NCBI GenBank assembly: GCA_000996605.1
Contig: LCOP01000002.1
Location: forward strand, 1 to 55,181
DNA length: 55,181 nucleotides
Reading direction: 5' to 3'
Source of the DNA: Parcubacteria group bacterium GW2011_GWA1_47_8
Lineage (GTDB): Bacteria > Patescibacteriota > Minisyncoccia > Phycocordibacterales > UBA1550
Shown here: positions 1 through 55,181 of the stretch, piece after piece
Numbering within the stretch: position 1 is the first letter of the stretch
Layout of the letters: each line of letters starts with the position of its first letter
Notes under the pieces: generated by a model
What the model was told of the DNA's origin: nothing
Databases searched by the model: none
Seen by the model: the letters and a program-made list of their open reading frames with translations, nothing else
Translations under genes and position numbers: made by a program

Positions 1-19
1 AAAGCCACGCCGAATTTAA
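1..19 (+). CDS. rpsK: C-terminal end of ribosomal protein S11 (partial, begins outside window)
   Basis: Frame 2 reads ...KPRRI then TAA (17-19), like the basic PPKxRRV tail of S11. Its position directly upstream of rpsD-rpoA-rplQ fits the conserved alpha operon. Only 5 codons are visible. Confidence 0.3.
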
Positions 20-28
20 TTATTTAGT

Positions 29-37
29 TGTTAGTAT
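29..37 (+). promoter_or_regulatory. candidate extended -10 box (TGTTAGTAT) upstream of rpsD
   Basis: Matches the TGnTAnnnT pattern 11 nt before ATG 49. The same box type recurs before many genes in this window. Confidence 0.3.
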
Positions 38-48
38 TTGCGTGATAT

Positions 49-681
49 ATGATCAATCAGAAATGTAAAAAATGTCGTCGTGTCGGAGAGAAGCTCTTCC
101 TCAAAGGGGAGCGGTGCTTTACGCCGAAGTGCGCCATGGAGCGCAAGCCGTATCCGCCGGGCAAGCTTCTCTCTGAGCGGAAGCACCGATCTTCGGTCAC
201 GGAGTATGGTACTCAGATGCGTGAGAAACAAAAAGTGCGCAATACGTACCGCGTGAGCGAGAAGCAATTTGGGAATTATGTTAAAGAAGCGTCAGGGAAA
301 TCAGGAATTAACCCTGCCGAGTATTTGTTTGAATCGCTTGAATCGCGTCTTGACAATGCAGTTTTTCGCTCGGGCATTACACACTCGCGCTCGCTTGCGC
401 GCCAGATAGTGACGCACGGACATATCACCGTGAACGGCCGCCGCACGGATATCCCGTCACGTCGGCTCAAAGTCGGGGACGTGCTTGCAATCCGCGAGGG
501 GAGCAAGACCTCGAAACTTTTTGAGGGGTTGGGAGAGAAATTGAAAACGATCACCACGGTGCCGACATGGCTCAAGCTTGACGCAAGCAAAGGTTCAGTG
601 GTGTTTCAGGGAAAGCCGAAACCGGCACAGGGGGAGCATACGTTTAACCTTACCTCTGTTGTGGAGTTCTATAGTCGCTAG
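49..681 (+). CDS. rpsD: 30S ribosomal protein S4
   Basis: 210 aa. N-terminal zinc-ribbon-like CKKCRR...CFTPKC, a C-terminal S4 RNA-binding domain (RLDNAVFRSGITHSRSLARQIVTHGHITVNG), and alpha-operon context. Confidence 0.95.
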   Translation: MINQKCKKCRRVGEKLFLKGERCFTPKCAMERKPYPPGKLLSERKHRSSVTEYGTQMREKQKVRNTYRVSEKQFGNYVKEASGKSGINPAEYLFESLESRLDNAVFRSGITHSRSLARQIVTHGHITVNGRRTDIPSRRLKVGDVLAIREGSKTSKLFEGLGEKLKTITTVPTWLKLDASKGSVVFQGKPKPAQGEHTFNLTSVVEFYSR

Positions 682-790
682 TGAGAGAGGAATTTAAAAT
701 TGAAGAATATGAACTTAAATTTTAAAATTTCGAACGAACGACGCGATTATATTGTACCCAGTTATATAGTCGCTAGGAACAAGGGATCGT

Positions 791-819
791 TTGCATTTAT
801 TAAGAATATAAGGTATAGT
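791..819 (+). promoter_or_regulatory. candidate sigma70-type promoter TTGCAT-17 nt-TATAGT upstream of rpoA
   Basis: TTGCAT at 791-796 and TATAGT at 814-819 with a 17-nt spacer, 24 nt before ATG 843, in a 160-nt AT-rich spacer. Confidence 0.35.
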
Positions 820-842
820 TTCCTCGTCTAATTTACATCACT

Positions 843-1808
843 ATGCTCGATTACAACATAACATTGCCATCAAAGCCAAAAGTTCTCTCCGAGGACGATT
901 TTAAAGGTACTTACGAAATAGACGGTCTTTATCCGGGATACGGGCACACACTTGGCAATTCTTTGCGCCGTATTATTTTGTCATCTCTTTTGGGCGCGGC
1001 GGTTACGACCGTAAAGATCGACGGCGTCTCGCATGAATTTGCAACCCTCGACGGCGTCAAAGAAGACGTTATCACGATCCTCCTCAATTTGAAGAAAGTA
1101 CGGTTCAAGCTTTTAACAATGGAGCCACAGGTAGTGACACTCTCGGTGAAAGGAATAAAGGAAGTTACCGCCGGTGACATAACGACAAGCGGACAGGTAG
1201 AGGTACTCAATCCCGAGCTTCACCTTGCAACGCTGACCGACAAGACGAGCGCGCTCTCGATGGAAATCACCGTGGCAAAAGGTTTTGGGTATATTTCAAA
1301 AGAAGTTCACCAAAAGGAAAAGGTGGACATTGGCACTATTGCCGTAGATGCGATTTTCACCCCGATTCGCCGCGTGAATTATGAGGTAGACAATATGCGC
1401 GTCGGCGACCGTACAGATTACAATCTGTTGAAGATTACCATCGAGACCGATGGCACGATTACACCACGCCGCGCGCTCGAGTCTTCGATTGAGATCATGA
1501 TTAATCAGCTCAAGGCGGTCATTGGTTTTGTTGAACAAACAGAAACCAAAACTGAACAGGATGTCGCTACCGAGGAGAAACCTCAGAAGAAAGACGCCAC
1601 GGACAACGAATTTTTGAAGACGCGCATTGAGAACCTCGATCTTTCCACGCGCACCGCAAACGCACTCTCCAGCGCGAACATTCGTACGGTGGGAGGTCTC
1701 GCACGCAAGACAGAAGAAGACCTCCTTGAGATTGATGGTCTCGGCGACAAGGGTATTAACGAGATCAAACGCGTGCTTGGCTCTTATAACATCACCCTCA
1801 AGAGCTAG
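843..1808 (+). CDS. rpoA: DNA-directed RNA polymerase subunit alpha
   Basis: 321 aa. N-terminal domain motif GHTLGNSLRRILLSS and a C-terminal domain HhH (LDLSTRTANALSSANIRTVGGL). Located between rpsD and rplQ. Confidence 0.95.
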   Translation: MLDYNITLPSKPKVLSEDDFKGTYEIDGLYPGYGHTLGNSLRRIILSSLLGAAVTTVKIDGVSHEFATLDGVKEDVITILLNLKKVRFKLLTMEPQVVTLSVKGIKEVTAGDITTSGQVEVLNPELHLATLTDKTSALSMEITVAKGFGYISKEVHQKEKVDIGTIAVDAIFTPIRRVNYEVDNMRVGDRTDYNLLKITIETDGTITPRRALESSIEIMINQLKAVIGFVEQTETKTEQDVATEEKPQKKDATDNEFLKTRIENLDLSTRTANALSSANIRTVGGLARKTEEDLLEIDGLGDKGINEIKRVLGSYNITLKS

Positions 1809-1837
1809 TTATTTGTCACTGACTATTTACTACTCAT

Positions 1838-2197
1838 ATGAAACATCACAAGGCAATCAGGAAATTTGGACGAGATCACGCGGGACGCGAGGCACTCTTG
1901 CGCTCGCTTGCGCTCGCACTCATCGACCACGAGCATGTCAAGACGACCGAGGCACGCGCAAAGGAGCTCCGCTCGTTTATCGAAGGCCTTATTACCAAGG
2001 GACGCAAGGGTGACCTCGCGTCGCGCCGCTTGATAATCTCGCGTTTGGGGGGGATGAGTGGGGAGGCGGGTGCCCAGAAAATTATTGGTGAGATTGCACC
2101 ACGATACACCGAGCGACCGGGGGGTTACACGCGCATCTTGAAGCTTCCGCGCCGCTTGGGGGACGCGAGCAAAATGGCAATTATTGAATTTGTCTAG
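1838..2197 (+). CDS. rplQ: 50S ribosomal protein L17
   Basis: 119 aa. MKHHKAIRKFGRD...LIDHEHVKTTEARAKELR...GGYTRILKL is a typical L17 signature, and the gene follows rpoA. Confidence 0.93.
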   Translation: MKHHKAIRKFGRDHAGREALLRSLALALIDHEHVKTTEARAKELRSFIEGLITKGRKGDLASRRLIISRLGGMSGEAGAQKIIGEIAPRYTERPGGYTRILKLPRRLGDASKMAIIEFV

Positions 2198-2215
2198 AAA
2201 ATCAATCAAACTACC

Positions 2216-2569
2216 ATGCCTATTACACCACATAAAATTGACGCAAAAGGAAAGTCCTTGGGACGTGTCGCCACGGAAGCGGCGAGCGTGCTCATGGGCA
2301 AGACATCCCCGGCATTTCAAAAGCATGTTGTTGCTGATGTGCAGGTTATTATTGAGAATGCCTCAAAGATTGCCCTTACTCCGAATAAGCTCAAAGAGGT
2401 GCACGTAAAGCTTTTCTCGGGTTATCCGGGCGGGCTCAAGGAGCGCACGCTTGCGCAAACAATCGAGAAGAGAGGATATGGCGAAATGTTCATGCGCACC
2501 GTCGGGCGCATGATTCCGCGCAATCGTTTACATAAAGAGCGCATGAAGCGTCTCGTGATCACTGATTAA
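2216..2569 (+). CDS. rplM: 50S ribosomal protein L13 (short form)
   Basis: 117 aa with GKSLGRVATEAASVLMGK and GYPGGLK motifs. Immediately followed by rpsI, the conserved rplM-rpsI pair. Confidence 0.9.
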   Translation: MPITPHKIDAKGKSLGRVATEAASVLMGKTSPAFQKHVVADVQVIIENASKIALTPNKLKEVHVKLFSGYPGGLKERTLAQTIEKRGYGEMFMRTVGRMIPRNRLHKERMKRLVITD

Positions 2570-2570
2570 T

Positions 2571-3143
2571 ATGACCGTTACAACAATAAAAAAAACAGAA
2601 GAAGTCGTAAAGGCAAAACCAACTCCAAAAGTATCGACACGCGTTACTGCTATTCCTGCCACCATCAAGACAATCGCGAGCAAGAAGGTAACTGCGGGTA
2701 AACCCGTCGCCAAGGCGATTTCGGGTAAACCCGCCGTCGCCAAGGCGATTTCGGGTAAATACATTGAGACGGTTGGTCGTCGCAAGACATCGACTGCGCG
2801 CGTGCGTGTTACCGAGTCTTCAAAGGACGGAATTACGATCAATGGCAAAACACTCGAGGTGTATTTCCCAACCGTAGAGCTTCAGAGTATTGTGAAGGAC
2901 GCAATTGCGAAATCAAAAGTTGCTACAAAATTTACCGTGACGGTGTTGGTGCGCGGCGGAGGAATTCACTCGCAAGCAGAAGCGGTACGCCATGCGCTCG
3001 CTCGCTCTCTCGTGAAGTATGACGAGGAGACAAGAACTCGCCTAAAGAAACTCGGCTTCTTGAAACGCGATCCTCGCATGAAAGAGCGCCGAAAATTTGG
3101 TCTGAAGAAAGCCCGCAAAGCCCCTCAATGGTCTAAGCGATAA
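2571..3143 (+). CDS. rpsI: 30S ribosomal protein S9 with a ~60-aa Lys/Ala/Thr-rich N-terminal extension
   Basis: 190 aa. The C-terminal 130 aa is canonical S9 (GRRKTSTARVRV...GGGIHSQAEAVRHALARSL...DPRMKERRKFGLKKARKAPQWSKR). The start is 2 nt after the rplM stop. Confidence 0.9.
   Translation: MTVTTIKKTEEVVKAKPTPKVSTRVTAIPATIKTIASKKVTAGKPVAKAISGKPAVAKAISGKYIETVGRRKTSTARVRVTESSKDGITINGKTLEVYFPTVELQSIVKDAIAKSKVATKFTVTVLVRGGGIHSQAEAVRHALARSLVKYDEETRTRLKKLGFLKRDPRMKERRKFGLKKARKAPQWSKR
2696..2759. repeat. in-frame tandem duplication (27 + 30 nt units) inside the rpsI N-terminal extension
   Basis: GGGTAAACCCGTCGCCAAGGCGATTTC (2696-2722) is followed by GGGTAAACCCGCCGTCGCCAAGGCGATTTC (2723-2752) and then GGGTAAA. 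It encodes GKPVAKAIS GKPAVAKAIS GK. Confidence 0.9.
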
Positions 3144-3247
3144 TATTTATCGTTTGCAACAAATTTTCTAATGAAAGAAAGAGGGGGATTGTCGTCAAGA
3201 CAGTTTCTCCTTTTTTGTTAGCCGTGATAAGATAAAAATACAAGGAC

Positions 3248-3880
3248 ATGAAAAAAGAACAGGAATATGAAGAAAAGGGGGTAAAAGAAGAGGATCGCTC
3301 ACTCGGTGACACCCAAAACCTTGACACCAAAGAAGGAGATATGTATAGTGATGACGTGCAATTTGAAAATGAGGATGAAAATGTGAATGCGGCCGCTGTA
3401 CAGAAGAAGCTCCACGAAAAACTTCGGGCTTGCGAGGCGGAGAAGAAAGAATATCTTGATGGATGGCAACGCATGCGCGCCGACTTTGCAAATGCACGCA
3501 AAGAAGAAGACATCCGTCGCGGCGAATTAGTGAAATTCGCATCCGAAGGTCTCGTCGAAGATGTCCTTCCAGTTCTCGATAGCTTCACGATGGCGTTTGG
3601 CAACAAAGAAGCATGGGGGAAGGTGGACGAAAATTGGAGGAAAGGGGTTGAATACATCTATGCACAGCTGTTCTCGGTTCTCGAAGCGCGCGGGCTTTCC
3701 GAGATAGGTGCGGTTGGGGAAAGGCTGGATCCACGACTTCACATTGCGATGGAAACCGTAGAGACGAATGATGGAAATAAGGCGGATACGGTTTCCGAAG
3801 TCATCCAAAAAGGGTATCGTTTGCACAGCAAAGTTATCCGTCCGGCAAAAGTGAAATCGTTTGGGTACAACGGGGAATAA
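3248..3880 (+). CDS. grpE: nucleotide exchange factor GrpE
   Basis: 210 aa. Acidic N-terminus, then the GrpE core (YLDGWQRMRADFANARKE...VLPVLDSF...DPRLHIAM...GYRLHSKVIRPAKV). Directly upstream of dnaK. Confidence 0.9.
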   Translation: MKKEQEYEEKGVKEEDRSLGDTQNLDTKEGDMYSDDVQFENEDENVNAAAVQKKLHEKLRACEAEKKEYLDGWQRMRADFANARKEEDIRRGELVKFASEGLVEDVLPVLDSFTMAFGNKEAWGKVDENWRKGVEYIYAQLFSVLEARGLSEIGAVGERLDPRLHIAMETVETNDGNKADTVSEVIQKGYRLHSKVIRPAKVKSFGYNGE

Positions 3881-3975
3881 TTAATATAAAAATATTGAAA
3901 TAGCAAAACAATAAAGTGTTCACTTAATTATTCAATTATTAACTATTTATTATTTAATTATTAACTATCAAAACT

Positions 3976-5886
3976 ATGGCAAAAATTTTAGGTATTGATC
4001 TTGGTACGACAAATTCCGCGATGGCGATTATTGAGGGGGGTGAGCCGCGCATTGTTGAAAACATCGAAGGAGTGCGCACTACGCCATCCATCATCGCGGT
4101 TTCCAAAAGTGGCGAACGGTTGGCGGGGCTTCTCGCAAAACGCCAAGCGGTTACCAATCCGCAAAACACGTTGTTCGGTATTAAACGTTTGATCGGCCAC
4201 ACGTTTGAAGACGAGGGTGTTCAGCGTGATAAAAAGAACGCGCCTTTTGCCATCGAGAAGTCTTCCGATGGCGGCGTGATGGTCAAAATGGGGGAGCGGT
4301 CTTATCGCCCCGAGGAGATCTCGGCGATGGTGCTCCAGAAGCTCAAGCAGGACGCGGAAGCGAAGCTCGGGGAGAAAATCACCGAAGCGGTGATTACCGT
4401 GCCTGCGTATTTTAATGATTCTCAACGCAAAGCAACCAAAGACGCGGGGCAGATTGCAGGATTTGACGTAAAGCGTATCATCAACGAGCCAACCGCGGCG
4501 GCACTTGCGTATGGTTTCAACAAAAAGAAAGATGAGAAGATCGTCGTGTACGACTTTGGCGGCGGTACCTTTGATGTGTCGGTACTCGAAGTGGGTGACG
4601 ACGTCATCGAGGTGAAGTCGACCGATGGCGACGTGCACATGGGCGGTGAAGACATCGATCAGAAAATCATCCGCTATATTGCCGACGAGTTCAAGAAAGA
4701 ATCCGGCATCGATGTTTCAAAGGACGTGCTTGCACTCCAGCGACTCAAAGAGGCGGCGGAAAAAGCAAAGCACGAGCTCTCCACAACACCAGAAGCAGAA
4801 ATCAACATTCCCTTCATTACGTCAGACGCATCAGGTCCGCGACATCTCTTGCTCAAACTCTCACGCCCGAAACTCGAAGATCTCGCGCGTGAATACATCG
4901 ACAAATCAATCGAAATCACTAAGCGCGCACTCGCCGCATCACCATTCAAAATCACCGATATCAATGAAATCATTATGGTGGGAGGACAAACGCGCATGCC
5001 GGCAATCGTGAATGCGGTCAAAGAACTTTTTGGCAAAGAACCAAACCGCTCTATCAATCCGGACGAAGTGGTTGCCATCGGCGCCGCGATTCAAGCGGGG
5101 ATATTGCAGGGCGATGTGAAAGACGTTCTCTTGCTTGATGTTATTCCGCTCTCTTTGGGTATTGAAACATTTGGCAATGTGGCGACAAAACTCATTGAGA
5201 AGAACACAACCATTCCTGCATCACGTTCGCAAATATTTTCTACCGCGGCAGACAATCAGACTTCGGTCGAGATTCATGTCGTGCAGGGCGAACGTCCTAT
5301 GGCACCAGACAACAAATCTCTCGGGCGGTTTGTTCTCGACGGTATTCCGCCGGGCGCACGCGGTACCCCGCAAGTCGAGGTTACGTTTGATGTTGACGCG
5401 AACGGTATCTTGCAGGTAAAGGCAAAAGAAAAAACAACGGGCAAAGAGCAGTCGATTCGTATCGAAGCAAGCTCGGGACTTTCAAAAGACGACATTGCTC
5501 GCATGCAGAAAGAAGCGGAGCTGAATGCCACCGAAGATGCAAAGAAACGTGATCTCGCCGAGGCAAAGAATCTGCTCGAACAGCTTGTGTATACTGCCGA
5601 GAAGGCGCTTCGCGACAATGGCGACAAAGTGCCTGCGGAAGTGAAGACGGGAATTGAGGGGAAGATTGCACTCGCAAAAACGGCAAGCGGCGGCAAGGAT
5701 ACCGACGCACTTAAAAAGGCGACTGACGAACTCTCGACCGAACTTCAAAAGATTGGCGATATTATGGCAAAGAATGCCGAAGCGGCTCAAACACAGGACA
5801 AAAAAGAAGGCGGAGCGGATGATCAGGGGCCGGTTCGTGATGCGGAGTATAAGGAGGGAGATGGGGACAAAACAAAGAACAACTGA
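3976..5886 (+). CDS. dnaK: molecular chaperone DnaK (Hsp70)
   Basis: 636 aa with the Hsp70 signatures [21 protein letters not shown] and [11 protein letters not shown]. Confidence 0.98.
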
Positions 5887-5957
5887 CAACTGACAAGAAT
5901 TTTGATGTATGGCGTATCCAGTCAGATGTCAAATGTTAATTGTCATATGTTGCCCCT

Positions 5958-8900
5958 ATGGCAAAAGACTATTACAAGATACTTGTTTTTGTGTGCGCAA
6001 TTGTTACTGCTATCTTTGTGGTGAGCGGTCTTTTTGCCACTGCTTCTGCTCAGGGAATTTCTTATATGCCTTCGAACCCTCAAATTTTCGGGCATATTGA
6101 AGGCGAAGGCACTCATTTTGAAATAGAGAACAGTGATTACTTTAACATCACGCTTGATAGTTCCGAGTCTATTCGCGCACGGTTGGAATCAGTCTCGGAA
6201 ATCGTGACTATGGCGATTTACGCAAGTCTCCCTCCTGCGACTTCAACCACGGTAACGATAAGCGGTTTTTCTCCTCAAACAACCTATTACAAATACGAAG
6301 ACAGTTACCACAACTTAACCCAATTTACCACCGATGAAAACGGTGGTTATTCATACACGCAAGACATCACCGCTCCACATATCATTTTTATCCAACCGCG
6401 AAAAAGTACCAAGTTTATTCGCGACGATGCGACTGGCGGGGACTGCTCCTCTGTCGGAAATTGGAACAACACTGCAAAAACATGCACCCTAACACAAAAT
6501 GTTTTGGAAACCATTGAGATTGATTCTGATAATATCGTTTTGGATGGAAACAACTTCACTCTTTCTGGCTCACATACCGGTTCGGGCGTGTACCTCAATA
6601 GCAAATCAGGTGTCATCGTCAAAAACATGCACATCGAAAACTTCTCCTACGGAGTGAACCTGAATAACTCAAACGGTAATCGTATTGAAAATAACGATTT
6701 TGTAAACCTTGATAATCAAGGGATGGTTTTTTTCAATTCAAGCACCAATACCATAATAGGAAATACGGTGTCCCTCCTCGTTCCTTCAGCAAGGCGTCAC
6801 CAAGGATTTGTGCTCTTCGATTCTTATAAAAATATTTTTCAAGATAACACCGTCTCGTTAAACGCCCGCGCAAGCGTGTCGGGAAGGCATCAAGGTATTC
6901 TTTTATTTGACTCCAACGATAACAGCTTCGTGTCTAATGATGTTTCAGATACTTACCAAGGTGTTCTTTTCTTTGATTCATACAACAATGTATTGCGCGA
7001 GAATACCATACGGGATAGCAGTGAGGACGGACTCATGATTTTCCCTCCATCAAGTGGAAATCAAGCATCTCACAATAATTTTATTGGAAATCCGACACAA
7101 GTCATAAACTATGGTCCTGCGCAAATTTTTTCATCTCCGCTTCCGGAAGGTGGTAACTACTGGAGCGACTTCGATACTCCAGAAGAGGGATGTAGCGATG
7201 TAAATGCTGACGGTTTTTGCGACGCGCCGTATGTTTTTACGGGCGGGCAAGACGATTTGCCGTGGGTAACGCAGGATGGGTGGAAGAATTCATCAAACTC
7301 TTGCACACAAAACTGTTATTCAAACGTTTTATTTCTGCCAGGGCTTGAAGCGAGCCGGTTGTATCAGAAAGACCCAGGCTGCCTATTTTTAAATTGCGAG
7401 AACAAACTTTGGGAGCCGAACAGAAACGATGATGTGCGGAAACTTTACCTTTCCCCAACAACAGGAGAGAGTGTACACCCCGATACATACACCAGGGATG
7501 TAATTGATGAGGCGTTTGGCGTAAATATCTACAAGGGCTTTCTCGGTTTTATGGAAGGACTTGTCATAAAAGGCACTATTAAACATTTTGAAACGCTTCC
7601 CTACGACTGGCGCGACGATCAGAAAGACGTCGTCACTCGAAGTATTCGTCTTGAATCTGGATCATATGACATCGCGACACGAATAGTTGATCTTGCGAGC
7701 ACCTCTCCCACAGGCAAAGTAACACTCATCGCTCACTCAAATGGCGGATTGGTGGCAAAAGAACTTGTTGAGGATTTGAAAAGTCGTGGACAGGAGAATC
7801 TTATTGATCGTATTATTCTGGTCGCCGTACCAGAGCTCGGGACACCGAAAGCAGTTTTTGAGATGCTTCATGGTGCTGGGCCATTCTTTTTGAGTTTTCC
7901 GAGCAAAGAAGTGACTCGCGAGCTCGCCGAAAACATGAAGAGCGCGTACACACTGCTTCCTTCTCGTGAATACTTTAACCGTCTTCGTGGTCCGTTTGTG
8001 GAATTTAGCACGACAACTTCAGTAACTCAAGGTTTCCGTAACGTCTACGGTAACTCAATCTCTGATTATGATACATTGCGAAAATTTTTGCGAGGAGAGA
8101 ACGGAGCCCGCATGGAGCCACAGGCGAGTGCGGTCAATGAGCCGAATGTCCTCAAAGAAAATTTTCTCGCGAATGCTGAAACGCGTCATGCCACACAAGA
8201 TACTTGGATGCCACCGTCTGGAATTGAGGTGATTGAGATTGTCGGATTGGGACTTGATGCGCCTCGTGGCGTTGAGTATAAATCAACGAAAAAGAAAGTT
8301 TGCAGCCCATACTTTTCCGGGTGCCCTAGGATTGATGTGATAGACCCGCAACCGCTCGTTACTTCCGAGGGCGATAGCACCGTGGTGTACCCCTCGGCAG
8401 AGGCGTTGGGAGTGGAGAGGTATTATGTGGATATTTTTCAGCATAACAAGCTCGGTCAATTTAATGTCAACCGCGACCACAAAAACATCCTTGAAATCAC
8501 CCCTATTCAAACTCTCCTCACCACACTCATAAAAAATGAAGCCACGAGCACCCTTCCCTTGTACATCACGAACACCAAACCACCTCAATCTGATGCAGAC
8601 AAACGCCTCCGCATCGGCGTACACTCTCCCGTCGCACTTCACCTCTATGACTCTCTCGGTCGTCACACCGGTCCCATCACAAACCCCGACCCTTCATCCG
8701 ACCTTGATTATGCCGAAGAGCGAATCCCCAACACCTACTATTGGCAAATCGGTGAGGGGCAATATGCGGGAGCAAGCGGAGAGCAAATCACCACCATACA
8801 ACTCACGGGAAAAGACCTCGGCACATTCACCCTCGATATTGAAGAAATTACCGGTGGCACCACAACAAGCATGACTATCTACGAAGATATTCCCGTTACG

Positions 8901-9287
8901 GCAAGCACCATCGCAACCATAGAGGCGGGAGGGAATGTCGCGCCCGTACTCAAAGTAGACATTGACGGCAATGGAACCATAGACGCGGAGATTACTCCCG
9001 GCGGTCTCACTGGCGAAAATCTTGTCGGCATCTTGAAAGGGTTGGTAAAGACACTCAATCTCCCGGACAAGAAAGAAAAGCAGCTCTTTAAGAAACTCGA
9101 AAAGCTTGAAAAAGAACTTGCCAAAGAACACGAAAACGATCGCAAAGAAAAACAGAAAACCAAGGGAGTATTTAAGAATGTCATTAAACTCATCAATAAA
9201 TATGAGAAGAAAAATATTCTTTCCAAAGAAGAGGCGGGGGATTTGATAGGTATTATTGAGCAAATTAGGGAGAAGGTGGTAGAATAA
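5958..9287 (+). CDS. secreted multidomain protein: parallel beta-helix (PbH1/NosD-like) repeats + LCAT-like alpha/beta-hydrolase (lipase/phospholipase) + Lys/Glu-rich coiled-coil tail
   Basis: The ORF track gives 5940-9287 from a TTG; ATG 5958 yields MAKDYYKIL plus a hydrophobic signal ending ASAQG. Residues ~180-400 carry repeated N-x-I/V-x-x-N beta-helix turns (IENNDF, IIGNTVS, FQDNTVS, FVSNDVS, LRENTI) ending in CSDVNADGFCDAPYVF. Residues ~455-700 carry FLPGLEASRL, YDWRDD, LIAHSNGGLV and VPELGTPKA, as in LCAT/PGAP1-type lipases. Confidence 0.8.
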   Translation: MAKDYYKILVFVCAIVTAIFVVSGLFATASAQGISYMPSNPQIFGHIEGEGTHFEIENSDYFNITLDSSESIRARLESVSEIVTMAIYASLPPATSTTVTISGFSPQTTYYKYEDSYHNLTQFTTDENGGYSYTQDITAPHIIFIQPRKSTKFIRDDATGGDCSSVGNWNNTAKTCTLTQNVLETIEIDSDNIVLDGNNFTLSGSHTGSGVYLNSKSGVIVKNMHIENFSYGVNLNNSNGNRIENNDFVNLDNQGMVFFNSSTNTIIGNTVSLLVPSARRHQGFVLFDSYKNIFQDNTVSLNARASVSGRHQGILLFDSNDNSFVSNDVSDTYQGVLFFDSYNNVLRENTIRDSSEDGLMIFPPSSGNQASHNNFIGNPTQVINYGPAQIFSSPLPEGGNYWSDFDTPEEGCSDVNADGFCDAPYVFTGGQDDLPWVTQDGWKNSSNSCTQNCYSNVLFLPGLEASRLYQKDPGCLFLNCENKLWEPNRNDDVRKLYLSPTTGESVHPDTYTRDVIDEAFGVNIYKGFLGFMEGLVIKGTIKHFETLPYDWRDDQKDVVTRSIRLESGSYDIATRIVDLASTSPTGKVTLIAHSNGGLVAKELVEDLKSRGQENLIDRIILVAVPELGTPKAVFEMLHGAGPFFLSFPSKEVTRELAENMKSAYTLLPSREYFNRLRGPFVEFSTTTSVTQGFRNVYGNSISDYDTLRKFLRGENGARMEPQASAVNEPNVLKENFLANAETRHATQDTWMPPSGIEVIEIVGLGLDAPRGVEYKSTKKKVCSPYFSGCPRIDVIDPQPLVTSEGDSTVVYPSAEALGVERYYVDIFQHNKLGQFNVNRDHKNILEITPIQTLLTTLIKNEATSTLPLYITNTKPPQSDADKRLRIGVHSPVALHLYDSLGRHTGPITNPDPSSDLDYAEERIPNTYYWQIGEGQYAGASGEQITTIQLTGKDLGTFTLDIEEITGGTTTSMTIYEDIPVTASTIATIEAGGNVAPVLKVDIDGNGTIDAEITPGGLTGENLVGILKGLVKTLNLPDKKEKQLFKKLEKLEKELAKEHENDRKEKQKTKGVFKNVIKLINKYEKKNILSKEEAGDLIGIIEQIREKVVE

Positions 9288-9291
9288 AGAT

Positions 9292-9807
9292 ATGAATCAT
9301 AAAAAAATAATTTCGGTAATTTTAGTTGCCTCTCTTCTTGCGCTTGGTGGTGGCTATGTTTTTTTTGAGCCAGTCAAATTTGGTATTTGTGAATCAACTT
9401 ATTATACTTCTTATAATTTTTATAATTACTATGGACATTGGGGGGAGGGCGGGAATAATAGGGTATGGTGTAATGAATTTTTTGGCGAGGGTATCCTTTT
9501 GGCACTTCTCTGGTCGTTTCTCCCCCTCCTTCTTATCACCTCCGCTCTCTTCTTCGTCCGCCGCGAAACTTTTCTCGCATGGGCAAAATTCGCCAGCATC
9601 TCCTTTCCTCTTATACTTAGCGTTCTTCTCTATACCTACAACAACACGCCAACAGAAGGTGGCTTTGGTCTTGCGGGACTTATCTCCGACGAAATGCTTG
9701 CCACCGTTTTTCTCCCTCCGCTCTTTGTTATTGTCTCCCTCCTCATCATTGGCATAAAATCGTGGAAATTGAAGACACGAAGTAGAATAGAGAACGTGGA
9801 ATCATAA
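9292..9807 (+). CDS. small polytopic membrane protein, unknown function
   Basis: 171 aa with about 4 hydrophobic helices and a Tyr/Cys-rich loop. Starts 5 nt after the preceding stop. No recognisable family. Confidence 0.6.
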   Translation: MNHKKIISVILVASLLALGGGYVFFEPVKFGICESTYYTSYNFYNYYGHWGEGGNNRVWCNEFFGEGILLALLWSFLPLLLITSALFFVRRETFLAWAKFASISFPLILSVLLYTYNNTPTEGGFGLAGLISDEMLATVFLPPLFVIVSLLIIGIKSWKLKTRSRIENVES

Positions 9808-9916
9808 ATAATTTTTATAGTCTCAAGCTTGTCTTTGGCGAGCTTAGGACTATAAGGGGATCTATTCAAAATTCCATATTCGATATTCCATATTTCGTCC
9901 CACTCATATTCCATCT
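9782..9916. repeat. composite element E1: inverted GGAAT/ATTCC heptamer arms around a hairpin
   Basis: The left arm GTAGAATAGAGAACGTGGAAT (9782-9802) overlaps the CDS end. The inner hairpin is TATAGTCTCAAGCT...AGCTTAGGACTATA (9816-9854). The right arm holds ATTCCATATT, ATATTCCATATT and CATATTCCAT (9866-9913) and abuts the dnaJ ATG. Confidence 0.6.
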
Positions 9917-10960
9917 ATGAAAGACTACTACAAAACACTCGGTATCGAAAAGACCGCTTCTCAAGACGAGATCAAGAAAGCGTTTCGTAAGCTTGCGCAC
10001 AAATACCACCCCGACAAGGGCGGCGATGAAGCGAAGTTCAAAGAAGTGAGCGAAGCGTACCAAGTGTTGTCTGATGAAAAGAAACGCTCTGCATACGACC
10101 GTGGCGGATCTGATTTTTCCGGTCAAGGTTTCGACACTTCCGGTTTCGGAGGCTTCAATGCGCAAGGTTTTGGCGATATTGACTTGAACGACATCTTTGG
10201 CGACCTCTTTGGTGGGGGACGGCGAAGAGCCGAGGTGCGCCGTGGTCGGGATATCTCGGTAGACATGGAGCTTGCCTTCGAACAGGCGGTGTTTGGCGTG
10301 GAGCGTACCGTGTTGCTCACCAAGGCTTCTCCATGTGCCACATGCCACGGCAGTGGTGCAAAGCCGGGGACGTCTCTCAAGACCTGTACTACCTGCAAAG
10401 GGCAAGGACAAGTAAGCGAAACGAGACAGTCAATGTTCGGTACATTCACGCAAGCGCGCGAATGTTCCGTATGTGCAGGTGCGGGTAAGATCCCCGAGGA
10501 ACGGTGCGAGACGTGCAAGGGGCATGGCGTTGTCCGCCGCGCGGGGGATGTTACGATCCGTATCCCCGCAGGCATCGAGCACGGCGAGATGGTGCGCTTG
10601 ACGGGTGCGGGCGAGGCGGTTCAAAACGGCACATCGGGAGATTTGTATGTGAAGATTCGGGTGACGCCGCACAAAGTTTTTCGCCGCGAAGGGCAGAACC
10701 TCACCATGAATCTGCAGGTGAAACTTTCAGATGCGCTCCTCGGCGGGGAGTACGGAATAGAAACACTCGATGGGAAAATCTCGGTCAAGATTCCGCGCGG
10801 CGTTTCATCGGGAGAGGTTCTTCGGGTAAAGGGCAAGGGCGTACCCATTGACGAGAAGCACCGCGGAGATTTGTTCATCACCGTAATCGTAAAAATCCCC
10901 GCGAAACTTTCGCGCAAAGCGGAAAAGCTCGTCGCCGAACTCCGCGATGAGGGGGTATAG
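9917..10960 (+). CDS. dnaJ: molecular chaperone DnaJ (Hsp40)
   Basis: 347 aa. J-domain (KDYYKTLGI...KYHPDKGG), a G/F region, and four CxxCxGxG zinc-finger motifs ([32 protein letters not shown]). Confidence 0.95.
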
Positions 10961-10971
10961 GGAAAAGAGAA

Positions 10972-11466
10972 TTAGGGTTTCGACACCACTGCCATAAAGC
11001 GAAGCTTGATGTCCGTGTTTTTCTTTGGGTACCAGTGTGGGTCAAAATCAAACCATAATCGAAGAAATACCAATTTTTGCATCTTTATGATTACCCCCTC
11101 GGTTGGTTCCGCAAGATAAACATGGTTTTTTGTCACTTTGTCCACCACACTGAAGTGGCCGATGTATCCTTTGAGCATCCATGACACAATGATGACGCGG
11201 TCTTTTGTGTTCGCACTCCGTAGTTTTCCCCACGTATTATCATACCCCGCTTCTACATTAAACGTAAGTTTTTCAAGCGCGCGAACTAATTGAGCATTAA
11301 AAAGCCCACCTCTCTTTTTATAATTTGTCACATCCGAAATTTTTTTGACACTGAGCGGTGCATCAAAATACCGAGCGGTCATTTCAATACACGTCGGTCC
11401 GCACGCGCTCGCATCTCGCTGTTTAAGAGGCTGAATTTTCATATGTCGCAACTTATTATACAACAT
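10972..11466 (-). CDS. stand-alone peptidase C39-like (papain-fold, bacteriocin-processing type) domain protein
   Basis: 164 aa. QRDASACGPTCIEMTARYF gives the Gln/Cys catalytic context, and IGHFSVVDKVTKNHVYLAEP gives the His motif typical of C39/C39-like domains. No ABC domain is fused. Confidence 0.7.
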   Translation of the reverse strand: MLYNKLRHMKIQPLKQRDASACGPTCIEMTARYFDAPLSVKKISDVTNYKKRGGLFNAQLVRALEKLTFNVEAGYDNTWGKLRSANTKDRVIIVSWMLKGYIGHFSVVDKVTKNHVYLAEPTEGVIIKMQKLVFLRLWFDFDPHWYPKKNTDIKLRFMAVVSKP

Positions 11467-11537
11467 GTTTTAAAATACCCGTAACAGTGCTATATTGTAA
11501 GCATTGAAGAGTTGATGATGCGCGAGACGATATTTAT

Positions 11538-12239
11538 ATGAACCCATTTTCATGGACTCCGACAGTCTTGCAGACATTTGTGTATCCGTTCACATGGATC
11601 AGTTTTCGTCTGTTCGCGCGGATCAAGATTCTTGGCAAGGAACACATTCGCGGGCACAAGCGCGGGGCGATCTTTGCCGTGAACCATTCGAGCGAGCTCG
11701 ACCCGATTCTTGTCCCCGCGACACTTAACCCTTTTTCACCCTTGATGCCGATGTTTTATCTTGCGCGCGAGCGGTCTTTTTATCCGCGAGCGGAAAAATT
11801 CGGCTTGGGGAGGATTTTTTATAGCGCGGCGTTCTTCAAAATGTGGGGGGCGTATCCTATCAGCGTCGGTACCGGCAACTACGAGGTTACCCTCAAGTAT
11901 CACTTGAGTATCTTGGAGCAAGGGAGAAGCGTGTGTATTTTCCCTGAAGGGAAAAAGACCGAAAATGGCGACATCGGCGAAGGCAAGCCCGGTGTCGCGT
12001 ATCTCCTCTGGCGTACGGGCGTACCGGTAATCCCTACGGCGATTCATGGACACTATCTCATGGGGGCACGCGATTTTATTGCACGCAAACATTCCATTAC
12101 GATTTCGTACGGGAAACCCATTACACGAGAAGAACTTTTTGGTACGGACGTCGACCGCGTGGTGCCCACTCACGAAGAATTGAAATCCGCCACCCACACC
12201 ATCATGTCCCGTATCCGCGAGATGTACGCGAGGACGTAG
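11538..12239 (+). CDS. plsC: 1-acyl-sn-glycerol-3-phosphate acyltransferase family protein
   Basis: 233 aa with the acyltransferase HX4D motif (VNHSSELD) and FPEGKKT (block III). Confidence 0.85.
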   Translation: MNPFSWTPTVLQTFVYPFTWISFRLFARIKILGKEHIRGHKRGAIFAVNHSSELDPILVPATLNPFSPLMPMFYLARERSFYPRAEKFGLGRIFYSAAFFKMWGAYPISVGTGNYEVTLKYHLSILEQGRSVCIFPEGKKTENGDIGEGKPGVAYLLWRTGVPVIPTAIHGHYLMGARDFIARKHSITISYGKPITREELFGTDVDRVVPTHEELKSATHTIMSRIREMYART

Positions 12240-12276
12240 GTAACCCACACAATATTCCCGAAATTTTGTTAATCCG

Positions 12277-12320
12277 TACCTACATCTATTATACGCTATA
12301 GCGTATAATAGATGTAGGTA
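12277..12320. repeat. perfect 44-bp palindrome (22+22, no loop)
   Basis: TACCTACATCTATTATACGCTA|TAGCGTATAATAGATGTAGGTA, 37 nt after the plsC stop. No T-tract follows. Confidence 0.95.
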
Positions 12321-12360
12321 GAAATGATAATGTAATAAACGCCGATATTTTGTATTTTAA

Positions 12361-12516
12361 GGGCTCATACGTTAATAACTTGATACAGTTTCGCTCAGAT
12401 TTGTGCGAATCGCATTTGAAAAATACTGAAGCATATCGGGATATGTTTAAGAATTTTTCAAATGCGATTCGCGCAAATATGAGATGAAAATGGTCAAGTT
12501 ATTAGCGCATGAGTCC
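12361..12516. mobile_element. MITE-like 156-bp element: ~65-nt imperfect terminal inverted repeats flanked by TAA/TAA
   Basis: The left end is GGGCTCATACGTTAATAACTTGA.... The reverse complement of the right end is GGACTCATGCGCTAATAACTTGA.... The inner 20-bp arms are perfect (GCGAATCGCATTTGAAAAAT / ATTTTTCAAATGCGATTCGC). TAA sits at 12358-12360 and 12517-12519. Confidence 0.45.
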
Positions 12517-12558
12517 TAAGTATGGTGCTCGGTGTTTTTTGGAACCGTCATAAAACTA

Positions 12559-12567
12559 TGGTATAGT
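12559..12567 (+). promoter_or_regulatory. candidate extended -10 box TGGTATAGT upstream of lysS
   Basis: TGnTAnAnT pattern, 17 nt before ATG 12585. No Shine-Dalgarno sequence. Confidence 0.4.
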
Positions 12568-12584
12568 TTTAATATATAAACACC

Positions 12585-14045
12585 ATGTCCGCATTAGACC
12601 AAATACAATCCGAGCGATTAAAGAAAATCTCCCGCATGCGGGAGGAGGGGGTGGATCCATACCCCGCAGAGTCTTTTCGCACGCACGAAAACGCAAAGTT
12701 TCTCGCATCATTCGATGCGCTGGTATCTGCGGGCGAGACGATAACGCTCGCAGGAAGGATTATGTCTCTGCGAGATCAAGGCGGTCTCGTTTTTTTGGAT
12801 TTACATGATGGCACTGCACGCGTTCAGGTCTTGCTCAAGAAAGACGACATGGACGAGAAAAGCTTTGCGCTCTTCATGGAGGTGGTGGATACGAGTGATT
12901 TTGTCGAAATAACCGGCACGGCGTTTACCACCAAGCGTAGCATCAACTCGCTCCTCGGGATTTCGTGGCGCATGCTCGCCAAGAGTATCACCCCTGTTCC
13001 CGACCTATGGTTCGGACTCAAAGACGAAGACGAACGCTATCGCAAGCGTTACCTCGACATATTGCTTAACCCCGAGGTCGCGGAGCTCGTGAAGAAGCGA
13101 TCCATCTTTTGGAACACGATTCGTACGTTTATGCTGGAGAGGGATTTTATCGAAGTCGAGACACCTATTTTGGAAACATTGACTGGCGGTGCCGAGGCGC
13201 GGCCTTTTATCACGCACCACAATACGCTTGACGTGGATGTGTATCTCCGTATTTCGGTGGGGGAACTGTGGCAAAAGAAACTTATGGCAGGAGGCATCCC
13301 CAAGACGTTTGAAATTGGGAGAATTTTCCGTAACGAAGGTATGTCGTATGAGCATGCAAATGATTACACGTCGTTTGAATTTTATGAAGCATATCAAGAC
13401 GCACGCAAGGGAGTCCCGATGCTTATAGAACTCTATCGCACGGTCGCAGAGAAAACATTCAGGACTTTGCAATTCAAGATCAATGATTTTGATGTCGACT
13501 TGGCAAAAGATTGGGATACGTACGATTTCAACGAGCTCATGAAGGGAAAATACGGATTTGACCCGCGCGATGTCAGCATGGATACGTTTCTTGCGATACT
13601 TAAAAAAGAGGGGATCCCTCACGAGCCGAATGTCGATCTCGGTCGCGGTGTCGACTTGCTCTGGAAGAAAATTCGCAAGACCATCGCCGGTCCGGCGATC
13701 CTCACGGGGATGCCTGTTTACCTCGAACCATTGGCAAAGAAATCGGAGAAGGATGTGCGCACGGTAGATCGATTTCAAATTCTCCTTGCGGGAAGCGAGG
13801 TAGGCAAGGCATTCAATGAGCTGAATGACCCTATCGATCAGCGAGAACGGTTTGAGAAACAGCAAGCGCTCCGCGACGCTGGTGACGACGAAGCCCAAAT
13901 GGCGGATTTTGAATATGTGGAAGCGATGGAGTACGGCATGCCTCCGATGTTCGGCTTTGGTGTATCTGAACGCCTCTTCAGTTTCCTTGCGGGAAAAAGC
14001 ATCCGTGAAGCGCAAATTTTTCCCCTCATGCGCCGAAAGGGGTAG
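12585..14045 (+). CDS. lysS: lysine--tRNA ligase (class II)
   Basis: 486 aa. N-terminal OB anticodon-binding region, then class II motifs (FIEVETPIL, RISVGELWQKKLM, FRNEG, GFGVSERL). Confidence 0.95.
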   Translation: MSALDQIQSERLKKISRMREEGVDPYPAESFRTHENAKFLASFDALVSAGETITLAGRIMSLRDQGGLVFLDLHDGTARVQVLLKKDDMDEKSFALFMEVVDTSDFVEITGTAFTTKRSINSLLGISWRMLAKSITPVPDLWFGLKDEDERYRKRYLDILLNPEVAELVKKRSIFWNTIRTFMLERDFIEVETPILETLTGGAEARPFITHHNTLDVDVYLRISVGELWQKKLMAGGIPKTFEIGRIFRNEGMSYEHANDYTSFEFYEAYQDARKGVPMLIELYRTVAEKTFRTLQFKINDFDVDLAKDWDTYDFNELMKGKYGFDPRDVSMDTFLAILKKEGIPHEPNVDLGRGVDLLWKKIRKTIAGPAILTGMPVYLEPLAKKSEKDVRTVDRFQILLAGSEVGKAFNELNDPIDQRERFEKQQALRDAGDDEAQMADFEYVEAMEYGMPPMFGFGVSERLFSFLAGKSIREAQIFPLMRRKG

Positions 14046-14137
14046 AATAAGGGCGTGTAGATACGATTCACGTTTTACTCGATTTGTGTATAATGGAGAC
14101 TACCGCGTTTTTCATGGGCTAACTGCCCATTTTTCTT

Positions 14138-15937
14138 ATGAAATCACGACATTCAAATATTGAGTATCCGGAAGTGCGTATTCGTGATGTAGCGTCTTCG
14201 ATGTGGCAAGGGATGAGCAAAAGCCCATTTTTGTTGTTTGGAGTTCTGCTCGGTCTCGGAGGGGCGTCCGCATTTGAAATTGTAGTTCCTCTTTATTACA
14301 AAAAATTCTTCGACGCTCTTTTGTTGCCTCAAGCCAAAGCCGAGCTCGCACCAGAGCTCATTCATATTATTTTTGTTGCTCTGTTGCTCAATGGAGCCGC
14401 TTGGATATGTTGGCGTGTTGGGTCGTACTCGATCGCGCGCGTTCAAGCAATGTCGATGGCAACCCTCCGCCAACAAGCGTACGACCACCTCCTCTATCAT
14501 TCATATAGCTTTTTCGCCAACAATTTTACGGGGGCGCTCGTCCAGCGTGTTGGGCGATACGCGCGTGCCTTTGAACGCCTGACGGACCGCATGGGATGGG
14601 ACATAATTCCACTCATAGTGCGTGTTGTGGGCTCAGTCATCATTACCGCCTATATTTTCCCTGCACTCGCACTCATCATTTTCGGGTGGGTTGTTTTGTA
14701 CATGACCGTCAACTATTTCTACTCACGGTGGCGTTTAAAATATAATTTAGAGATGGTGGTAGCGGACTCACGCACAACGGCGGTGCTTTCGGACTCTATC
14801 ACCAATCAGAACAATATTGATATTTTCAGCCAGCATGCGAAAGAAAAAAAGTATTTCAAAGAGGTGACGGAAGATCAGGCAAAAATCACCCTTCGCAATT
14901 GGCTCGCAGGTCAAGGACTCGACGCCATTCAAGCGGCACTTATTTTTCTCATCGAGTTTGCGATTTTTTATTTCACCATTCGCTACTGGGAGCAGGGGCT
15001 CGTCACAGTGGGAACATTCATCCTTGTCCAGTTGTATGTTTTGGGACTCGGGAGAAGGCTTTGGGATTTTGGCCGTATCATTCGTGATTTTTATGAAGGA
15101 TATGCGGATGCAAAAGAAATGGTGGAGATTATGAAGCTTCCCTATGAAATAAAAGACGTTCCTACGGCCGCACCGCTTCACGTATCGAGCGGGGAAATTG
15201 TCTTCCGCGACGTCACTTTTGCGTTCAACCAAACGCGCGAAGTTCTGCAAAACATAAACTTCACTATCAAGGCTGGCGAAAAGATTGCATTGGTCGGTCC
15301 GTCGGGCGCGGGCAAAACGACCTTTGTGCGTCTTCTGTTGCGATTCTATGATGTGACGAGTGGCAGGGTGCTGATCGACGGGCAAGATATACGCCATGCG
15401 ACGCTCGAAAAGCTTCGCAACAACGTGAGCCTTGTCCCACAGGACCCGCTCCTTTTTCACCGTACCATTATGGAAAATATTCGTTATGGCAAATCATCGG
15501 CGACGGATGCCGAGGTCATGGAGGCAGCACGCCTCGCTCATTGCGATGAGTTTATCCGTAGCCTGCCCAAGCAATACGAAACGTACGTGGGAGAACGCGG
15601 GATCAAGCTCTCGGGAGGGGAGCGTCAGCGCGTTGCCATAGCGCGCGCCATCCTGAAAAACGCGCCAATCCTCGTACTCGATGAAGCAACGTCAAGCCTG
15701 GACTCGCATTCCGAGGCGCTTATCCAAGACGCTCTTGATACGCTCATGAAAGACAAAACCGTAGTTGTTGTCGCGCACCGCCTTTCTACTATTCGCAAAA
15801 TGGACCGCATTGCGGTACTCAAAGACGGCGCGATCCTTGAAGAAGGCACGCATGAAGACCTGACCAAACAAAACGGCAGTCTCTATGCTAAACTCTGGGA
15901 CCTTCAAGCCGGCGGCTTTTTGCGGGATATTAGCTAG
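14138..15937 (+). CDS. ABC exporter, fused permease/ATPase half-transporter (MsbA/type IV exporter fold)
   Basis: 599 aa. Six-helix TMD, Walker A GPSGAGKTT, signature LSGGERQR, Walker B ILVLDEATS, H-loop VAHRLST. Confidence 0.9.
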   Translation: MKSRHSNIEYPEVRIRDVASSMWQGMSKSPFLLFGVLLGLGGASAFEIVVPLYYKKFFDALLLPQAKAELAPELIHIIFVALLLNGAAWICWRVGSYSIARVQAMSMATLRQQAYDHLLYHSYSFFANNFTGALVQRVGRYARAFERLTDRMGWDIIPLIVRVVGSVIITAYIFPALALIIFGWVVLYMTVNYFYSRWRLKYNLEMVVADSRTTAVLSDSITNQNNIDIFSQHAKEKKYFKEVTEDQAKITLRNWLAGQGLDAIQAALIFLIEFAIFYFTIRYWEQGLVTVGTFILVQLYVLGLGRRLWDFGRIIRDFYEGYADAKEMVEIMKLPYEIKDVPTAAPLHVSSGEIVFRDVTFAFNQTREVLQNINFTIKAGEKIALVGPSGAGKTTFVRLLLRFYDVTSGRVLIDGQDIRHATLEKLRNNVSLVPQDPLLFHRTIMENIRYGKSSATDAEVMEAARLAHCDEFIRSLPKQYETYVGERGIKLSGGERQRVAIARAILKNAPILVLDEATSSLDSHSEALIQDALDTLMKDKTVVVVAHRLSTIRKMDRIAVLKDGAILEEGTHEDLTKQNGSLYAKLWDLQAGGFLRDIS

Positions 15938-16115
15938 CCCACTTTCCACAGAGCATCTTTTCTATGCCCCATGCGGCTTCGTATTAGGGAGCCGCTCCCC
16001 ATTTTTCAAAAATCGGTCGAACCAAGAGAGGGTCATTTTCGCATACTCTTCCGTGTGTTTTGTGGCAGTTGTTTCTATCGCCGTACATTAGGGTTCAACC
16101 CATTTGTTTTTAAGG

Positions 16116-16943
16116 TCAATGTTTAACTGTCTCAGAATTTCCTGAATTTACGAAGACAACGTTATCACCTTTTTTAAATTTGAAATAGCCCGGTGCGGCG
16201 AAAACAATGGAAGCGGAAGGCTCGCAGTCGCAGATGTTGCGATAGTGTAAGTACATTTTTCGTATCTCGGATTCTGATAAGCGAATTATGGTGTGTCCGC
16301 GCCGTTCGTATCCTTCTATTGCTTTTGTGTAAGGTGACCACGGAGTCGAGAGCTTATCGGCGAAACTGTCATAGTTTGCCTTGGGGCCTATTCCAATTAT
16401 TTTTGCATTGTGACTGGACCTGTATAATTGTTCTGCCATGCCGACGAAGACTCCGCCGCTTCCAAGAGGAACAACAATGTAGTCGACGTTCGGCAATTTT
16501 GCGAGAATTTCATTGACGACACTGCCATACGACTCTTCATATCCGTTGGTGACATCCCAGATTACTTCATCATCACGTTCGCGGGCGAATGAAACAATCT
16601 CTTCAGGACGAAGAATTTTGTCTTGAAGATTGATTTTGATTACTTGATATGCGACATCAGAAAGTTTCTTATATATTTCCTCACTAACAGTTTTACCCAC
16701 GATGCAAGTAACTTTAATTCCTGTTTCGCTTATTAATTTTGAAAGACTGTACCCGTTATTACCAGAGGTAATCAGCGTCAGTTTGTCAACGCCGAGGCGG
16801 AGGGCTTCTTTCACGATAGTCTCGTTACGGCGATCTTTTATTGTCCCATATGGGTTGACGCTCTCATCTTTGATGTACATGTTAACACCTGGGTATTTTC
16901 GCGAGAGTGCATCAATTTTTGTGAGGGGAGTAATAGTGCTCAT
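16116..16943 (-). CDS. fold-type II PLP-dependent enzyme (cysteine synthase/threonine dehydratase superfamily), specificity unknown
   Basis: 275 aa. NPYGTIKDR contains the Schiff-base Lys context, with TSGNNGYSL and PLGSGGVFVG phosphate-binding loops. The start overlaps the upstream regulator stop (ATGA). Confidence 0.75.
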   Translation of the reverse strand: MSTITPLTKIDALSRKYPGVNMYIKDESVNPYGTIKDRRNETIVKEALRLGVDKLTLITSGNNGYSLSKLISETGIKVTCIVGKTVSEEIYKKLSDVAYQVIKINLQDKILRPEEIVSFARERDDEVIWDVTNGYEESYGSVVNEILAKLPNVDYIVVPLGSGGVFVGMAEQLYRSSHNAKIIGIGPKANYDSFADKLSTPWSPYTKAIEGYERRGHTIIRLSESEIRKMYLHYRNICDCEPSASIVFAAPGYFKFKKGDNVVFVNSGNSETVKH

Positions 16944-17719
16944 TTTTTCTTTTTAGAAAGATTATTGAGGCGCGTAGCCTCCTTCCATGAAAGTTCAAAC
17001 GCTTTTTTGAACGCATCGGCAAGCTCCTTGCTTTCGATGATAAGAGAAAATTTTTCAACAAGAGACATAAAAACAATCTTATTGTCGTAAATGTTTATTT
17101 CCGGAGAAAAACTATATTCCCCCGCCGGCACAAGCGCCGATTCGCGGGATTCTTCTTTGTCGTAAGCTGTTCTTTGGCGAGCCTCCTCTGTGTCAGGAAG
17201 AATTGATCGTATGGCAATACCTTTGTCGGCACGTCTTTTGTAATAATCAGGGAAATAGCCGGGAAGTGCTTTGTGCATATTCTCAATCGATGCATACGCG
17301 CGTATCGACTCGCTCGATGTTAGAGTATCTTCATAAGCGCTGATAAGTCCCTCCTTGCCTTCATAGAGCCGTACTTTCGGACGAGGTTTGTTTCCACGAT
17401 AGCGCGATTTGAGTTCCGGAAGAACAGAGTGTATTTGCCCTACAAGATTTTGATATCGTTTTGTTTCCTCTTCAGCTAATTGCAAGAGGCGTTCGGGAGG
17501 AGAGGCAACGTATTTAGTGATGCTATCCTCTTCTTTGTTAATGCTAATGAGGCCTCTTTTTTGAAGTGCTTCAATAATAACATACACCGTGCTTCGGTTG
17601 ATTTGCGACTGGTCGGCAATTTGGGTTGCTGTCGCAGTCTCAAGCTCAAGAAGCGCAAGGTACACAGCAATCTCTTTATCCGAAAATTTAAAATTTTGTA
17701 GTACTTTATCAATATCCAT
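16940..17719 (-). CDS. TrmB-family transcriptional regulator (winged HTH + C-terminal effector-type domain)
   Basis: The ORF track starts at TTG 17737; ATG 17719 gives MDIDKVLQNFKFSDKEIAVYLALLELETATATQIADQSQINRSTVYVIIEALQKRGLI, a typical TrmB N-terminus. Confidence 0.75.
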   Translation of the reverse strand: MDIDKVLQNFKFSDKEIAVYLALLELETATATQIADQSQINRSTVYVIIEALQKRGLISINKEEDSITKYVASPPERLLQLAEEETKRYQNLVGQIHSVLPELKSRYRGNKPRPKVRLYEGKEGLISAYEDTLTSSESIRAYASIENMHKALPGYFPDYYKRRADKGIAIRSILPDTEEARQRTAYDKEESRESALVPAGEYSFSPEINIYDNKIVFMSLVEKFSLIIESKELADAFKKAFELSWKEATRLNNLSKKKK

Positions 17720-17910
17720 GTTGTTAGCTCTTAACAAATAGCTTTACCCATAAGAATACAGGAAGTTATCCTGTTGTCAACTATTAACAACAAATCACTA
17801 ATTTTGTGGATTCAACTTCACATATCACTGTTATTTTCTAATACATTCGGACATTTTTTGACACATACGACTAAATAACGATGTTGATGTTCTTTTTGCG
17901 GAGGTCCATT

Positions 17911-17988
17911 ATGAAACTATCATATACTGATCCCAATTGCCCGGATTGTCCTGGCGACCCCGGTGATCCTCCTTGCGGCGGTGAGTAA
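17911..17988 (+). CDS. unannotated 25-codon sORF: MKLSYTDPNCPDCPGDPGDPPCGGE
   Basis: ATG at 17911, preceded by GGAGG (17900-17904, 6-nt spacer); TAA at 17986-17988. The coding stretch is GC-rich in an AT-rich spacer, and an intrinsic terminator begins 14 nt downstream. Too short for the ORF track. Confidence 0.5.
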   Translation: MKLSYTDPNCPDCPGDPGDPPCGGE

Positions 17989-18002
17989 GTAACCTTGCCA
18001 TG

Positions 18003-18043
18003 AGGGCGCCACTTTTTATTTATGAGTGGCGCCCTTTTAATTT
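18003..18043 (+). terminator. intrinsic terminator/attenuator between the sORF and the prolyl oligopeptidase gene
   Basis: AGGGCGCCACT (18003-18013), an 11-nt loop, AGTGGCGCCCT (18025-18035), then TTTAATTT. Confidence 0.65.
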
Positions 18044-18073
18044 CATTTGTGTATGTTTTTATCGCTGTGCTCA

Positions 18074-18082
18074 TGATAGTAT
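18074..18082 (+). promoter_or_regulatory. candidate extended -10 box TGATAGTAT upstream of the prolyl oligopeptidase gene
   Basis: TGnTAnnAT pattern, 14 nt before ATG 18097 and downstream of the terminator hairpin. Confidence 0.35.
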
Positions 18083-18096
18083 ATAAATTAATATAT

Positions 18097-20163
18097 ATGA
18101 ACTTCCCAAAAACAAAAAAAGAAGAAGTAAGCGATGAAATTTTTGGTATTAAGGTTGCTGACCCATACCGATGGCTTGAGAACACGGAAAGCACTAACGT
18201 ACAGACATGGTTGGATGAACAGAACAATTATACTCGGTCGTCCCTAGACGAGATTCCCGGAAGAGAAAAACTACGTAAGGAATTTGAGCATTTATTTCGC
18301 GAAGAAACAATAGGATTCCCTATCCCTAAAAATGGGCGCTATTTTTATATTAAAAGGAAGGCCAATGAGGACATTGGGGTACTTTATGTAAAAAAAGGGC
18401 TGATTGGAGAGCCTCGAGTGTTAGTTGACCCGAACATCATTTCTAAGGAAAAAGGTTCCGCGGTGAATCTCGCGGGGTATTCGATATCCGAAGATGGAGC
18501 GTTTATTACCTATCGTTTGTCGGAAGCGGCAAATGATATGGCGAGCTTGTACGTTATTAATGTTGAGACAGGAGAAAAACTGCAAGACGTTATCCCCGGG
18601 GAATTCTACCCGACCACTGGATCATGGGCTGTTGATAATACCGGGTTTTGGTATACGCGGAGAAAAGACGGCACTCCCAAAGGAGAAGAAAAATTTCACA
18701 AGAAGGTCTTTTACCATAAACTAGGAACGCCTTTTTCTGATGACGAACTTGTGTTTGGAGAATCTTTTGCAAAGGAAGATTATGTGGGGGCATCAGTAAC
18801 CCATGGCGGACGTTATCTAAAGGCAGGGGTCTCTATCTCTTCCGAAGCATATCGTCGCGGGGAAGTTTATCTTCTTGATCTGGCAAACCCTCAAGCTGGC
18901 TTTGTCCCTATTGTCAAAGATATCAAAGGAGACGAGGACATCTTTTTCCAAGTAGTCATTCATAGAGATTTTGCGTACGTTCTCAGTAATTTTAAAGCTC
19001 CAAAATGGAAAATCGAGAGAGTTGCCATTCCTGACATACAAAAAGGCATGGAAGCATGGGAGGTTGTTATCCCCGAGGATAAAGACCGAACGATTGAAGA
19101 CCTCGTGCTTGCCGGCGAGAAGCTTTTTGTTCTTACCTTGGAGAACGTATATTCAGTGTTGCGCGAATATTCTTTGGAGGGGGAGATAACACGAGAAATC
19201 CCGCTTCCAACGCTTGGCACAGTGAACCGTGCATTAGCAGAGCCTGAAGGGAAAGAGGGATTTTTCAGTTTTGATTCGTTTGCGTATCCCGATACTGTCT
19301 TTCGGATTGATTTTAATACTGATGTGGTTTCTGTATATGAAAAACAAAAGATTACCGTTGATACGTCTGATTTTGTTTCAGAACAGGTCTGGTGTACTTC
19401 CAAAGATGGTACGCGTGTGCCGATGTTTCTGGTTTATAAAAAAGGGCTGGCGATAAATGGTAATGCTCCGACGGTGATGTATGGGTACGGAGGTTTCAAT
19501 ATCAGCAAAACCCCCAGTTTCATGAAGCATATAATTCCGTTTATAGAACGGGGAGGGTTGTATGTTATTGCCAATATTCGGGGTGGTGGTGAATTCGGAG
19601 AGGAGTGGCATAAAGCGGGTACTAAGAGACAGAAACAGAACGTATTTGACGATTTTATTTCTGTAGCAAAATGGTTGATAGAAAACAACTATACAAACTC
19701 AAACCGCCTCGCTATCGCCGGGGGGAGTAATGGCGGATTGCTTGTGGGTGCTGTGATGACACAACGCCCGGAGTTGTTCAGGGCGGTCGTTATGTCTGTT
19801 CCTGTTGCTGATATGCTACGGTATCATTTATTTCACGGAGGGAGACACTGGATTCCTGACTATGGCAGTGCAGAGGACGAAGATATGTTCCCGTATCTTT
19901 TAGCATATAGTCCGTATCACAACGTGAAAGATGGCACACCGTATCCCTCGACAATTATTATAACCGCGGATCAAGACGATCGCGTTCACCCGGGGCAGGC
20001 ATTCAAAATGGCGGCACGACTACAAGAAACAAATATTTCTACCAATCCAATACTCCTTCGTGTCGAGAGAAAGGCGGGACATGGTGGTGCCGTCGATGTC
20101 TCGCGGTATATTAATAAGGCAGTGGACGAGTGGAGCTTTGTTTTCAAAGAGCTGGGAATGTGA
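18097..20163 (+). CDS. prolyl oligopeptidase (peptidase S9A)
   Basis: The ORF track starts at 18022, inside the terminator loop. ATG 18097 gives MNFPKTKKEEVSDEIFGIKVADPYRWLEN, a canonical POP N-terminus. It has a beta-propeller region, catalytic Ser GGSNGGLL, Asp DQDDRVHP and His AGHGG. Confidence 0.9.
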   Translation: MNFPKTKKEEVSDEIFGIKVADPYRWLENTESTNVQTWLDEQNNYTRSSLDEIPGREKLRKEFEHLFREETIGFPIPKNGRYFYIKRKANEDIGVLYVKKGLIGEPRVLVDPNIISKEKGSAVNLAGYSISEDGAFITYRLSEAANDMASLYVINVETGEKLQDVIPGEFYPTTGSWAVDNTGFWYTRRKDGTPKGEEKFHKKVFYHKLGTPFSDDELVFGESFAKEDYVGASVTHGGRYLKAGVSISSEAYRRGEVYLLDLANPQAGFVPIVKDIKGDEDIFFQVVIHRDFAYVLSNFKAPKWKIERVAIPDIQKGMEAWEVVIPEDKDRTIEDLVLAGEKLFVLTLENVYSVLREYSLEGEITREIPLPTLGTVNRALAEPEGKEGFFSFDSFAYPDTVFRIDFNTDVVSVYEKQKITVDTSDFVSEQVWCTSKDGTRVPMFLVYKKGLAINGNAPTVMYGYGGFNISKTPSFMKHIIPFIERGGLYVIANIRGGGEFGEEWHKAGTKRQKQNVFDDFISVAKWLIENNYTNSNRLAIAGGSNGGLLVGAVMTQRPELFRAVVMSVPVADMLRYHLFHGGRHWIPDYGSAEDEDMFPYLLAYSPYHNVKDGTPYPSTIIITADQDDRVHPGQAFKMAARLQETNISTNPILLRVERKAGHGGAVDVSRYINKAVDEWSFVFKELGM

Positions 20164-20187
20164 TGCTCATAAAACTAACCCGCCATA

Positions 20188-20196
20188 TGCTACAAT
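20188..20196 (+). promoter_or_regulatory. candidate extended -10 box TGCTACAAT upstream of the second ABC exporter gene
   Basis: Identical 9-mer to the one before leuS, 9 nt before ATG 20206. Confidence 0.4.
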
Positions 20197-20205
20197 ACGG
20201 TTCAT

Positions 20206-22017
20206 ATGTCCGACACAAACGACACCGAGGAAGCCTCGACGGAGCAAAAACCTGAGATAAGGAAAGGCCTACGGGCCATATGGCGCCACGTCCGGCCGTT
20301 TAAGAAAGAACTTGTTGTTCTAGTAGTTTTGGGCGTGGTTTCGGCGATAGCAAATGGATTCGTCCCATACGTTACGGGGCGCTTTTTTGATACACTCATC
20401 AATCTTTCGCAGGGAACAGAAACGTTTACGGCGAGCACATTTCCTCTGTGGGTGGTTTTGCTTGGTGCGTGGGTCTTGGTTCAGCTTGTGGCAAATAATG
20501 TTGATTGGGTCATGGATCGCATGAGAAGGCGGGTAGATATTGGTGTGCATCTCGGTATTCAAACGACGGGGTTTAAACACCTTCTTCATGCGCCCATGGT
20601 GTACCACAAAAGCGTACATATAAATGGGGTAATGCAAAAAATCAGTACTACCGGGTGGCGAGTTTCAGCCATTGTGGGTACAGTCGTGAACATAGCTCCG
20701 CAATTCCTCAGTATCATCATTGGACTTACTCTTGCCGCAAGTATCAATACATTTCTCGCCGGCATTTTGGTTGTAGGGGTGCTTTTGTACATTGCGCTTT
20801 TGTTGAGAATCCTTGCGCCTATCGCGGCGATAGATGCGGCGGCGCACAAGTCGTGGAGTGAGGGTTGGGACGATGTGGCGCAAGCGATAACGCAGATCGA
20901 GAGCGTGAAACAGGCAACTACCGAAGAGTACGAGAGTCAAGCGGTACAGAAGTCATTAAGGGAAAGAACTTATAATTTATGGGCACACATCGAACGCAAC
21001 TGGAGCAACGTCAGTTTCTTTCAACGCATGATCGTGCTCGTAACGCAGTTTACCGTGTTTATCTTTTCAGTAAAATTTATTTCAAACGGCACGATTACCG
21101 TCGGCGAGCTTGTCGCACTCAATGGCTATGCACTGATGTTCTTTGGTCCCTTTGTATCACTCGGACATAGCTGGCAAACGATTCAAAACGGCATCACGGT
21201 GGCGGCGCAGGCCGAAGAGATTTTTGATGGAGAAGAAGAAAATTATGTACCCGAGGGTGCAATAACCCCCGAACATTTTTCGGGCGAGGTTGTCTTTGAG
21301 AATGCTTCTTTTGCATACGGCGAAGACCAGCCGGACGTTCTTGCGGGGGTTGATTTCAAAGTTCATGCGGGGCAGGTGGTTGCATTTGTCGGGGAGTCGG
21401 GAGTAGGCAAGAGTACCGCCATTTCCCTCATCTCCGGATATTATTTCCCGACGAAGGGTCGTGTGCTCGTCGACGGTGTAGATACGCGAAAGCTCGACCT
21501 CATAAATCTCCGCAGAAATATTGCGATGGTCCCCCAGGAGGTAGCGCTTTTCAATGATACGATTAAATCAAATATTTCTTATGGTTCTCCGGATGCATCC
21601 GCGGAGGATATTGCACGTGCTACCGAAGAGGCGCATGCGCGTGAGTTTATTGAAGCACTCCCGCTCAAATACGAAACGATTGTTGGTGAGCGCGGGATTA
21701 AACTCTCGGTAGGACAGAAGCAACGCGTCTCTATCGCCCGAGCAATCTTGCGTGACCCCAAGATCCTTATTCTCGATGAACCAACGAGCGCGCTTGATAG
21801 CGAAACCGAACGCAAGGTGACGGAGGCTTTGGAAAAATTAATGAAAGGGCGCACGACGTTCATCATCGCACACCGTCTTTCCACAGTACGCAAAGCAGAC
21901 CGCATCTTTGTTATTGAAAAAGGGAAGATTGTGGAAGAGGGAAGTCATGACGAACTCATGAAAATCGAAAATGGAAACTACCGCCACCGCTACGAGCTTC
22001 ATATCGGGTTGGTGTAA
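20206..22017 (+). CDS. ABC exporter, fused permease/ATPase half-transporter with non-canonical signature motif
   Basis: 603 aa. Walker A GESGVGKST, signature LSVGQKQR (Gly to Val at the second Gly), Walker B ILILDEPTS, H-loop IAHRLST. Confidence 0.9.
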   Translation: MSDTNDTEEASTEQKPEIRKGLRAIWRHVRPFKKELVVLVVLGVVSAIANGFVPYVTGRFFDTLINLSQGTETFTASTFPLWVVLLGAWVLVQLVANNVDWVMDRMRRRVDIGVHLGIQTTGFKHLLHAPMVYHKSVHINGVMQKISTTGWRVSAIVGTVVNIAPQFLSIIIGLTLAASINTFLAGILVVGVLLYIALLLRILAPIAAIDAAAHKSWSEGWDDVAQAITQIESVKQATTEEYESQAVQKSLRERTYNLWAHIERNWSNVSFFQRMIVLVTQFTVFIFSVKFISNGTITVGELVALNGYALMFFGPFVSLGHSWQTIQNGITVAAQAEEIFDGEEENYVPEGAITPEHFSGEVVFENASFAYGEDQPDVLAGVDFKVHAGQVVAFVGESGVGKSTAISLISGYYFPTKGRVLVDGVDTRKLDLINLRRNIAMVPQEVALFNDTIKSNISYGSPDASAEDIARATEEAHAREFIEALPLKYETIVGERGIKLSVGQKQRVSIARAILRDPKILILDEPTSALDSETERKVTEALEKLMKGRTTFIIAHRLSTVRKADRIFVIEKGKIVEEGSHDELMKIENGNYRHRYELHIGLV

Positions 22018-22049
22018 AAAAAGCTGCATTTGATTTTTGGCGTCATGTT

Positions 22050-22058
22050 TGATACACT
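22050..22058 (+). promoter_or_regulatory. candidate extended -10 box TGATACACT, 6 nt before ATG 22065
   Basis: TGnTAnAnT plus a 6-nt spacer (CGCCGT) plus ATG. Same geometry as leuS, the HlyD-like gene, the RAYT gene and others. Confidence 0.4.
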
Positions 22059-22064
22059 CGCCGT

Positions 22065-22295
22065 ATGATTAAAGAATTTTTAATGAAACAGGTAATAAAG
22101 CGTCAGCTCAAGGGCATGCCCGAGGCGGAAATTGATCGCATTATAGGACTCGTGGAAAAGAATCCCGACTTGTTCAAAAAGATTGGCGAGGAGATCAAGG
22201 CAAAGGTGAAGGCTGGTCGCTCGGAAACCGCGGCTTCGATGGAGGTCATGCGCGCGCATCAAGCGGAGCTTCAGAAAATATTGAGCAATAAATAA
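22065..22295 (+). CDS. small helical protein, unknown function (76 aa)
   Basis: The ORF fills the gap between the ABC exporter and ychF. It has its own leaderless-type promoter geometry. No recognisable family. Confidence 0.55.
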   Translation: MIKEFLMKQVIKRQLKGMPEAEIDRIIGLVEKNPDLFKKIGEEIKAKVKAGRSETAASMEVMRAHQAELQKILSNK

Positions 22296-22382
22296 TAAAA
22301 TATTGAAATAGTAAAATATCAACACAAAAACTCAAAAGGCATTTTTATTTTATTATTGACTATTTAACTACTAACTTCCCCT

Positions 22383-23419
22383 ATGGCACTCGCAATCGGT
22401 ATCGTCGGGCTTCCGAACGTCGGCAAGTCAACCTTGTTTAACGCCTTGACCAAGAAATCGGTCCCCGCGGAAAATTATCCCTTCTGCACCATCGACCCTT
22501 CGGTCGGTGTTGTTGCGGTGCCTGACCCACGCCTCTATCACTTGGCTTCATTTTCAAAAACAAAAAAGACGATTCCCGCGGCGGTGGAATTCGTCGACAT
22601 TGCCGGTCTCGTAAAGGGTGCATCCGAAGGCGAGGGCTTGGGTAATAAATTTCTCGCACACATTCGTGAAGTGGATGCGATCCGGTGTCGGATATTGAGA
22701 CGATTAATCTCGAGCTTATCATTGCAGACCAGCAGACTGTAGAGAAACGCCTCGCTAATATTGAGAAGGACGTGAAGCGCGGCGACAAGGAAGCAGTAAA
22801 AGAAAAAGAAATTTTGCAGAAAATTTTTGAAGCACTTGGGCAAGGGAGGCTTGCGCGTACGGTGATGCTTATGGACGAGGAAGCGCCTTTAGTACGCACA
22901 CTGCATCTCCTTACCATGAAGCCGATTTTATACGTGCTCAATAAAAAGGCAGGAGGGAAAAATTTGGATGAAATAAATGATCTGCGGTACACGGCGCTCC
23001 TTGAATATCTAAAAACACTTGGTGCGCACTATGTGGTAGTGGATGCAGGCGTGGAACAAGAGCTTTCGGCATTTGAAGGAGAAGAAAAAGAAATGTTTCG
23101 CGCGGAGCTTGGCTCGAGGAATGACGGTATCAATGACCTTATTACCAAAGGCTACGAGATGCTTGGGCTTGAAACATATTTTACTACCGGGGAGGTGGAA
23201 ACGCGTGCATGGACTATCAAAAAAGGGAGCACGGCACCGGTTGCAGGTCAGGCGATCCACACGGATTTTAAAGACAAGTTCATCCGCGCGGAAGTTATTT
23301 TCTGGAAAGATTTGCTTGATGCAGGTTCATTTGCAAATGCAAAGGAGAAGGGGCAGTTACGAATAGAAGGAAAGGAGTATATAGTCAAAGACGGCGATGT
23401 GATCGAGTTTCGGGTGTAG
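22383..23419 (+). pseudogene. ychF: ribosome-binding ATPase YchF, disrupted by an internal out-of-frame deletion
   Basis: ORF 22383-22742 carries G1 GLPNVGKST and G3 DIAGLV up to [11 protein letters not shown] 22685-23419 resumes in another frame at (D)[16 protein letters not shown] and runs to the TGS-like C-terminus (IVKDGDVIEFRV). About 19 residues (xHVVRCFxxxxIxHVxGxV in E. coli YchF) are missing at the junction. Confidence 0.8.
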
Positions 23420-23499
23420 GGGCTAAATTATCTTATCGGACATCGGTCTCTTGTGTAGTGAACTAATACAGATTGTTTGACAAACATGAGGATATTACC

Positions 23500-24570
23500 A
23501 TGAGTAAAATGCTCATCCATAACTTGTTGTACCCTTACCCCGCTGCTTTTGGCGGGGCTTTCGTTTCTATTGCGTTCTTTGGGGAGGGGGAGTATCATGT
23601 ACATATGGAAAGATTAAAAACAACACCTAAAGATTTCTTCATTCATTTGGGAGTTCTCGTGTCTTTGTATATAAGCGTGATAAGTATTTTGACGCTCATT
23701 TTTAGCATTATAGATCAGGTATTCCCCAAGGAGTTTAGCTATACTGACCCTTATGCGGGCGGGGTGAGTTTGGCGATGGCGATGCTTCTTGTAGCATTTC
23801 CGCTCTGTGTCCTTTTTACGCGCGCGCTTTCAAAAGAAGAACGTATTTTTCCCGAGAAGCGCAATCTGTGGGCGCGTAAAGCAATCACGTACTGCACGCT
23901 ATTCATTGCAATTTTGGTTGTTGCCATTGACCTCATTGTCCTTCTCAATAGTTTTTTCTCTGGAGAAGAGATTACGATGGCATTTGGACTCAAGATATTT
24001 TCAATTATTGTGGTAATCGGCACTGTCGCTGGTTATTATTTATATGATCTTCGCCGTAAGCCAGAAGATGATGGCGCGCGGGTACGCACACGGTATACAT
24101 ATAGCGCGCTTGCTGTTATTGTCCTTGCTTTCGGTCTTGGATTTTATGTAATGGGTTCGCCGTACACGCAGAAACAAAAGAGGTTTGATGCGGAGCGAGT
24201 ATCTCATTTACAGATGATTCAAAACCAAATCATTCCATATTGGCAAACAAAGAATAAACTTCCGATGACACTCAAGGATCTCGAGGATCCAATAAGTGGG
24301 TTTATGATGCCAGTAGACCCAGACAATAAGTCACCATACGAGTATGTTGTCACAGGAAAATTTTCTTTTCAGCTATGCGCGACATTTGGCAGAGAATCAC
24401 CACTTAGCGCTAGTGCCGGTATTTTTTCTGAGCCAGCTTTGCCATACAAGAATGTAATGGATGAAAATTGGAAGCACGGTGTTGGAAAAGTATGTTTTGA
24501 GCGCACTATTGATCCAGAGCGTTACGAGCTACAAAAAGGACTTTTACCCACACCTACACCGTTTCGATAG
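23500..24570 (+). CDS. polytopic membrane protein with C-terminal pilin-like globular domain
   Basis: The ORF track starts at TTG 23473; the first in-frame ATG is 23500. It has about 6 TM helices. The C-terminal RFDAERVSHLQMIQNQIIPYW...PVDPDNKSPYEYVV...FQLCATF parallels RDAQRISDLKSVKTALG...PVDP in the two pilins at 50442-52001. Confidence 0.7.
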   Translation: MSKMLIHNLLYPYPAAFGGAFVSIAFFGEGEYHVHMERLKTTPKDFFIHLGVLVSLYISVISILTLIFSIIDQVFPKEFSYTDPYAGGVSLAMAMLLVAFPLCVLFTRALSKEERIFPEKRNLWARKAITYCTLFIAILVVAIDLIVLLNSFFSGEEITMAFGLKIFSIIVVIGTVAGYYLYDLRRKPEDDGARVRTRYTYSALAVIVLAFGLGFYVMGSPYTQKQKRFDAERVSHLQMIQNQIIPYWQTKNKLPMTLKDLEDPISGFMMPVDPDNKSPYEYVVTGKFSFQLCATFGRESPLSASAGIFSEPALPYKNVMDENWKHGVGKVCFERTIDPERYELQKGLLPTPTPFR

Positions 24571-24614
24571 AGGTTTAATTATACAACCCCCCGCTTTGAG
24601 CAAAGCTGGGGGTT

Positions 24615-24623
24615 TGCTACAAT
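24615..24623 (+). promoter_or_regulatory. candidate extended -10 box TGCTACAAT, 6 nt before the leuS ATG (leaderless geometry)
   Basis: TGCTACAAT-GACAAA-ATG(24630). Confidence 0.45.
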
Positions 24624-24629
24624 GACAAA

Positions 24630-27044
24630 ATGGATGGGAAATATGACCATAAACAAATAGAGAAAAAATGGCAAGCTCTATGGGAAACGGCGGGTATGTA
24701 TCGCGCGAGCGACAAATCCAATAAACCGAAAAAATACGTTTTGGATATGTTCCCGTATCCGTCGGGCGAGGGACTCCACGTCGGGCATCCAAAAGGATAC
24801 ATTGCGACGGATATTTATTCGCGGATGAAGCGTATGCAGGGGTTCAATGTGCTTCACCCGATGGGGTGGGATGCCTTCGGTCTACCTGCGGAACAGTATG
24901 CAATAAAAAATAAAATACACCCGCGTGTTGCGGTGGATAAAAATGTTGCACGCTACAAAGAGCAACTTTCAGATATTGGTTTTGATTATGATTGGTCACG
25001 TGAAGTGAACACCACCGACCCCACTTTTTACAAATGGACACAGTGGATTTTTTTGAAAATGTTTGAAAAGGGACTTGCATATGAAAGCTATGAGCCAATC
25101 AATTGGTGCCCATCTTGCCAGACTGGGCTTGCCAACGAAGATCTGGAAGACGGCAAGTGCGAGCGATGTGGCACGCTTGTGGAGAAAAAGCCGATGCGCC
25201 AGTGGGTGATTCGCATTACCAAGTATGCCGACCGAATGCTTAATGATTTAGATAAGCTCGATTGGCCGACATCAATAAAAGAGTCTCAGAGAAATTGGAT
25301 AGGAAGAAGCGAAGGCGCGGAGATTGATTTTAAAATAGGTGGAAGTGGTAAAGTAACTACGGTTTTTACTACGCGCCCCGATACGCTTTTTGGTGCGACA
25401 TATTGCGTGCTTGCGCCGGAGCATAAACTTATTGATGAGCTGAAAGAGTCAATTACAAATTTGAGTGAAGTTGAAGGGTATCGCGAAGAAACAAAAATAC
25501 GCACGGAGATTGAACGCACCGCAGAGGGGCGCGAAAAAACTGGTGTAAAGTGTGAGGGAATAAGTGTGGTGAACCCCGCAAATGGCGAAGAGCTCCCGCT
25601 CTATGTTGCGGACTATGTACTCGGAAACTACGGCACGGGTGCGGTGATGGCGGTACCCGCGCATGACGAACGTGATTTTGCGTTTGCGAAGAAGTTTAGC
25701 CTACCAATAGTAAAAGTTGTGCAAGGAGGAGGCACAGACGGTGAAGCATATATTGGAAATGGTAATCTTTTTAATTCTGGTAGATTCGATGGGGTTTCTA
25801 ACGAAGTTGCAAAACGAAAAATAACTGACTTTGTAAACGGTCGCTGGGTTACGAAGTATCGTTTGAAGGACTGGGTATTCTCGCGTCAGCGCTATTGGGG
25901 CGAGCCGATCCCGCTTATTCATTGTGAGACTTGTGGCGTAGTTCCCGTTCCCGAAAAAGATTTGCCGGTAGTTTTGCCCGAAGTAGAATCATACGCACCA
26001 ACAGGAACAGGGGAGTCGCCACTTGCGGATATCGCAGAGTGGGTGAATGTATCATGTCCGAAGTGTGGTGGTGCTGGGAAGCGCGAGACGAACACCATGC
26101 CTCAGTGGGCAGGTTCGTCGTGGTACTACTTGCGATTTATTGACCCGCACAACACAGAAGCACTCGTTGATAAAGAAAAAGAAAAATATTGGTCACCGGT
26201 AGATATGTATGTGGGTGGTGCGGAGCACGCGACACGGCACCTCATTTACGCGCGCTTCTATCATAAGTTTTTGTATGACATTGGTGCGGTAAATTACGAG
26301 GAGCCATTTAGTCGTCTTCAAAATGTCGGACTTATTATGGCAGAGGACGGTCGCAAGATGAGCAAGCGTTGGGGAAACGTAGTAAACCCTGATGATATCG
26401 TTGCGGAATATGGCGCGGATACGCTCCGACTCTACGAAATGTTTATGGGACCGTTTGGGCAGTCGGTAGCATGGAGCACGCAGGGTATCGTTGGTCCGTA
26501 TCGTTTCCTCGAACGCGTGTGGCGGCTAAAAAATAAATTACAACAGACAACAGACAACAGGCAACAGGAAGACCAAAAATTAAACACTGAGCTCCATAAG
26601 ACGATAAAAAAAGTTACTGACGATATCGAAGCGATGAGTTTCAATACCGCCGTTTCCCAGCTCATGATTTTTGCCAACGAACTGGAAAAAGAGCCGCAGA
26701 TTTCCCGCATAGCATACGAAACATTCCTCAAACTCCTTGCGCCGTTTGCGCCGCATATTACAGAGGAGTTGTGGCATGAGATAGGGAATACGAGCTCGGT
26801 TCACGGGGCTTCGTGGCCAGTGTTTGACCTGCAAAAAATCGTCGAAAAAGAGGTGATCATCGCGATTCAAGTTGGTGGCAAGGTGAGGGATACGATGACA
26901 GTTGCGCGAGATTTGGATGAAAACGCGGTTCTTTTATTGGCGTTATCGCGACCGATTGTCGCCAAATGGACCGAAGGAAAAGAAGTCATCAAAGTCATCC
27001 ATGTTCCGCACAAACTCCTAAATATCGTTATAGGAGAAGGGTAA
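24630..27044 (+). CDS. leuS: leucine--tRNA ligase
   Basis: 804 aa with the class I HIGH motif (GLHVGHPKGY), KMSKRWGN (KMSKS), a CP1 editing domain and zinc-binding cysteines. Confidence 0.97.
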   Translation: MDGKYDHKQIEKKWQALWETAGMYRASDKSNKPKKYVLDMFPYPSGEGLHVGHPKGYIATDIYSRMKRMQGFNVLHPMGWDAFGLPAEQYAIKNKIHPRVAVDKNVARYKEQLSDIGFDYDWSREVNTTDPTFYKWTQWIFLKMFEKGLAYESYEPINWCPSCQTGLANEDLEDGKCERCGTLVEKKPMRQWVIRITKYADRMLNDLDKLDWPTSIKESQRNWIGRSEGAEIDFKIGGSGKVTTVFTTRPDTLFGATYCVLAPEHKLIDELKESITNLSEVEGYREETKIRTEIERTAEGREKTGVKCEGISVVNPANGEELPLYVADYVLGNYGTGAVMAVPAHDERDFAFAKKFSLPIVKVVQGGGTDGEAYIGNGNLFNSGRFDGVSNEVAKRKITDFVNGRWVTKYRLKDWVFSRQRYWGEPIPLIHCETCGVVPVPEKDLPVVLPEVESYAPTGTGESPLADIAEWVNVSCPKCGGAGKRETNTMPQWAGSSWYYLRFIDPHNTEALVDKEKEKYWSPVDMYVGGAEHATRHLIYARFYHKFLYDIGAVNYEEPFSRLQNVGLIMAEDGRKMSKRWGNVVNPDDIVAEYGADTLRLYEMFMGPFGQSVAWSTQGIVGPYRFLERVWRLKNKLQQTTDNRQQEDQKLNTELHKTIKKVTDDIEAMSFNTAVSQLMIFANELEKEPQISRIAYETFLKLLAPFAPHITEELWHEIGNTSSVHGASWPVFDLQKIVEKEVIIAIQVGGKVRDTMTVARDLDENAVLLLALSRPIVAKWTEGKEVIKVIHVPHKLLNIVIGEG

Positions 27045-27052
27045 AACTCGTT

Positions 27053-27080
27053 TCCCTGCGATCTCTGCCGCAGGGATTTT
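27053..27080 (+). terminator. candidate intrinsic terminator after leuS
   Basis: TCCCTGCG (27053-27060), an 8-nt loop, CGCAGGGA (27069-27076), then TTTT. Confidence 0.5.
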
Positions 27081-27215
27081 GATTGGAATCGGTGTATCCG
27101 GAAAAATCTCCTTTTCCGATATCCACCCCGAAAGCTTGACTTATCTATGTATTAGTGATAAAAATTAGGAACGTATTAATAAACAATTTAATCAGTAATC
27201 TTCTTGACCACAATT

Positions 27216-28247
27216 ATGTTGTCCGCAATTACATTTAAACCAAAACAGGTCGTAAAGAGACTTCTCGCTCCACTTTCACCGCGTGCTCTTGATGTGATGA
27301 CAAAGCGCTATGGTCTCAGTGAAAACACCGAGCGCATGACTCTTGAAAGTATTGGAGGAATTTATGGTATTACACGCGAGCGTGTGCGCCAGATTGAAAA
27401 CTTCGCGCTTACAACAATCAAAAAATCCGACGTCTTCAAGAAAGAAGCGGCAGTTTTTAAAGAGTTGAACATGCTTGCGCGGATGATGGGCGGCATTGTT
27501 TGCGAAGAGGATTTCCTCATGCATCTTTCCAAGGACTATAGCGTACAAAACCACCTCTTCTTTCTTCTCGTGGTGGGTGACGAATTCAAGCGCGAAAAAG
27601 AAGACGAGCATTTCAAGCATCGCTGGATCGTTGATGATAAAATTTCAATGAAGGTACACGACGCACTCAAAAATCTTTACGAAACACTTTCTCACGAGGA
27701 CATTATTCCCGAGGGCGAGATTATCGCGGCATTCATGAACCACATGAAGGAGGTTTCCGAGGAATACAAGAACGAAGAGATTATCAAACGCTGGCTTTCA
27801 ATCTCAAAAAAGATTGCCAAGAATCCTCTCGGTGAATGGGGCGCGGCAGAGTCGCCCAATGTGAATGCCCGCGGTATGCGCGACTACGCGTATTTGATTA
27901 TCCGCAAGCACGGCTCCCCGATGCACTTTACCGAAGTGGCGGAAGCAATCACGGAAGTTTTTCATAAAAAAGCGCACGTCGCGACGTGCCATAATGAGCT
28001 TATCAAAGACAAACGCTTTGTGCTCGTGGGACGCGGACTCTACGCGCTGTCGTCGTGGGGATACGAGAAAGGCGTAGTGAAAGACGTGGTGGCGAAGATT
28101 CTCAAAAAAGAAGGACCTCTCACCAAGAAAGATATCATTGATCGCGTACTCAAAGAGCGCTACGTGAAAGAAAATACTGTTTTTGTAAATCTCCAAGATT
28201 CGAAGTATTTCAAAAAAACAAAAGACGGAAAGTATACGTTGGCGTAG
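27216..28247 (+). CDS. DNA-binding protein: sigma-70 region-4-like HTH + C-terminal HARE-HTH
   Basis: The N-terminal MTLESIGGIYGITRERVRQIENFAL resembles sigma region 4.2. The C-terminal MHFTEVAEAI...LIKDKRFVLVGRGLYALSSWGY resembles the HARE-HTH of the RNAP delta subunit. The ORF track starts at TTG 27204. Confidence 0.7.
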   Translation: MLSAITFKPKQVVKRLLAPLSPRALDVMTKRYGLSENTERMTLESIGGIYGITRERVRQIENFALTTIKKSDVFKKEAAVFKELNMLARMMGGIVCEEDFLMHLSKDYSVQNHLFFLLVVGDEFKREKEDEHFKHRWIVDDKISMKVHDALKNLYETLSHEDIIPEGEIIAAFMNHMKEVSEEYKNEEIIKRWLSISKKIAKNPLGEWGAAESPNVNARGMRDYAYLIIRKHGSPMHFTEVAEAITEVFHKKAHVATCHNELIKDKRFVLVGRGLYALSSWGYEKGVVKDVVAKILKKEGPLTKKDIIDRVLKERYVKENTVFVNLQDSKYFKKTKDGKYTLA

Positions 28248-28352
28248 GGGTAGAAGATAGAATATAGAATAGGGGAAAGAGGGGCGGCGCTTATGCGCTG
28301 CCCCTCTTCGTATTTTTCTATTTTAAAATTCCATATTCCAAATTCTACCCCC
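28247..28352. repeat. composite element E2: inverted heptamer arms around a GC-rich terminator hairpin
   Basis: The left arm is GGGGTAGAAGATAGAATATAGAATAGGGG (28247-28275). The right arm is ...AAAATTCCATATTCCAAATTCTACCCCC (ends 28352). The arms are roughly reverse-complementary to each other. Confidence 0.65.
28279..28317 (+). terminator. intrinsic terminator (core of element E2)
   Basis: GAGGGGCGGCGC (28279-28290), loop TTAT, GCGCTGCCCCTC (28295-28306), then TTCGTATTTTT. Confidence 0.6.
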
Positions 28353-28354
28353 TG

Positions 28355-28363
28355 TGGTATGAT
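28355..28363 (+). promoter_or_regulatory. candidate extended -10 box TGGTATGAT, 7 nt before ATG 28371
   Basis: TGnTAnnAT pattern. It supports ATG 28371 rather than ATG 28293, which lies in the terminator loop. Confidence 0.35.
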
Positions 28364-28370
28364 AATCAGT

Positions 28371-29603
28371 ATGAATGTCACAGAGACGTTTCTATTCCAA
28401 GATTTTTATAATCAAGTGCTTGCGCCGTTTTTTGTCATATTCCCGTACCTAATACCTATTGTGCTGGTCATCATGTTTTGGGATGTGTGGCTTAAATATG
28501 TGCGCGCACGTTATCGCGCGAGTATCAATTGGGTTTTGCTCGAAATAAAGGTTCCAAAAGAAATACATAAGACTCCGCTTGCCATGGAGATTGTTCTCAA
28601 CGCAATGTATCAGACTGGCGGTACGACGACATGGATCGATAGATACTGGAAAGGAAAACTGCGGGAAGACTTTTCTCTGGAGATGGTTTCGATCGATGGA
28701 CATATAAAATTCTTCATTCGCGTGTCGTCATTTTTTAAAAATATTATTGAAGCACAGCTTTATGCGCAGTATCCGGATATTGAAGTCTATGAAGTTCCTG
28801 ACTATACGCGCTATGTGAACTATCGCGGGAAAGAGGGTTCATGGTCGATGGTCGGTACTGGGTACAAGCTCGTCAAAGAGGACCCCTATCCGATTAAAAC
28901 CTATGTCGATTTTGGCATGGATAAAGAAGGGGTAAAAGAGGAGTTCAAAATAGACCCGCTGACCTCGGTAATAGAGTACTTGGGATCGATTGGGCAAGGT
29001 GAGCAGATATGGATTCAGATTATGATTCGTGCCGCAACCAAGCGGTATCGAAAAAAAGATGGAACGAAAGGGGATTGGAAAGATGAAGGAAAAGGAATCA
29101 TCGACAAACTTACCAAGCGCAACGAAAAAACCGAGGAGGGGACGCCGGTGTTCAAAATGATGATGATGACAAAGGGTGAGCTGGAGACAATCGCCGCAAT
29201 CGAACGCAGTATGAGCAAGCTTGGTTTCGACTGCGGTATCCGTGCGCTCTATCTCGCGAAAAATGAAAAGTTCGACCCGAGCAATATCAAGGCGCTGGGC
29301 GGACTCTTGCGTGCGTTCACATCCCAAAGTTTGAATTCGTTCACCGTGTGTCATCAAACGTTTGGGTTTGATTATCCATGGCAAGACTACAATAAAATAC
29401 GCATCACCAAGAAGCGTCGTGAGCAGTTTGAGGCATACAAGCATCGCGGATGGTTTTACGGCGACCATACAGAAAAACCGTTCGTGCTGACATCGGAGGA
29501 GCTCGCAACGATCTATCATTTCCCGGGCGGTGTTGCGCAGACGCCAACGTTTGGTCGTATTCCGTCACACAAGAGCGAAGCACCGGTCAACCTGCCAATT
29601 TGA
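28371..29603 (+). CDS. membrane-anchored protein of unknown function (~410 aa)
   Basis: A long ORF with one N-terminal TM segment (FFVIFPYLIPIVLVIMFW), then a soluble region (LLEIKVPKEIHKTPLAMEIVLNAMYQTGG ... LTSEELATIYHFPG). I recognise no family with confidence. Confidence 0.7.
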   Translation: MNVTETFLFQDFYNQVLAPFFVIFPYLIPIVLVIMFWDVWLKYVRARYRASINWVLLEIKVPKEIHKTPLAMEIVLNAMYQTGGTTTWIDRYWKGKLREDFSLEMVSIDGHIKFFIRVSSFFKNIIEAQLYAQYPDIEVYEVPDYTRYVNYRGKEGSWSMVGTGYKLVKEDPYPIKTYVDFGMDKEGVKEEFKIDPLTSVIEYLGSIGQGEQIWIQIMIRAATKRYRKKDGTKGDWKDEGKGIIDKLTKRNEKTEEGTPVFKMMMMTKGELETIAAIERSMSKLGFDCGIRALYLAKNEKFDPSNIKALGGLLRAFTSQSLNSFTVCHQTFGFDYPWQDYNKIRITKKRREQFEAYKHRGWFYGDHTEKPFVLTSEELATIYHFPGGVAQTPTFGRIPSHKSEAPVNLPI

Positions 29604-29611
29604 TAATATCC

Positions 29612-30658
29612 ATGGAACATACATTCAACAATATAGGGCATGCCCCGGGTAATGGTTATAGCAACAAGGGTATTCCGCCGCCGTTCCTCGGTATGGATGC
29701 TCGCTCCGCGAAATTGTTTATGGTTGTTGTACTGGTGGTCATTTTTATTTTATCGTTCATCTCACTTTCTATCTTACCCCCCAGCACGTTTCCCGTAGGA
29801 AGGGTTGTCAGTATCAAAAGCGGCATGTCGCTCGGGGAAGTATCGGCTTTATTCAAGAAAGAATCCATTATTCGCTCGCGTGTTGCGTTTGAGGCGTGCG
29901 TGACCCTTCTTGATGGCGATCACAATGTTGTGGCGGAAGACTATGCATTTAGGGAGCCCGTAAGTACTTGTGTCGTCGCCGAACGCGTGGTCAAGGGAAT
30001 CTCGGGGATTCCCGCCACCCGCGTGACGATTCCCGAGGGTTTTTCAAATCGAGAAATCGCGGCGGTTCTCAAGAAGAATTTACAGGAATTTAATGAGAAA
30101 GTATTTTTGAGCCGCGCACAAAAGAAAGAGGGATATTTATTTCCTGACACGTATTTTTTGAAGTCAATCACTTCTGCTCAAGATGCAATCAAGCTTATGG
30201 AGGAAAACTTTGAGAAAAAGATAATCTCAATTCGCCCTTTGATAAGTGCGTCAGGGCATTCGCTTCAAGATATTGTAATTATGGCGTCGATTATCGAAAA
30301 AGAAGCGCTCATCGACGAAGACAGAGGTGTCATTTCGGGTATTCTTTGGAAACGAATCGAGATTGGCATGCCCCTTCAAGTTGATGCCCCGTTTTTATAC
30401 CTTCTCAAAAAGACTTCCGCCGAGCTTACACAAGACGACCTCAAAATAAATTCACGTTATAATACGTATATCAATAAAGGGCTACCCGCAGGTCCTATCG
30501 GAAATCCGGGAATTGCCGCCCTCCGCGCCGCCGCTACACCAAAAGATTCTCCCTACCTTTATTATCTCTCTGACAATAATGGTGTGATGCACTATGCAAA
30601 AGATTTTGAAGAGCACAAGAGAAATAAGGCGAAGTATTTAAGTAAGATAGAATATTGA
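29612..30658 (+). CDS. mltG: endolytic murein transglycosylase MltG (YceG-like)
   Basis: The ORF track starts at 29450 and overlaps the previous gene; ATG 29612 gives a TM anchor plus the YceG domain (IPEGFSNREIA, EGYLFPDTY, MASIIEKEA, NTYINKGLPAGPIGNPG). Confidence 0.85.
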   Translation: MEHTFNNIGHAPGNGYSNKGIPPPFLGMDARSAKLFMVVVLVVIFILSFISLSILPPSTFPVGRVVSIKSGMSLGEVSALFKKESIIRSRVAFEACVTLLDGDHNVVAEDYAFREPVSTCVVAERVVKGISGIPATRVTIPEGFSNREIAAVLKKNLQEFNEKVFLSRAQKKEGYLFPDTYFLKSITSAQDAIKLMEENFEKKIISIRPLISASGHSLQDIVIMASIIEKEALIDEDRGVISGILWKRIEIGMPLQVDAPFLYLLKKTSAELTQDDLKINSRYNTYINKGLPAGPIGNPGIAALRAAATPKDSPYLYYLSDNNGVMHYAKDFEEHKRNKAKYLSKIEY

Positions 30659-30751
30659 ATTCTGAATATAGAGTATGGAACGGGGAACGGGATGCAAAGT
30701 TGAGAATGTTGCCTTGTTGCGATTTTGGCGGTATTCGGGTAGGGTAGAAAT

Positions 30752-31876
30752 ATGAAAAGGAAATCCAAGAGGCGCGTATTTGTAGGAATGTCCGGCGGGG
30801 TAGACAGTTCGGTCGCCGCGGTGCTTCTCCAAAAGGAAGGTTATGATGTGACGGGGGTTTTTATGAAGGTATGGCAACCGGACTTTTTGGATTGCACGTG
30901 GCGTGAGGAGCGTCGCGATGCCCTCCGTGTTGCGGCGCATCTCGGTATCACGCTCCTCACGTGGGACTTTGAGCGCGAGTATAAAGAAGGGGTTGCCGAC
31001 TACATGATCCGTGAATACAAAGCAGGGCGTACGCCGAACCCGGATGTCATGTGCAACAAGGAAGTAAAGTTCGGCGCGTTCTTTCGGCGCGCAATGAAAG
31101 AGGGCGCGGATGTGGTGGCGACGGGACATTACGCACAGGTCGCCCGAGGCGACCGCGGACAAACGCGGAATGAGCGCGGAAGAACGCGGAAGGAAGCCGA
31201 GGGATACAGGATGTTGAAAGGGGTGGATGATGCCAAGGATCAGTCGTATTTTTTGTGGACACTGGGGCAAGAGCAATTATCAAGAACACTGTTTCCTGTT
31301 GGCGAATTTAAAAAATCACAGGTGCGGGCGCTTGCAAAGAAATTTGGATTACCCACGGCGGAGAAGAAAGACAGCCAAGGGCTTTGCTTTATGGGGCAAC
31401 TCGATGTGAAAGATTTTCTCGCACATTTTATTGAAGAGAAGGAGGGAAGCGTGGTGAATGAAAAAGGTGAAAATATTGGCACGCATCGCGGGGCGTATTT
31501 TTACACACTTGGTGAACGCCATGGATTTACGGTCACTCAAAAGACTACTGATGACGCTCCGTATTATGTGGTAGCGAAAGATCTTGAGCGTAATACGGTC
31601 ACCGTGGCGCACCGCTTGCTGAAAGAATCGCTTTCGTGCGCACGAAAGAGCGTAGAATTTTCGCATGCAAATTTTTGCGGGGGAGTAGCTCCTCATGTCG
31701 GTGCCTCATACACAGCATGTGTCCGGTATCATGGCGAGCGCTACAAATGTCGTATTGACGCTATTGCCGAAAAGGGATTTTCCCTCACGTTTGCCAAGCC
31801 GGTGGTCGTCGCACCCGGTCAATCTGTCGTGCTCTACGATGGCGATGAGTGCATGGGCGGGGGAGTGGCGGAATAA
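30752..31876 (+). CDS. mnmA: tRNA 2-thiouridine(34) synthase MnmA
   Basis: 374 aa with the PP-loop VGMSGGVDSS, NPDVMCNKEVKF, ATGHYAQ and KDQSYFLW. Confidence 0.93.
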   Translation: MKRKSKRRVFVGMSGGVDSSVAAVLLQKEGYDVTGVFMKVWQPDFLDCTWREERRDALRVAAHLGITLLTWDFEREYKEGVADYMIREYKAGRTPNPDVMCNKEVKFGAFFRRAMKEGADVVATGHYAQVARGDRGQTRNERGRTRKEAEGYRMLKGVDDAKDQSYFLWTLGQEQLSRTLFPVGEFKKSQVRALAKKFGLPTAEKKDSQGLCFMGQLDVKDFLAHFIEEKEGSVVNEKGENIGTHRGAYFYTLGERHGFTVTQKTTDDAPYYVVAKDLERNTVTVAHRLLKESLSCARKSVEFSHANFCGGVAPHVGASYTACVRYHGERYKCRIDAIAEKGFSLTFAKPVVVAPGQSVVLYDGDECMGGGVAE

Positions 31877-31963
31877 TACATAGGCGAGGCCTATGTATTG
31901 TGTAGTGGCCTGCGTAATTCCTACTGACCCCCCCACTATCCCTTTAACACACGGCTACACTCA

Positions 31964-31972
31964 TGCTAAAAT
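31964..31972 (+). promoter_or_regulatory. candidate extended -10 box TGCTAAAAT, 6 nt before ATG 31979
   Basis: TGCTAAAAT-GTATGC-ATG. Confidence 0.35.
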
Positions 31973-31978
31973 GTATGC

Positions 31979-32344
31979 ATGACTTTTACCAAACAAAAAA
32001 ATACAGAGAAGCACGCGGCACATATTACTACACTAACAGAGCGCAGGTACAAAGCACTCGAATACTATAAAAAAGACCTCTCTCAGTCCGCCATAGCAGA
32101 GAAGCTGGGTGCTCATCGTTCAAAGATGGTTGCCGTGTATCTTTTAAAACAAAAATCATGGCTAAAGACGGTGCGGTATCCCGCATATGCCCCTAATCTT
32201 AATCCGATTGAATACGTTTGGGGAGCAATCAAGAAAAAAGACATTGAGGGCATCGCGGGAGACTGGGGACTATCATACGTGATGAAGCAGGTGCAGAAAG
32301 GTAAAAAGAGGATACAGAAGGATCAAGAAATTCTCATTTACTGA
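31979..32344 (+). pseudogene. IS630/Tc1-mariner-family transposase remnant (HTH + extreme C-terminus, catalytic core deleted)
   Basis: 121 aa. An N-terminal HTH-like LSQSAIAEKLGAHRS is joined directly to YPAYAPNLNPIEYVWGAIKKK, the conserved motif around the last catalytic acidic residue of IS630 DDE transposases. Full-length enzymes are about 340 aa. Confidence 0.6.
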
Positions 32345-32496
32345 CACCTGCTACGAGTTTGAATTGTGCGATTTCGATTATCATAGTTTTGAAATAAAGG
32401 TTAATGTTTTGGCATTTCGAACTCATTTGCTATCGTAACACAGCCTATATATCATTTTATATTGTTTATTATATTTTCTTGTAATCGCGCCTTAAA

Positions 32497-33423
32497 TTAC
32501 TTTAACGACCGGACTGTTTCCATAATCCCCTTTTTGTATGGGGTAACTTGGAACTTGAAAGTATTTTCAAATTTACTACTATCGAAAAGGTAATCTGCCT
32601 CGTTTTGATACAACATCTCCATATTCTCTTTGACTACCTCAACAAAGAATCCAGCCATACGCAACATTCCTCTAGATAAAAGAGTGTGATGCGATTCAAC
32701 TCCAAAAGCTTCCGTTGCAAATTTTATAATTTCTTTCCCCGTTAAAGCGTTTTTGTCTGTTGGTAAGTGCCAAACCTGATTGTAAGCACTTTCCGTATTG
32801 CCAAGCAACGCCATCGCGCGAACAGCATCTGGAACATAGGTGAAAGTATGTTTTACCCCATCGTTCAGCATCCATTGTGGCTTCTTTCTTTTTTTTAAAT
32901 TTCCAAAAACCATAACCGACAAAACGCTTGTCGGAGTATTGGGTCCATAAAAATCAGCTGAACGCGCAATAAGTGCCTTGAGTTTCCCATTACGCATTTC
33001 TTGCAAAAGCATCTCTGCCACACGAGCCCTTACTTCCCCTTTCTTACTTGATGGTTTAATAGGCGTCTCTTCGGTCATCCAGCCAGACACTTTACCATAC
33101 ATGTAAACATTGTCAAAAAACACCAACTTTGCATTATGTTTTTTGCAGGCTGTTATTACATTTTGCATAACGAGTGGCCATTCCTTTTCCCATACCTTAG
33201 TGCTGTAAGGTATCCCCACCGTCAAGTACACTATCTCAGAACCCTCAACTGCACGGAGAGTTTCTTCAAGATTTGTTAAGTTTGCTTGAAAAAGCTCGTC
33301 ATTTTGATTTACCTTTTTAGGATTTCTCCCAACCAAACGTATATTCTTGGTGTATGTTGTAAGTGCTTTTGCAAGTTCTGTCCCCACCGTTCCTACTCCG
33401 AGTATTGTTTGCATAATTATCAT
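32497..33423 (-). CDS. NAD(P)-dependent epimerase/dehydratase-family (atypical SDR) protein
   Basis: 308 aa. N-terminal Rossmann ILGVGTVGTELAK and SDR-like architecture. Substrate unknown. Confidence 0.75.
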   Translation of the reverse strand: MIIMQTILGVGTVGTELAKALTTYTKNIRLVGRNPKKVNQNDELFQANLTNLEETLRAVEGSEIVYLTVGIPYSTKVWEKEWPLVMQNVITACKKHNAKLVFFDNVYMYGKVSGWMTEETPIKPSSKKGEVRARVAEMLLQEMRNGKLKALIARSADFYGPNTPTSVLSVMVFGNLKKRKKPQWMLNDGVKHTFTYVPDAVRAMALLGNTESAYNQVWHLPTDKNALTGKEIIKFATEAFGVESHHTLLSRGMLRMAGFFVEVVKENMEMLYQNEADYLFDSSKFENTFKFQVTPYKKGIMETVRSLK

Positions 33424-33466
33424 CTTATATTGTTTTTAATTAAAATTCAACGGCGTGCCTGCCGCG

Positions 33467-34702
33467 TTATTCATACCGCAGTGCATTGATGGGGCTTTTG
33501 CGCGCCGCTTTGCGCGCGGGGTAGAGGCCGAAGATGAGACCGATGAGTCCGGAAACACCGAGACCGAGGAGTGCCGCCGAGAAGGGAAAGCTGAATGACC
33601 ATGCGAGTACGGCAATCTTTACGATGAGCATCGAGATACCAAACGACAAACTTGCTCCCAGTATGATTCCGACAATACCCCCGATACCGGTGAGTATGAT
33701 TGCTTCGAGAAGGAACTGCGAGAGGATATCACGATCAGTCGCGCCGAGTGCCTTGCGCAAACCAATCTCCTTGGTGCGTTCAGTAACCGATACGAGCATG
33801 ATGTTCATGATGCCGATACCGCCCACCACGAGAGATATAGCCGCGACAGCCGCAAGAAAAATAGTGAGAACGGAAGTAATTGCTCCGAGGCGTCCCGCAA
33901 GATCAACCTGCGTAATAACAAAAAAATCGTCTTTTGTGGAGTCGGTGATATCGTGCGATTCGCGGAGCGTGAGCTTTATTTCTTCTGCGGCTTGATTAAT
34001 GAGCGTTTCGCTCTTTGCTTCCGTGACGATACGATTGAAATGTTTGATGCCGAGGACATAGTCTTGTGCGGTAGTGTAGGGGATAATCGCCGCTTCGTCA
34101 AAGTTGAAAAAATCTTGCCCGCGCTCGGCAAGGACACCGATTACACGAAAACTATGTTCTTTCATTTTGATTACTTTGCCGACCGCTTCGTCGGCGCCAA
34201 AGAGCTCGGTTTTTACTTTGTGACCAATCACGACATACTTCGCGCGTCCACGGACATCTTCGTCGGTAAAAAATACTCCGTTTTTGACCGGCATGTCAAA
34301 AATCTCTTCCATGAGAGGGGAAACACCAAAGATGGTGAGGTTGAATGTATCACTTTCGTATGCGGCGCTCGAGGCGCCGAAGACGAGTGGCATGATGTAT
34401 TTCACGCTGGGGGTGTTTTCGCGGCGCATGAGGAGATCAAGGTCGCGCTTCGTAAGTGAATCGCTGAAAATCTGTCCCGCATCCGACGGTCCCGTCGGTT
34501 CGCGTCCGCCACCGACGATGACGGTGCGGGTACCCATACCTTTAACCTGATCGAGGATGAGGTTCTGTGCGCCTTGCCCCATGGATACCACGAGGATAAT
34601 TGCCGTCACCCCAATGACGATACCTAAAATAGTGAGGACCGAGCGTGCTTTGTTTGCCTTGAGTCCCTCGGTCGCGGTTTTGATGCTGTGTTTGAAAGTC
34701 AT
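33467..34702 (-). CDS. ABC transporter permease, MacB/FtsX type
   Basis: 411 aa with an N-terminal TM, a large extracytoplasmic MacB_PCD-like domain and a C-terminal FtsX 3-TM bundle (GIMNIMLVSVTERTKEIGLRKALGA). Confidence 0.88.
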   Translation of the reverse strand: MTFKHSIKTATEGLKANKARSVLTILGIVIGVTAIILVVSMGQGAQNLILDQVKGMGTRTVIVGGGREPTGPSDAGQIFSDSLTKRDLDLLMRRENTPSVKYIMPLVFGASSAAYESDTFNLTIFGVSPLMEEIFDMPVKNGVFFTDEDVRGRAKYVVIGHKVKTELFGADEAVGKVIKMKEHSFRVIGVLAERGQDFFNFDEAAIIPYTTAQDYVLGIKHFNRIVTEAKSETLINQAAEEIKLTLRESHDITDSTKDDFFVITQVDLAGRLGAITSVLTIFLAAVAAISLVVGGIGIMNIMLVSVTERTKEIGLRKALGATDRDILSQFLLEAIILTGIGGIVGIILGASLSFGISMLIVKIAVLAWSFSFPFSAALLGLGVSGLIGLIFGLYPARKAARKSPINALRYE

Positions 34703-34706
34703 GAAT

Positions 34707-35435
34707 TCAGTCTATTTTATTAAGAGTGTTGCCGTTTGCGCGGTGTTCTTTTGCGACAACTGTATCGCTCTCGATCATGCCGTCCTTGATACGAATAATA
34801 CGCCGCGCATGTCGCGCCGTATCGGTCTCGTGGGTGATGAGGATAATCGTGTGACCGTCCACTTCATTCAATTTTTTGAGGATGTCCATCACCGCGCCCC
34901 CTGACTTGGAGTCGAGGTTTCCCGTCGGTTCGTCGGCAAAGATGACACTCGGGCTACAGACGAGTGCGCGGGCGATCGCGGCACGTTGCTTCTCTCCTCC
35001 AGAGAGTTGGGTGGCGTCGAAATCTCGGCGGTGGGAAAGCCCCACCGCCTCGATCGCTTTTTCTGCGAGGGCGCCCCACGTTGCTTCGGGGATATCAGAG
35101 TAGAGGAGGGGGAGCTTCACGTTTTCAAATACGGTCGTGTGGGGGAGGAGATTAAATGATTGAAAGACGAATCCGAGTTTTTTGTTGCGGATACGGGCGA
35201 CCTCGTCTCCCGCGTAGCTTTTTGCTTCGCGCCCCTCAAAAATATATGAACCAGTCGTGTAGTCGTCGAGGAACCCAAGGAGGTGAAGGAGCGTGGATTT
35301 CCCTGAACCGGAAGGTCCCATAATCGCGACGAACTCCCCTTTGTCAATAGTGAACGAAATGTCATGGAGGACGGGAGTTTTTGCCTCGCCATCCCCGTAT
35401 ATTTTGGTGAGGTTTCTTACTTCAATGAGAGACAT
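34707..35435 (-). CDS. ABC transporter ATP-binding protein (MacB/LolD type)
   Basis: The ORF track starts at 35498; ATG 35435 gives [14 protein letters not shown]. It has Walker [10 protein letters not shown], signature LSGGEKQR and Walker [12 protein letters not shown]. Confidence 0.92.
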
Positions 35436-35454
35436 AGGAGTTTTTGATTGTCTG

Positions 35455-36963
35455 TTATAGGGAAGCGGTAGAGATGGTCGCCCCTTCTTCGAGGCCACTG
35501 AGGATCTCGATCATTCCGTCGGAACCTTTGAGTCCGACCGTAACTGGGGTTTCCGTTTTTGATTCGTCGGCATTGACAACGAACACGAATTTCCCTCCGT
35601 CTTTTGTGTTGATCGCACGCGCAGGGATAATCAAGGCATCTTTCCGCTCTGCCGCCTTAATATCAATATTTGCCGTCATGCCGGATTTTATGCGGGGGTC
35701 TTTCTTTAAAAAATGAAGCGTTGTTTTGTAAGTAGACACGTTTTCTATAATTGTTTCTGCGGGGTCTATGGTAACAACATTGCCCGCGAAAACCACGTCA
35801 GAGCCGTATGCATCGAGGGTGATTTTTGCCTCGTTGCCAATCGCTATTTTTGCAATATCGGATTCCGGTACGTTTGCTTCCATTTCAAAAAATGTGTCTG
35901 AAATGATGTTGAATACCGGAATCGCAACACTGGCAGATTCCCCCGTTTTTGCGGAAGCTTCGGTAATGAGGCCCGTGATGGGTGCATAGATGCGATATTT
36001 TTGAAGTTCTCCTTGCGCTGAAAGCACACGCGCTTCCTGTGCGGCAGTCACTTCGCTCGCGGTACCCGCGCGCAAGAGAGAAAGTTCGTTCCTTGTTTTT
36101 TGAACGGCAAGGTTGAGCGATGCGATGGATTGTCTTTGCGTATTGATTGAGGCAAGAGCGGTCGCAGTGTTCGTTCTCGCGGTGTTCACGTTGGTACGAT
36201 AGGTATCAAGCCCCGCATTGATGAGGGTACAATCCAACGTGAGGGCGCGACTGAGCGTTTCGAGGAATATTTTTATTCCGTTTACATGAGAAGCCACTTT
36301 GTCGAGCAGAGCCTCGAGCTCCTTGGAAGATGGAGAGAGAGGGATTCCGGAGAGCTCTGTTCTCCATGTGCTTAGATCAGATTCCTCGTCTCCCCGAAGC
36401 GTCACTGTGTTTAAGGCGAGTTGGCTGTCGCACACAGAGAAGGTGAGCGCATACGAAGAACTTTTTGATCCCGAGAATATTCCCGTTGTTTTTGCATGAA
36501 GCGCTTCGTCAGACTTGGTAAATGCATCCTGTACGGTGTCGAGGACGTCGTTATACGTGTTTGCGAGGTCTTGCACAGATTTTGCGAGCTCGGCTTCTTT
36601 GACGGCGATTTCTTCGGGGCGCGAGCCACGCTTTAGTTCCGCAAGTCGCGCCTGTTCCTCCATAAGCGCCGCTTGCGCAGAGGAAGACTCCACTTCCGCG
36701 AGGAGTGTTCCTTGGGTGACGTGGTCCCCGACCTTTCTATAGACCCCTTGGATACGCCCTGCCTTTTCAAAACTTACATTCACGGCGGTCACGGGCTTGA
36801 CGCGTCCCGTAACACTCACTTCTTGGAGGACATCACCACGTTTTACGGTAATCGTATTTTCCAGTATAACAGGGTTTTTTTGTAATCCTGACCAATATAT
36901 GAACCCGCCTATACCGGCAAGAACAAAAACCCCCACAATCCATCTCTTGGAAAATTTCTTCAT
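35455..36963 (-). CDS. HlyD/MacA-family periplasmic adaptor (membrane fusion) protein
   Basis: 502 aa with an N-terminal TM, a lipoyl/barrel-sandwich motif, a long coiled-coil hairpin and a C-terminal beta-barrel. First gene of the adaptor-ATPase-permease operon. Confidence 0.85.
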   Translation of the reverse strand: MKKFSKRWIVGVFVLAGIGGFIYWSGLQKNPVILENTITVKRGDVLQEVSVTGRVKPVTAVNVSFEKAGRIQGVYRKVGDHVTQGTLLAEVESSSAQAALMEEQARLAELKRGSRPEEIAVKEAELAKSVQDLANTYNDVLDTVQDAFTKSDEALHAKTTGIFSGSKSSSYALTFSVCDSQLALNTVTLRGDEESDLSTWRTELSGIPLSPSSKELEALLDKVASHVNGIKIFLETLSRALTLDCTLINAGLDTYRTNVNTARTNTATALASINTQRQSIASLNLAVQKTRNELSLLRAGTASEVTAAQEARVLSAQGELQKYRIYAPITGLITEASAKTGESASVAIPVFNIISDTFFEMEANVPESDIAKIAIGNEAKITLDAYGSDVVFAGNVVTIDPAETIIENVSTYKTTLHFLKKDPRIKSGMTANIDIKAAERKDALIIPARAINTKDGGKFVFVVNADESKTETPVTVGLKGSDGMIEILSGLEEGATISTASL

Positions 36964-36969
36964 ACGCTC

Positions 36970-36978
36970 AATATAGCA
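36970..36978 (-). promoter_or_regulatory. candidate extended -10 box TGCTATATT (minus strand), 6 nt before the HlyD-like ATG
   Basis: The minus strand reads TGCTATATT-GAGCGT-ATG(36963). Confidence 0.4.
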
Positions 36979-36985
36979 CAGAGGG

Positions 36986-39474
36986 TTATGTTCGGGTAGT
37001 AGGTGCGGTCATGCGATAGTAGAACAGTTTTGCGATTTCGGTGGTGATAAAATACGTGCCCACGAGGCCAAGTACAAATCCAAGTGAGGAAGCGGAAGGG
37101 CTTATGAAGTTAAACATGGTATGTCCGAATGTGGTAAAAGGAAGCGCGATGGTGAGGGCGCCCGCAAGAAGGGAAAGGAAGACAATAGTGCGTGACGGTG
37201 CCACGGTGCGAAAAAAGATTTTACGCGAACGGATAGAGTAGAAGAATACAAGTTCGGTTAAAATGCTCACCATGAACCAATGTGTTTGGAGCGACTCGGC
37301 ACTTACTTGATAGAATGAGGCAAAGGTAATAAAGTCAAAAAGTGTGGAGATTACACCCAAGATGGTGCCAAAAATAAGTATGTTTCGTACGTCGTATTGT
37401 TTGGGTTTTTGAAGCTCTTTTGGCTCAACATTATCGGTAGCGATGGCAATCGCAGGGAAGTCCGAGAGCAGATTCACGAGGAGGATTTGGAGGGGTAACA
37501 TCGGGAGAAAGGGGATAAAGAGCGACGAAATCGCGACTGCATAAAAGTTTCCAAAATTGGAGGAAAGCGAACTCCGCAGATATTTGACGGTATTGGCGAA
37601 AATAGCGCGCCCCTCGCGGATGCCACCGATGATGACGTCCAAGCTTTTTTCAAGGAGGACAATATCGGCGGCTTCGCGCGCAATGTCGGAGGCTCCATCG
37701 ACAACGATTGCGACATTGGATCTCTTGAGTGCGGGGGCATCATTGATGCCTTCGCCCAAGAATCCAACTCGGTATTTTTTTTGGAACATGCCGATGATTC
37801 GGTACTTTTCTTCGGGTGATACACGCGCAAAGACGTTCAGACGATCGAGCGCGGCAGTGCGATCGTCTTCGTTTAGAGCAAAGAGCTCACGCGCGGTCAT
37901 GACCTCCTCGGGGTTTTTCGCGAGACCGACTTCGTACGCTACCGTACCAGCAACCTCGCGACTGTCTCCCGTGATGATCTTGATGCCAACTTTGAGCGCA
38001 ACCGCATCCTGTATTGCTTTGCGCGCACTTACTTTGATGGGATCGACAAATGAGACACAACCGATGAACGTGAGACCTTCTTCGTCTTTGACGTCGTCAT
38101 AGTCTACAGAAGAAAGATTCTTTGAAGCAACAGCGAGTGTTCGTCGCCCCTTGCGTCCCTCGTCCGCCATCCAAGAAAGGACATGCGCGCGCTCCTCAAG
38201 GGAGATGGAAACGGCATCCAAGAGGACCTCCGGCGCGCCGCGCACAATGAGCATCGTTTTCCCCTCGTGCGACAAGAGCGCGCTGTTTTTGCGCCGGACG
38301 GGGTCGAATGGAATATCGCGGATTTTTTCATATGCGGCAATACGAGTTTGATCCGTCGAAGACAACGCTTCCCAGAGTGCACGGTCAAACGGGTCGATGT
38401 GTTCATTTCGGTCGCGCATCGCAAGATAGGAACCCCCCATATTTGCGGCAAAAATAATTTCTTCGCGATTCTGACCGCAGGTTTCGGAAACTGTAAGTTT
38501 ATTCTCTGTCAGTGTTCCTGTTTTGTCAGTGCAAAATATTTCCACGCTCCCGAGGTCTTCAATAGCGGAAAGACGCTTGACGACGACGTGATTTTTTGCG
38601 AGACGCCGCGCTCCGCGTGAGAGGGAAAATGTCATCACCACGGGGAGTGCTTCGGGTACGACACTGACGGCAAGGGCAATGGAAAAGATGGCGAGCCCAA
38701 CGATATCAGTGCTGAAGCCCTTGAGGAGAATGTTTGCGACAAAGATGAACGCAAGAGTTATCAGTACGAGGTAGAGGATGAATTTGCTGAACTTCGCAAG
38801 CTCTTGTTCGAATTTACTCTCACGCTTGCCCTCACTGGAGAGTCGTGCGATATCGCCTATCACCGTCTGCGATCCGACGGCAAAGACGATACCGACGCCG
38901 CGCCCAGAGACTACCGTCGTTCCTGAAAACCCGATATTGTTCGCCTCGTGAAGCTCCACCCCGCCACCCCCATGAGTGGCTCCTCGTTTACGGTTAAGTT
39001 GAACTCCTCGATGATACGAATATCCGCGGGGATGCCGTTCCCTGCTTCAATGATTACCACATCTCCCAAGACGAGGTTTTCTACGGGGATCGTAGCGAGT
39101 GTGCCTTCGCGCCGTACTTTAACGCGGCGAGGGATGAATTTTCTCAAAAGTTCGACGGTTTGTTCAGAGCGATATTCTTGATAGAATCCGAGAAACGTAT
39201 TGATAAGAAGAAAAATGACTATCATGACCCCCTCGGTCATTTCACGAAGAAGGAACGAGAGTACTGCCGCCCCGATGAGAAGGTAGATGAACGACGATTT
39301 TAATTGACGGAGCAGGATTTCCCATGGACTGACCCTGCTCTCTTTGATTGTGTTGATACCGTATACTCTGCGGCGCTCGGCAATCTCATTATGGAGAAGC
39401 CCTCTTTTCGGGTCGACTTCAAATTTTTTGAGAACGGCGGAAATATTTGTGCTCGCGTACGAAGAAAAGTTCAT
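36986..39474 (-). pseudogene. cation-transporting P-type ATPase (P2/P3, MgtA-like), frameshifted and lacking TGES
   Basis: The N-terminal ORF 38911-39474 (Cation_ATPase_N-like) and the C-terminal ORF 36986-38959 (CTDKTGTLTEN, ITGDS, GEGINDAPALK) overlap in different frames at a G-run (C-runs 38959-38962 and 38967-38971 on the plus strand). One extra G would fuse the two frames. Confidence 0.8.
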
Positions 39475-39485
39475 AGGTAAGAGAA

Positions 39486-41363
39486 TTATATCTCCTTTCG
39501 TCCGGAATTAAAAAGTCGAAGTGAGTTTATAATGGGGATAAAGTCGGTGAGAAAGTTGTACGCCGCCGCTTGCGGAGCATTGATGACTCCCGTAAATACC
39601 AAATAGATACCAATAATGTTTACGACACCCCAAATGGCAAAATTTCCGCGCGCAACGGAGAGTACTTGTCGCGCGATAGCACGTAACTCAACAAGCTTGG
39701 AAAGATTGTCTTTCATGAGGACAATGTCCGCTGACTCTATTGCGGCATCCGAACCGATGCTACCCATTGCAATCCCTATGTCGGCACGTGCGAGAACTGC
39801 CGCATCATTGACCCCGTCTCCGACCATCGCAACAATCTTGTCGGGCCCGAGGTACGCTTCGAGAGCTGAGACTTTATGTTCTGGAAGCAAGTTTGCTTGA
39901 TAGTCGGTGATTCCTGCCGCGCGCGCGATTCCTCGTGCAACAACCTCGTTGTCGCCGGTAAGCATAACAATATCGCGAACCCCGCTTTCTTTGAGCGTGG
40001 CGATTGTCTGCGCGACATGAGGGCGAAGCGTATCTGCAAGTGCAAAAAGTCCCACAATCTGTTTGTCATAGGCGACCAAGGTAACATTGTGTCCACGGCG
40101 CTCTTCTTCGATGATAGCGAGCGTAATATTGTCGGTGATCGCGACGTTGTATTCATCCATGAATTCAGCACGTCCAACGATGATTTCTTTGTCGTGTGTC
40201 ACACCGCGAAGGCCGCGCCCTTCTTTTTCTTCAAAATGATCAGGAGTGATACACGCAATGTTGTTTTCCGCTGCGTACCGTGCGATTGCTTGCGCAACTG
40301 GGTGTGTCGAGCCGTGACAGAGAAGCCCCGAAAGTTTGATGGCGTGAGAAACCGTAACATCGCCCCACGAACGAACATGTTTGACTGAAAGCTTTCCTGT
40401 CGTGAGTGTCCCTGTCTTGTCGACGATGAGCGTGGTTATTTTTGCGGCGTTCTCGAGGAAACTTGTTCCTTTGATGATGATACCGCGCCGCGCGGCGGCT
40501 CCCATGCTTGCGATGTAGGCAAGGGGTATCGCGACGGCGATATCGTCCGCACACACCACGAGGACGAACGCAAGGATCATTGCCTCATTCTTGGTGACAA
40601 GATAGATTGCCAGTGCGGCCACGAGTACGATACCGATATACCAACTGGCGAATTTGTCTGCGGTTGTTTCCATACGCGTCTTGATTGATCGGGAATTCTC
40701 AACGAGCGTAATCATGCGTTCAAAGGTTGTCGCTTTGCCGATCTTTTGTGCGCGAATGACAAGATTCCCCGAGGCAATGATTGTTGCGGAAAATACTTCA
40801 TCGCCGGACTCTTTGAGGGTCGGCAGGGATTCGCCGGTGAGCGATGATTGATCGACGGTGGCGCTTCCTTTTACTGCCGTACCGTCGACGGGGATTTGTT
40901 CTCCCAGATTTACGATAACGAGGTCGCCTACGGCGACCTCGTTCAAAGGGATTTCAACCGCATCTTTTCCGCGCATGACTCGCGCACGCGAGGGCTTCAT
41001 TTTTGCAAGACTTTCGAGCGATGCGTGAACACGTTTTTTTGCGAAGATTCCCAAAACACGCGCCAAAGTAAGCATCAGGTTGATGAAAAGCACAGACACC
41101 CACTCTCCTGCAAGAAGGGAGAATACCAGGGCAATCGTGGCGAGGAGGTCGACATTGATTCGTTTTTGAAGAATACTTTTCCATGCAGATAGGAGAATGG
41201 GAATGATACCCAAGATGGCGATGCCGGAGAGAATGATTGCTTCGGATGTTTCAGGGACAAGCTTTGTTTCGTATGCAATCAGGGTAACGGAAAAAATAAC
41301 GAGTAAGGAGATTTCTCGGTAAAGTATTTTTTTGAACAATGTGTCGGCTTTGTCTTTGGGCAT
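39486..41363 (-). CDS. P1B-like P-type ATPase without N-terminal metal-binding domain and without CPC motif
   Basis: The ORF track starts at 41447 and overlaps the divergent SET gene; ATG 41363 gives MPKDKAD. It has LTGESLP, VDKTGTLT and GDGVNDAAVLA. The TM6 position reads VLVVCADDIAVAIP where P1B pumps carry CPC/CPH/SPC. Confidence 0.85.
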   Translation of the reverse strand: MPKDKADTLFKKILYREISLLVIFSVTLIAYETKLVPETSEAIILSGIAILGIIPILLSAWKSILQKRINVDLLATIALVFSLLAGEWVSVLFINLMLTLARVLGIFAKKRVHASLESLAKMKPSRARVMRGKDAVEIPLNEVAVGDLVIVNLGEQIPVDGTAVKGSATVDQSSLTGESLPTLKESGDEVFSATIIASGNLVIRAQKIGKATTFERMITLVENSRSIKTRMETTADKFASWYIGIVLVAALAIYLVTKNEAMILAFVLVVCADDIAVAIPLAYIASMGAAARRGIIIKGTSFLENAAKITTLIVDKTGTLTTGKLSVKHVRSWGDVTVSHAIKLSGLLCHGSTHPVAQAIARYAAENNIACITPDHFEEKEGRGLRGVTHDKEIIVGRAEFMDEYNVAITDNITLAIIEEERRGHNVTLVAYDKQIVGLFALADTLRPHVAQTIATLKESGVRDIVMLTGDNEVVARGIARAAGITDYQANLLPEHKVSALEAYLGPDKIVAMVGDGVNDAAVLARADIGIAMGSIGSDAAIESADIVLMKDNLSKLVELRAIARQVLSVARGNFAIWGVVNIIGIYLVFTGVINAPQAAAYNFLTDFIPIINSLRLFNSGRKEI

Positions 41364-41425
41364 GGGGAATATTTTTTTGTTGTACAGCGGGTCTAATATA
41401 GTATAGTATACACCCGATACTACTG

Positions 41426-41824
41426 ATGCCGATACCGATTCCTGCAAATGTTAAATTGAAAACAAAACGATCCCGTGCGGGGCTCGGGCTTTTTGCGGTG
41501 GAGCCTATTAAACGTTCTTCATATGTCATTGAATACGTCGGCACGGTGGTGCGAGGGCATGCGGTAGACGAGCTTGCCAACAAATACCTTTTTGAGACGA
41601 GCCGTTTCCGCATGATCGACGGCAGTGCACGCTCGAATATCGCGCGGTACATTAATCATTCATGCAAACCAAATTGTGAAGCGGAAATAGTTGCAGGGAG
41701 AGTGTTTCTGCGCGCGCTTCGCCGTATTGAGGCGGGGGAGGAGCTCTCGTATGATTATGGCAAAGAATATTTCGATATGTATATCAAGCCGTATGGTTGT
41801 CGTTGTGCGGCATGTGCGAAGTAA
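41426..41824 (+). CDS. SET-domain protein (putative protein-lysine methyltransferase) with post-SET Cys cluster
   Basis: 132 aa with ARYINHSCKPNCEAE (NHSC pseudoknot motif), ELSYDYG and a C-terminal CRCAACAK. Confidence 0.8.
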   Translation: MPIPIPANVKLKTKRSRAGLGLFAVEPIKRSSYVIEYVGTVVRGHAVDELANKYLFETSRFRMIDGSARSNIARYINHSCKPNCEAEIVAGRVFLRALRRIEAGEELSYDYGKEYFDMYIKPYGCRCAACAK

Positions 41825-41872
41825 CTTCAAGGACATCCTCTTTGTGCGGTAGAGAATTTACCCAAAAGGTAG

Positions 41873-41900
41873 TTGACTTTTTCCTGCTTTATGGTATAAG
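41873..41900 (+). promoter_or_regulatory. candidate promoter TTGACT-N16-(TGG)TATAAG, 6 nt before ATG 41907
   Basis: TTGACT at 41873-41878, extended -10 TGGTATAAG at 41892-41900, then GTACAT and the ATG. Confidence 0.45.
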
Positions 41901-41906
41901 GTACAT

Positions 41907-43153
41907 ATGTTCAAAAAACTCGCACTGACGGCTCTTGTTGCCACATCGTTTATTCCCGCCTTTTTTCTGGTAAAAACCATATATAATGGCGTAAAACCGG
42001 CCTCTGCGGTGTTGGCAAAAGATACAGGAGAAGTATTATCAGAAAATTCCACAGCTTCTTCCCTTGCCACTACGCAAGAAGCCACCAGCACTCAAGACGT
42101 AAAAGTGGCGATAGAAACACCGAAGAAATCTTCAGAAGTTCCAAATACTGTTGTTATCTCGGACAGTGTATTACCCACAAACACAGATGACGTGGAAGTA
42201 GAGAAGCAAGCGCAAAACATGGTCGCGCAAGTTATCTCTGTGGCGCCGGTAGTGCAAAAACCGGATCCCCTCACCACACCCTTCGTTTTTCTTGAATCAT
42301 TGATTGCTGACTGGAATATCGAAACATCGTCTGCGCATGTGGATAATTTGACGCGGCTTTGGGGGAGGTTCGACTAAAAAGCGCTGCGGGCGTCGATGCA
42401 AAAAATTACGACGGTATCAATTTATATATTGTCGGTGGTCTCGGCGGAGAACGAATAACGATGACTCTGTATGACGACCAAGGAAAAAAACTTGGGAGTC
42501 AGAATATCTCGCGGTACTTGCAGAAGGGGCATGTTACGAGGGATTTTGCGCAGATGTATATAAGCTTCTTACCACTCAAAGCATCTCATTCAGTTGTGTC
42601 TGAAATTGTATTCCAAAGTGAGAAGTCGGGAGATATTTATCTCGACAATATTACGTTTACGAATACGCCGATGATTCGACCGACATCAGGCAAGGGCGAC
42701 ACCTACGCACCCGAAGTGTTCATTGACGAATTGGTGAACGGATGGGAAATTCCCGCGATGGGGAGTGATACGCGTATTTATGAAAAAGACGGTATGGGCG
42801 GCACGCCAACAATCCAGACGACGTTCACAGCGGCTGGCGAGAGTGTCGATTTTCACCAAGAGCAAGGTATGTATACGTACTCATTTCGGTATCTTACCTT
42901 TTGGGCAAAGGGGCAAGCGCTCGGGGATACAATATATGTACGTTTGAAAGATAGCAATGGCACTGAATTCGGCAAAATGACGCTCGGCGACTTCGTGAAA
43001 AATACTTCGAATTATACGGAGTTCCAAAAGATATCAATACCGCTTGTGTATCTCGGTGCGGAGAACGTCATTATCAACAATATTATATTCACGAGTCGTG
43101 AAGGTACCTCTCGCGAGCTTGATCTCGATGATATTAAGTTTGAATCCTACTAA
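41907..43153 (+). pseudogene. secreted protein with two tandem beta-sandwich (CBM-like) domains, split by a -1 frameshift in a G5 run
   Basis: ORF 41907-42377 (signal anchor, Thr/Ser/Val-rich linker, ...NLTRLWGRFD*) and ORF 42359-43153 overlap at TTTGGGGGAGG (G run 42361-42365). One extra G gives the continuous reading ...TRLWGEVRLKSAAGVDAKNYDG.... It could equally be a sequencing error. Confidence 0.65.
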
Positions 43154-43246
43154 CCTTTTCCACATAGGTTAGTGCAAAAACGGTCTTTTCCATCGCCCGC
43201 TTGCCATTCACGCAAAACCTCTTTGTTGCGTGGAAAAGGTTAGTAG
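43147..43246. repeat. 17-bp perfect inverted repeat with 66-nt spacer, overlapping a stop codon
   Basis: CTACTAACCTTTTCCAC (43147-43163) pairs with GTGGAAAAGGTTAGTAG (43230-43246). There is also an inner 7-bp stem, CACGCAA...TTGCGTG. Confidence 0.8.
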
Positions 43247-43330
43247 AAAGCTATTAATTTTAAAATTAAGAAATTATGATCTGTTTTGAAATTAACGGAA
43301 TATTGAATATGGAGTAGCGGGCGCGAAAAA

Positions 43331-43357
43331 CCCCGAGCATATATGCTTGGGGTTTTT
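43331..43357. terminator. bidirectional intrinsic terminator between convergent genes
   Basis: AAAAACCCCGAGCATATATGCTTGGGGTTTTT: a stem CCCCGAGCA/TGCTTGGGG (one G-U pair) flanked by an A-run and a T-run. Confidence 0.6.
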
Positions 43358-43440
43358 ATGCTTGACGACGAGTACAATACTATCTACTTATACGATACTA
43401 TCGTACTGTATAGGTAGATAGTGAAATTAAAACAACTTTT

Positions 43441-44070
43441 TTAGCGCGTGCCAATGATGATTGTCGCATCAAACGGTGTGCTTTCGGGCGTCGTGGTTGC
43501 GACGACGGCAGGGTATATCTTTTTTATTTCTTCGAGGAGAGAAGCAGTGTAGTTTGACCTGCTTTCTTTGATGAAGATGGTTGTGGTCGCGTAGAGTTTG
43601 TCCGCGTTCCCCGTTTTTGGTTTTGTGAACCCGCCATCCTCAAGTGCTTTCGCAAGTATCGTCGCGGCACCCGCTTTTGCGGTGCTGTTTTGCACGACGA
43701 TGGTAATTGAGCGCTTGTCCAATACTTGCGAAGCAGAAGAAGTCGCTACCTCCGCTACTTCAGAATTGGTTGTAACTGCGACAGCTGTTTCTATTGACGC
43801 GGTGGTCGTTTGCTCTTCAGTGTCTAGTACTTTGATGTTGAGTTTTTTTGCGATTGATTCGTAGTCTTCTCGATTGAGCACTTGCGCAGGACTGTCGCTC
43901 TCGGAAGAAAATACTTTGTTCATGTTTTTGGAAATGAATTGCACCGCAAAGAGAAAGATTATCAAGATGATGATAAAAAAGAACATAAAGATTCCCGGAT
44001 AGATCAAGTCCTGATACTTGATCTTTTTCAATGATTCGATAAGCACGGAAGTATTTTTTTTGATGTCCAT
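43441..44070 (-). CDS. LytR_C (LytR/CpsA/Psr C-terminal) domain membrane-anchored protein
   Basis: 209 aa with an N-terminal TM and the C-terminal ITIVVQNSTAKAGAATILAKALEDGGF...ATTTIFIK...ATIIIG pattern typical of LytR_C. Confidence 0.7.
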   Translation of the reverse strand: MDIKKNTSVLIESLKKIKYQDLIYPGIFMFFFIIILIIFLFAVQFISKNMNKVFSSESDSPAQVLNREDYESIAKKLNIKVLDTEEQTTTASIETAVAVTTNSEVAEVATSSASQVLDKRSITIVVQNSTAKAGAATILAKALEDGGFTKPKTGNADKLYATTTIFIKESRSNYTASLLEEIKKIYPAVVATTTPESTPFDATIIIGTR

Positions 44071-44075
44071 GGTGT

Positions 44076-44636
44076 TTATTGGATTGCCTTCGTATAAAGT
44101 ATCGCACGGAAGGACGCATTTGATGTGCTACTCCAGCCGGTAGGGCTTTGGGCGGTGATGTTTAAGCTTTCAATTTTAGTGAAATAGGGGAGTTTTTCGA
44201 AATCTTTGAGGTAGTTTGAAAAGGCGAACACATTACTTGGAATATTGTTGGTGTATGTGATTTGCAAGAGTGGCAAAGGAGTGTCGATGTTTGCGGGAGT
44301 AGGACTGTCAAAGTTAAACGTTTGGGTAATGCCATTTTTGAGTGCGAGACTCTCTAATGTAGAGATGAATGCAAGGATATTATCTGCGGGAAGGAAAGCA
44401 CCTTCAATAAAGGTGTCGTTTGTCCCCACAATTTCCGTATCACGTTTGAGGGTGGTAAAGACCCCTGTGCGTTTCTCAAGTGAAGTTGCGAGGTTTCGGT
44501 TGATTACTACGGTAGTCGAGATCTTCTCGATTTTACGCGCGAAAAAGAAGACCACCGCCCCTGCGATGCCGACCACCACGAGGGCGATAAGCACATGGCG
44601 ACCAATGAGGATAAAAAGATTTTTGTTCGTGAACAT
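44076..44636 (-). CDS. PilO-like type IV pilus assembly protein
   Basis: 186 aa. Single N-terminal TM, coiled segment and ferredoxin-like C-terminus. Located immediately downstream of pilMN. The family assignment rests on context and architecture. Confidence 0.55.
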   Translation of the reverse strand: MFTNKNLFILIGRHVLIALVVVGIAGAVVFFFARKIEKISTTVVINRNLATSLEKRTGVFTTLKRDTEIVGTNDTFIEGAFLPADNILAFISTLESLALKNGITQTFNFDSPTPANIDTPLPLLQITYTNNIPSNVFAFSNYLKDFEKLPYFTKIESLNITAQSPTGWSSTSNASFRAILYTKAIQ

Positions 44637-44648
44637 GGTGTTAGTATA

Positions 44649-46121
44649 TCATCTCCAGTATGCTGTGCTCGGGTCATTGATGCGGAATGATACCGAAAAG
44701 GGGATGCTCTCTCGTTGCGCGATGTTGGTGATCGGTAAGTCAATCTCGGTCAAAAGAGGGGAGTCGAGAAGAGATTTTTTAAAGAGATTGAGTATTTCGC
44801 GATTGCGTGCGGTACCAGTGAGAGACATTTTTTCTGTGATAGACGGTGCGGAAAAACTCGAGACGGAGATTCCGTCGATAATACGCCTGCTCACCTCGTC
44901 GAGGACTCCACTCCAAATCGGTGTTCCGTCGAGGATTACTTGTCCGGTCGCGGTGAGTTCGTTCACGTGTTCAATCCACGCCTCCTTCTCCAACAATTCT
45001 GGAGAGATAGCTGAAGCAGAGAGCGTCGCGATAGTCCGCTCTGCGTTTTGTGCGAGCGAAAACATAAAGAAATACGCGCCTAAAAATACCGCCATAAAAA
45101 ATACCGATACACCGATTGTCATGTTGCGAATGAGTGCGACGACGGTTGCTGCTTTTTGGTAGGCGTACGCTTCTTCGGTGCCGACGGGCAGTAAAGAAAT
45201 GAGATTGTCTGTCCCCTCGGGCATCTTTCCGCGGATCGCGGCGCCGAGCGGTATGAGCCATTTTGACGGTGGCTCGGTGCTCTCGGTTGCCCCTCTATAC
45301 TCATCGCGAACGCGAGCTTGGACAAGAGAAGCTTCCTCGACGGTTTTTTTCATGTCTGCCTCAAGGGCGGTTTTTATGTTCGCGACCTCCGCGGAAATTT
45401 TTTCTTCGGGGACAAAGAGTCTGGGGAGCGCGCGCGAAAAACGGAGCACGCCGTCTCTCAAACAAAAAATAGTTGCACCGTCGGGAGTCTTTTTAGTGAA
45501 GAGCGTTGTTTGTTCCGGTTCTGCTTTGATCGCGCGGGCGATACTTGAGAGGTGAGACTCGAGTGCGAGAATTTTGATTCCGGCGCGCTCGATGGCATCG
45601 ACGTATCCTTGTGCGACACTTTTAGGGATTGTGGAGAGGAGGATCTCGTTCATTGGTGAATTCCCCGGGGTGCGTTCCCAGTCGAGATATACATCCTCGA
45701 CTTTCATAGGGAGTTGGAATCCGATGGCAAGACGCATTGCTTCGGAGAGGCGTGTGCCGTCAACGGTCTTGGGAAAAGAGAAAACGCGCGAGTAGATATT
45801 GTCATCGGGGATAGCAACGACAGCATAGTCGGTGCCAAGCTTTGCTTTCAGTCGAATTTCTTTTAATGTTTTACTGAGGAGATCGACATCAACAACAACG
45901 CCATCTGCAATAATATTTGCGGCTATTGGCTCTTCGATGAGCACGATTTCCTCCTTTGTGTTGGTATTTTTGTCAATTGTCCGCAAAGCGGTGTTAGTTG
46001 TCGGTTGTTTTCCCCTTCGCCCTTTTTTGTGCGAACGGAAAAAGGCGATACGAATCACCGAGTCGCTAATCTCGATACCCGCGACGCGTTTTTCTTTGGT
46101 GAGGAGGTTTAGGATGTTCAT
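44649..46121 (-). CDS. pilM: fused PilM (actin-like ATPase) - PilN type IV pilus assembly protein
   Basis: 490 aa. N-terminal VAGIEISDSVIRIAFF and an ASKHA-fold-like region, a TM segment (GVSVFFMAVFLGAYFFMFSLA), and a PilN-like C-terminal domain. Confidence 0.75.
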   Translation of the reverse strand: MNILNLLTKEKRVAGIEISDSVIRIAFFRSHKKGRRGKQPTTNTALRTIDKNTNTKEEIVLIEEPIAANIIADGVVVDVDLLSKTLKEIRLKAKLGTDYAVVAIPDDNIYSRVFSFPKTVDGTRLSEAMRLAIGFQLPMKVEDVYLDWERTPGNSPMNEILLSTIPKSVAQGYVDAIERAGIKILALESHLSSIARAIKAEPEQTTLFTKKTPDGATIFCLRDGVLRFSRALPRLFVPEEKISAEVANIKTALEADMKKTVEEASLVQARVRDEYRGATESTEPPSKWLIPLGAAIRGKMPEGTDNLISLLPVGTEEAYAYQKAATVVALIRNMTIGVSVFFMAVFLGAYFFMFSLAQNAERTIATLSASAISPELLEKEAWIEHVNELTATGQVILDGTPIWSGVLDEVSRRIIDGISVSSFSAPSITEKMSLTGTARNREILNLFKKSLLDSPLLTEIDLPITNIAQRESIPFSVSFRINDPSTAYWR

Positions 46122-46238
46122 GGGGGTGAATTCAAGTCTATGGTTGATAGTTTGTAGTCTATAGTGAATTCATTAACAACTTATAGACTAAATGACTAAC
46201 AACTGTCCCTATATAGTATACCAAGTTATTTTTTTACA

Positions 46239-46247
46239 TGCTATACT
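46239..46247 (+). promoter_or_regulatory. candidate extended -10 box TGCTATACT upstream of the histidine kinase gene
   Basis: TGnTAnAnT pattern, 45 nt before ATG 46293. Confidence 0.35.
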
Positions 46248-46292
46248 TATTATCAACAGAAATATAAATTTCTTGCACATAAAAGACACAAT

Positions 46293-48734
46293 ATGAAATT
46301 ACGTACAAAAGCTTCTCTTTTTTTGGGATTAATATTTCTTATCTTTCTGACGGGCATAATCTTTTATGTGCAGATTACAGAAAGTATTTTAAAAACTCAA
46401 ACACTCAATAATTTCTACGTCATCATTAAACAGACAAAAGAGACGATGAATGCTTTCTGGGGTAAGACGGGGACGCGAGCGCTTGACTGGACATCTGATA
46501 TGAATCTCCAGAATATCGTGAAAGCGATATTGACCGCAAAGGAGGGGACACCGGAGCGCGCAGAACTCGCAAAAGCGTTTACAGCCTATGTAAACGAGAA
46601 TAAGATGATCTATGATCAAACGATCATGTTAACGGAAATTCTTGATCGTAGCGGTCGCGTCATTGCTTCGACACGCCCTGAAAGGATTGGGACCGATGAG
46701 CTCAAAGAAGAGATCGAGCTCGGGGTACATTATTTTAGCAAGACGATAGACTCAAATTTTGGCGATGTGTTCATGAAAGGGATCTTTTTCGAGGAAGACG
46801 AAACCCCAGAACCGATGGTGCATGCAACGGTGCGGTTTTTTATACCAAGAAAAGAAGGAAAGCACGAACCTCTTGACGCTGTCCTTTTCGTACATTTTTT
46901 AAGCTCGAATGAAATTTCTAACGCATTGAATTCTGACGTATTGAATAAGGAACAGCACTTCTGGTACGGAGAGACCGAACAAGGAAAATCGTTGGGTTAC
47001 AAAACTACCGAAGCGTACGCTGTCAATAGAGATCGTATCATGGTTACACCTTCGCGTTATGTTAAAGATCTGAAATTGAAACAAAAGATTGATACACTTC
47101 CCGTAAAAGAGTGTCTGGACAATGGTAAGGAAATGAGAGGGGAATACGATGATTATCGCGGAATCCGTGTATTTGGAGTATCATCGTGCGATAAAGAACA
47201 AGGACTCGTGCTTATTATAGAGGTAGACAAGGAAGAAATTTTTGCTCCTCTCGTTGCGTTTACGAAGAAAGTTCTCATCATCGGGATTACCTTGCTTGTC
47301 ATGATAATATCCATTGTTTGGTTGTTTGTCCGTCGATCGACTGCGCGTATTGATGAGATTATCTCGGTGTTCGAACGGGTCACGAAAGATGATCTTCAGG
47401 TGCAAGCACAGGTACATACAAAAGACGAAATGGGGTATTTGGCAGGTATGTTGAACAAAATGATTAATACGATTCGCGGCAACCAAGAATCCCTGCAAGC
47501 TTCAAAACGTGAACTTGAAGAAAAGGAAATTGTGTTAAAAAAAGATATTGAGGAACACGAGAAGCAGGAGAAATTCATCGCACAGACGGAAAGAGCAACG
47601 AGAAATCTTCTCGAAGATGCGTGGCATACAAAAGAAAAGTTTGAGGTTGAGAAAAATCGATTACAGACCATCATTTCCTCGATCGGCGACGGGCTGATTA
47701 TTATCGACGGGGATTATAACACTATGCTCGTGAATCCAAAGGCAGCGGAGCTTCTTCAGATTCCCTCTCTTGGCGATCTCTTGGGCAAAGACTTGCGTAC
47801 CATGATGAAACTTTGGAAGAAAAGAAAAGAAGAGCTTCTTCCGGGAACATGGCCGACCGATGAAATGTTTTTGACCAAGAAAACTGTTGTCGCCGATCTT
47901 GAAGACGAATTATTTCTAACCACAAGTATGCGAACTGAGCCGCTCCCCATCGTGCTTTCCGCGGCGTCTCTTGGTGGAGGAGAAAGGGGAGATGTTGGCG
48001 CAGTTATTCTTATTCGCGATGCGACCGAAGACCGTGAGCTTGATGAGGCAAAGTCCGGATTCATCTCTGTTGCTTCACACCAGCTTCGCACGCCGCTTAC
48101 TACGATTCGTTGGTACTCAGAAATGCTTCTTTCGGGAGATGCGGGAGATGTCTCGGATTCACAACGTGATTTTCTAAATGAGATCCATGGTGGTGTGGAG
48201 CGTCTTTATCAGACCGTAGATCTCTTGCTCGGTATCTCTCGTATTGAAAATGGAAAGCTTAAAACAGACAAGAAACCGATAGATCTCGGTGTGTTTACAG
48301 CCGATATAACGAAGGAGCTCGCGCCGCAGGTTGATGTAAAGAAACTAGCACTTACTGTGATTCCGCCAGAACAAGGTCCTGTTATCGTGTCTCTTGATGC
48401 ACTCACGTTGCGGCAGGTTGTTTTGAATATTATTTCTAACGCAATTCGCTATACAAAGGAAAAAGATACCATTGAAATAAAGTGGAACGTGAGTGAGGAT
48501 GGAAAAGAAGTCGTCTATCTCGTGCGTGACAATGGCATTGGTATCCCCGAGGATCAGCGTCCGCGTATTTTCTCGAAATTCTTTCGAGCTGAAAACGCAC
48601 GCTCGTGGGCTCCAGACGGTTCTGGTCTAGGTCTTTCTTTGGTGAAAGATTTGATCGAGTCATGGAGCGGCAAGGTATGGTTTGAAAGTTCTGAAGGAAA
48701 GGGAACAACGTTCTTCTTTACAATCCCGCTTTAA
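46293..48734 (+). CDS. sensor histidine kinase (2 TM, ~300-aa extracytoplasmic sensor, HAMP, coiled coil, PAS, HisKA, HATPase_c)
   Basis: 813 aa with the H-box SHQLRTPLTTI, an N-box NIISNAIRYT, and G-boxes DNGIGIP and GSGLGLSL. Confidence 0.92.
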   Translation: MKLRTKASLFLGLIFLIFLTGIIFYVQITESILKTQTLNNFYVIIKQTKETMNAFWGKTGTRALDWTSDMNLQNIVKAILTAKEGTPERAELAKAFTAYVNENKMIYDQTIMLTEILDRSGRVIASTRPERIGTDELKEEIELGVHYFSKTIDSNFGDVFMKGIFFEEDETPEPMVHATVRFFIPRKEGKHEPLDAVLFVHFLSSNEISNALNSDVLNKEQHFWYGETEQGKSLGYKTTEAYAVNRDRIMVTPSRYVKDLKLKQKIDTLPVKECLDNGKEMRGEYDDYRGIRVFGVSSCDKEQGLVLIIEVDKEEIFAPLVAFTKKVLIIGITLLVMIISIVWLFVRRSTARIDEIISVFERVTKDDLQVQAQVHTKDEMGYLAGMLNKMINTIRGNQESLQASKRELEEKEIVLKKDIEEHEKQEKFIAQTERATRNLLEDAWHTKEKFEVEKNRLQTIISSIGDGLIIIDGDYNTMLVNPKAAELLQIPSLGDLLGKDLRTMMKLWKKRKEELLPGTWPTDEMFLTKKTVVADLEDELFLTTSMRTEPLPIVLSAASLGGGERGDVGAVILIRDATEDRELDEAKSGFISVASHQLRTPLTTIRWYSEMLLSGDAGDVSDSQRDFLNEIHGGVERLYQTVDLLLGISRIENGKLKTDKKPIDLGVFTADITKELAPQVDVKKLALTVIPPEQGPVIVSLDALTLRQVVLNIISNAIRYTKEKDTIEIKWNVSEDGKEVVYLVRDNGIGIPEDQRPRIFSKFFRAENARSWAPDGSGLGLSLVKDLIESWSGKVWFESSEGKGTTFFFTIPL

Positions 48735-48818
48735 TAATCTAACGTTGTCGGAGCCGGGATACCTCGTCCGATTGCGGCGGGGTGATTCATTAGATGATAG
48801 CTTCTACATGTTGAGTTA

Positions 48819-48847
48819 TTGCAAGAATAGATGTACGGATGTATAAT
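48819..48847 (+). promoter_or_regulatory. candidate sigma70-type promoter TTGCAA-17 nt-TATAAT upstream of the hemerythrin-like/receiver genes
   Basis: TTGCAA at 48819-48824 and TATAAT at 48842-48847, with exact 17-nt spacing. Confidence 0.45.
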
Positions 48848-48904
48848 TCCTTCTAAGATTGCGCGGGGTAGTTATTAAGCATTATTAAAAACAATTTAAT
48901 CATT

Positions 48905-49306
48905 ATGGTTACAGACTTCATCAAAACTCTTGAGAGAGAGCACAACGTAATTCGGGATATTTTTGACGCGATTGACACGACGAACAACTTAGAAAATAGG
49001 AAGAATCTTATTCAGAAATTACAAGAGGTGCTCGTTCCGCATTTAGAAAGAGAAGATACTAAACTCTATCCGACACTTATAAAATCCTCGGACGAAGAAG
49101 TGCGTCGCATGGCAAACCTATTCCACCTTACAATGAAATCTTATGCAGAGAATTTTGCTCTTGTTATAAATAGGATATTAGCTATCAATGGTGAGGATGT
49201 ACCGTCGGATATTGCGCTGGATTATAACAGGATACGTGATAGAATAAAAGACAGGATGGCTATCGAGGAAGTGACAATTTTTCCCGCATATGAGAAAGCC
49301 ATTTAA
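48905..49306 (+). CDS. hemerythrin-like (HHE cation-binding) domain protein
   Basis: 133 aa. Four-helix pattern with EREHNVI, VPHLEREDTKLYP and AIEEVTIFP. The second-half His ligands are partly substituted. Confidence 0.5.
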   Translation: MVTDFIKTLEREHNVIRDIFDAIDTTNNLENRKNLIQKLQEVLVPHLEREDTKLYPTLIKSSDEEVRRMANLFHLTMKSYAENFALVINRILAINGEDVPSDIALDYNRIRDRIKDRMAIEEVTIFPAYEKAI

Positions 49307-49323
49307 TCTTTATATATTAAAGT

Positions 49324-49710
49324 ATGGAAGAAAAAATAAAATTAAAGACGATTCTTCTTGTAGAAGACGATGTGGCGCTGAACCGCGCAATCACACTTAA
49401 ACTCAAGCAAAATAGACACCATGTCATATCGGTAATGCGCGCCGAAGACGCACTCAATGTGCTCAAGGCAGAACATACCACCATAGATATTATTTGGCTT
49501 GATATACTGCTTCCGGGAATGAATGGCATCGAGTTCTTGCAAGAGCTTCGCAATCACAAGGAATACAAAGATTTGAAAGTGGTTATTTGTTCTGTTTCAG
49601 GTGGAGCTGAAGTAAAAAAGATTGGATTTGAGCTTGGAGCTGTTGACTATTTGGTGAAAAGTGATTACGATTTGAACAAATTAATAGAAAAGATTGTGAG
49701 TTACGCATGA
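49324..49710 (+). CDS. single-domain response regulator (CheY-like receiver)
   Basis: 128 aa with the acidic pocket VEDD, phospho-acceptor WLDILLPG, a conserved Ser (CSVSG) and Lys (YLVKS). No output domain. Confidence 0.9.
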   Translation: MEEKIKLKTILLVEDDVALNRAITLKLKQNRHHVISVMRAEDALNVLKAEHTTIDIIWLDILLPGMNGIEFLQELRNHKEYKDLKVVICSVSGGAEVKKIGFELGAVDYLVKSDYDLNKLIEKIVSYA

Positions 49711-49734
49711 TATAGAATATTGAATAATTACAAA

Positions 49735-50112
49735 ATGGATACAAAACAAAAAAAAGTGATGATCGTCGAGGACGACGAGCATATCTCTAAAGTGTATGAG
49801 ATCAAGCTCGCAAAAGAGGGGATCATGACCATCCTTGCCCGCGATGGCGAGGAGGCGGTTATGAAGATTATTGCCGAAAAGCCCGACGTCATTTTGCTCG
49901 ATCTTATGATCCCTAAGAAAGACGGTTTCGGTGTTCTTGAAGATATCAAAAAAAAACCAGAGCTCGCAAGCATCCCCGTCATAATTCTTTCGAATCTTGG
50001 CCAAAAGAGCGATCAAGATCGTACCCTTGCGCTTGGTGCTAATGAATATTTGGTCAAGGTGGATTATTCCATTCAGGATGTTATTGATAAGGTGAAAGGG
50101 TATTTGGGGTAG
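49735..50112 (+). CDS. single-domain response regulator (CheY-like receiver)
   Basis: The ORF track starts at TTG 49720; ATG 49735 gives MDTKQKKVMIVEDDE. It has LLDLMIPKKDG, ILSNLG and YLVK. No output domain. Confidence 0.9.
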   Translation: MDTKQKKVMIVEDDEHISKVYEIKLAKEGIMTILARDGEEAVMKIIAEKPDVILLDLMIPKKDGFGVLEDIKKKPELASIPVIILSNLGQKSDQDRTLALGANEYLVKVDYSIQDVIDKVKGYLG

Positions 50113-50361
50113 AATATGGAATTTGGAATATTGAATTTGGAATGGGACGCGGAACCCTGTCTTTGCGAGGAACGAAGCAATCCAGAGTATGTACCATGAA
50201 TCCTGGATTGCTTCGCTACGCTCGCAAAGACATACAAAACCCATGAATTCAAGACCCGACCTTTATGTATTTATCTTTGCACTCGGTCTATACATTTGTA
50301 TCTGAATCCCTGCATTATTCCACATTCCACATTCCACATTCCAAATTCCACCTTCCGCCCC
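50107..50361. repeat. composite element E3: inverted heptamer arrays (NTGGAAT x5 / ATTCCAC x5) flanking a long imperfect hairpin
   Basis: The left array is GGGGTAGAAT ATGGAAT TTGGAAT ATTGAAT TTGGAAT GGGA (50107-50148). The inner hairpin is TGTCTTTGCGAGGAACGAAGCAATCCAG...CCTGGATTGCTTCGCTACGCTCGCAAAGACA (50158-50232). The right array is ATTCCAC x3, ATTCCAA, ATTCCAC, CTTCCGCCCC (50317-50361). Confidence 0.7.
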
Positions 50362-50379
50362 GACTTATCCACAGGTTAC

Positions 50380-50408
50380 TTGTTCCCATCTTGCCAAAAA
50401 GGTATAAT
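50380..50408 (+). promoter_or_regulatory. candidate promoter TTGTTC-17 nt-TATAAT upstream of the pilin genes
   Basis: TTGTTC at 50380-50385 and TATAAT at 50403-50408, 33 nt before ATG 50442. Confidence 0.4.
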
Positions 50409-50441
50409 CAATAACATAACAATTAAATAATAATTTTGAAT

Positions 50442-51200
50442 ATGATTTCACGAATAAAAAAGTCTTGGGATTCTGTTAAATGTTTTAATTCCCCGCATTC
50501 TTCCGCGTCTAGTCCGCGACAGCCCACGTCCCCTTCGGGCTTCACCCTCCTCGAGCTCTTGATCGTCGTTTCCATTATCGCCATATTGTCCGTCGCGCTC
50601 GTGCTCGTTTTGGACCCCGCAGAAGCACTCCGCAAGTCCCGCGACTCACAGCGTATGTCAGACTTGAGTACCATGAAGACGGCACTCGGGATTTATCTTA
50701 CGAGCACGACAACGCCACTTTTGGGTGGTGCGTCTAATGCTGGTTGTAAATTAACTGCAACGGGGGCGTATGCTGCTGGTGACCTTATCTATTATTCTGG
50801 CGTTGCTGGGTTTAGTGACCTCCTTCTTGACGGAAGTGTCACATCTGGTCAACCAACTGCGCAAATCTCTTCTACCCCAGCTACAACTGATGGCCTTGGA
50901 TGGATTCCGGTGCCATTCGATAACTTAATTGGTGGTTCCCCAATCTCTAATCTTCCTGTTGACCCCGTAAATACAATTGCAAGTGCTTCAAATGTGGTAA
51001 GTACAGACCTGGTGTATCGTTATGCCTGCTCGATAACGCCCCTTGCTTTTGAGATTGATGCCCAACTCGAAAGTGCTGCGTATGCTACAACAGGGTCAGC
51101 TGACAATAAGAAAACTACTGATGGCGGAAACGCAGATCTTTACTATGAAGTTGGCACTAATTTGAAAATTCTTGGAACAGGGGCATCAGTACCGTTCTAA
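50442..51200 (+). CDS. type IV pilin-like protein (class III signal, long leader)
   Basis: The leader MISRIKK...PSG is followed by FTLLELLIVVSIIAILSVA (G|FTLLE prepilin cleavage/methylation motif) and a C-terminal DLVYRYAC...FEIDAQLES. The ORF track starts at TTG 50436. Confidence 0.85.
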   Translation: MISRIKKSWDSVKCFNSPHSSASSPRQPTSPSGFTLLELLIVVSIIAILSVALVLVLDPAEALRKSRDSQRMSDLSTMKTALGIYLTSTTTPLLGGASNAGCKLTATGAYAAGDLIYYSGVAGFSDLLLDGSVTSGQPTAQISSTPATTDGLGWIPVPFDNLIGGSPISNLPVDPVNTIASASNVVSTDLVYRYACSITPLAFEIDAQLESAAYATTGSADNKKTTDGGNADLYYEVGTNLKILGTGASVPF

Positions 51201-51230
51201 CATTCTAATCATCATAACTAATTCATCACC

Positions 51231-52001
51231 ATGATTTCACTCACTAACCTCAAAGAAAAACGCGAGAACGGGCTTGCTCACAACCGCCTTGGCGGCGGGT
51301 TCACCCTCCTTGAACTTTTAATCGTTATCGCAATCATCGCCATCCTGTCAATCGCTCTCGTGTTCATGTTGAACCCGGCAGAAACGCTCAAAAAAGCACG
51401 TGATGCACAGCGCATCTCGGACTTGAAGTCAGTCAAAACCGCCCTCGGCATCATGCTTACCGCATCCTCAACCCCAAGCCTCGATAATTTTGGTGTAATT
51501 TGTACGACTACTACAACACCAGCAGGTGCCACTACTCTAGCAGCAGCTCCTAAGATTCGATACAGTGCTAATGTAACACCTACTCTTGGTGGAACATTAA
51601 CTGCTGGTTCTGACTCCGCGTTTACTCCATGGGTGTCGACTTCCGGTGCCCCTAGTGGTACAACAGCCGGAAAAGTTGATGGAACGGGCTGGATTCCTGT
51701 TAATTTGAAAGCATTGACGGGCGGAACACCAATCTCAAGTTTTCCTGTTGACCCTACCAACTCAATCACAACAACAGCTACTGCTTCAGATCTTGTCTAT
51801 CGCTATGCATGCCAGAATGGAACTACGGCAAGCGTTGGCGCGGGTAAGCCAGCTTATGTTTTTGAGATTGACGCGGTGCTTGAGAGTAATGCATATACCG
51901 TTGATGATAACAAAATGACAAAAGATGGTGGAGATAATGATGATAAATATGAGAGTGGAAATAGTTTAAATCTCTTACCATTGACTGGCGCGTTATTCTA
52001 G
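51231..52001 (+). CDS. type IV pilin-like protein, paralog of the preceding gene
   Basis: MISLTNLKEKRENGLAHNRLGGG|FTLLELLIVIAIIAILSIA. It shares RDAQRISDLKSVKTALG, PVDP, DLVYRYAC and FEIDAVLES with the first pilin. Confidence 0.85.
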   Translation: MISLTNLKEKRENGLAHNRLGGGFTLLELLIVIAIIAILSIALVFMLNPAETLKKARDAQRISDLKSVKTALGIMLTASSTPSLDNFGVICTTTTTPAGATTLAAAPKIRYSANVTPTLGGTLTAGSDSAFTPWVSTSGAPSGTTAGKVDGTGWIPVNLKALTGGTPISSFPVDPTNSITTTATASDLVYRYACQNGTTASVGAGKPAYVFEIDAVLESNAYTVDDNKMTKDGGDNDDKYESGNSLNLLPLTGALF

Positions 52002-52024
52002 TTCAGTTAACGTTTTTCAAAAAA

Positions 52025-52058
52025 ACACCCGACCTGCTAGCAGGTCGGGTGTTTTTTT
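52025..52058 (+). terminator. strong intrinsic terminator after the pilin genes
   Basis: ACACCCGACCTG (52025-52036), loop CTAG, CAGGTCGGGTGT (52041-52052), then TTTTTT. An A-run precedes the stem. Confidence 0.8.
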
Positions 52059-52227
52059 GTTACTATTTTATTAACGACGTAGGGCGAGCAAAATACAAAA
52101 GTAATCTTTTGTATTTTTGAGCCAAGGAGTTAATATAGGTCTAATACCTCACCGCTTGCGGTGAGAAAGTGCGAGCAAAGTGAGCTCCGACAATACCCCG
52201 TCGGCTTGCCACGGGGAACCTTTATTT

Positions 52228-52890
52228 ATGATACTTAATTTTATTTTCTCTAATCTCGATAGAATCGCCCTCGCCGTATGGCTCGTGTTCTTTGTAGTCG
52301 TGCTCGTGCGTGTATTTAAATCAGCGTGGCTTAAAGATATCGCTTACCGCTGGCTTATTGTCGTGGCGGTATTTCTCCATATTTTGTATGGCGCAGTCGC
52401 CACATGGGGGCAGTATGTCGTCTGGGGCAAAAGCGAATTCACGAAAATACTACTTTCATCAGCACTCTCTCCAGAAGTGCCGTTTCCTTCAATGCTCGAA
52501 TGGTTACGCCCCGCATTTGACGGTGCACACGGATACTTCGCGTTCCATTCCTTCCAAAACTTTTTCTTGAGCACGATTGCACTCTTCATTATCGTCGGAC
52601 TCTTTCTCGCCTTCCTTGTTGTTCGTGCCCGTTATCGCCCGATTAATTTTCGAGAAGGGGATATTGCAATCATTGCTCTTGCTCTCCTCATTGCCGGCTG
52701 GCCGGGGGTCATTACACTCTTGCCGATAGGACTTTTTGTCGCCGTAATTTTTTCTCTTGGCGCGCGGTTTTTCTATAGTATCGAGCGCGTTCCACTTCCA
52801 CCCGCATTCCTCATTGCCGCACCATTTGCACTCATTTTTGCAATCCCCATCCTCACCGCCCTCCACCTCTACCCGCTCCTCAAGCTCTAA
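52228..52890 (+). CDS. polytopic membrane protein; possible divergent prepilin (A24-type) peptidase
   Basis: The ORF track starts at 52180 inside hairpin-rich sequence; ATG 52228 gives MILNFIFSN. It has about 6 TM helices. REGDIAIIALALLIAGWPG and VPLPPAFLIAAPF loosely resemble the GxGDxKL and PFGP regions of PilD/FlaK. It sits between the pilins and pilB. The functional call is weak. Confidence 0.5.
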   Translation: MILNFIFSNLDRIALAVWLVFFVVVLVRVFKSAWLKDIAYRWLIVVAVFLHILYGAVATWGQYVVWGKSEFTKILLSSALSPEVPFPSMLEWLRPAFDGAHGYFAFHSFQNFFLSTIALFIIVGLFLAFLVVRARYRPINFREGDIAIIALALLIAGWPGVITLLPIGLFVAVIFSLGARFFYSIERVPLPPAFLIAAPFALIFAIPILTALHLYPLLKL

Positions 52891-52896
52891 ACATTA

Positions 52897-52958
52897 TTGA
52901 AGCCAGGCTTCAACATTCAACGGAGATTGATTGTTGAAGCCTGGCTTCAACAATGGTA
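52897..52958. repeat. left REP-like pair (two palindromes in inverted orientation)
   Basis: TTGAAGCCAGGCTTCAA (52897-52913) and TTGAAGCCTGGCTTCAA (52935-52951) are reverse complements of each other. The second runs into TGGTACAAT (52954-52962), a leaderless-type -10 box 6 nt before ATG 52969. Confidence 0.8.
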
Positions 52959-52968
52959 CAATTGAGTC

Positions 52969-53691
52969 ATGAGAAAAGAATCATTTGGTGTCGGTGATAT
53001 CGTTCACGTCTTTAATCGTGGGAATAGGAAACAGGAGATAGTGCGCGATGACGTAGATAGATGGAGATTTCTCCAAACACTGTTTTATTTTAATGATGAA
53101 TACTCTCCCGAGAATCCGTTCCGTACTCTCAGTGATTTACTTGGGGCTGATTTCAATAGTGGAGGGGTATTAGTTTGGCCGAGTACTTGGCCAAAGCAGA
53201 ACAAACTTGTAGGCATCATTGCTCTCACTTTAATGGATAATCACTACCATCTTGTACTTCAGGAAATAAAAGAAGGCGGAGTTTCAAAATTTATGCATAA
53301 ATTTGGAACTGGGACAACAAATCGATTTAATACTCGGCACAAAGAAACAGGCCGTCTTTTCCAAGGACCATACAAGGCACGCAGGGTTGGATCCGATAAT
53401 TATCTCAAATATTTAAATGTATACCTGCATATAAAAAATGTTTTTGAATTGTACCCAGGAGGTCTCAAAAAAGCAGTGAGTGAGTTTGAAGATGCATATC
53501 AATTTGCGACTCATTATCCGTACACGAGTCTCGGGGGGTATCTTTACAATGAATCAAACATGAGAAAGATCATCTCCTCGGATGTTCTCGATGAGGAATT
53601 TGCCGATGAGAAGGAATTTAAGAAATTTGCCCGCATGTGCGCAGACCAGATCTTTTTCGAAGAGGCCTCATGCGCACTTCAATTCCCATAG
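52969..53691 (+). CDS. HUH/Y1 tyrosine transposase-like protein (IS200/IS605 superfamily, REP-associated RAYT type)
   Basis: 240 aa with the HUH motif LMDNHYHLVLQ, GRLFQGPYKARRV, YLKYLNVYLHIKN (catalytic Tyr region) and YPYTSLGGYL. Confidence 0.8.
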   Translation: MRKESFGVGDIVHVFNRGNRKQEIVRDDVDRWRFLQTLFYFNDEYSPENPFRTLSDLLGADFNSGGVLVWPSTWPKQNKLVGIIALTLMDNHYHLVLQEIKEGGVSKFMHKFGTGTTNRFNTRHKETGRLFQGPYKARRVGSDNYLKYLNVYLHIKNVFELYPGGLKKAVSEFEDAYQFATHYPYTSLGGYLYNESNMRKIISSDVLDEEFADEKEFKKFARMCADQIFFEEASCALQFP

Positions 53692-53704
53692 TTTAGTTGA
53701 AGCC

Positions 53705-53756
53705 ATGCTTCTGTTGAATTGTTGAAGCCTGGCTTCAACAATGGTAGGTGCATATC
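53705..53756. repeat. right REP-like pair (one degenerate, one intact)
   Basis: A degenerate copy GTTGAAGCCATGCTTCTGTTGAA (53705-53727) is followed by an intact GTTGAAGCCTGGCTTCAACAATGGTA (53731-53756). Confidence 0.75.
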
Positions 53757-53778
53757 CACAGAGTTTTTTGTTGCATCG

Positions 53779-53787
53779 TGGTATACT
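53779..53787 (+). promoter_or_regulatory. candidate extended -10 box TGGTATACT upstream of pilB
   Basis: TGnTAnAnT pattern, 110 nt before ATG 53897. Confidence 0.35.
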
Positions 53788-53797
53788 AAAAGGATAA

Positions 53798-53888
53798 ACA
53801 TGTGACGTGTGACCATTGACATGTGACTCGCAGATTTTCGCTTTGCGAAAATCTGCTGTCAATTGTTAAAGGTTAAATGTCAATTGTT
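53798..53888 (+). promoter_or_regulatory. structured pilB leader: two pairs of direct repeats phased at 21 nt around a perfect 12-bp hairpin
   Basis: ACATGTGAC at 53798 and 53819. Hairpin GCAGATTTTCGC-TTT-GCGAAAATCTGC at 53830-53856. TGTCAATTGTT at 53857 and 53878. Confidence 0.4.
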
Positions 53889-53896
53889 TTCACATC

Positions 53897-55181
53897 ATGC
53901 ACATCACTGAGGAAAAATTGAAGTCTATTGTACTCGAGTCGGGGCTGGTAAACGCTGATGACTTTACTGTGGCGACAGAAGAGGCGCGTCGTTCCGGTCA
54001 ATCGATTGCAAATGTCCTTATCGGTACAGAAAAAATTCCCGAGGACTATTTCGGGGAGCTCATGAGTTCATATTATCGAGTACCAATAGTTAACCTTAAA
54101 AAAGAAACGATTGACCCACAGGTACTCGGTCTTATTCCCGAAGTATACGCAAAATCAAAAAACATCGTACTTTTCGCGTATGACAAGGAGAAGGGTATTG
54201 CAAAACTCGCCATGCTCGATCCGTTCGACTACGATACTATTGAGTACGTACGAGCAAAGCTCGGCGCGTGGGTCGAAGCCTGCCTCACGACAACACAGAG
54301 TCTTCGTTACGGACTCAAACACTACAAGAAAAAGATTGGGATGGAGTTCAGTGAGATCATTTCCGAGAATATTGAGCAGTCTTTGGTGATAGCATCGGAG
54401 ACAGATCTTTCCAAGACGGCGACGGCAATGCCTATCGTCAGTATTCTCGACAATATAATCGACCATGCGACGGCTCTCAATACGTCAGATATTCATTTTG
54501 AACCGCTTGAACGCGAACTTTTGGTGCGATTTCGTATCGACGGAATCATGCAAGAGATTTTAAGCTTGCCTCAAGCCATCGCGCCAATCCTTGTCGCGCG
54601 GGTAAAGATTCTCGGCAATCTTCAGATAGACGAACATCGCGTCCCACAGGACGGACGCTTCCGTTTTGAGCGAGATGATGGTTCGAATATCGATGTGCGG
54701 GTAAACATTATGCCAGTTTTTCATGGGGAAAAAGTCGAGATGCGGTTACTCAAGAGTCAGGCACGTCCCCTTACGCTCGGGGATCTCGGCGTGTCAGACG
54801 AAGGAGTTGGTATCCTCGAGATAGAGATCAAGAAGCCCCACGGCATGATCCTCGTTACGGGTCCGACCGGACACGGCAAGACGACGACCCTGTACGCGAT
54901 CCTCCATATTTTGAATACGCCGTCGGTAAACATTACGACGATTGAAGACCCTATCGAATACGAGTTTCCCCGCGTAAATCAGACACAGGTGAATGCAAAA
55001 GCGGGAATCACGTTTGCGAACGGCCTCCGCGCGCTTCTTCGTCAAAATCCCGACATCATCATGATCGGTGAAATTCGCGACAACGAAACCGTCGAGATTG
55101 CGGTACACGCGGCGCTTACGGGGCACCTCGTCTTGTCGTCCCTCCATACCAACGACGCCCCGTCTGCACTGCCGCGCCTCC
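53897..55181 (+). CDS. pilB: type IV pilus assembly ATPase PilB/GspE family (partial, runs off window end)
   Basis: Absent from the ORF track because there is no stop in the window. ATG 53897 opens a frame reading MHITEEKLKSIVLESGLVNADDF... (T2SSE_N-like), then SDIHFEP, RFRIDG and Walker A GPTGHGKTTTLYA (54860 onward), IMIGEIRD and TGHLVLSSLHTND. Confidence 0.93.
   Translation, partial: MHITEEKLKSIVLESGLVNADDFTVATEEARRSGQSIANVLIGTEKIPEDYFGELMSSYYRVPIVNLKKETIDPQVLGLIPEVYAKSKNIVLFAYDKEKGIAKLAMLDPFDYDTIEYVRAKLGAWVEACLTTTQSLRYGLKHYKKKIGMEFSEIISENIEQSLVIASETDLSKTATAMPIVSILDNIIDHATALNTSDIHFEPLERELLVRFRIDGIMQEILSLPQAIAPILVARVKILGNLQIDEHRVPQDGRFRFERDDGSNIDVRVNIMPVFHGEKVEMRLLKSQARPLTLGDLGVSDEGVGILEIEIKKPHGMILVTGPTGHGKTTTLYAILHILNTPSVNITTIEDPIEYEFPRVNQTQVNAKAGITFANGLRALLRQNPDIIMIGEIRDNETVEIAVHAALTGHLVLSSLHTNDAPSALPRL

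Follow-up and report, generated by a model that had tools for sequence, protein, structure and literature searches.

A conserved Pro/Cys/Asp-rich micropeptide gene directly upstream of a prolyl oligopeptidase gene in Patescibacteria

A 25-codon short open reading frame (sORF) in the window, by which we mean the whole 55,181-nucleotide stretch of Parcubacteria DNA analyzed here, is, as judged by comparison with its homologs, a genuine coding gene under purifying selection that acts on the peptide sequence, and it stands directly upstream of the gene for an S9A prolyl oligopeptidase (POP), an arrangement that its homologs share. Because the gene is real, conserved, and placed in each copy just upstream of POP, its product may be the first natural partner of a bacterial POP, probably its substrate, to be linked to the enzyme genetically. 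The reading that we favor, with a confidence that comes close to even, is that the sORF encodes a micropeptide with an expression unit of its own and a functional tie to POP, most likely as a POP substrate; adjacency and composition are what suggest the substrate relation. The features of the locus are collected in Table 1.

Table 1. Features at the sORF-POP locus, in window coordinates.
Feature	Position	Strand	Basis and remarks
TrmB-family regulator, divergent	16940..17737	-	Pfam PF01978 5.6e-17; not kept in homologous loci
Shine-Dalgarno GGAGG, 6-nt spacer to the sORF ATG	17900..17904	+	read from the letters
Type 1 micropeptide gene MKLSYTDPNCPDCPGDPGDPPCGGE	17911..17988	+	ATG to TAA, 25 codons plus TAA; translated directly
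Pro8 codon, invariant Pro closing the variable N-terminal part	17932..17934	+	alignment; putative POP cleavage site
Conserved core NCPDCPGDPGDPPCGG, 16 codons	17935..17982	+	three-sequence alignment
Intrinsic-terminator-like hairpin, then T tract TTTAATTT	18002..18043	+	RNAfold, letters
Extended -10-like motif TGATAGTAT, 14 nt ahead of the POP start	18074..18082	+	pattern scan, consensus match
S9A prolyl oligopeptidase (POP), 688 aa	18097..20163	+	PF02897 9.3e-84, residues 6-416; PF00326 1.7e-58, residues 473-687
MsbA-like ABC exporter, directly downstream of POP	20206..22017	+	Pfam, NCBIfam; module membership uncertain

On re-reading, the sORF runs from ATG to TAA just as the first-pass annotation had claimed, and its product, MKLSYTDPNCPDCPGDPGDPPCGGE, contains 6 Pro, 3 Cys, and 4 Asp among its 25 residues, is acidic (net charge of about -4), and shows no export signal. 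A 35-residue version is possible from an in-frame ATG at 17881, which has no Shine-Dalgarno (SD) sequence before it; the ATG at 17911 is preceded by the GGAGG and the 6-nt spacer that had been reported for it. The same annotation had called this SD sequence exceptional for the window, a remark that stands because SD cores are nearly absent ahead of the 42 long ORFs there, only one of which has even a 4-nt core before its start. The sORF was also rightly described as GC-richer than its AT-rich surroundings, with a GC fraction of 0.62 at 17930-17989 versus 0.27-0.33 in the flanking spacer. Downstream, the 11-bp GC hairpin and T tract placed by the annotation 14 nt after the stop could be located at 18003-18035, with arms AGGGCGCCACT (18003-18013) and AGTGGCGCCCT (18025-18035) that form 11 Watson-Crick pairs (13 in RNAfold) and a stem that starts about 13-14 nt past the stop. 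Among 66 matches to an SD-like sequence plus short ORF on both strands of the window, the strongest downstream fold (-24.7 kcal/mol) is that of the sORF. The order of SD sequence, short ORF, terminator, and gene is also the one familiar from cis-acting leader peptides.

Type 1 homologs of the sORF, as we call the family of the window's peptide, were found in two other Patescibacteria loci, L150 (3839-3928) and L153 (3808-3906), and the family thus rests on three loci. The three peptides share the core CPDCPGDPGD(P/A)PC(G/D)G, in which the window is identical to L150 and L153 at 13 or 14 of 16 residues. The core DNA differs by 10-12 of 48 nt per pair, with 7-11 of these differences at third codon positions, which makes a recent transfer of one sequence among the three unlikely, and the 12 nucleotide changes between L150 and L153 alter only one amino acid. 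When changes were placed at random, as few amino acid changes were left in 97, 5, and 0 of 20,000 trials for the three pairs (0.005, 2.5e-4, and <5e-5), the L150-L153 pair being the one with 0 of 20,000. The sORF flanks of the three loci are no more alike than unrelated sequence. The comparison of frame with RNA pairing that the first-pass annotation had proposed came out in favor of the frame, which is kept with synonymous drift in two other lineages; L150 and L153 have a stable hairpin at the same position, of a sequence unrelated to that of the window. The SD sequence (AAGAGGTG in L150 and GAGGAG in L153, at the same place), the ATG, and the stop are kept in all type 1 homologs, and all three sORFs are followed by their own hairpin and T tract. 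Core conservation takes in three cysteines (CxxC...C, invariant across the three sequences), three aspartates, and three or four glycines as well as prolines; since Cys, Asp, and Gly are also conserved, a pure Pro-codon sensor would not account for the core.

The window's POP has the Peptidase_S9_N and Peptidase_S9 domains of the S9 β-propeller plus α/β-hydrolase architecture, and it starts (ATG 18097) 61 nt after the hairpin, as the first-pass annotation had stated. The protein P0001, with 100% identity to the window's POP, shows a GGSNGG nucleophile motif, DDRVHP, and AGHGG, and by family analogy their Ser, Asp, and His would be the catalytic residues. The closest named relatives of this POP are from Zambryski-, Yanofsky-, and Sungbacteria. 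POP lies directly downstream of the sORF in all three type 1 loci, across a hairpin-to-POP gap of about 25-60 nt, and it does so in two POP clades, both of Patescibacteria: the window's POP shares only 37% identity with those of L150 and L153, which are 75% identical to each other. Other neighbors differ, namely TrmB/PALP/ABC genes in the window, dnaK-dnaJ and a ThiF-like gene in L150, and ABC and pilin-like genes in L153. An exporter similar to the one downstream of POP lies upstream of the sORF in L153, and none is present within 4 kb in L150. As far as gene order in these loci can tell, linkage to POP is the conserved feature across the type 1 family. Moreover, a filter for an SD sequence, a Pro-rich short ORF, and a hairpin gave 11 background matches in 893,672 nt of AT-rich loci, both strands, and 7 independent cases within 200 nt upstream of POP versus about 0.1 expected.

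The first-pass proposal that the peptide is tied to POP, as a substrate or RiPP-like precursor, draws support from this comparison, since the frame of the sORF is conserved and POP is its sole conserved neighbor; on the other side, none of the genes conserved beside the sORF across the three type 1 loci encodes a modifying enzyme, an exporter, or an immunity protein. Homologous loci that keep POP and lack the sORF, named in the first-pass annotation as evidence against its proposal, make up about two thirds of Patescibacteria POP loci, and the sORF is therefore an accessory to POP and not an obligatory partner. The L081 and L166 POPs, 69-71% identical to that of the window, and the L165, L169, and L172 POPs, 83-88% identical to that of L164, have no sORF, which indicates that POP does not need the peptide. 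By its kinship with these enzymes, the window's POP is an ordinary, housekeeping-type ortholog of POPs without an sORF, and the 55-kb window contains no dedicated POP paralog distinct from the housekeeping enzyme.

How the two genes might work together can be outlined as follows. With its strong SD sequence, strong terminator, and possible separate POP promoter, the type 1 sORF would form its own small expression unit, and the short terminator-capped transcript would supply the peptide in large molar excess over POP. The extended -10-like motif TGATAGTAT is a possible separate POP promoter in the window, and such motifs also lie between hairpin and POP in L150 (TGTTAATAT) and L153 (TGTTAAGAT); the pattern scan found them there in 3/3 type 1 loci and in 0/4 loci of the type 2 family described below. 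They are consensus matches in AT-rich DNA, and a rough hand calculation puts the probability that each of the three loci contains one by chance at ∼0.005; a stricter promoter scan found no plus-strand promoter between hairpin and POP in the window. In type 1 loci, POP may also have a weak promoter of its own. S9A POPs accept only peptides of up to about 30 residues and cut after Pro. The sORF peptide would fall within this size limit, and POP would act at its Pro-X bonds, with a first cut after the invariant Pro8 that would free the conserved Cys-containing core from the variable N-terminal part. The three invariant cysteines of the freed core could then bind metal or form a disulfide, and the product might be exported, serve in signaling, or undergo POP-controlled turnover. 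The core holds 5-6 prolines, several of them internal: Pro8 precedes it, (P/A)P precedes an invariant Cys, and 3-4 further prolines lie inside, so that leader/core junctions cannot be assigned. Cleavage by POP within the core is to be expected too, unless structure, metal, or an Asp-Pro/Pro-Pro context protects it.

A second Pro-rich sORF family (type 2), unrelated to type 1, occupies the same slot before POP in four or five loci (L001, L164, L171, and L136/L066). Its peptides are 16-25 residues long, cysteine-free, and end in ...PHLPRPR-stop, a C terminus that L136 and L171 share despite five synonymous changes (22 of 20,000 simulations). Type 1 and type 2 peptides together span 16-32 residues with at least four prolines, the first at residue 4-10, a size that would suit a POP substrate. 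All type 2 loci have a stable hairpin in the same place, with the stem 0-9 nt after the stop, and the POP ATG follows 47-51 nt past the sORF stop, directly behind the T tract. A sigma-70-like promoter precedes the sORF in four type 2 loci and none lies between the stop and POP; given this, and an ATG directly behind the T tract, POP must be transcribed through the hairpin.

These type 2 loci bear most directly on the main rival explanation, which we regard as possible but on the doubtful side. It holds that slow or abortive translation of the Asp/Pro-rich sORF, depending on prolyl-tRNA, EF-P, or a ligand, sets terminator read-through into POP, that whether the intrinsic terminator forms depends on where near the stop codon the first ribosome stands, and that the released peptide has no function. 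The layout is canonical for a leader (SD sequence, 16-32 codons, terminator, and gene), stalling or destabilizing effects are known for DPP and PPG motifs and for D/P-rich N-termini, and arrest peptides are typically conserved near the C terminus. EF-P-dependent ribosome progress is also known to suppress intrinsic terminators (PMC5021804). In type 2, where a promoter stands before the sORF and none before POP, read-through would be needed, and a ribosome modeled on the stop codon lowers terminator pairing from 0.58 to 0.25 in L136, from 0.69 to 0.58 in L164, and from 0.95 to 0.83 in L171. In the window, however, the pairing probability of the terminator stays at 0.97 whichever sORF codon the simulated ribosome covers, including the stop codon, because the stem begins 13-14 nt after the stop. 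The geometry for arrest is favorable in type 2 (0-9 nt) and unfavorable in the window (13-14 nt), and translation-coupled regulation, a possibility in general, fits type 2 better than type 1.

Further points weigh against a leader in type 1. The first-pass annotation had noted that TGGCGACCC is an imperfect copy of the terminator 3' arm, which we found at 17952-17960, and had suggested that it competes for the 5' arm; the terminator stays at 0.97 and TGGCGACCC takes up no alternative pairing. Its suggestion that mutually exclusive structures might form upstream of POP found no support either, since neither the minimum-free-energy fold nor the ensemble of the window's sORF region contained an anti-terminator or a helix competing with the terminator. 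The proposed switching of structures by stalling at Pro codons is not supported, as no simulated codon produced a switch and the spacing from core to stop (3, 3, and 7 codons) and from core to hairpin (stem 13-16 nt away) varies among the homologs. Likewise, type 1 has no fixed distance between the Pro-Pro codons (Ala-Pro in L150) and the hairpin, which by count are roughly 28-40 nt apart. The 25-60 nt between hairpin and POP, with their extended -10-like motif, and three invariant cysteines, unexpected in a Pro sensor, also speak against this explanation.

Like the trpL, hisL, and pheL attenuators, the window has an SD-led ORF of the ∼15-30-codon class that is rich in one amino acid and is followed by an intrinsic terminator and a gene, and the enriched amino acid, Pro, matches that gene, which encodes a Pro-specific peptidase. 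Unlike in these attenuators, there is no mutually exclusive anti-terminator, conservation extends past the regulatory codons to a 16-residue core, a separate promoter may precede POP in the window, and the regulated gene would be catabolic instead of biosynthetic. A conserved nascent-chain sequence is present as in arrest peptides, though this trait is not specific to them. MgtL of Salmonella and Escherichia coli (mgtA; MgtP for mgtCBR), a leader ORF known to sense Pro codons and comparable in size and makeup, has 17 codons, with an acidic Pro-rich N terminus and then LPRRR, and the EF-P-dependent translation of its Pro codons steers downstream transcription. Type 2 peptides such as MDDPNKDTKPHLPRPR resemble MgtL, whereas the type 1 peptide has only its D/P richness in common with it. 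MgtL relies on Rho and on alternative RNA structures within a long 5' leader; the loci studied here, by contrast, have a plain intrinsic terminator with no second fold to compete with it. In TnaC, a leader of 24 codons, conserved C-terminal residues by the stop arrest the ribosome, which blocks termination and so induces a catabolic enzyme; TnaC blocks Rho, not an intrinsic terminator. Type 2 is like TnaC in that its conserved PHLPRPR borders the stop, with the hairpin 0-9 nt further on, whereas in type 1 the core is separated from the stop by 3-7 codons and from the hairpin by 13-16 nt.

For the favored reading of a peptide coupled to POP, the closest parallels are MSDIN/α-amanitin with POPB, PCY1, and OphP, in each of which a short ribosomal peptide (35 residues in Galerina) is handled by an S9A POP-family enzyme. 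A short precursor gene linked to POP, as expected of a POP-dependent RiPP, is present in the window, L150, and L153. GmPOPB first cuts off a leader of 10 residues that has Pro at its end, then cyclizes at a second Pro, and it tolerates a 5-residue C-terminal remainder in vitro (PMC5648786). In the POPB system an invariant Pro closes the leader and another Pro closes the core; Pro8 and the Pro-Pro before Cys would be possible counterparts in the window's peptide. However, the POPB, PCY1, and OphP systems are eukaryotic (fungal or plant) and that of the window is bacterial, and amatoxin-type pathways have a dedicated POP paralog, a long recognition tail, and a hypervariable core, whereas the window has a conserved core, a tail of 4-8 residues, several internal prolines, and an ordinary POP ortholog. 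In mccA-mccB and nisA-nisB, a short precursor gene with a strong ribosome binding site and a terminator yields excess precursor transcript. The order of precursor gene, terminator, and enzyme gene in these RiPP and microcin operons is the one seen here, but they contain dedicated modification, export, and immunity genes, whereas only a housekeeping-type POP is conserved in our loci.

The first-pass annotation considered this layout undescribed, in agreement with our literature and database searches, in which no database family or paper matched a type 1 or type 2 peptide. Against Pfam and NCBIfam, the window's peptide gave nothing at E ≤ 10 except one insignificant FhuF_C match; its best PDB match had E = 8, and the sORF region had no match in Rfam. 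A library of 1.84 billion proteins returned only a spurious repeat protein, and one of 5.8 billion proteins returned no match.

A bolder reading, which we put forward as a long shot, is that Patescibacteria carry minimal two-gene systems in which a housekeeping-type POP matures or controls a dedicated ribosomal micropeptide. In type 1, the Cys-containing Pro/Asp-rich core would be released, or even cyclized head to tail, at flanking prolines, which, if true, would give amatoxin-type POP chemistry a counterpart in bacteria. In type 2, an endogenous oncocin-like ...PHLPRPR peptide could act in the ribosomal exit tunnel, and POP would set its level, in cis at the sORF's own stop codon or in trans.

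Two further explanations appear improbable to us, to a like degree. One is that the product of the sORF is a Pro-rich peptide with bioactive or toxic effects that resists general peptidases and acts on a target in the cell or a host, with POP as the antidote or turnover enzyme that would shorten its life or shield the producer. The type 2 end (R/K)P(P)HLPRPR is near the PPYLPRPRPP core of the tunnel-binding oncocin and PR-39, a likeness of 7-8 low-complexity residues; the terminator between the genes would give a high peptide-to-enzyme ratio, and the sORF is patchy across close POP relatives, as is typical of accessory conflict modules. The acidic charge of the window's peptide is nevertheless unlike that of cationic proline-rich antimicrobial peptides, the peptide has no export signal, and no exporter or immunity gene is conserved. 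The other explanation is a stand-alone small metal or redox protein (CPDC...C), with POP adjacency as co-regulation or shared inheritance. The conserved CxxC plus third invariant Cys fits this, as does an sORF with apparently its own SD sequence and terminator beside a POP with possibly its own promoter, and CP.CPG is like the zinc-site motif of galactose-1-phosphate uridylyltransferase 6k5z, albeit without significance (E = 8). However, POP adjacency outlasts deep divergence (37% POP identity) while each other neighbor changes, the slot is filled in type 2 loci by a Pro-rich family that lacks cysteine, and no Pfam, NCBIfam, or PDB family matched.

Finally, that the sORF is a chance ORF in GC-rich structured RNA or a gene remnant, untranslated and with the RNA alone mattering, is very improbable: the patch is GC-rich, its region folds somewhat better than shuffled sequence (z = -2.66), and the predicted fold allows GGAGG to pair with the CCUCC in the codons for Pro20-Pro21, but this pairing is absent from L150 and L153, Rfam holds no match, the SD sequence, ATG, and stop are kept in all homologs, and the substitutions follow a protein-coding frame. 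The synonymous substitution pattern and the 20,000-trial simulations come close to refuting it.

The 25-codon sORF ahead of the S9A prolyl oligopeptidase (POP) gene lies in the window as the first-pass annotation had described it: the sORF, its GGAGG with a 6-nt gap, the GC contrast, the hairpin with a T tract, and the POP gene all proved accurate at 17900-18097 (see table). The GC content reaches 62% in the coding stretch, versus 27-33% in the surrounding spacer. Moreover, the contention that this Shine-Dalgarno (SD) sequence is exceptional was borne out, since all but one of the 42 long ORFs of the window lack even a 4-nt SD core before the first start codon. Among the 66 matches to an SD-like motif with a short ORF on both strands of the window, the sORF ranks first for the strength of its downstream fold (-24.7 kcal/mol). 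A strong SD precedes all of the POP-preceding sORFs, in the window as well as in related loci; that the organism keeps one for a single tiny gene is striking for translation. Another SD-led ORF in the window (46114-46164; 16 codons, with a perfect AGGAGGT) precedes a histidine kinase gene; as it runs into the opening codons of a minus-strand PilM-like gene (44649-46121), it was judged to be a chance occurrence. A 118-codon minus-strand ORF (17871-18227) runs opposite the sORF, the hairpin, and the POP start; with no match in Pfam, and with conserved coding sequence on the strand facing it, this ORF is probably spurious. The gene tables of L162 and L163, two contigs from the same population, call a 30-aa antisense ORF at the sORF site and miss the real sORF.

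Features of the window and of the sORFs found before POP genes in the comparison loci
Feature	Locus	Position	Strand	Details
Shine-Dalgarno GGAGG	window	17900-17904	+	6 nt before sORF start
sORF (type 1)	window	ATG 17911 to TAA 17988	+	translation MKLSYTDPNCPDCPGDPGDPPCGGE
Terminator-like hairpin	window	18003-18013 / 18025-18035	+	11-bp Watson-Crick stem, 13 pairs (RNAfold), from 14 nt past stop, then TTTAATTT
Extended -10-like motif	window	18074-18082	+	TGATAGTAT; pattern scan, consensus match only
POP, full-length S9A prolyl oligopeptidase	window	ATG 18097	+	Pfam Peptidase_S9_N 9e-84, Peptidase_S9 2e-58
Type 1 conserved core	window, L150, L153			TGYCCNGAYTGYCCNGGNGAYCCNGGNGAY
Type 1 peptide	L150			MNIISYAGPGEGTCPDCPGDPGDAPCDGG
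Type 1 peptide	L153			MNAKPGVCFGGTCPDCPGDPGDPPCDGEVFLD
Type 2 peptide	L001	5872-5949		MGIRMKDSGDILPHPTPPSPPPPGR
Type 2 peptide	L164	2427-2501		MNTYVCREDPEKDGGDHLPHPRPR
Type 2 peptide	L171	188-238		MDDPNKDTKPHLPRPR
Type 2 peptide	L136/L066	L136 3865-3933; L066 9-77		MRRDGPNDARPPERPPHLPRPR

We compared 160 POP loci taken from collections of genomes and metagenomes, with 13 more obtained by exact-protein look-up, and applied to all AT-rich loci a filter comprising (i) an SD-like motif, (ii) an ORF of 10-45 codons with at least four Pro, and (iii) a hairpin past the stop. Its background was 11 matches in 2 x 893,672 nt, a rate that predicts ~0.1 for the 200 nt preceding POP, where seven independent cases were observed. 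The filter yielded two clear homologs of the window peptide, in loci L150 and L153, which together with the window sORF form the type 1 family. Fifteen alignment columns are invariant across the three, including Pro8, all three Cys, and the CPDCPGDPGD run. At the DNA level, each pair differs at 10-12 of the 48 positions of the 16-codon core, with 7, 8, and 11 of the differences at third positions, and random placement of an equal number of changes gave equally few amino-acid changes in only 97, 5, and 0 of 20,000 trials, respectively. Synonymous drift, which the first-pass annotation had put forward as the mark of a conserved frame, is thus what the core displays, whereas the flanks are ~42-57% identical in forced alignments, about the level of unrelated sequence. 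By this signature across the three loci, the frame is that of a conserved, translated micropeptide gene, with the peptide sequence under purifying selection. In a check for within-species drift, the only near-identical contigs (L161-L163 and L168) came from the same population as the window, whose source is Rifle groundwater metagenome contigs (PRJNA268031), and they show no difference across the sORF; the POP relative that comes next stands at 71% identity to the window POP.

The three type 1 loci share a common order, namely an SD (GGAGG, AAGAGGTG, or GAGGAG), the sORF, 13-16 nt, a hairpin, a T-rich run, 25-60 nt, and the POP start, and the site before POP is constant in all of them. The hairpins are stable in each locus, but their sequences are unrelated. 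L150 and L153 carry POPs with 75% mutual identity, compared with only 37% identity to the window POP. Named relatives of the window POP come from Zambryski-, Yanofsky-, and Sungbacteria and the 'Patescibacteria group', which makes the earlier guess that the window is of Patescibacteria origin a reasonable one, and the L150/L153 clade likewise belongs to Patescibacteria (Pace-, Campbell-, Kaiser-, Yonath-, and Nomurabacteria). The remaining neighbors differ: a TrmB regulator, a PLP enzyme, and ABC exporters in the window; dnaK-dnaJ upstream and a split Rv1355c-like ThiF/nitroreductase pair downstream in L150; and an ABC exporter upstream and a radical SAM (rSAM)/SPASM gene 2.2 kb downstream in L153. 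POP is therefore the sole conserved association of the type 1 sORF. An ABC exporter, found in the window and L153 and absent near L150, is an uncertain candidate for a conserved partner.

Directly 3' of the L150 POP (6091-9681) are a ThiF-like gene, a weak PaaK-like adenylating ligase, and an Acg/nitroreductase-like gene, with the look of a split Rv1355c family member and no recognizable azoline cluster. A TOMM/azoline reading of L150 as a conserved feature was rejected, the ThiF-like and nitroreductase-like genes being halves of an Rv1355c-like protein with the ligase between them and no YcaO. The rSAM/SPASM gene of L153 (8282-9352), kin to anaerobic sulfatase and peptide maturases, falls under all NCBIfam cut-offs; given also its distance and its absence from the window and L150, it was rejected as a module member. 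In both L150 (604-3718; type 1) and L136 (763-3792; type 2), dnaK-dnaJ lies directly upstream of the sORF-POP pair, and the two POPs are 32% identical.

A second, different Pro-rich sORF family (type 2) occupies the same slot directly before POP in four further loci and one sister contig; the type 1 evidence thus comes from three loci and the type 2 evidence from five. Type 2 sORFs are SD-led, comprise 16-25 codons, and end in PHLPRPR-stop or a related sequence. Over the seven PHLPRPR codons, L136 and L171 show five differences, all synonymous (22 of 20,000 simulations), and their stop codons differ too. The hairpin begins 0-9 nt past the stop, and the POP ATG follows 47-51 nt past the stop, directly behind the T tract. 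Homology between the types was rejected, as they have in common only a weak DP(N/E) motif and their DNA is unalignable; the families were kept separate. Neither tracks the POP tree: the type 1-bearing window POP is 62-70% identical to the type 2-bearing POPs of L001, L164, and L171, and type 1 also precedes the POPs of the distant L150/L153 clade. Fourteen Patescibacteria-type POP loci, including some with POPs 83-88% identical to that of L164, are without a sORF; the sORF is thus an accessory element, present in about a third of the examined loci and turning over quickly. In some sORF-less POP loci (L165 2440-2490 and L005 5925-5950), a GC-rich hairpin and a T-rich run stand a short way ahead of the POP start and may represent either the terminator of the preceding gene or leftovers of a lost sORF module.

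We folded the 17850-18100 region and every sORF-to-POP region, and then repeated the ensemble calculation with every codon, one at a time, covered by a ribosome footprint. No anti-terminator or other competing structure appeared in any folded sORF-to-POP locus, footprint simulations included, and an Rfam search of the window gave no match; a riboswitch-like switch was therefore rejected, and the anti-terminator that defines attenuators is missing here. In this footprint model, which is thermodynamic rather than kinetic, the mean pairing probability of the window terminator was 0.97 for all ribosome positions, including the stop codon. The proposal that TGGCGACCC (17952-17960), an imperfect copy of the terminator 3' arm, rivals that arm for the 5' arm accordingly failed, as it had no effect on terminator pairing. 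A ribosome on the stop codon reduced the terminator probability in type 2 only (L136, from 0.58 to 0.25; L164, from 0.69 to 0.58; L171, from 0.95 to 0.83). Promoter and terminator calls rest on patterns and energies. In type 2 loci, the scan placed a sigma-70-like promoter 36-105 nt before the sORF and found no promoter pattern between the stop and POP; with the ATG right behind the T tract, the type 2 POP must be transcribed through the hairpin. In all three type 1 loci, an extended -10-like motif lies between the hairpin and POP (TGTTAATAT in L150 and TGTTAAGAT in L153; consensus matches only), which suggests that the window sORF and POP may be largely separate units.

The function of the peptide we infer from these features. 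It is quite possible, if short of probable, that it is a trans-acting product coupled to POP, most simply a POP substrate. S9A POPs accept peptides of limited size. This reading is favored because (i) conservation covers Cys, Asp, and Gly besides Pro; (ii) all of the peptides, at 16-32 aa, fall inside the POP size range; (iii) in each of them, a Pro at residue 4-10 closes a variable N-terminus; and (iv) the type 1 gene resembles a stand-alone unit that is highly translated and has a terminator of its own. Some enzymes of the POP family are known to cut a Pro-terminated leader off a short ribosomal peptide, such as GmPOPB, which tolerates a 5-residue C-terminal remainder (PMC5648786). Against a substrate role, POP should be expected to cut inside the core too, no modification or export gene is conserved, and the enzyme is an ordinary orthologue; amatoxin-type systems have a dedicated POP paralogue, which was looked for at this locus and not found.

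The main rival, somewhat less likely, is a cis-acting arrest or leader peptide; the layout is canonical and the D/P-rich sequences contain known stalling motifs. The type 2 C-terminus resembles Escherichia coli MgtL, a described Pro-codon-sensing leader ORF of like make-up, and ribosome progress through polyproline is known to suppress intrinsic terminators (PMC5021804). An arrest or leader peptide fits type 2 well, but fits the window poorly. If such regulation were real, a proline- or translation-sensing leader would stand over a peptide-salvage enzyme, and would be made without the usual anti-terminator; most pathways of amino-acid synthesis are generally held to be missing from these organisms. 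Smaller possibilities are a POP-controlled bioactive peptide, to which the likeness of the type 2 C-terminus to the PPYLPRPRPP core of oncocin and PR-39 would lend itself, and an unrelated small metal-binding protein. That the ORF arose by chance is essentially excluded by the third-position substitution bias and the simulations.

Searches of Pfam, NCBIfam, PDB, and Rfam gave no family match to the peptides; the three type 1 peptides, joined end to end, matched nothing in a 5.8-billion-protein library, and a degenerate DNA pattern of the core matched no viral contig. Against 1.84 billion representatives, the 35-aa extended ORF (read from the in-frame upstream ATG 17881) retrieved nothing beyond 14 spurious matches to one Sushi-like repeat protein. 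Among the papers searched, none has the peptide motifs or a POP-linked sORF in these bacteria, in agreement, together with the family searches, with the earlier statement that no system of this layout has been described. The sORF-POP pair is kin to systems pairing a short ribosomal peptide with a POP-family enzyme, or to a leader peptide before a terminator, and lies outside any defined family. The sORFs are under the usual length cut-off and absent from both protein libraries, which shows that gene callers overlook conserved micropeptide genes in Patescibacteria. Little is known of the natural substrates of bacterial prolyl oligopeptidases or of their physiological roles; a sORF found in these data only before POP genes, and under clear purifying selection, is a concrete and cheaply testable candidate partner.

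Two minor observations concern the assemblies. A YchF-type GTPase in the window (22383-23419) is divided into two overlapping ORFs (22383-22742 and 22685-23419) and is a single 365-aa gene in the near-identical L161; the split is an assembly or strain difference, because the two contigs differ by small indels around 22680-22708. Further, positions 1-97 of L168, a short contig, are the reverse complement of POP positions 18140-18236, and this start is an inverted-repeat assembly chimera, which accounts for the odd N-terminus of P0001, a protein 100% identical to the window POP.
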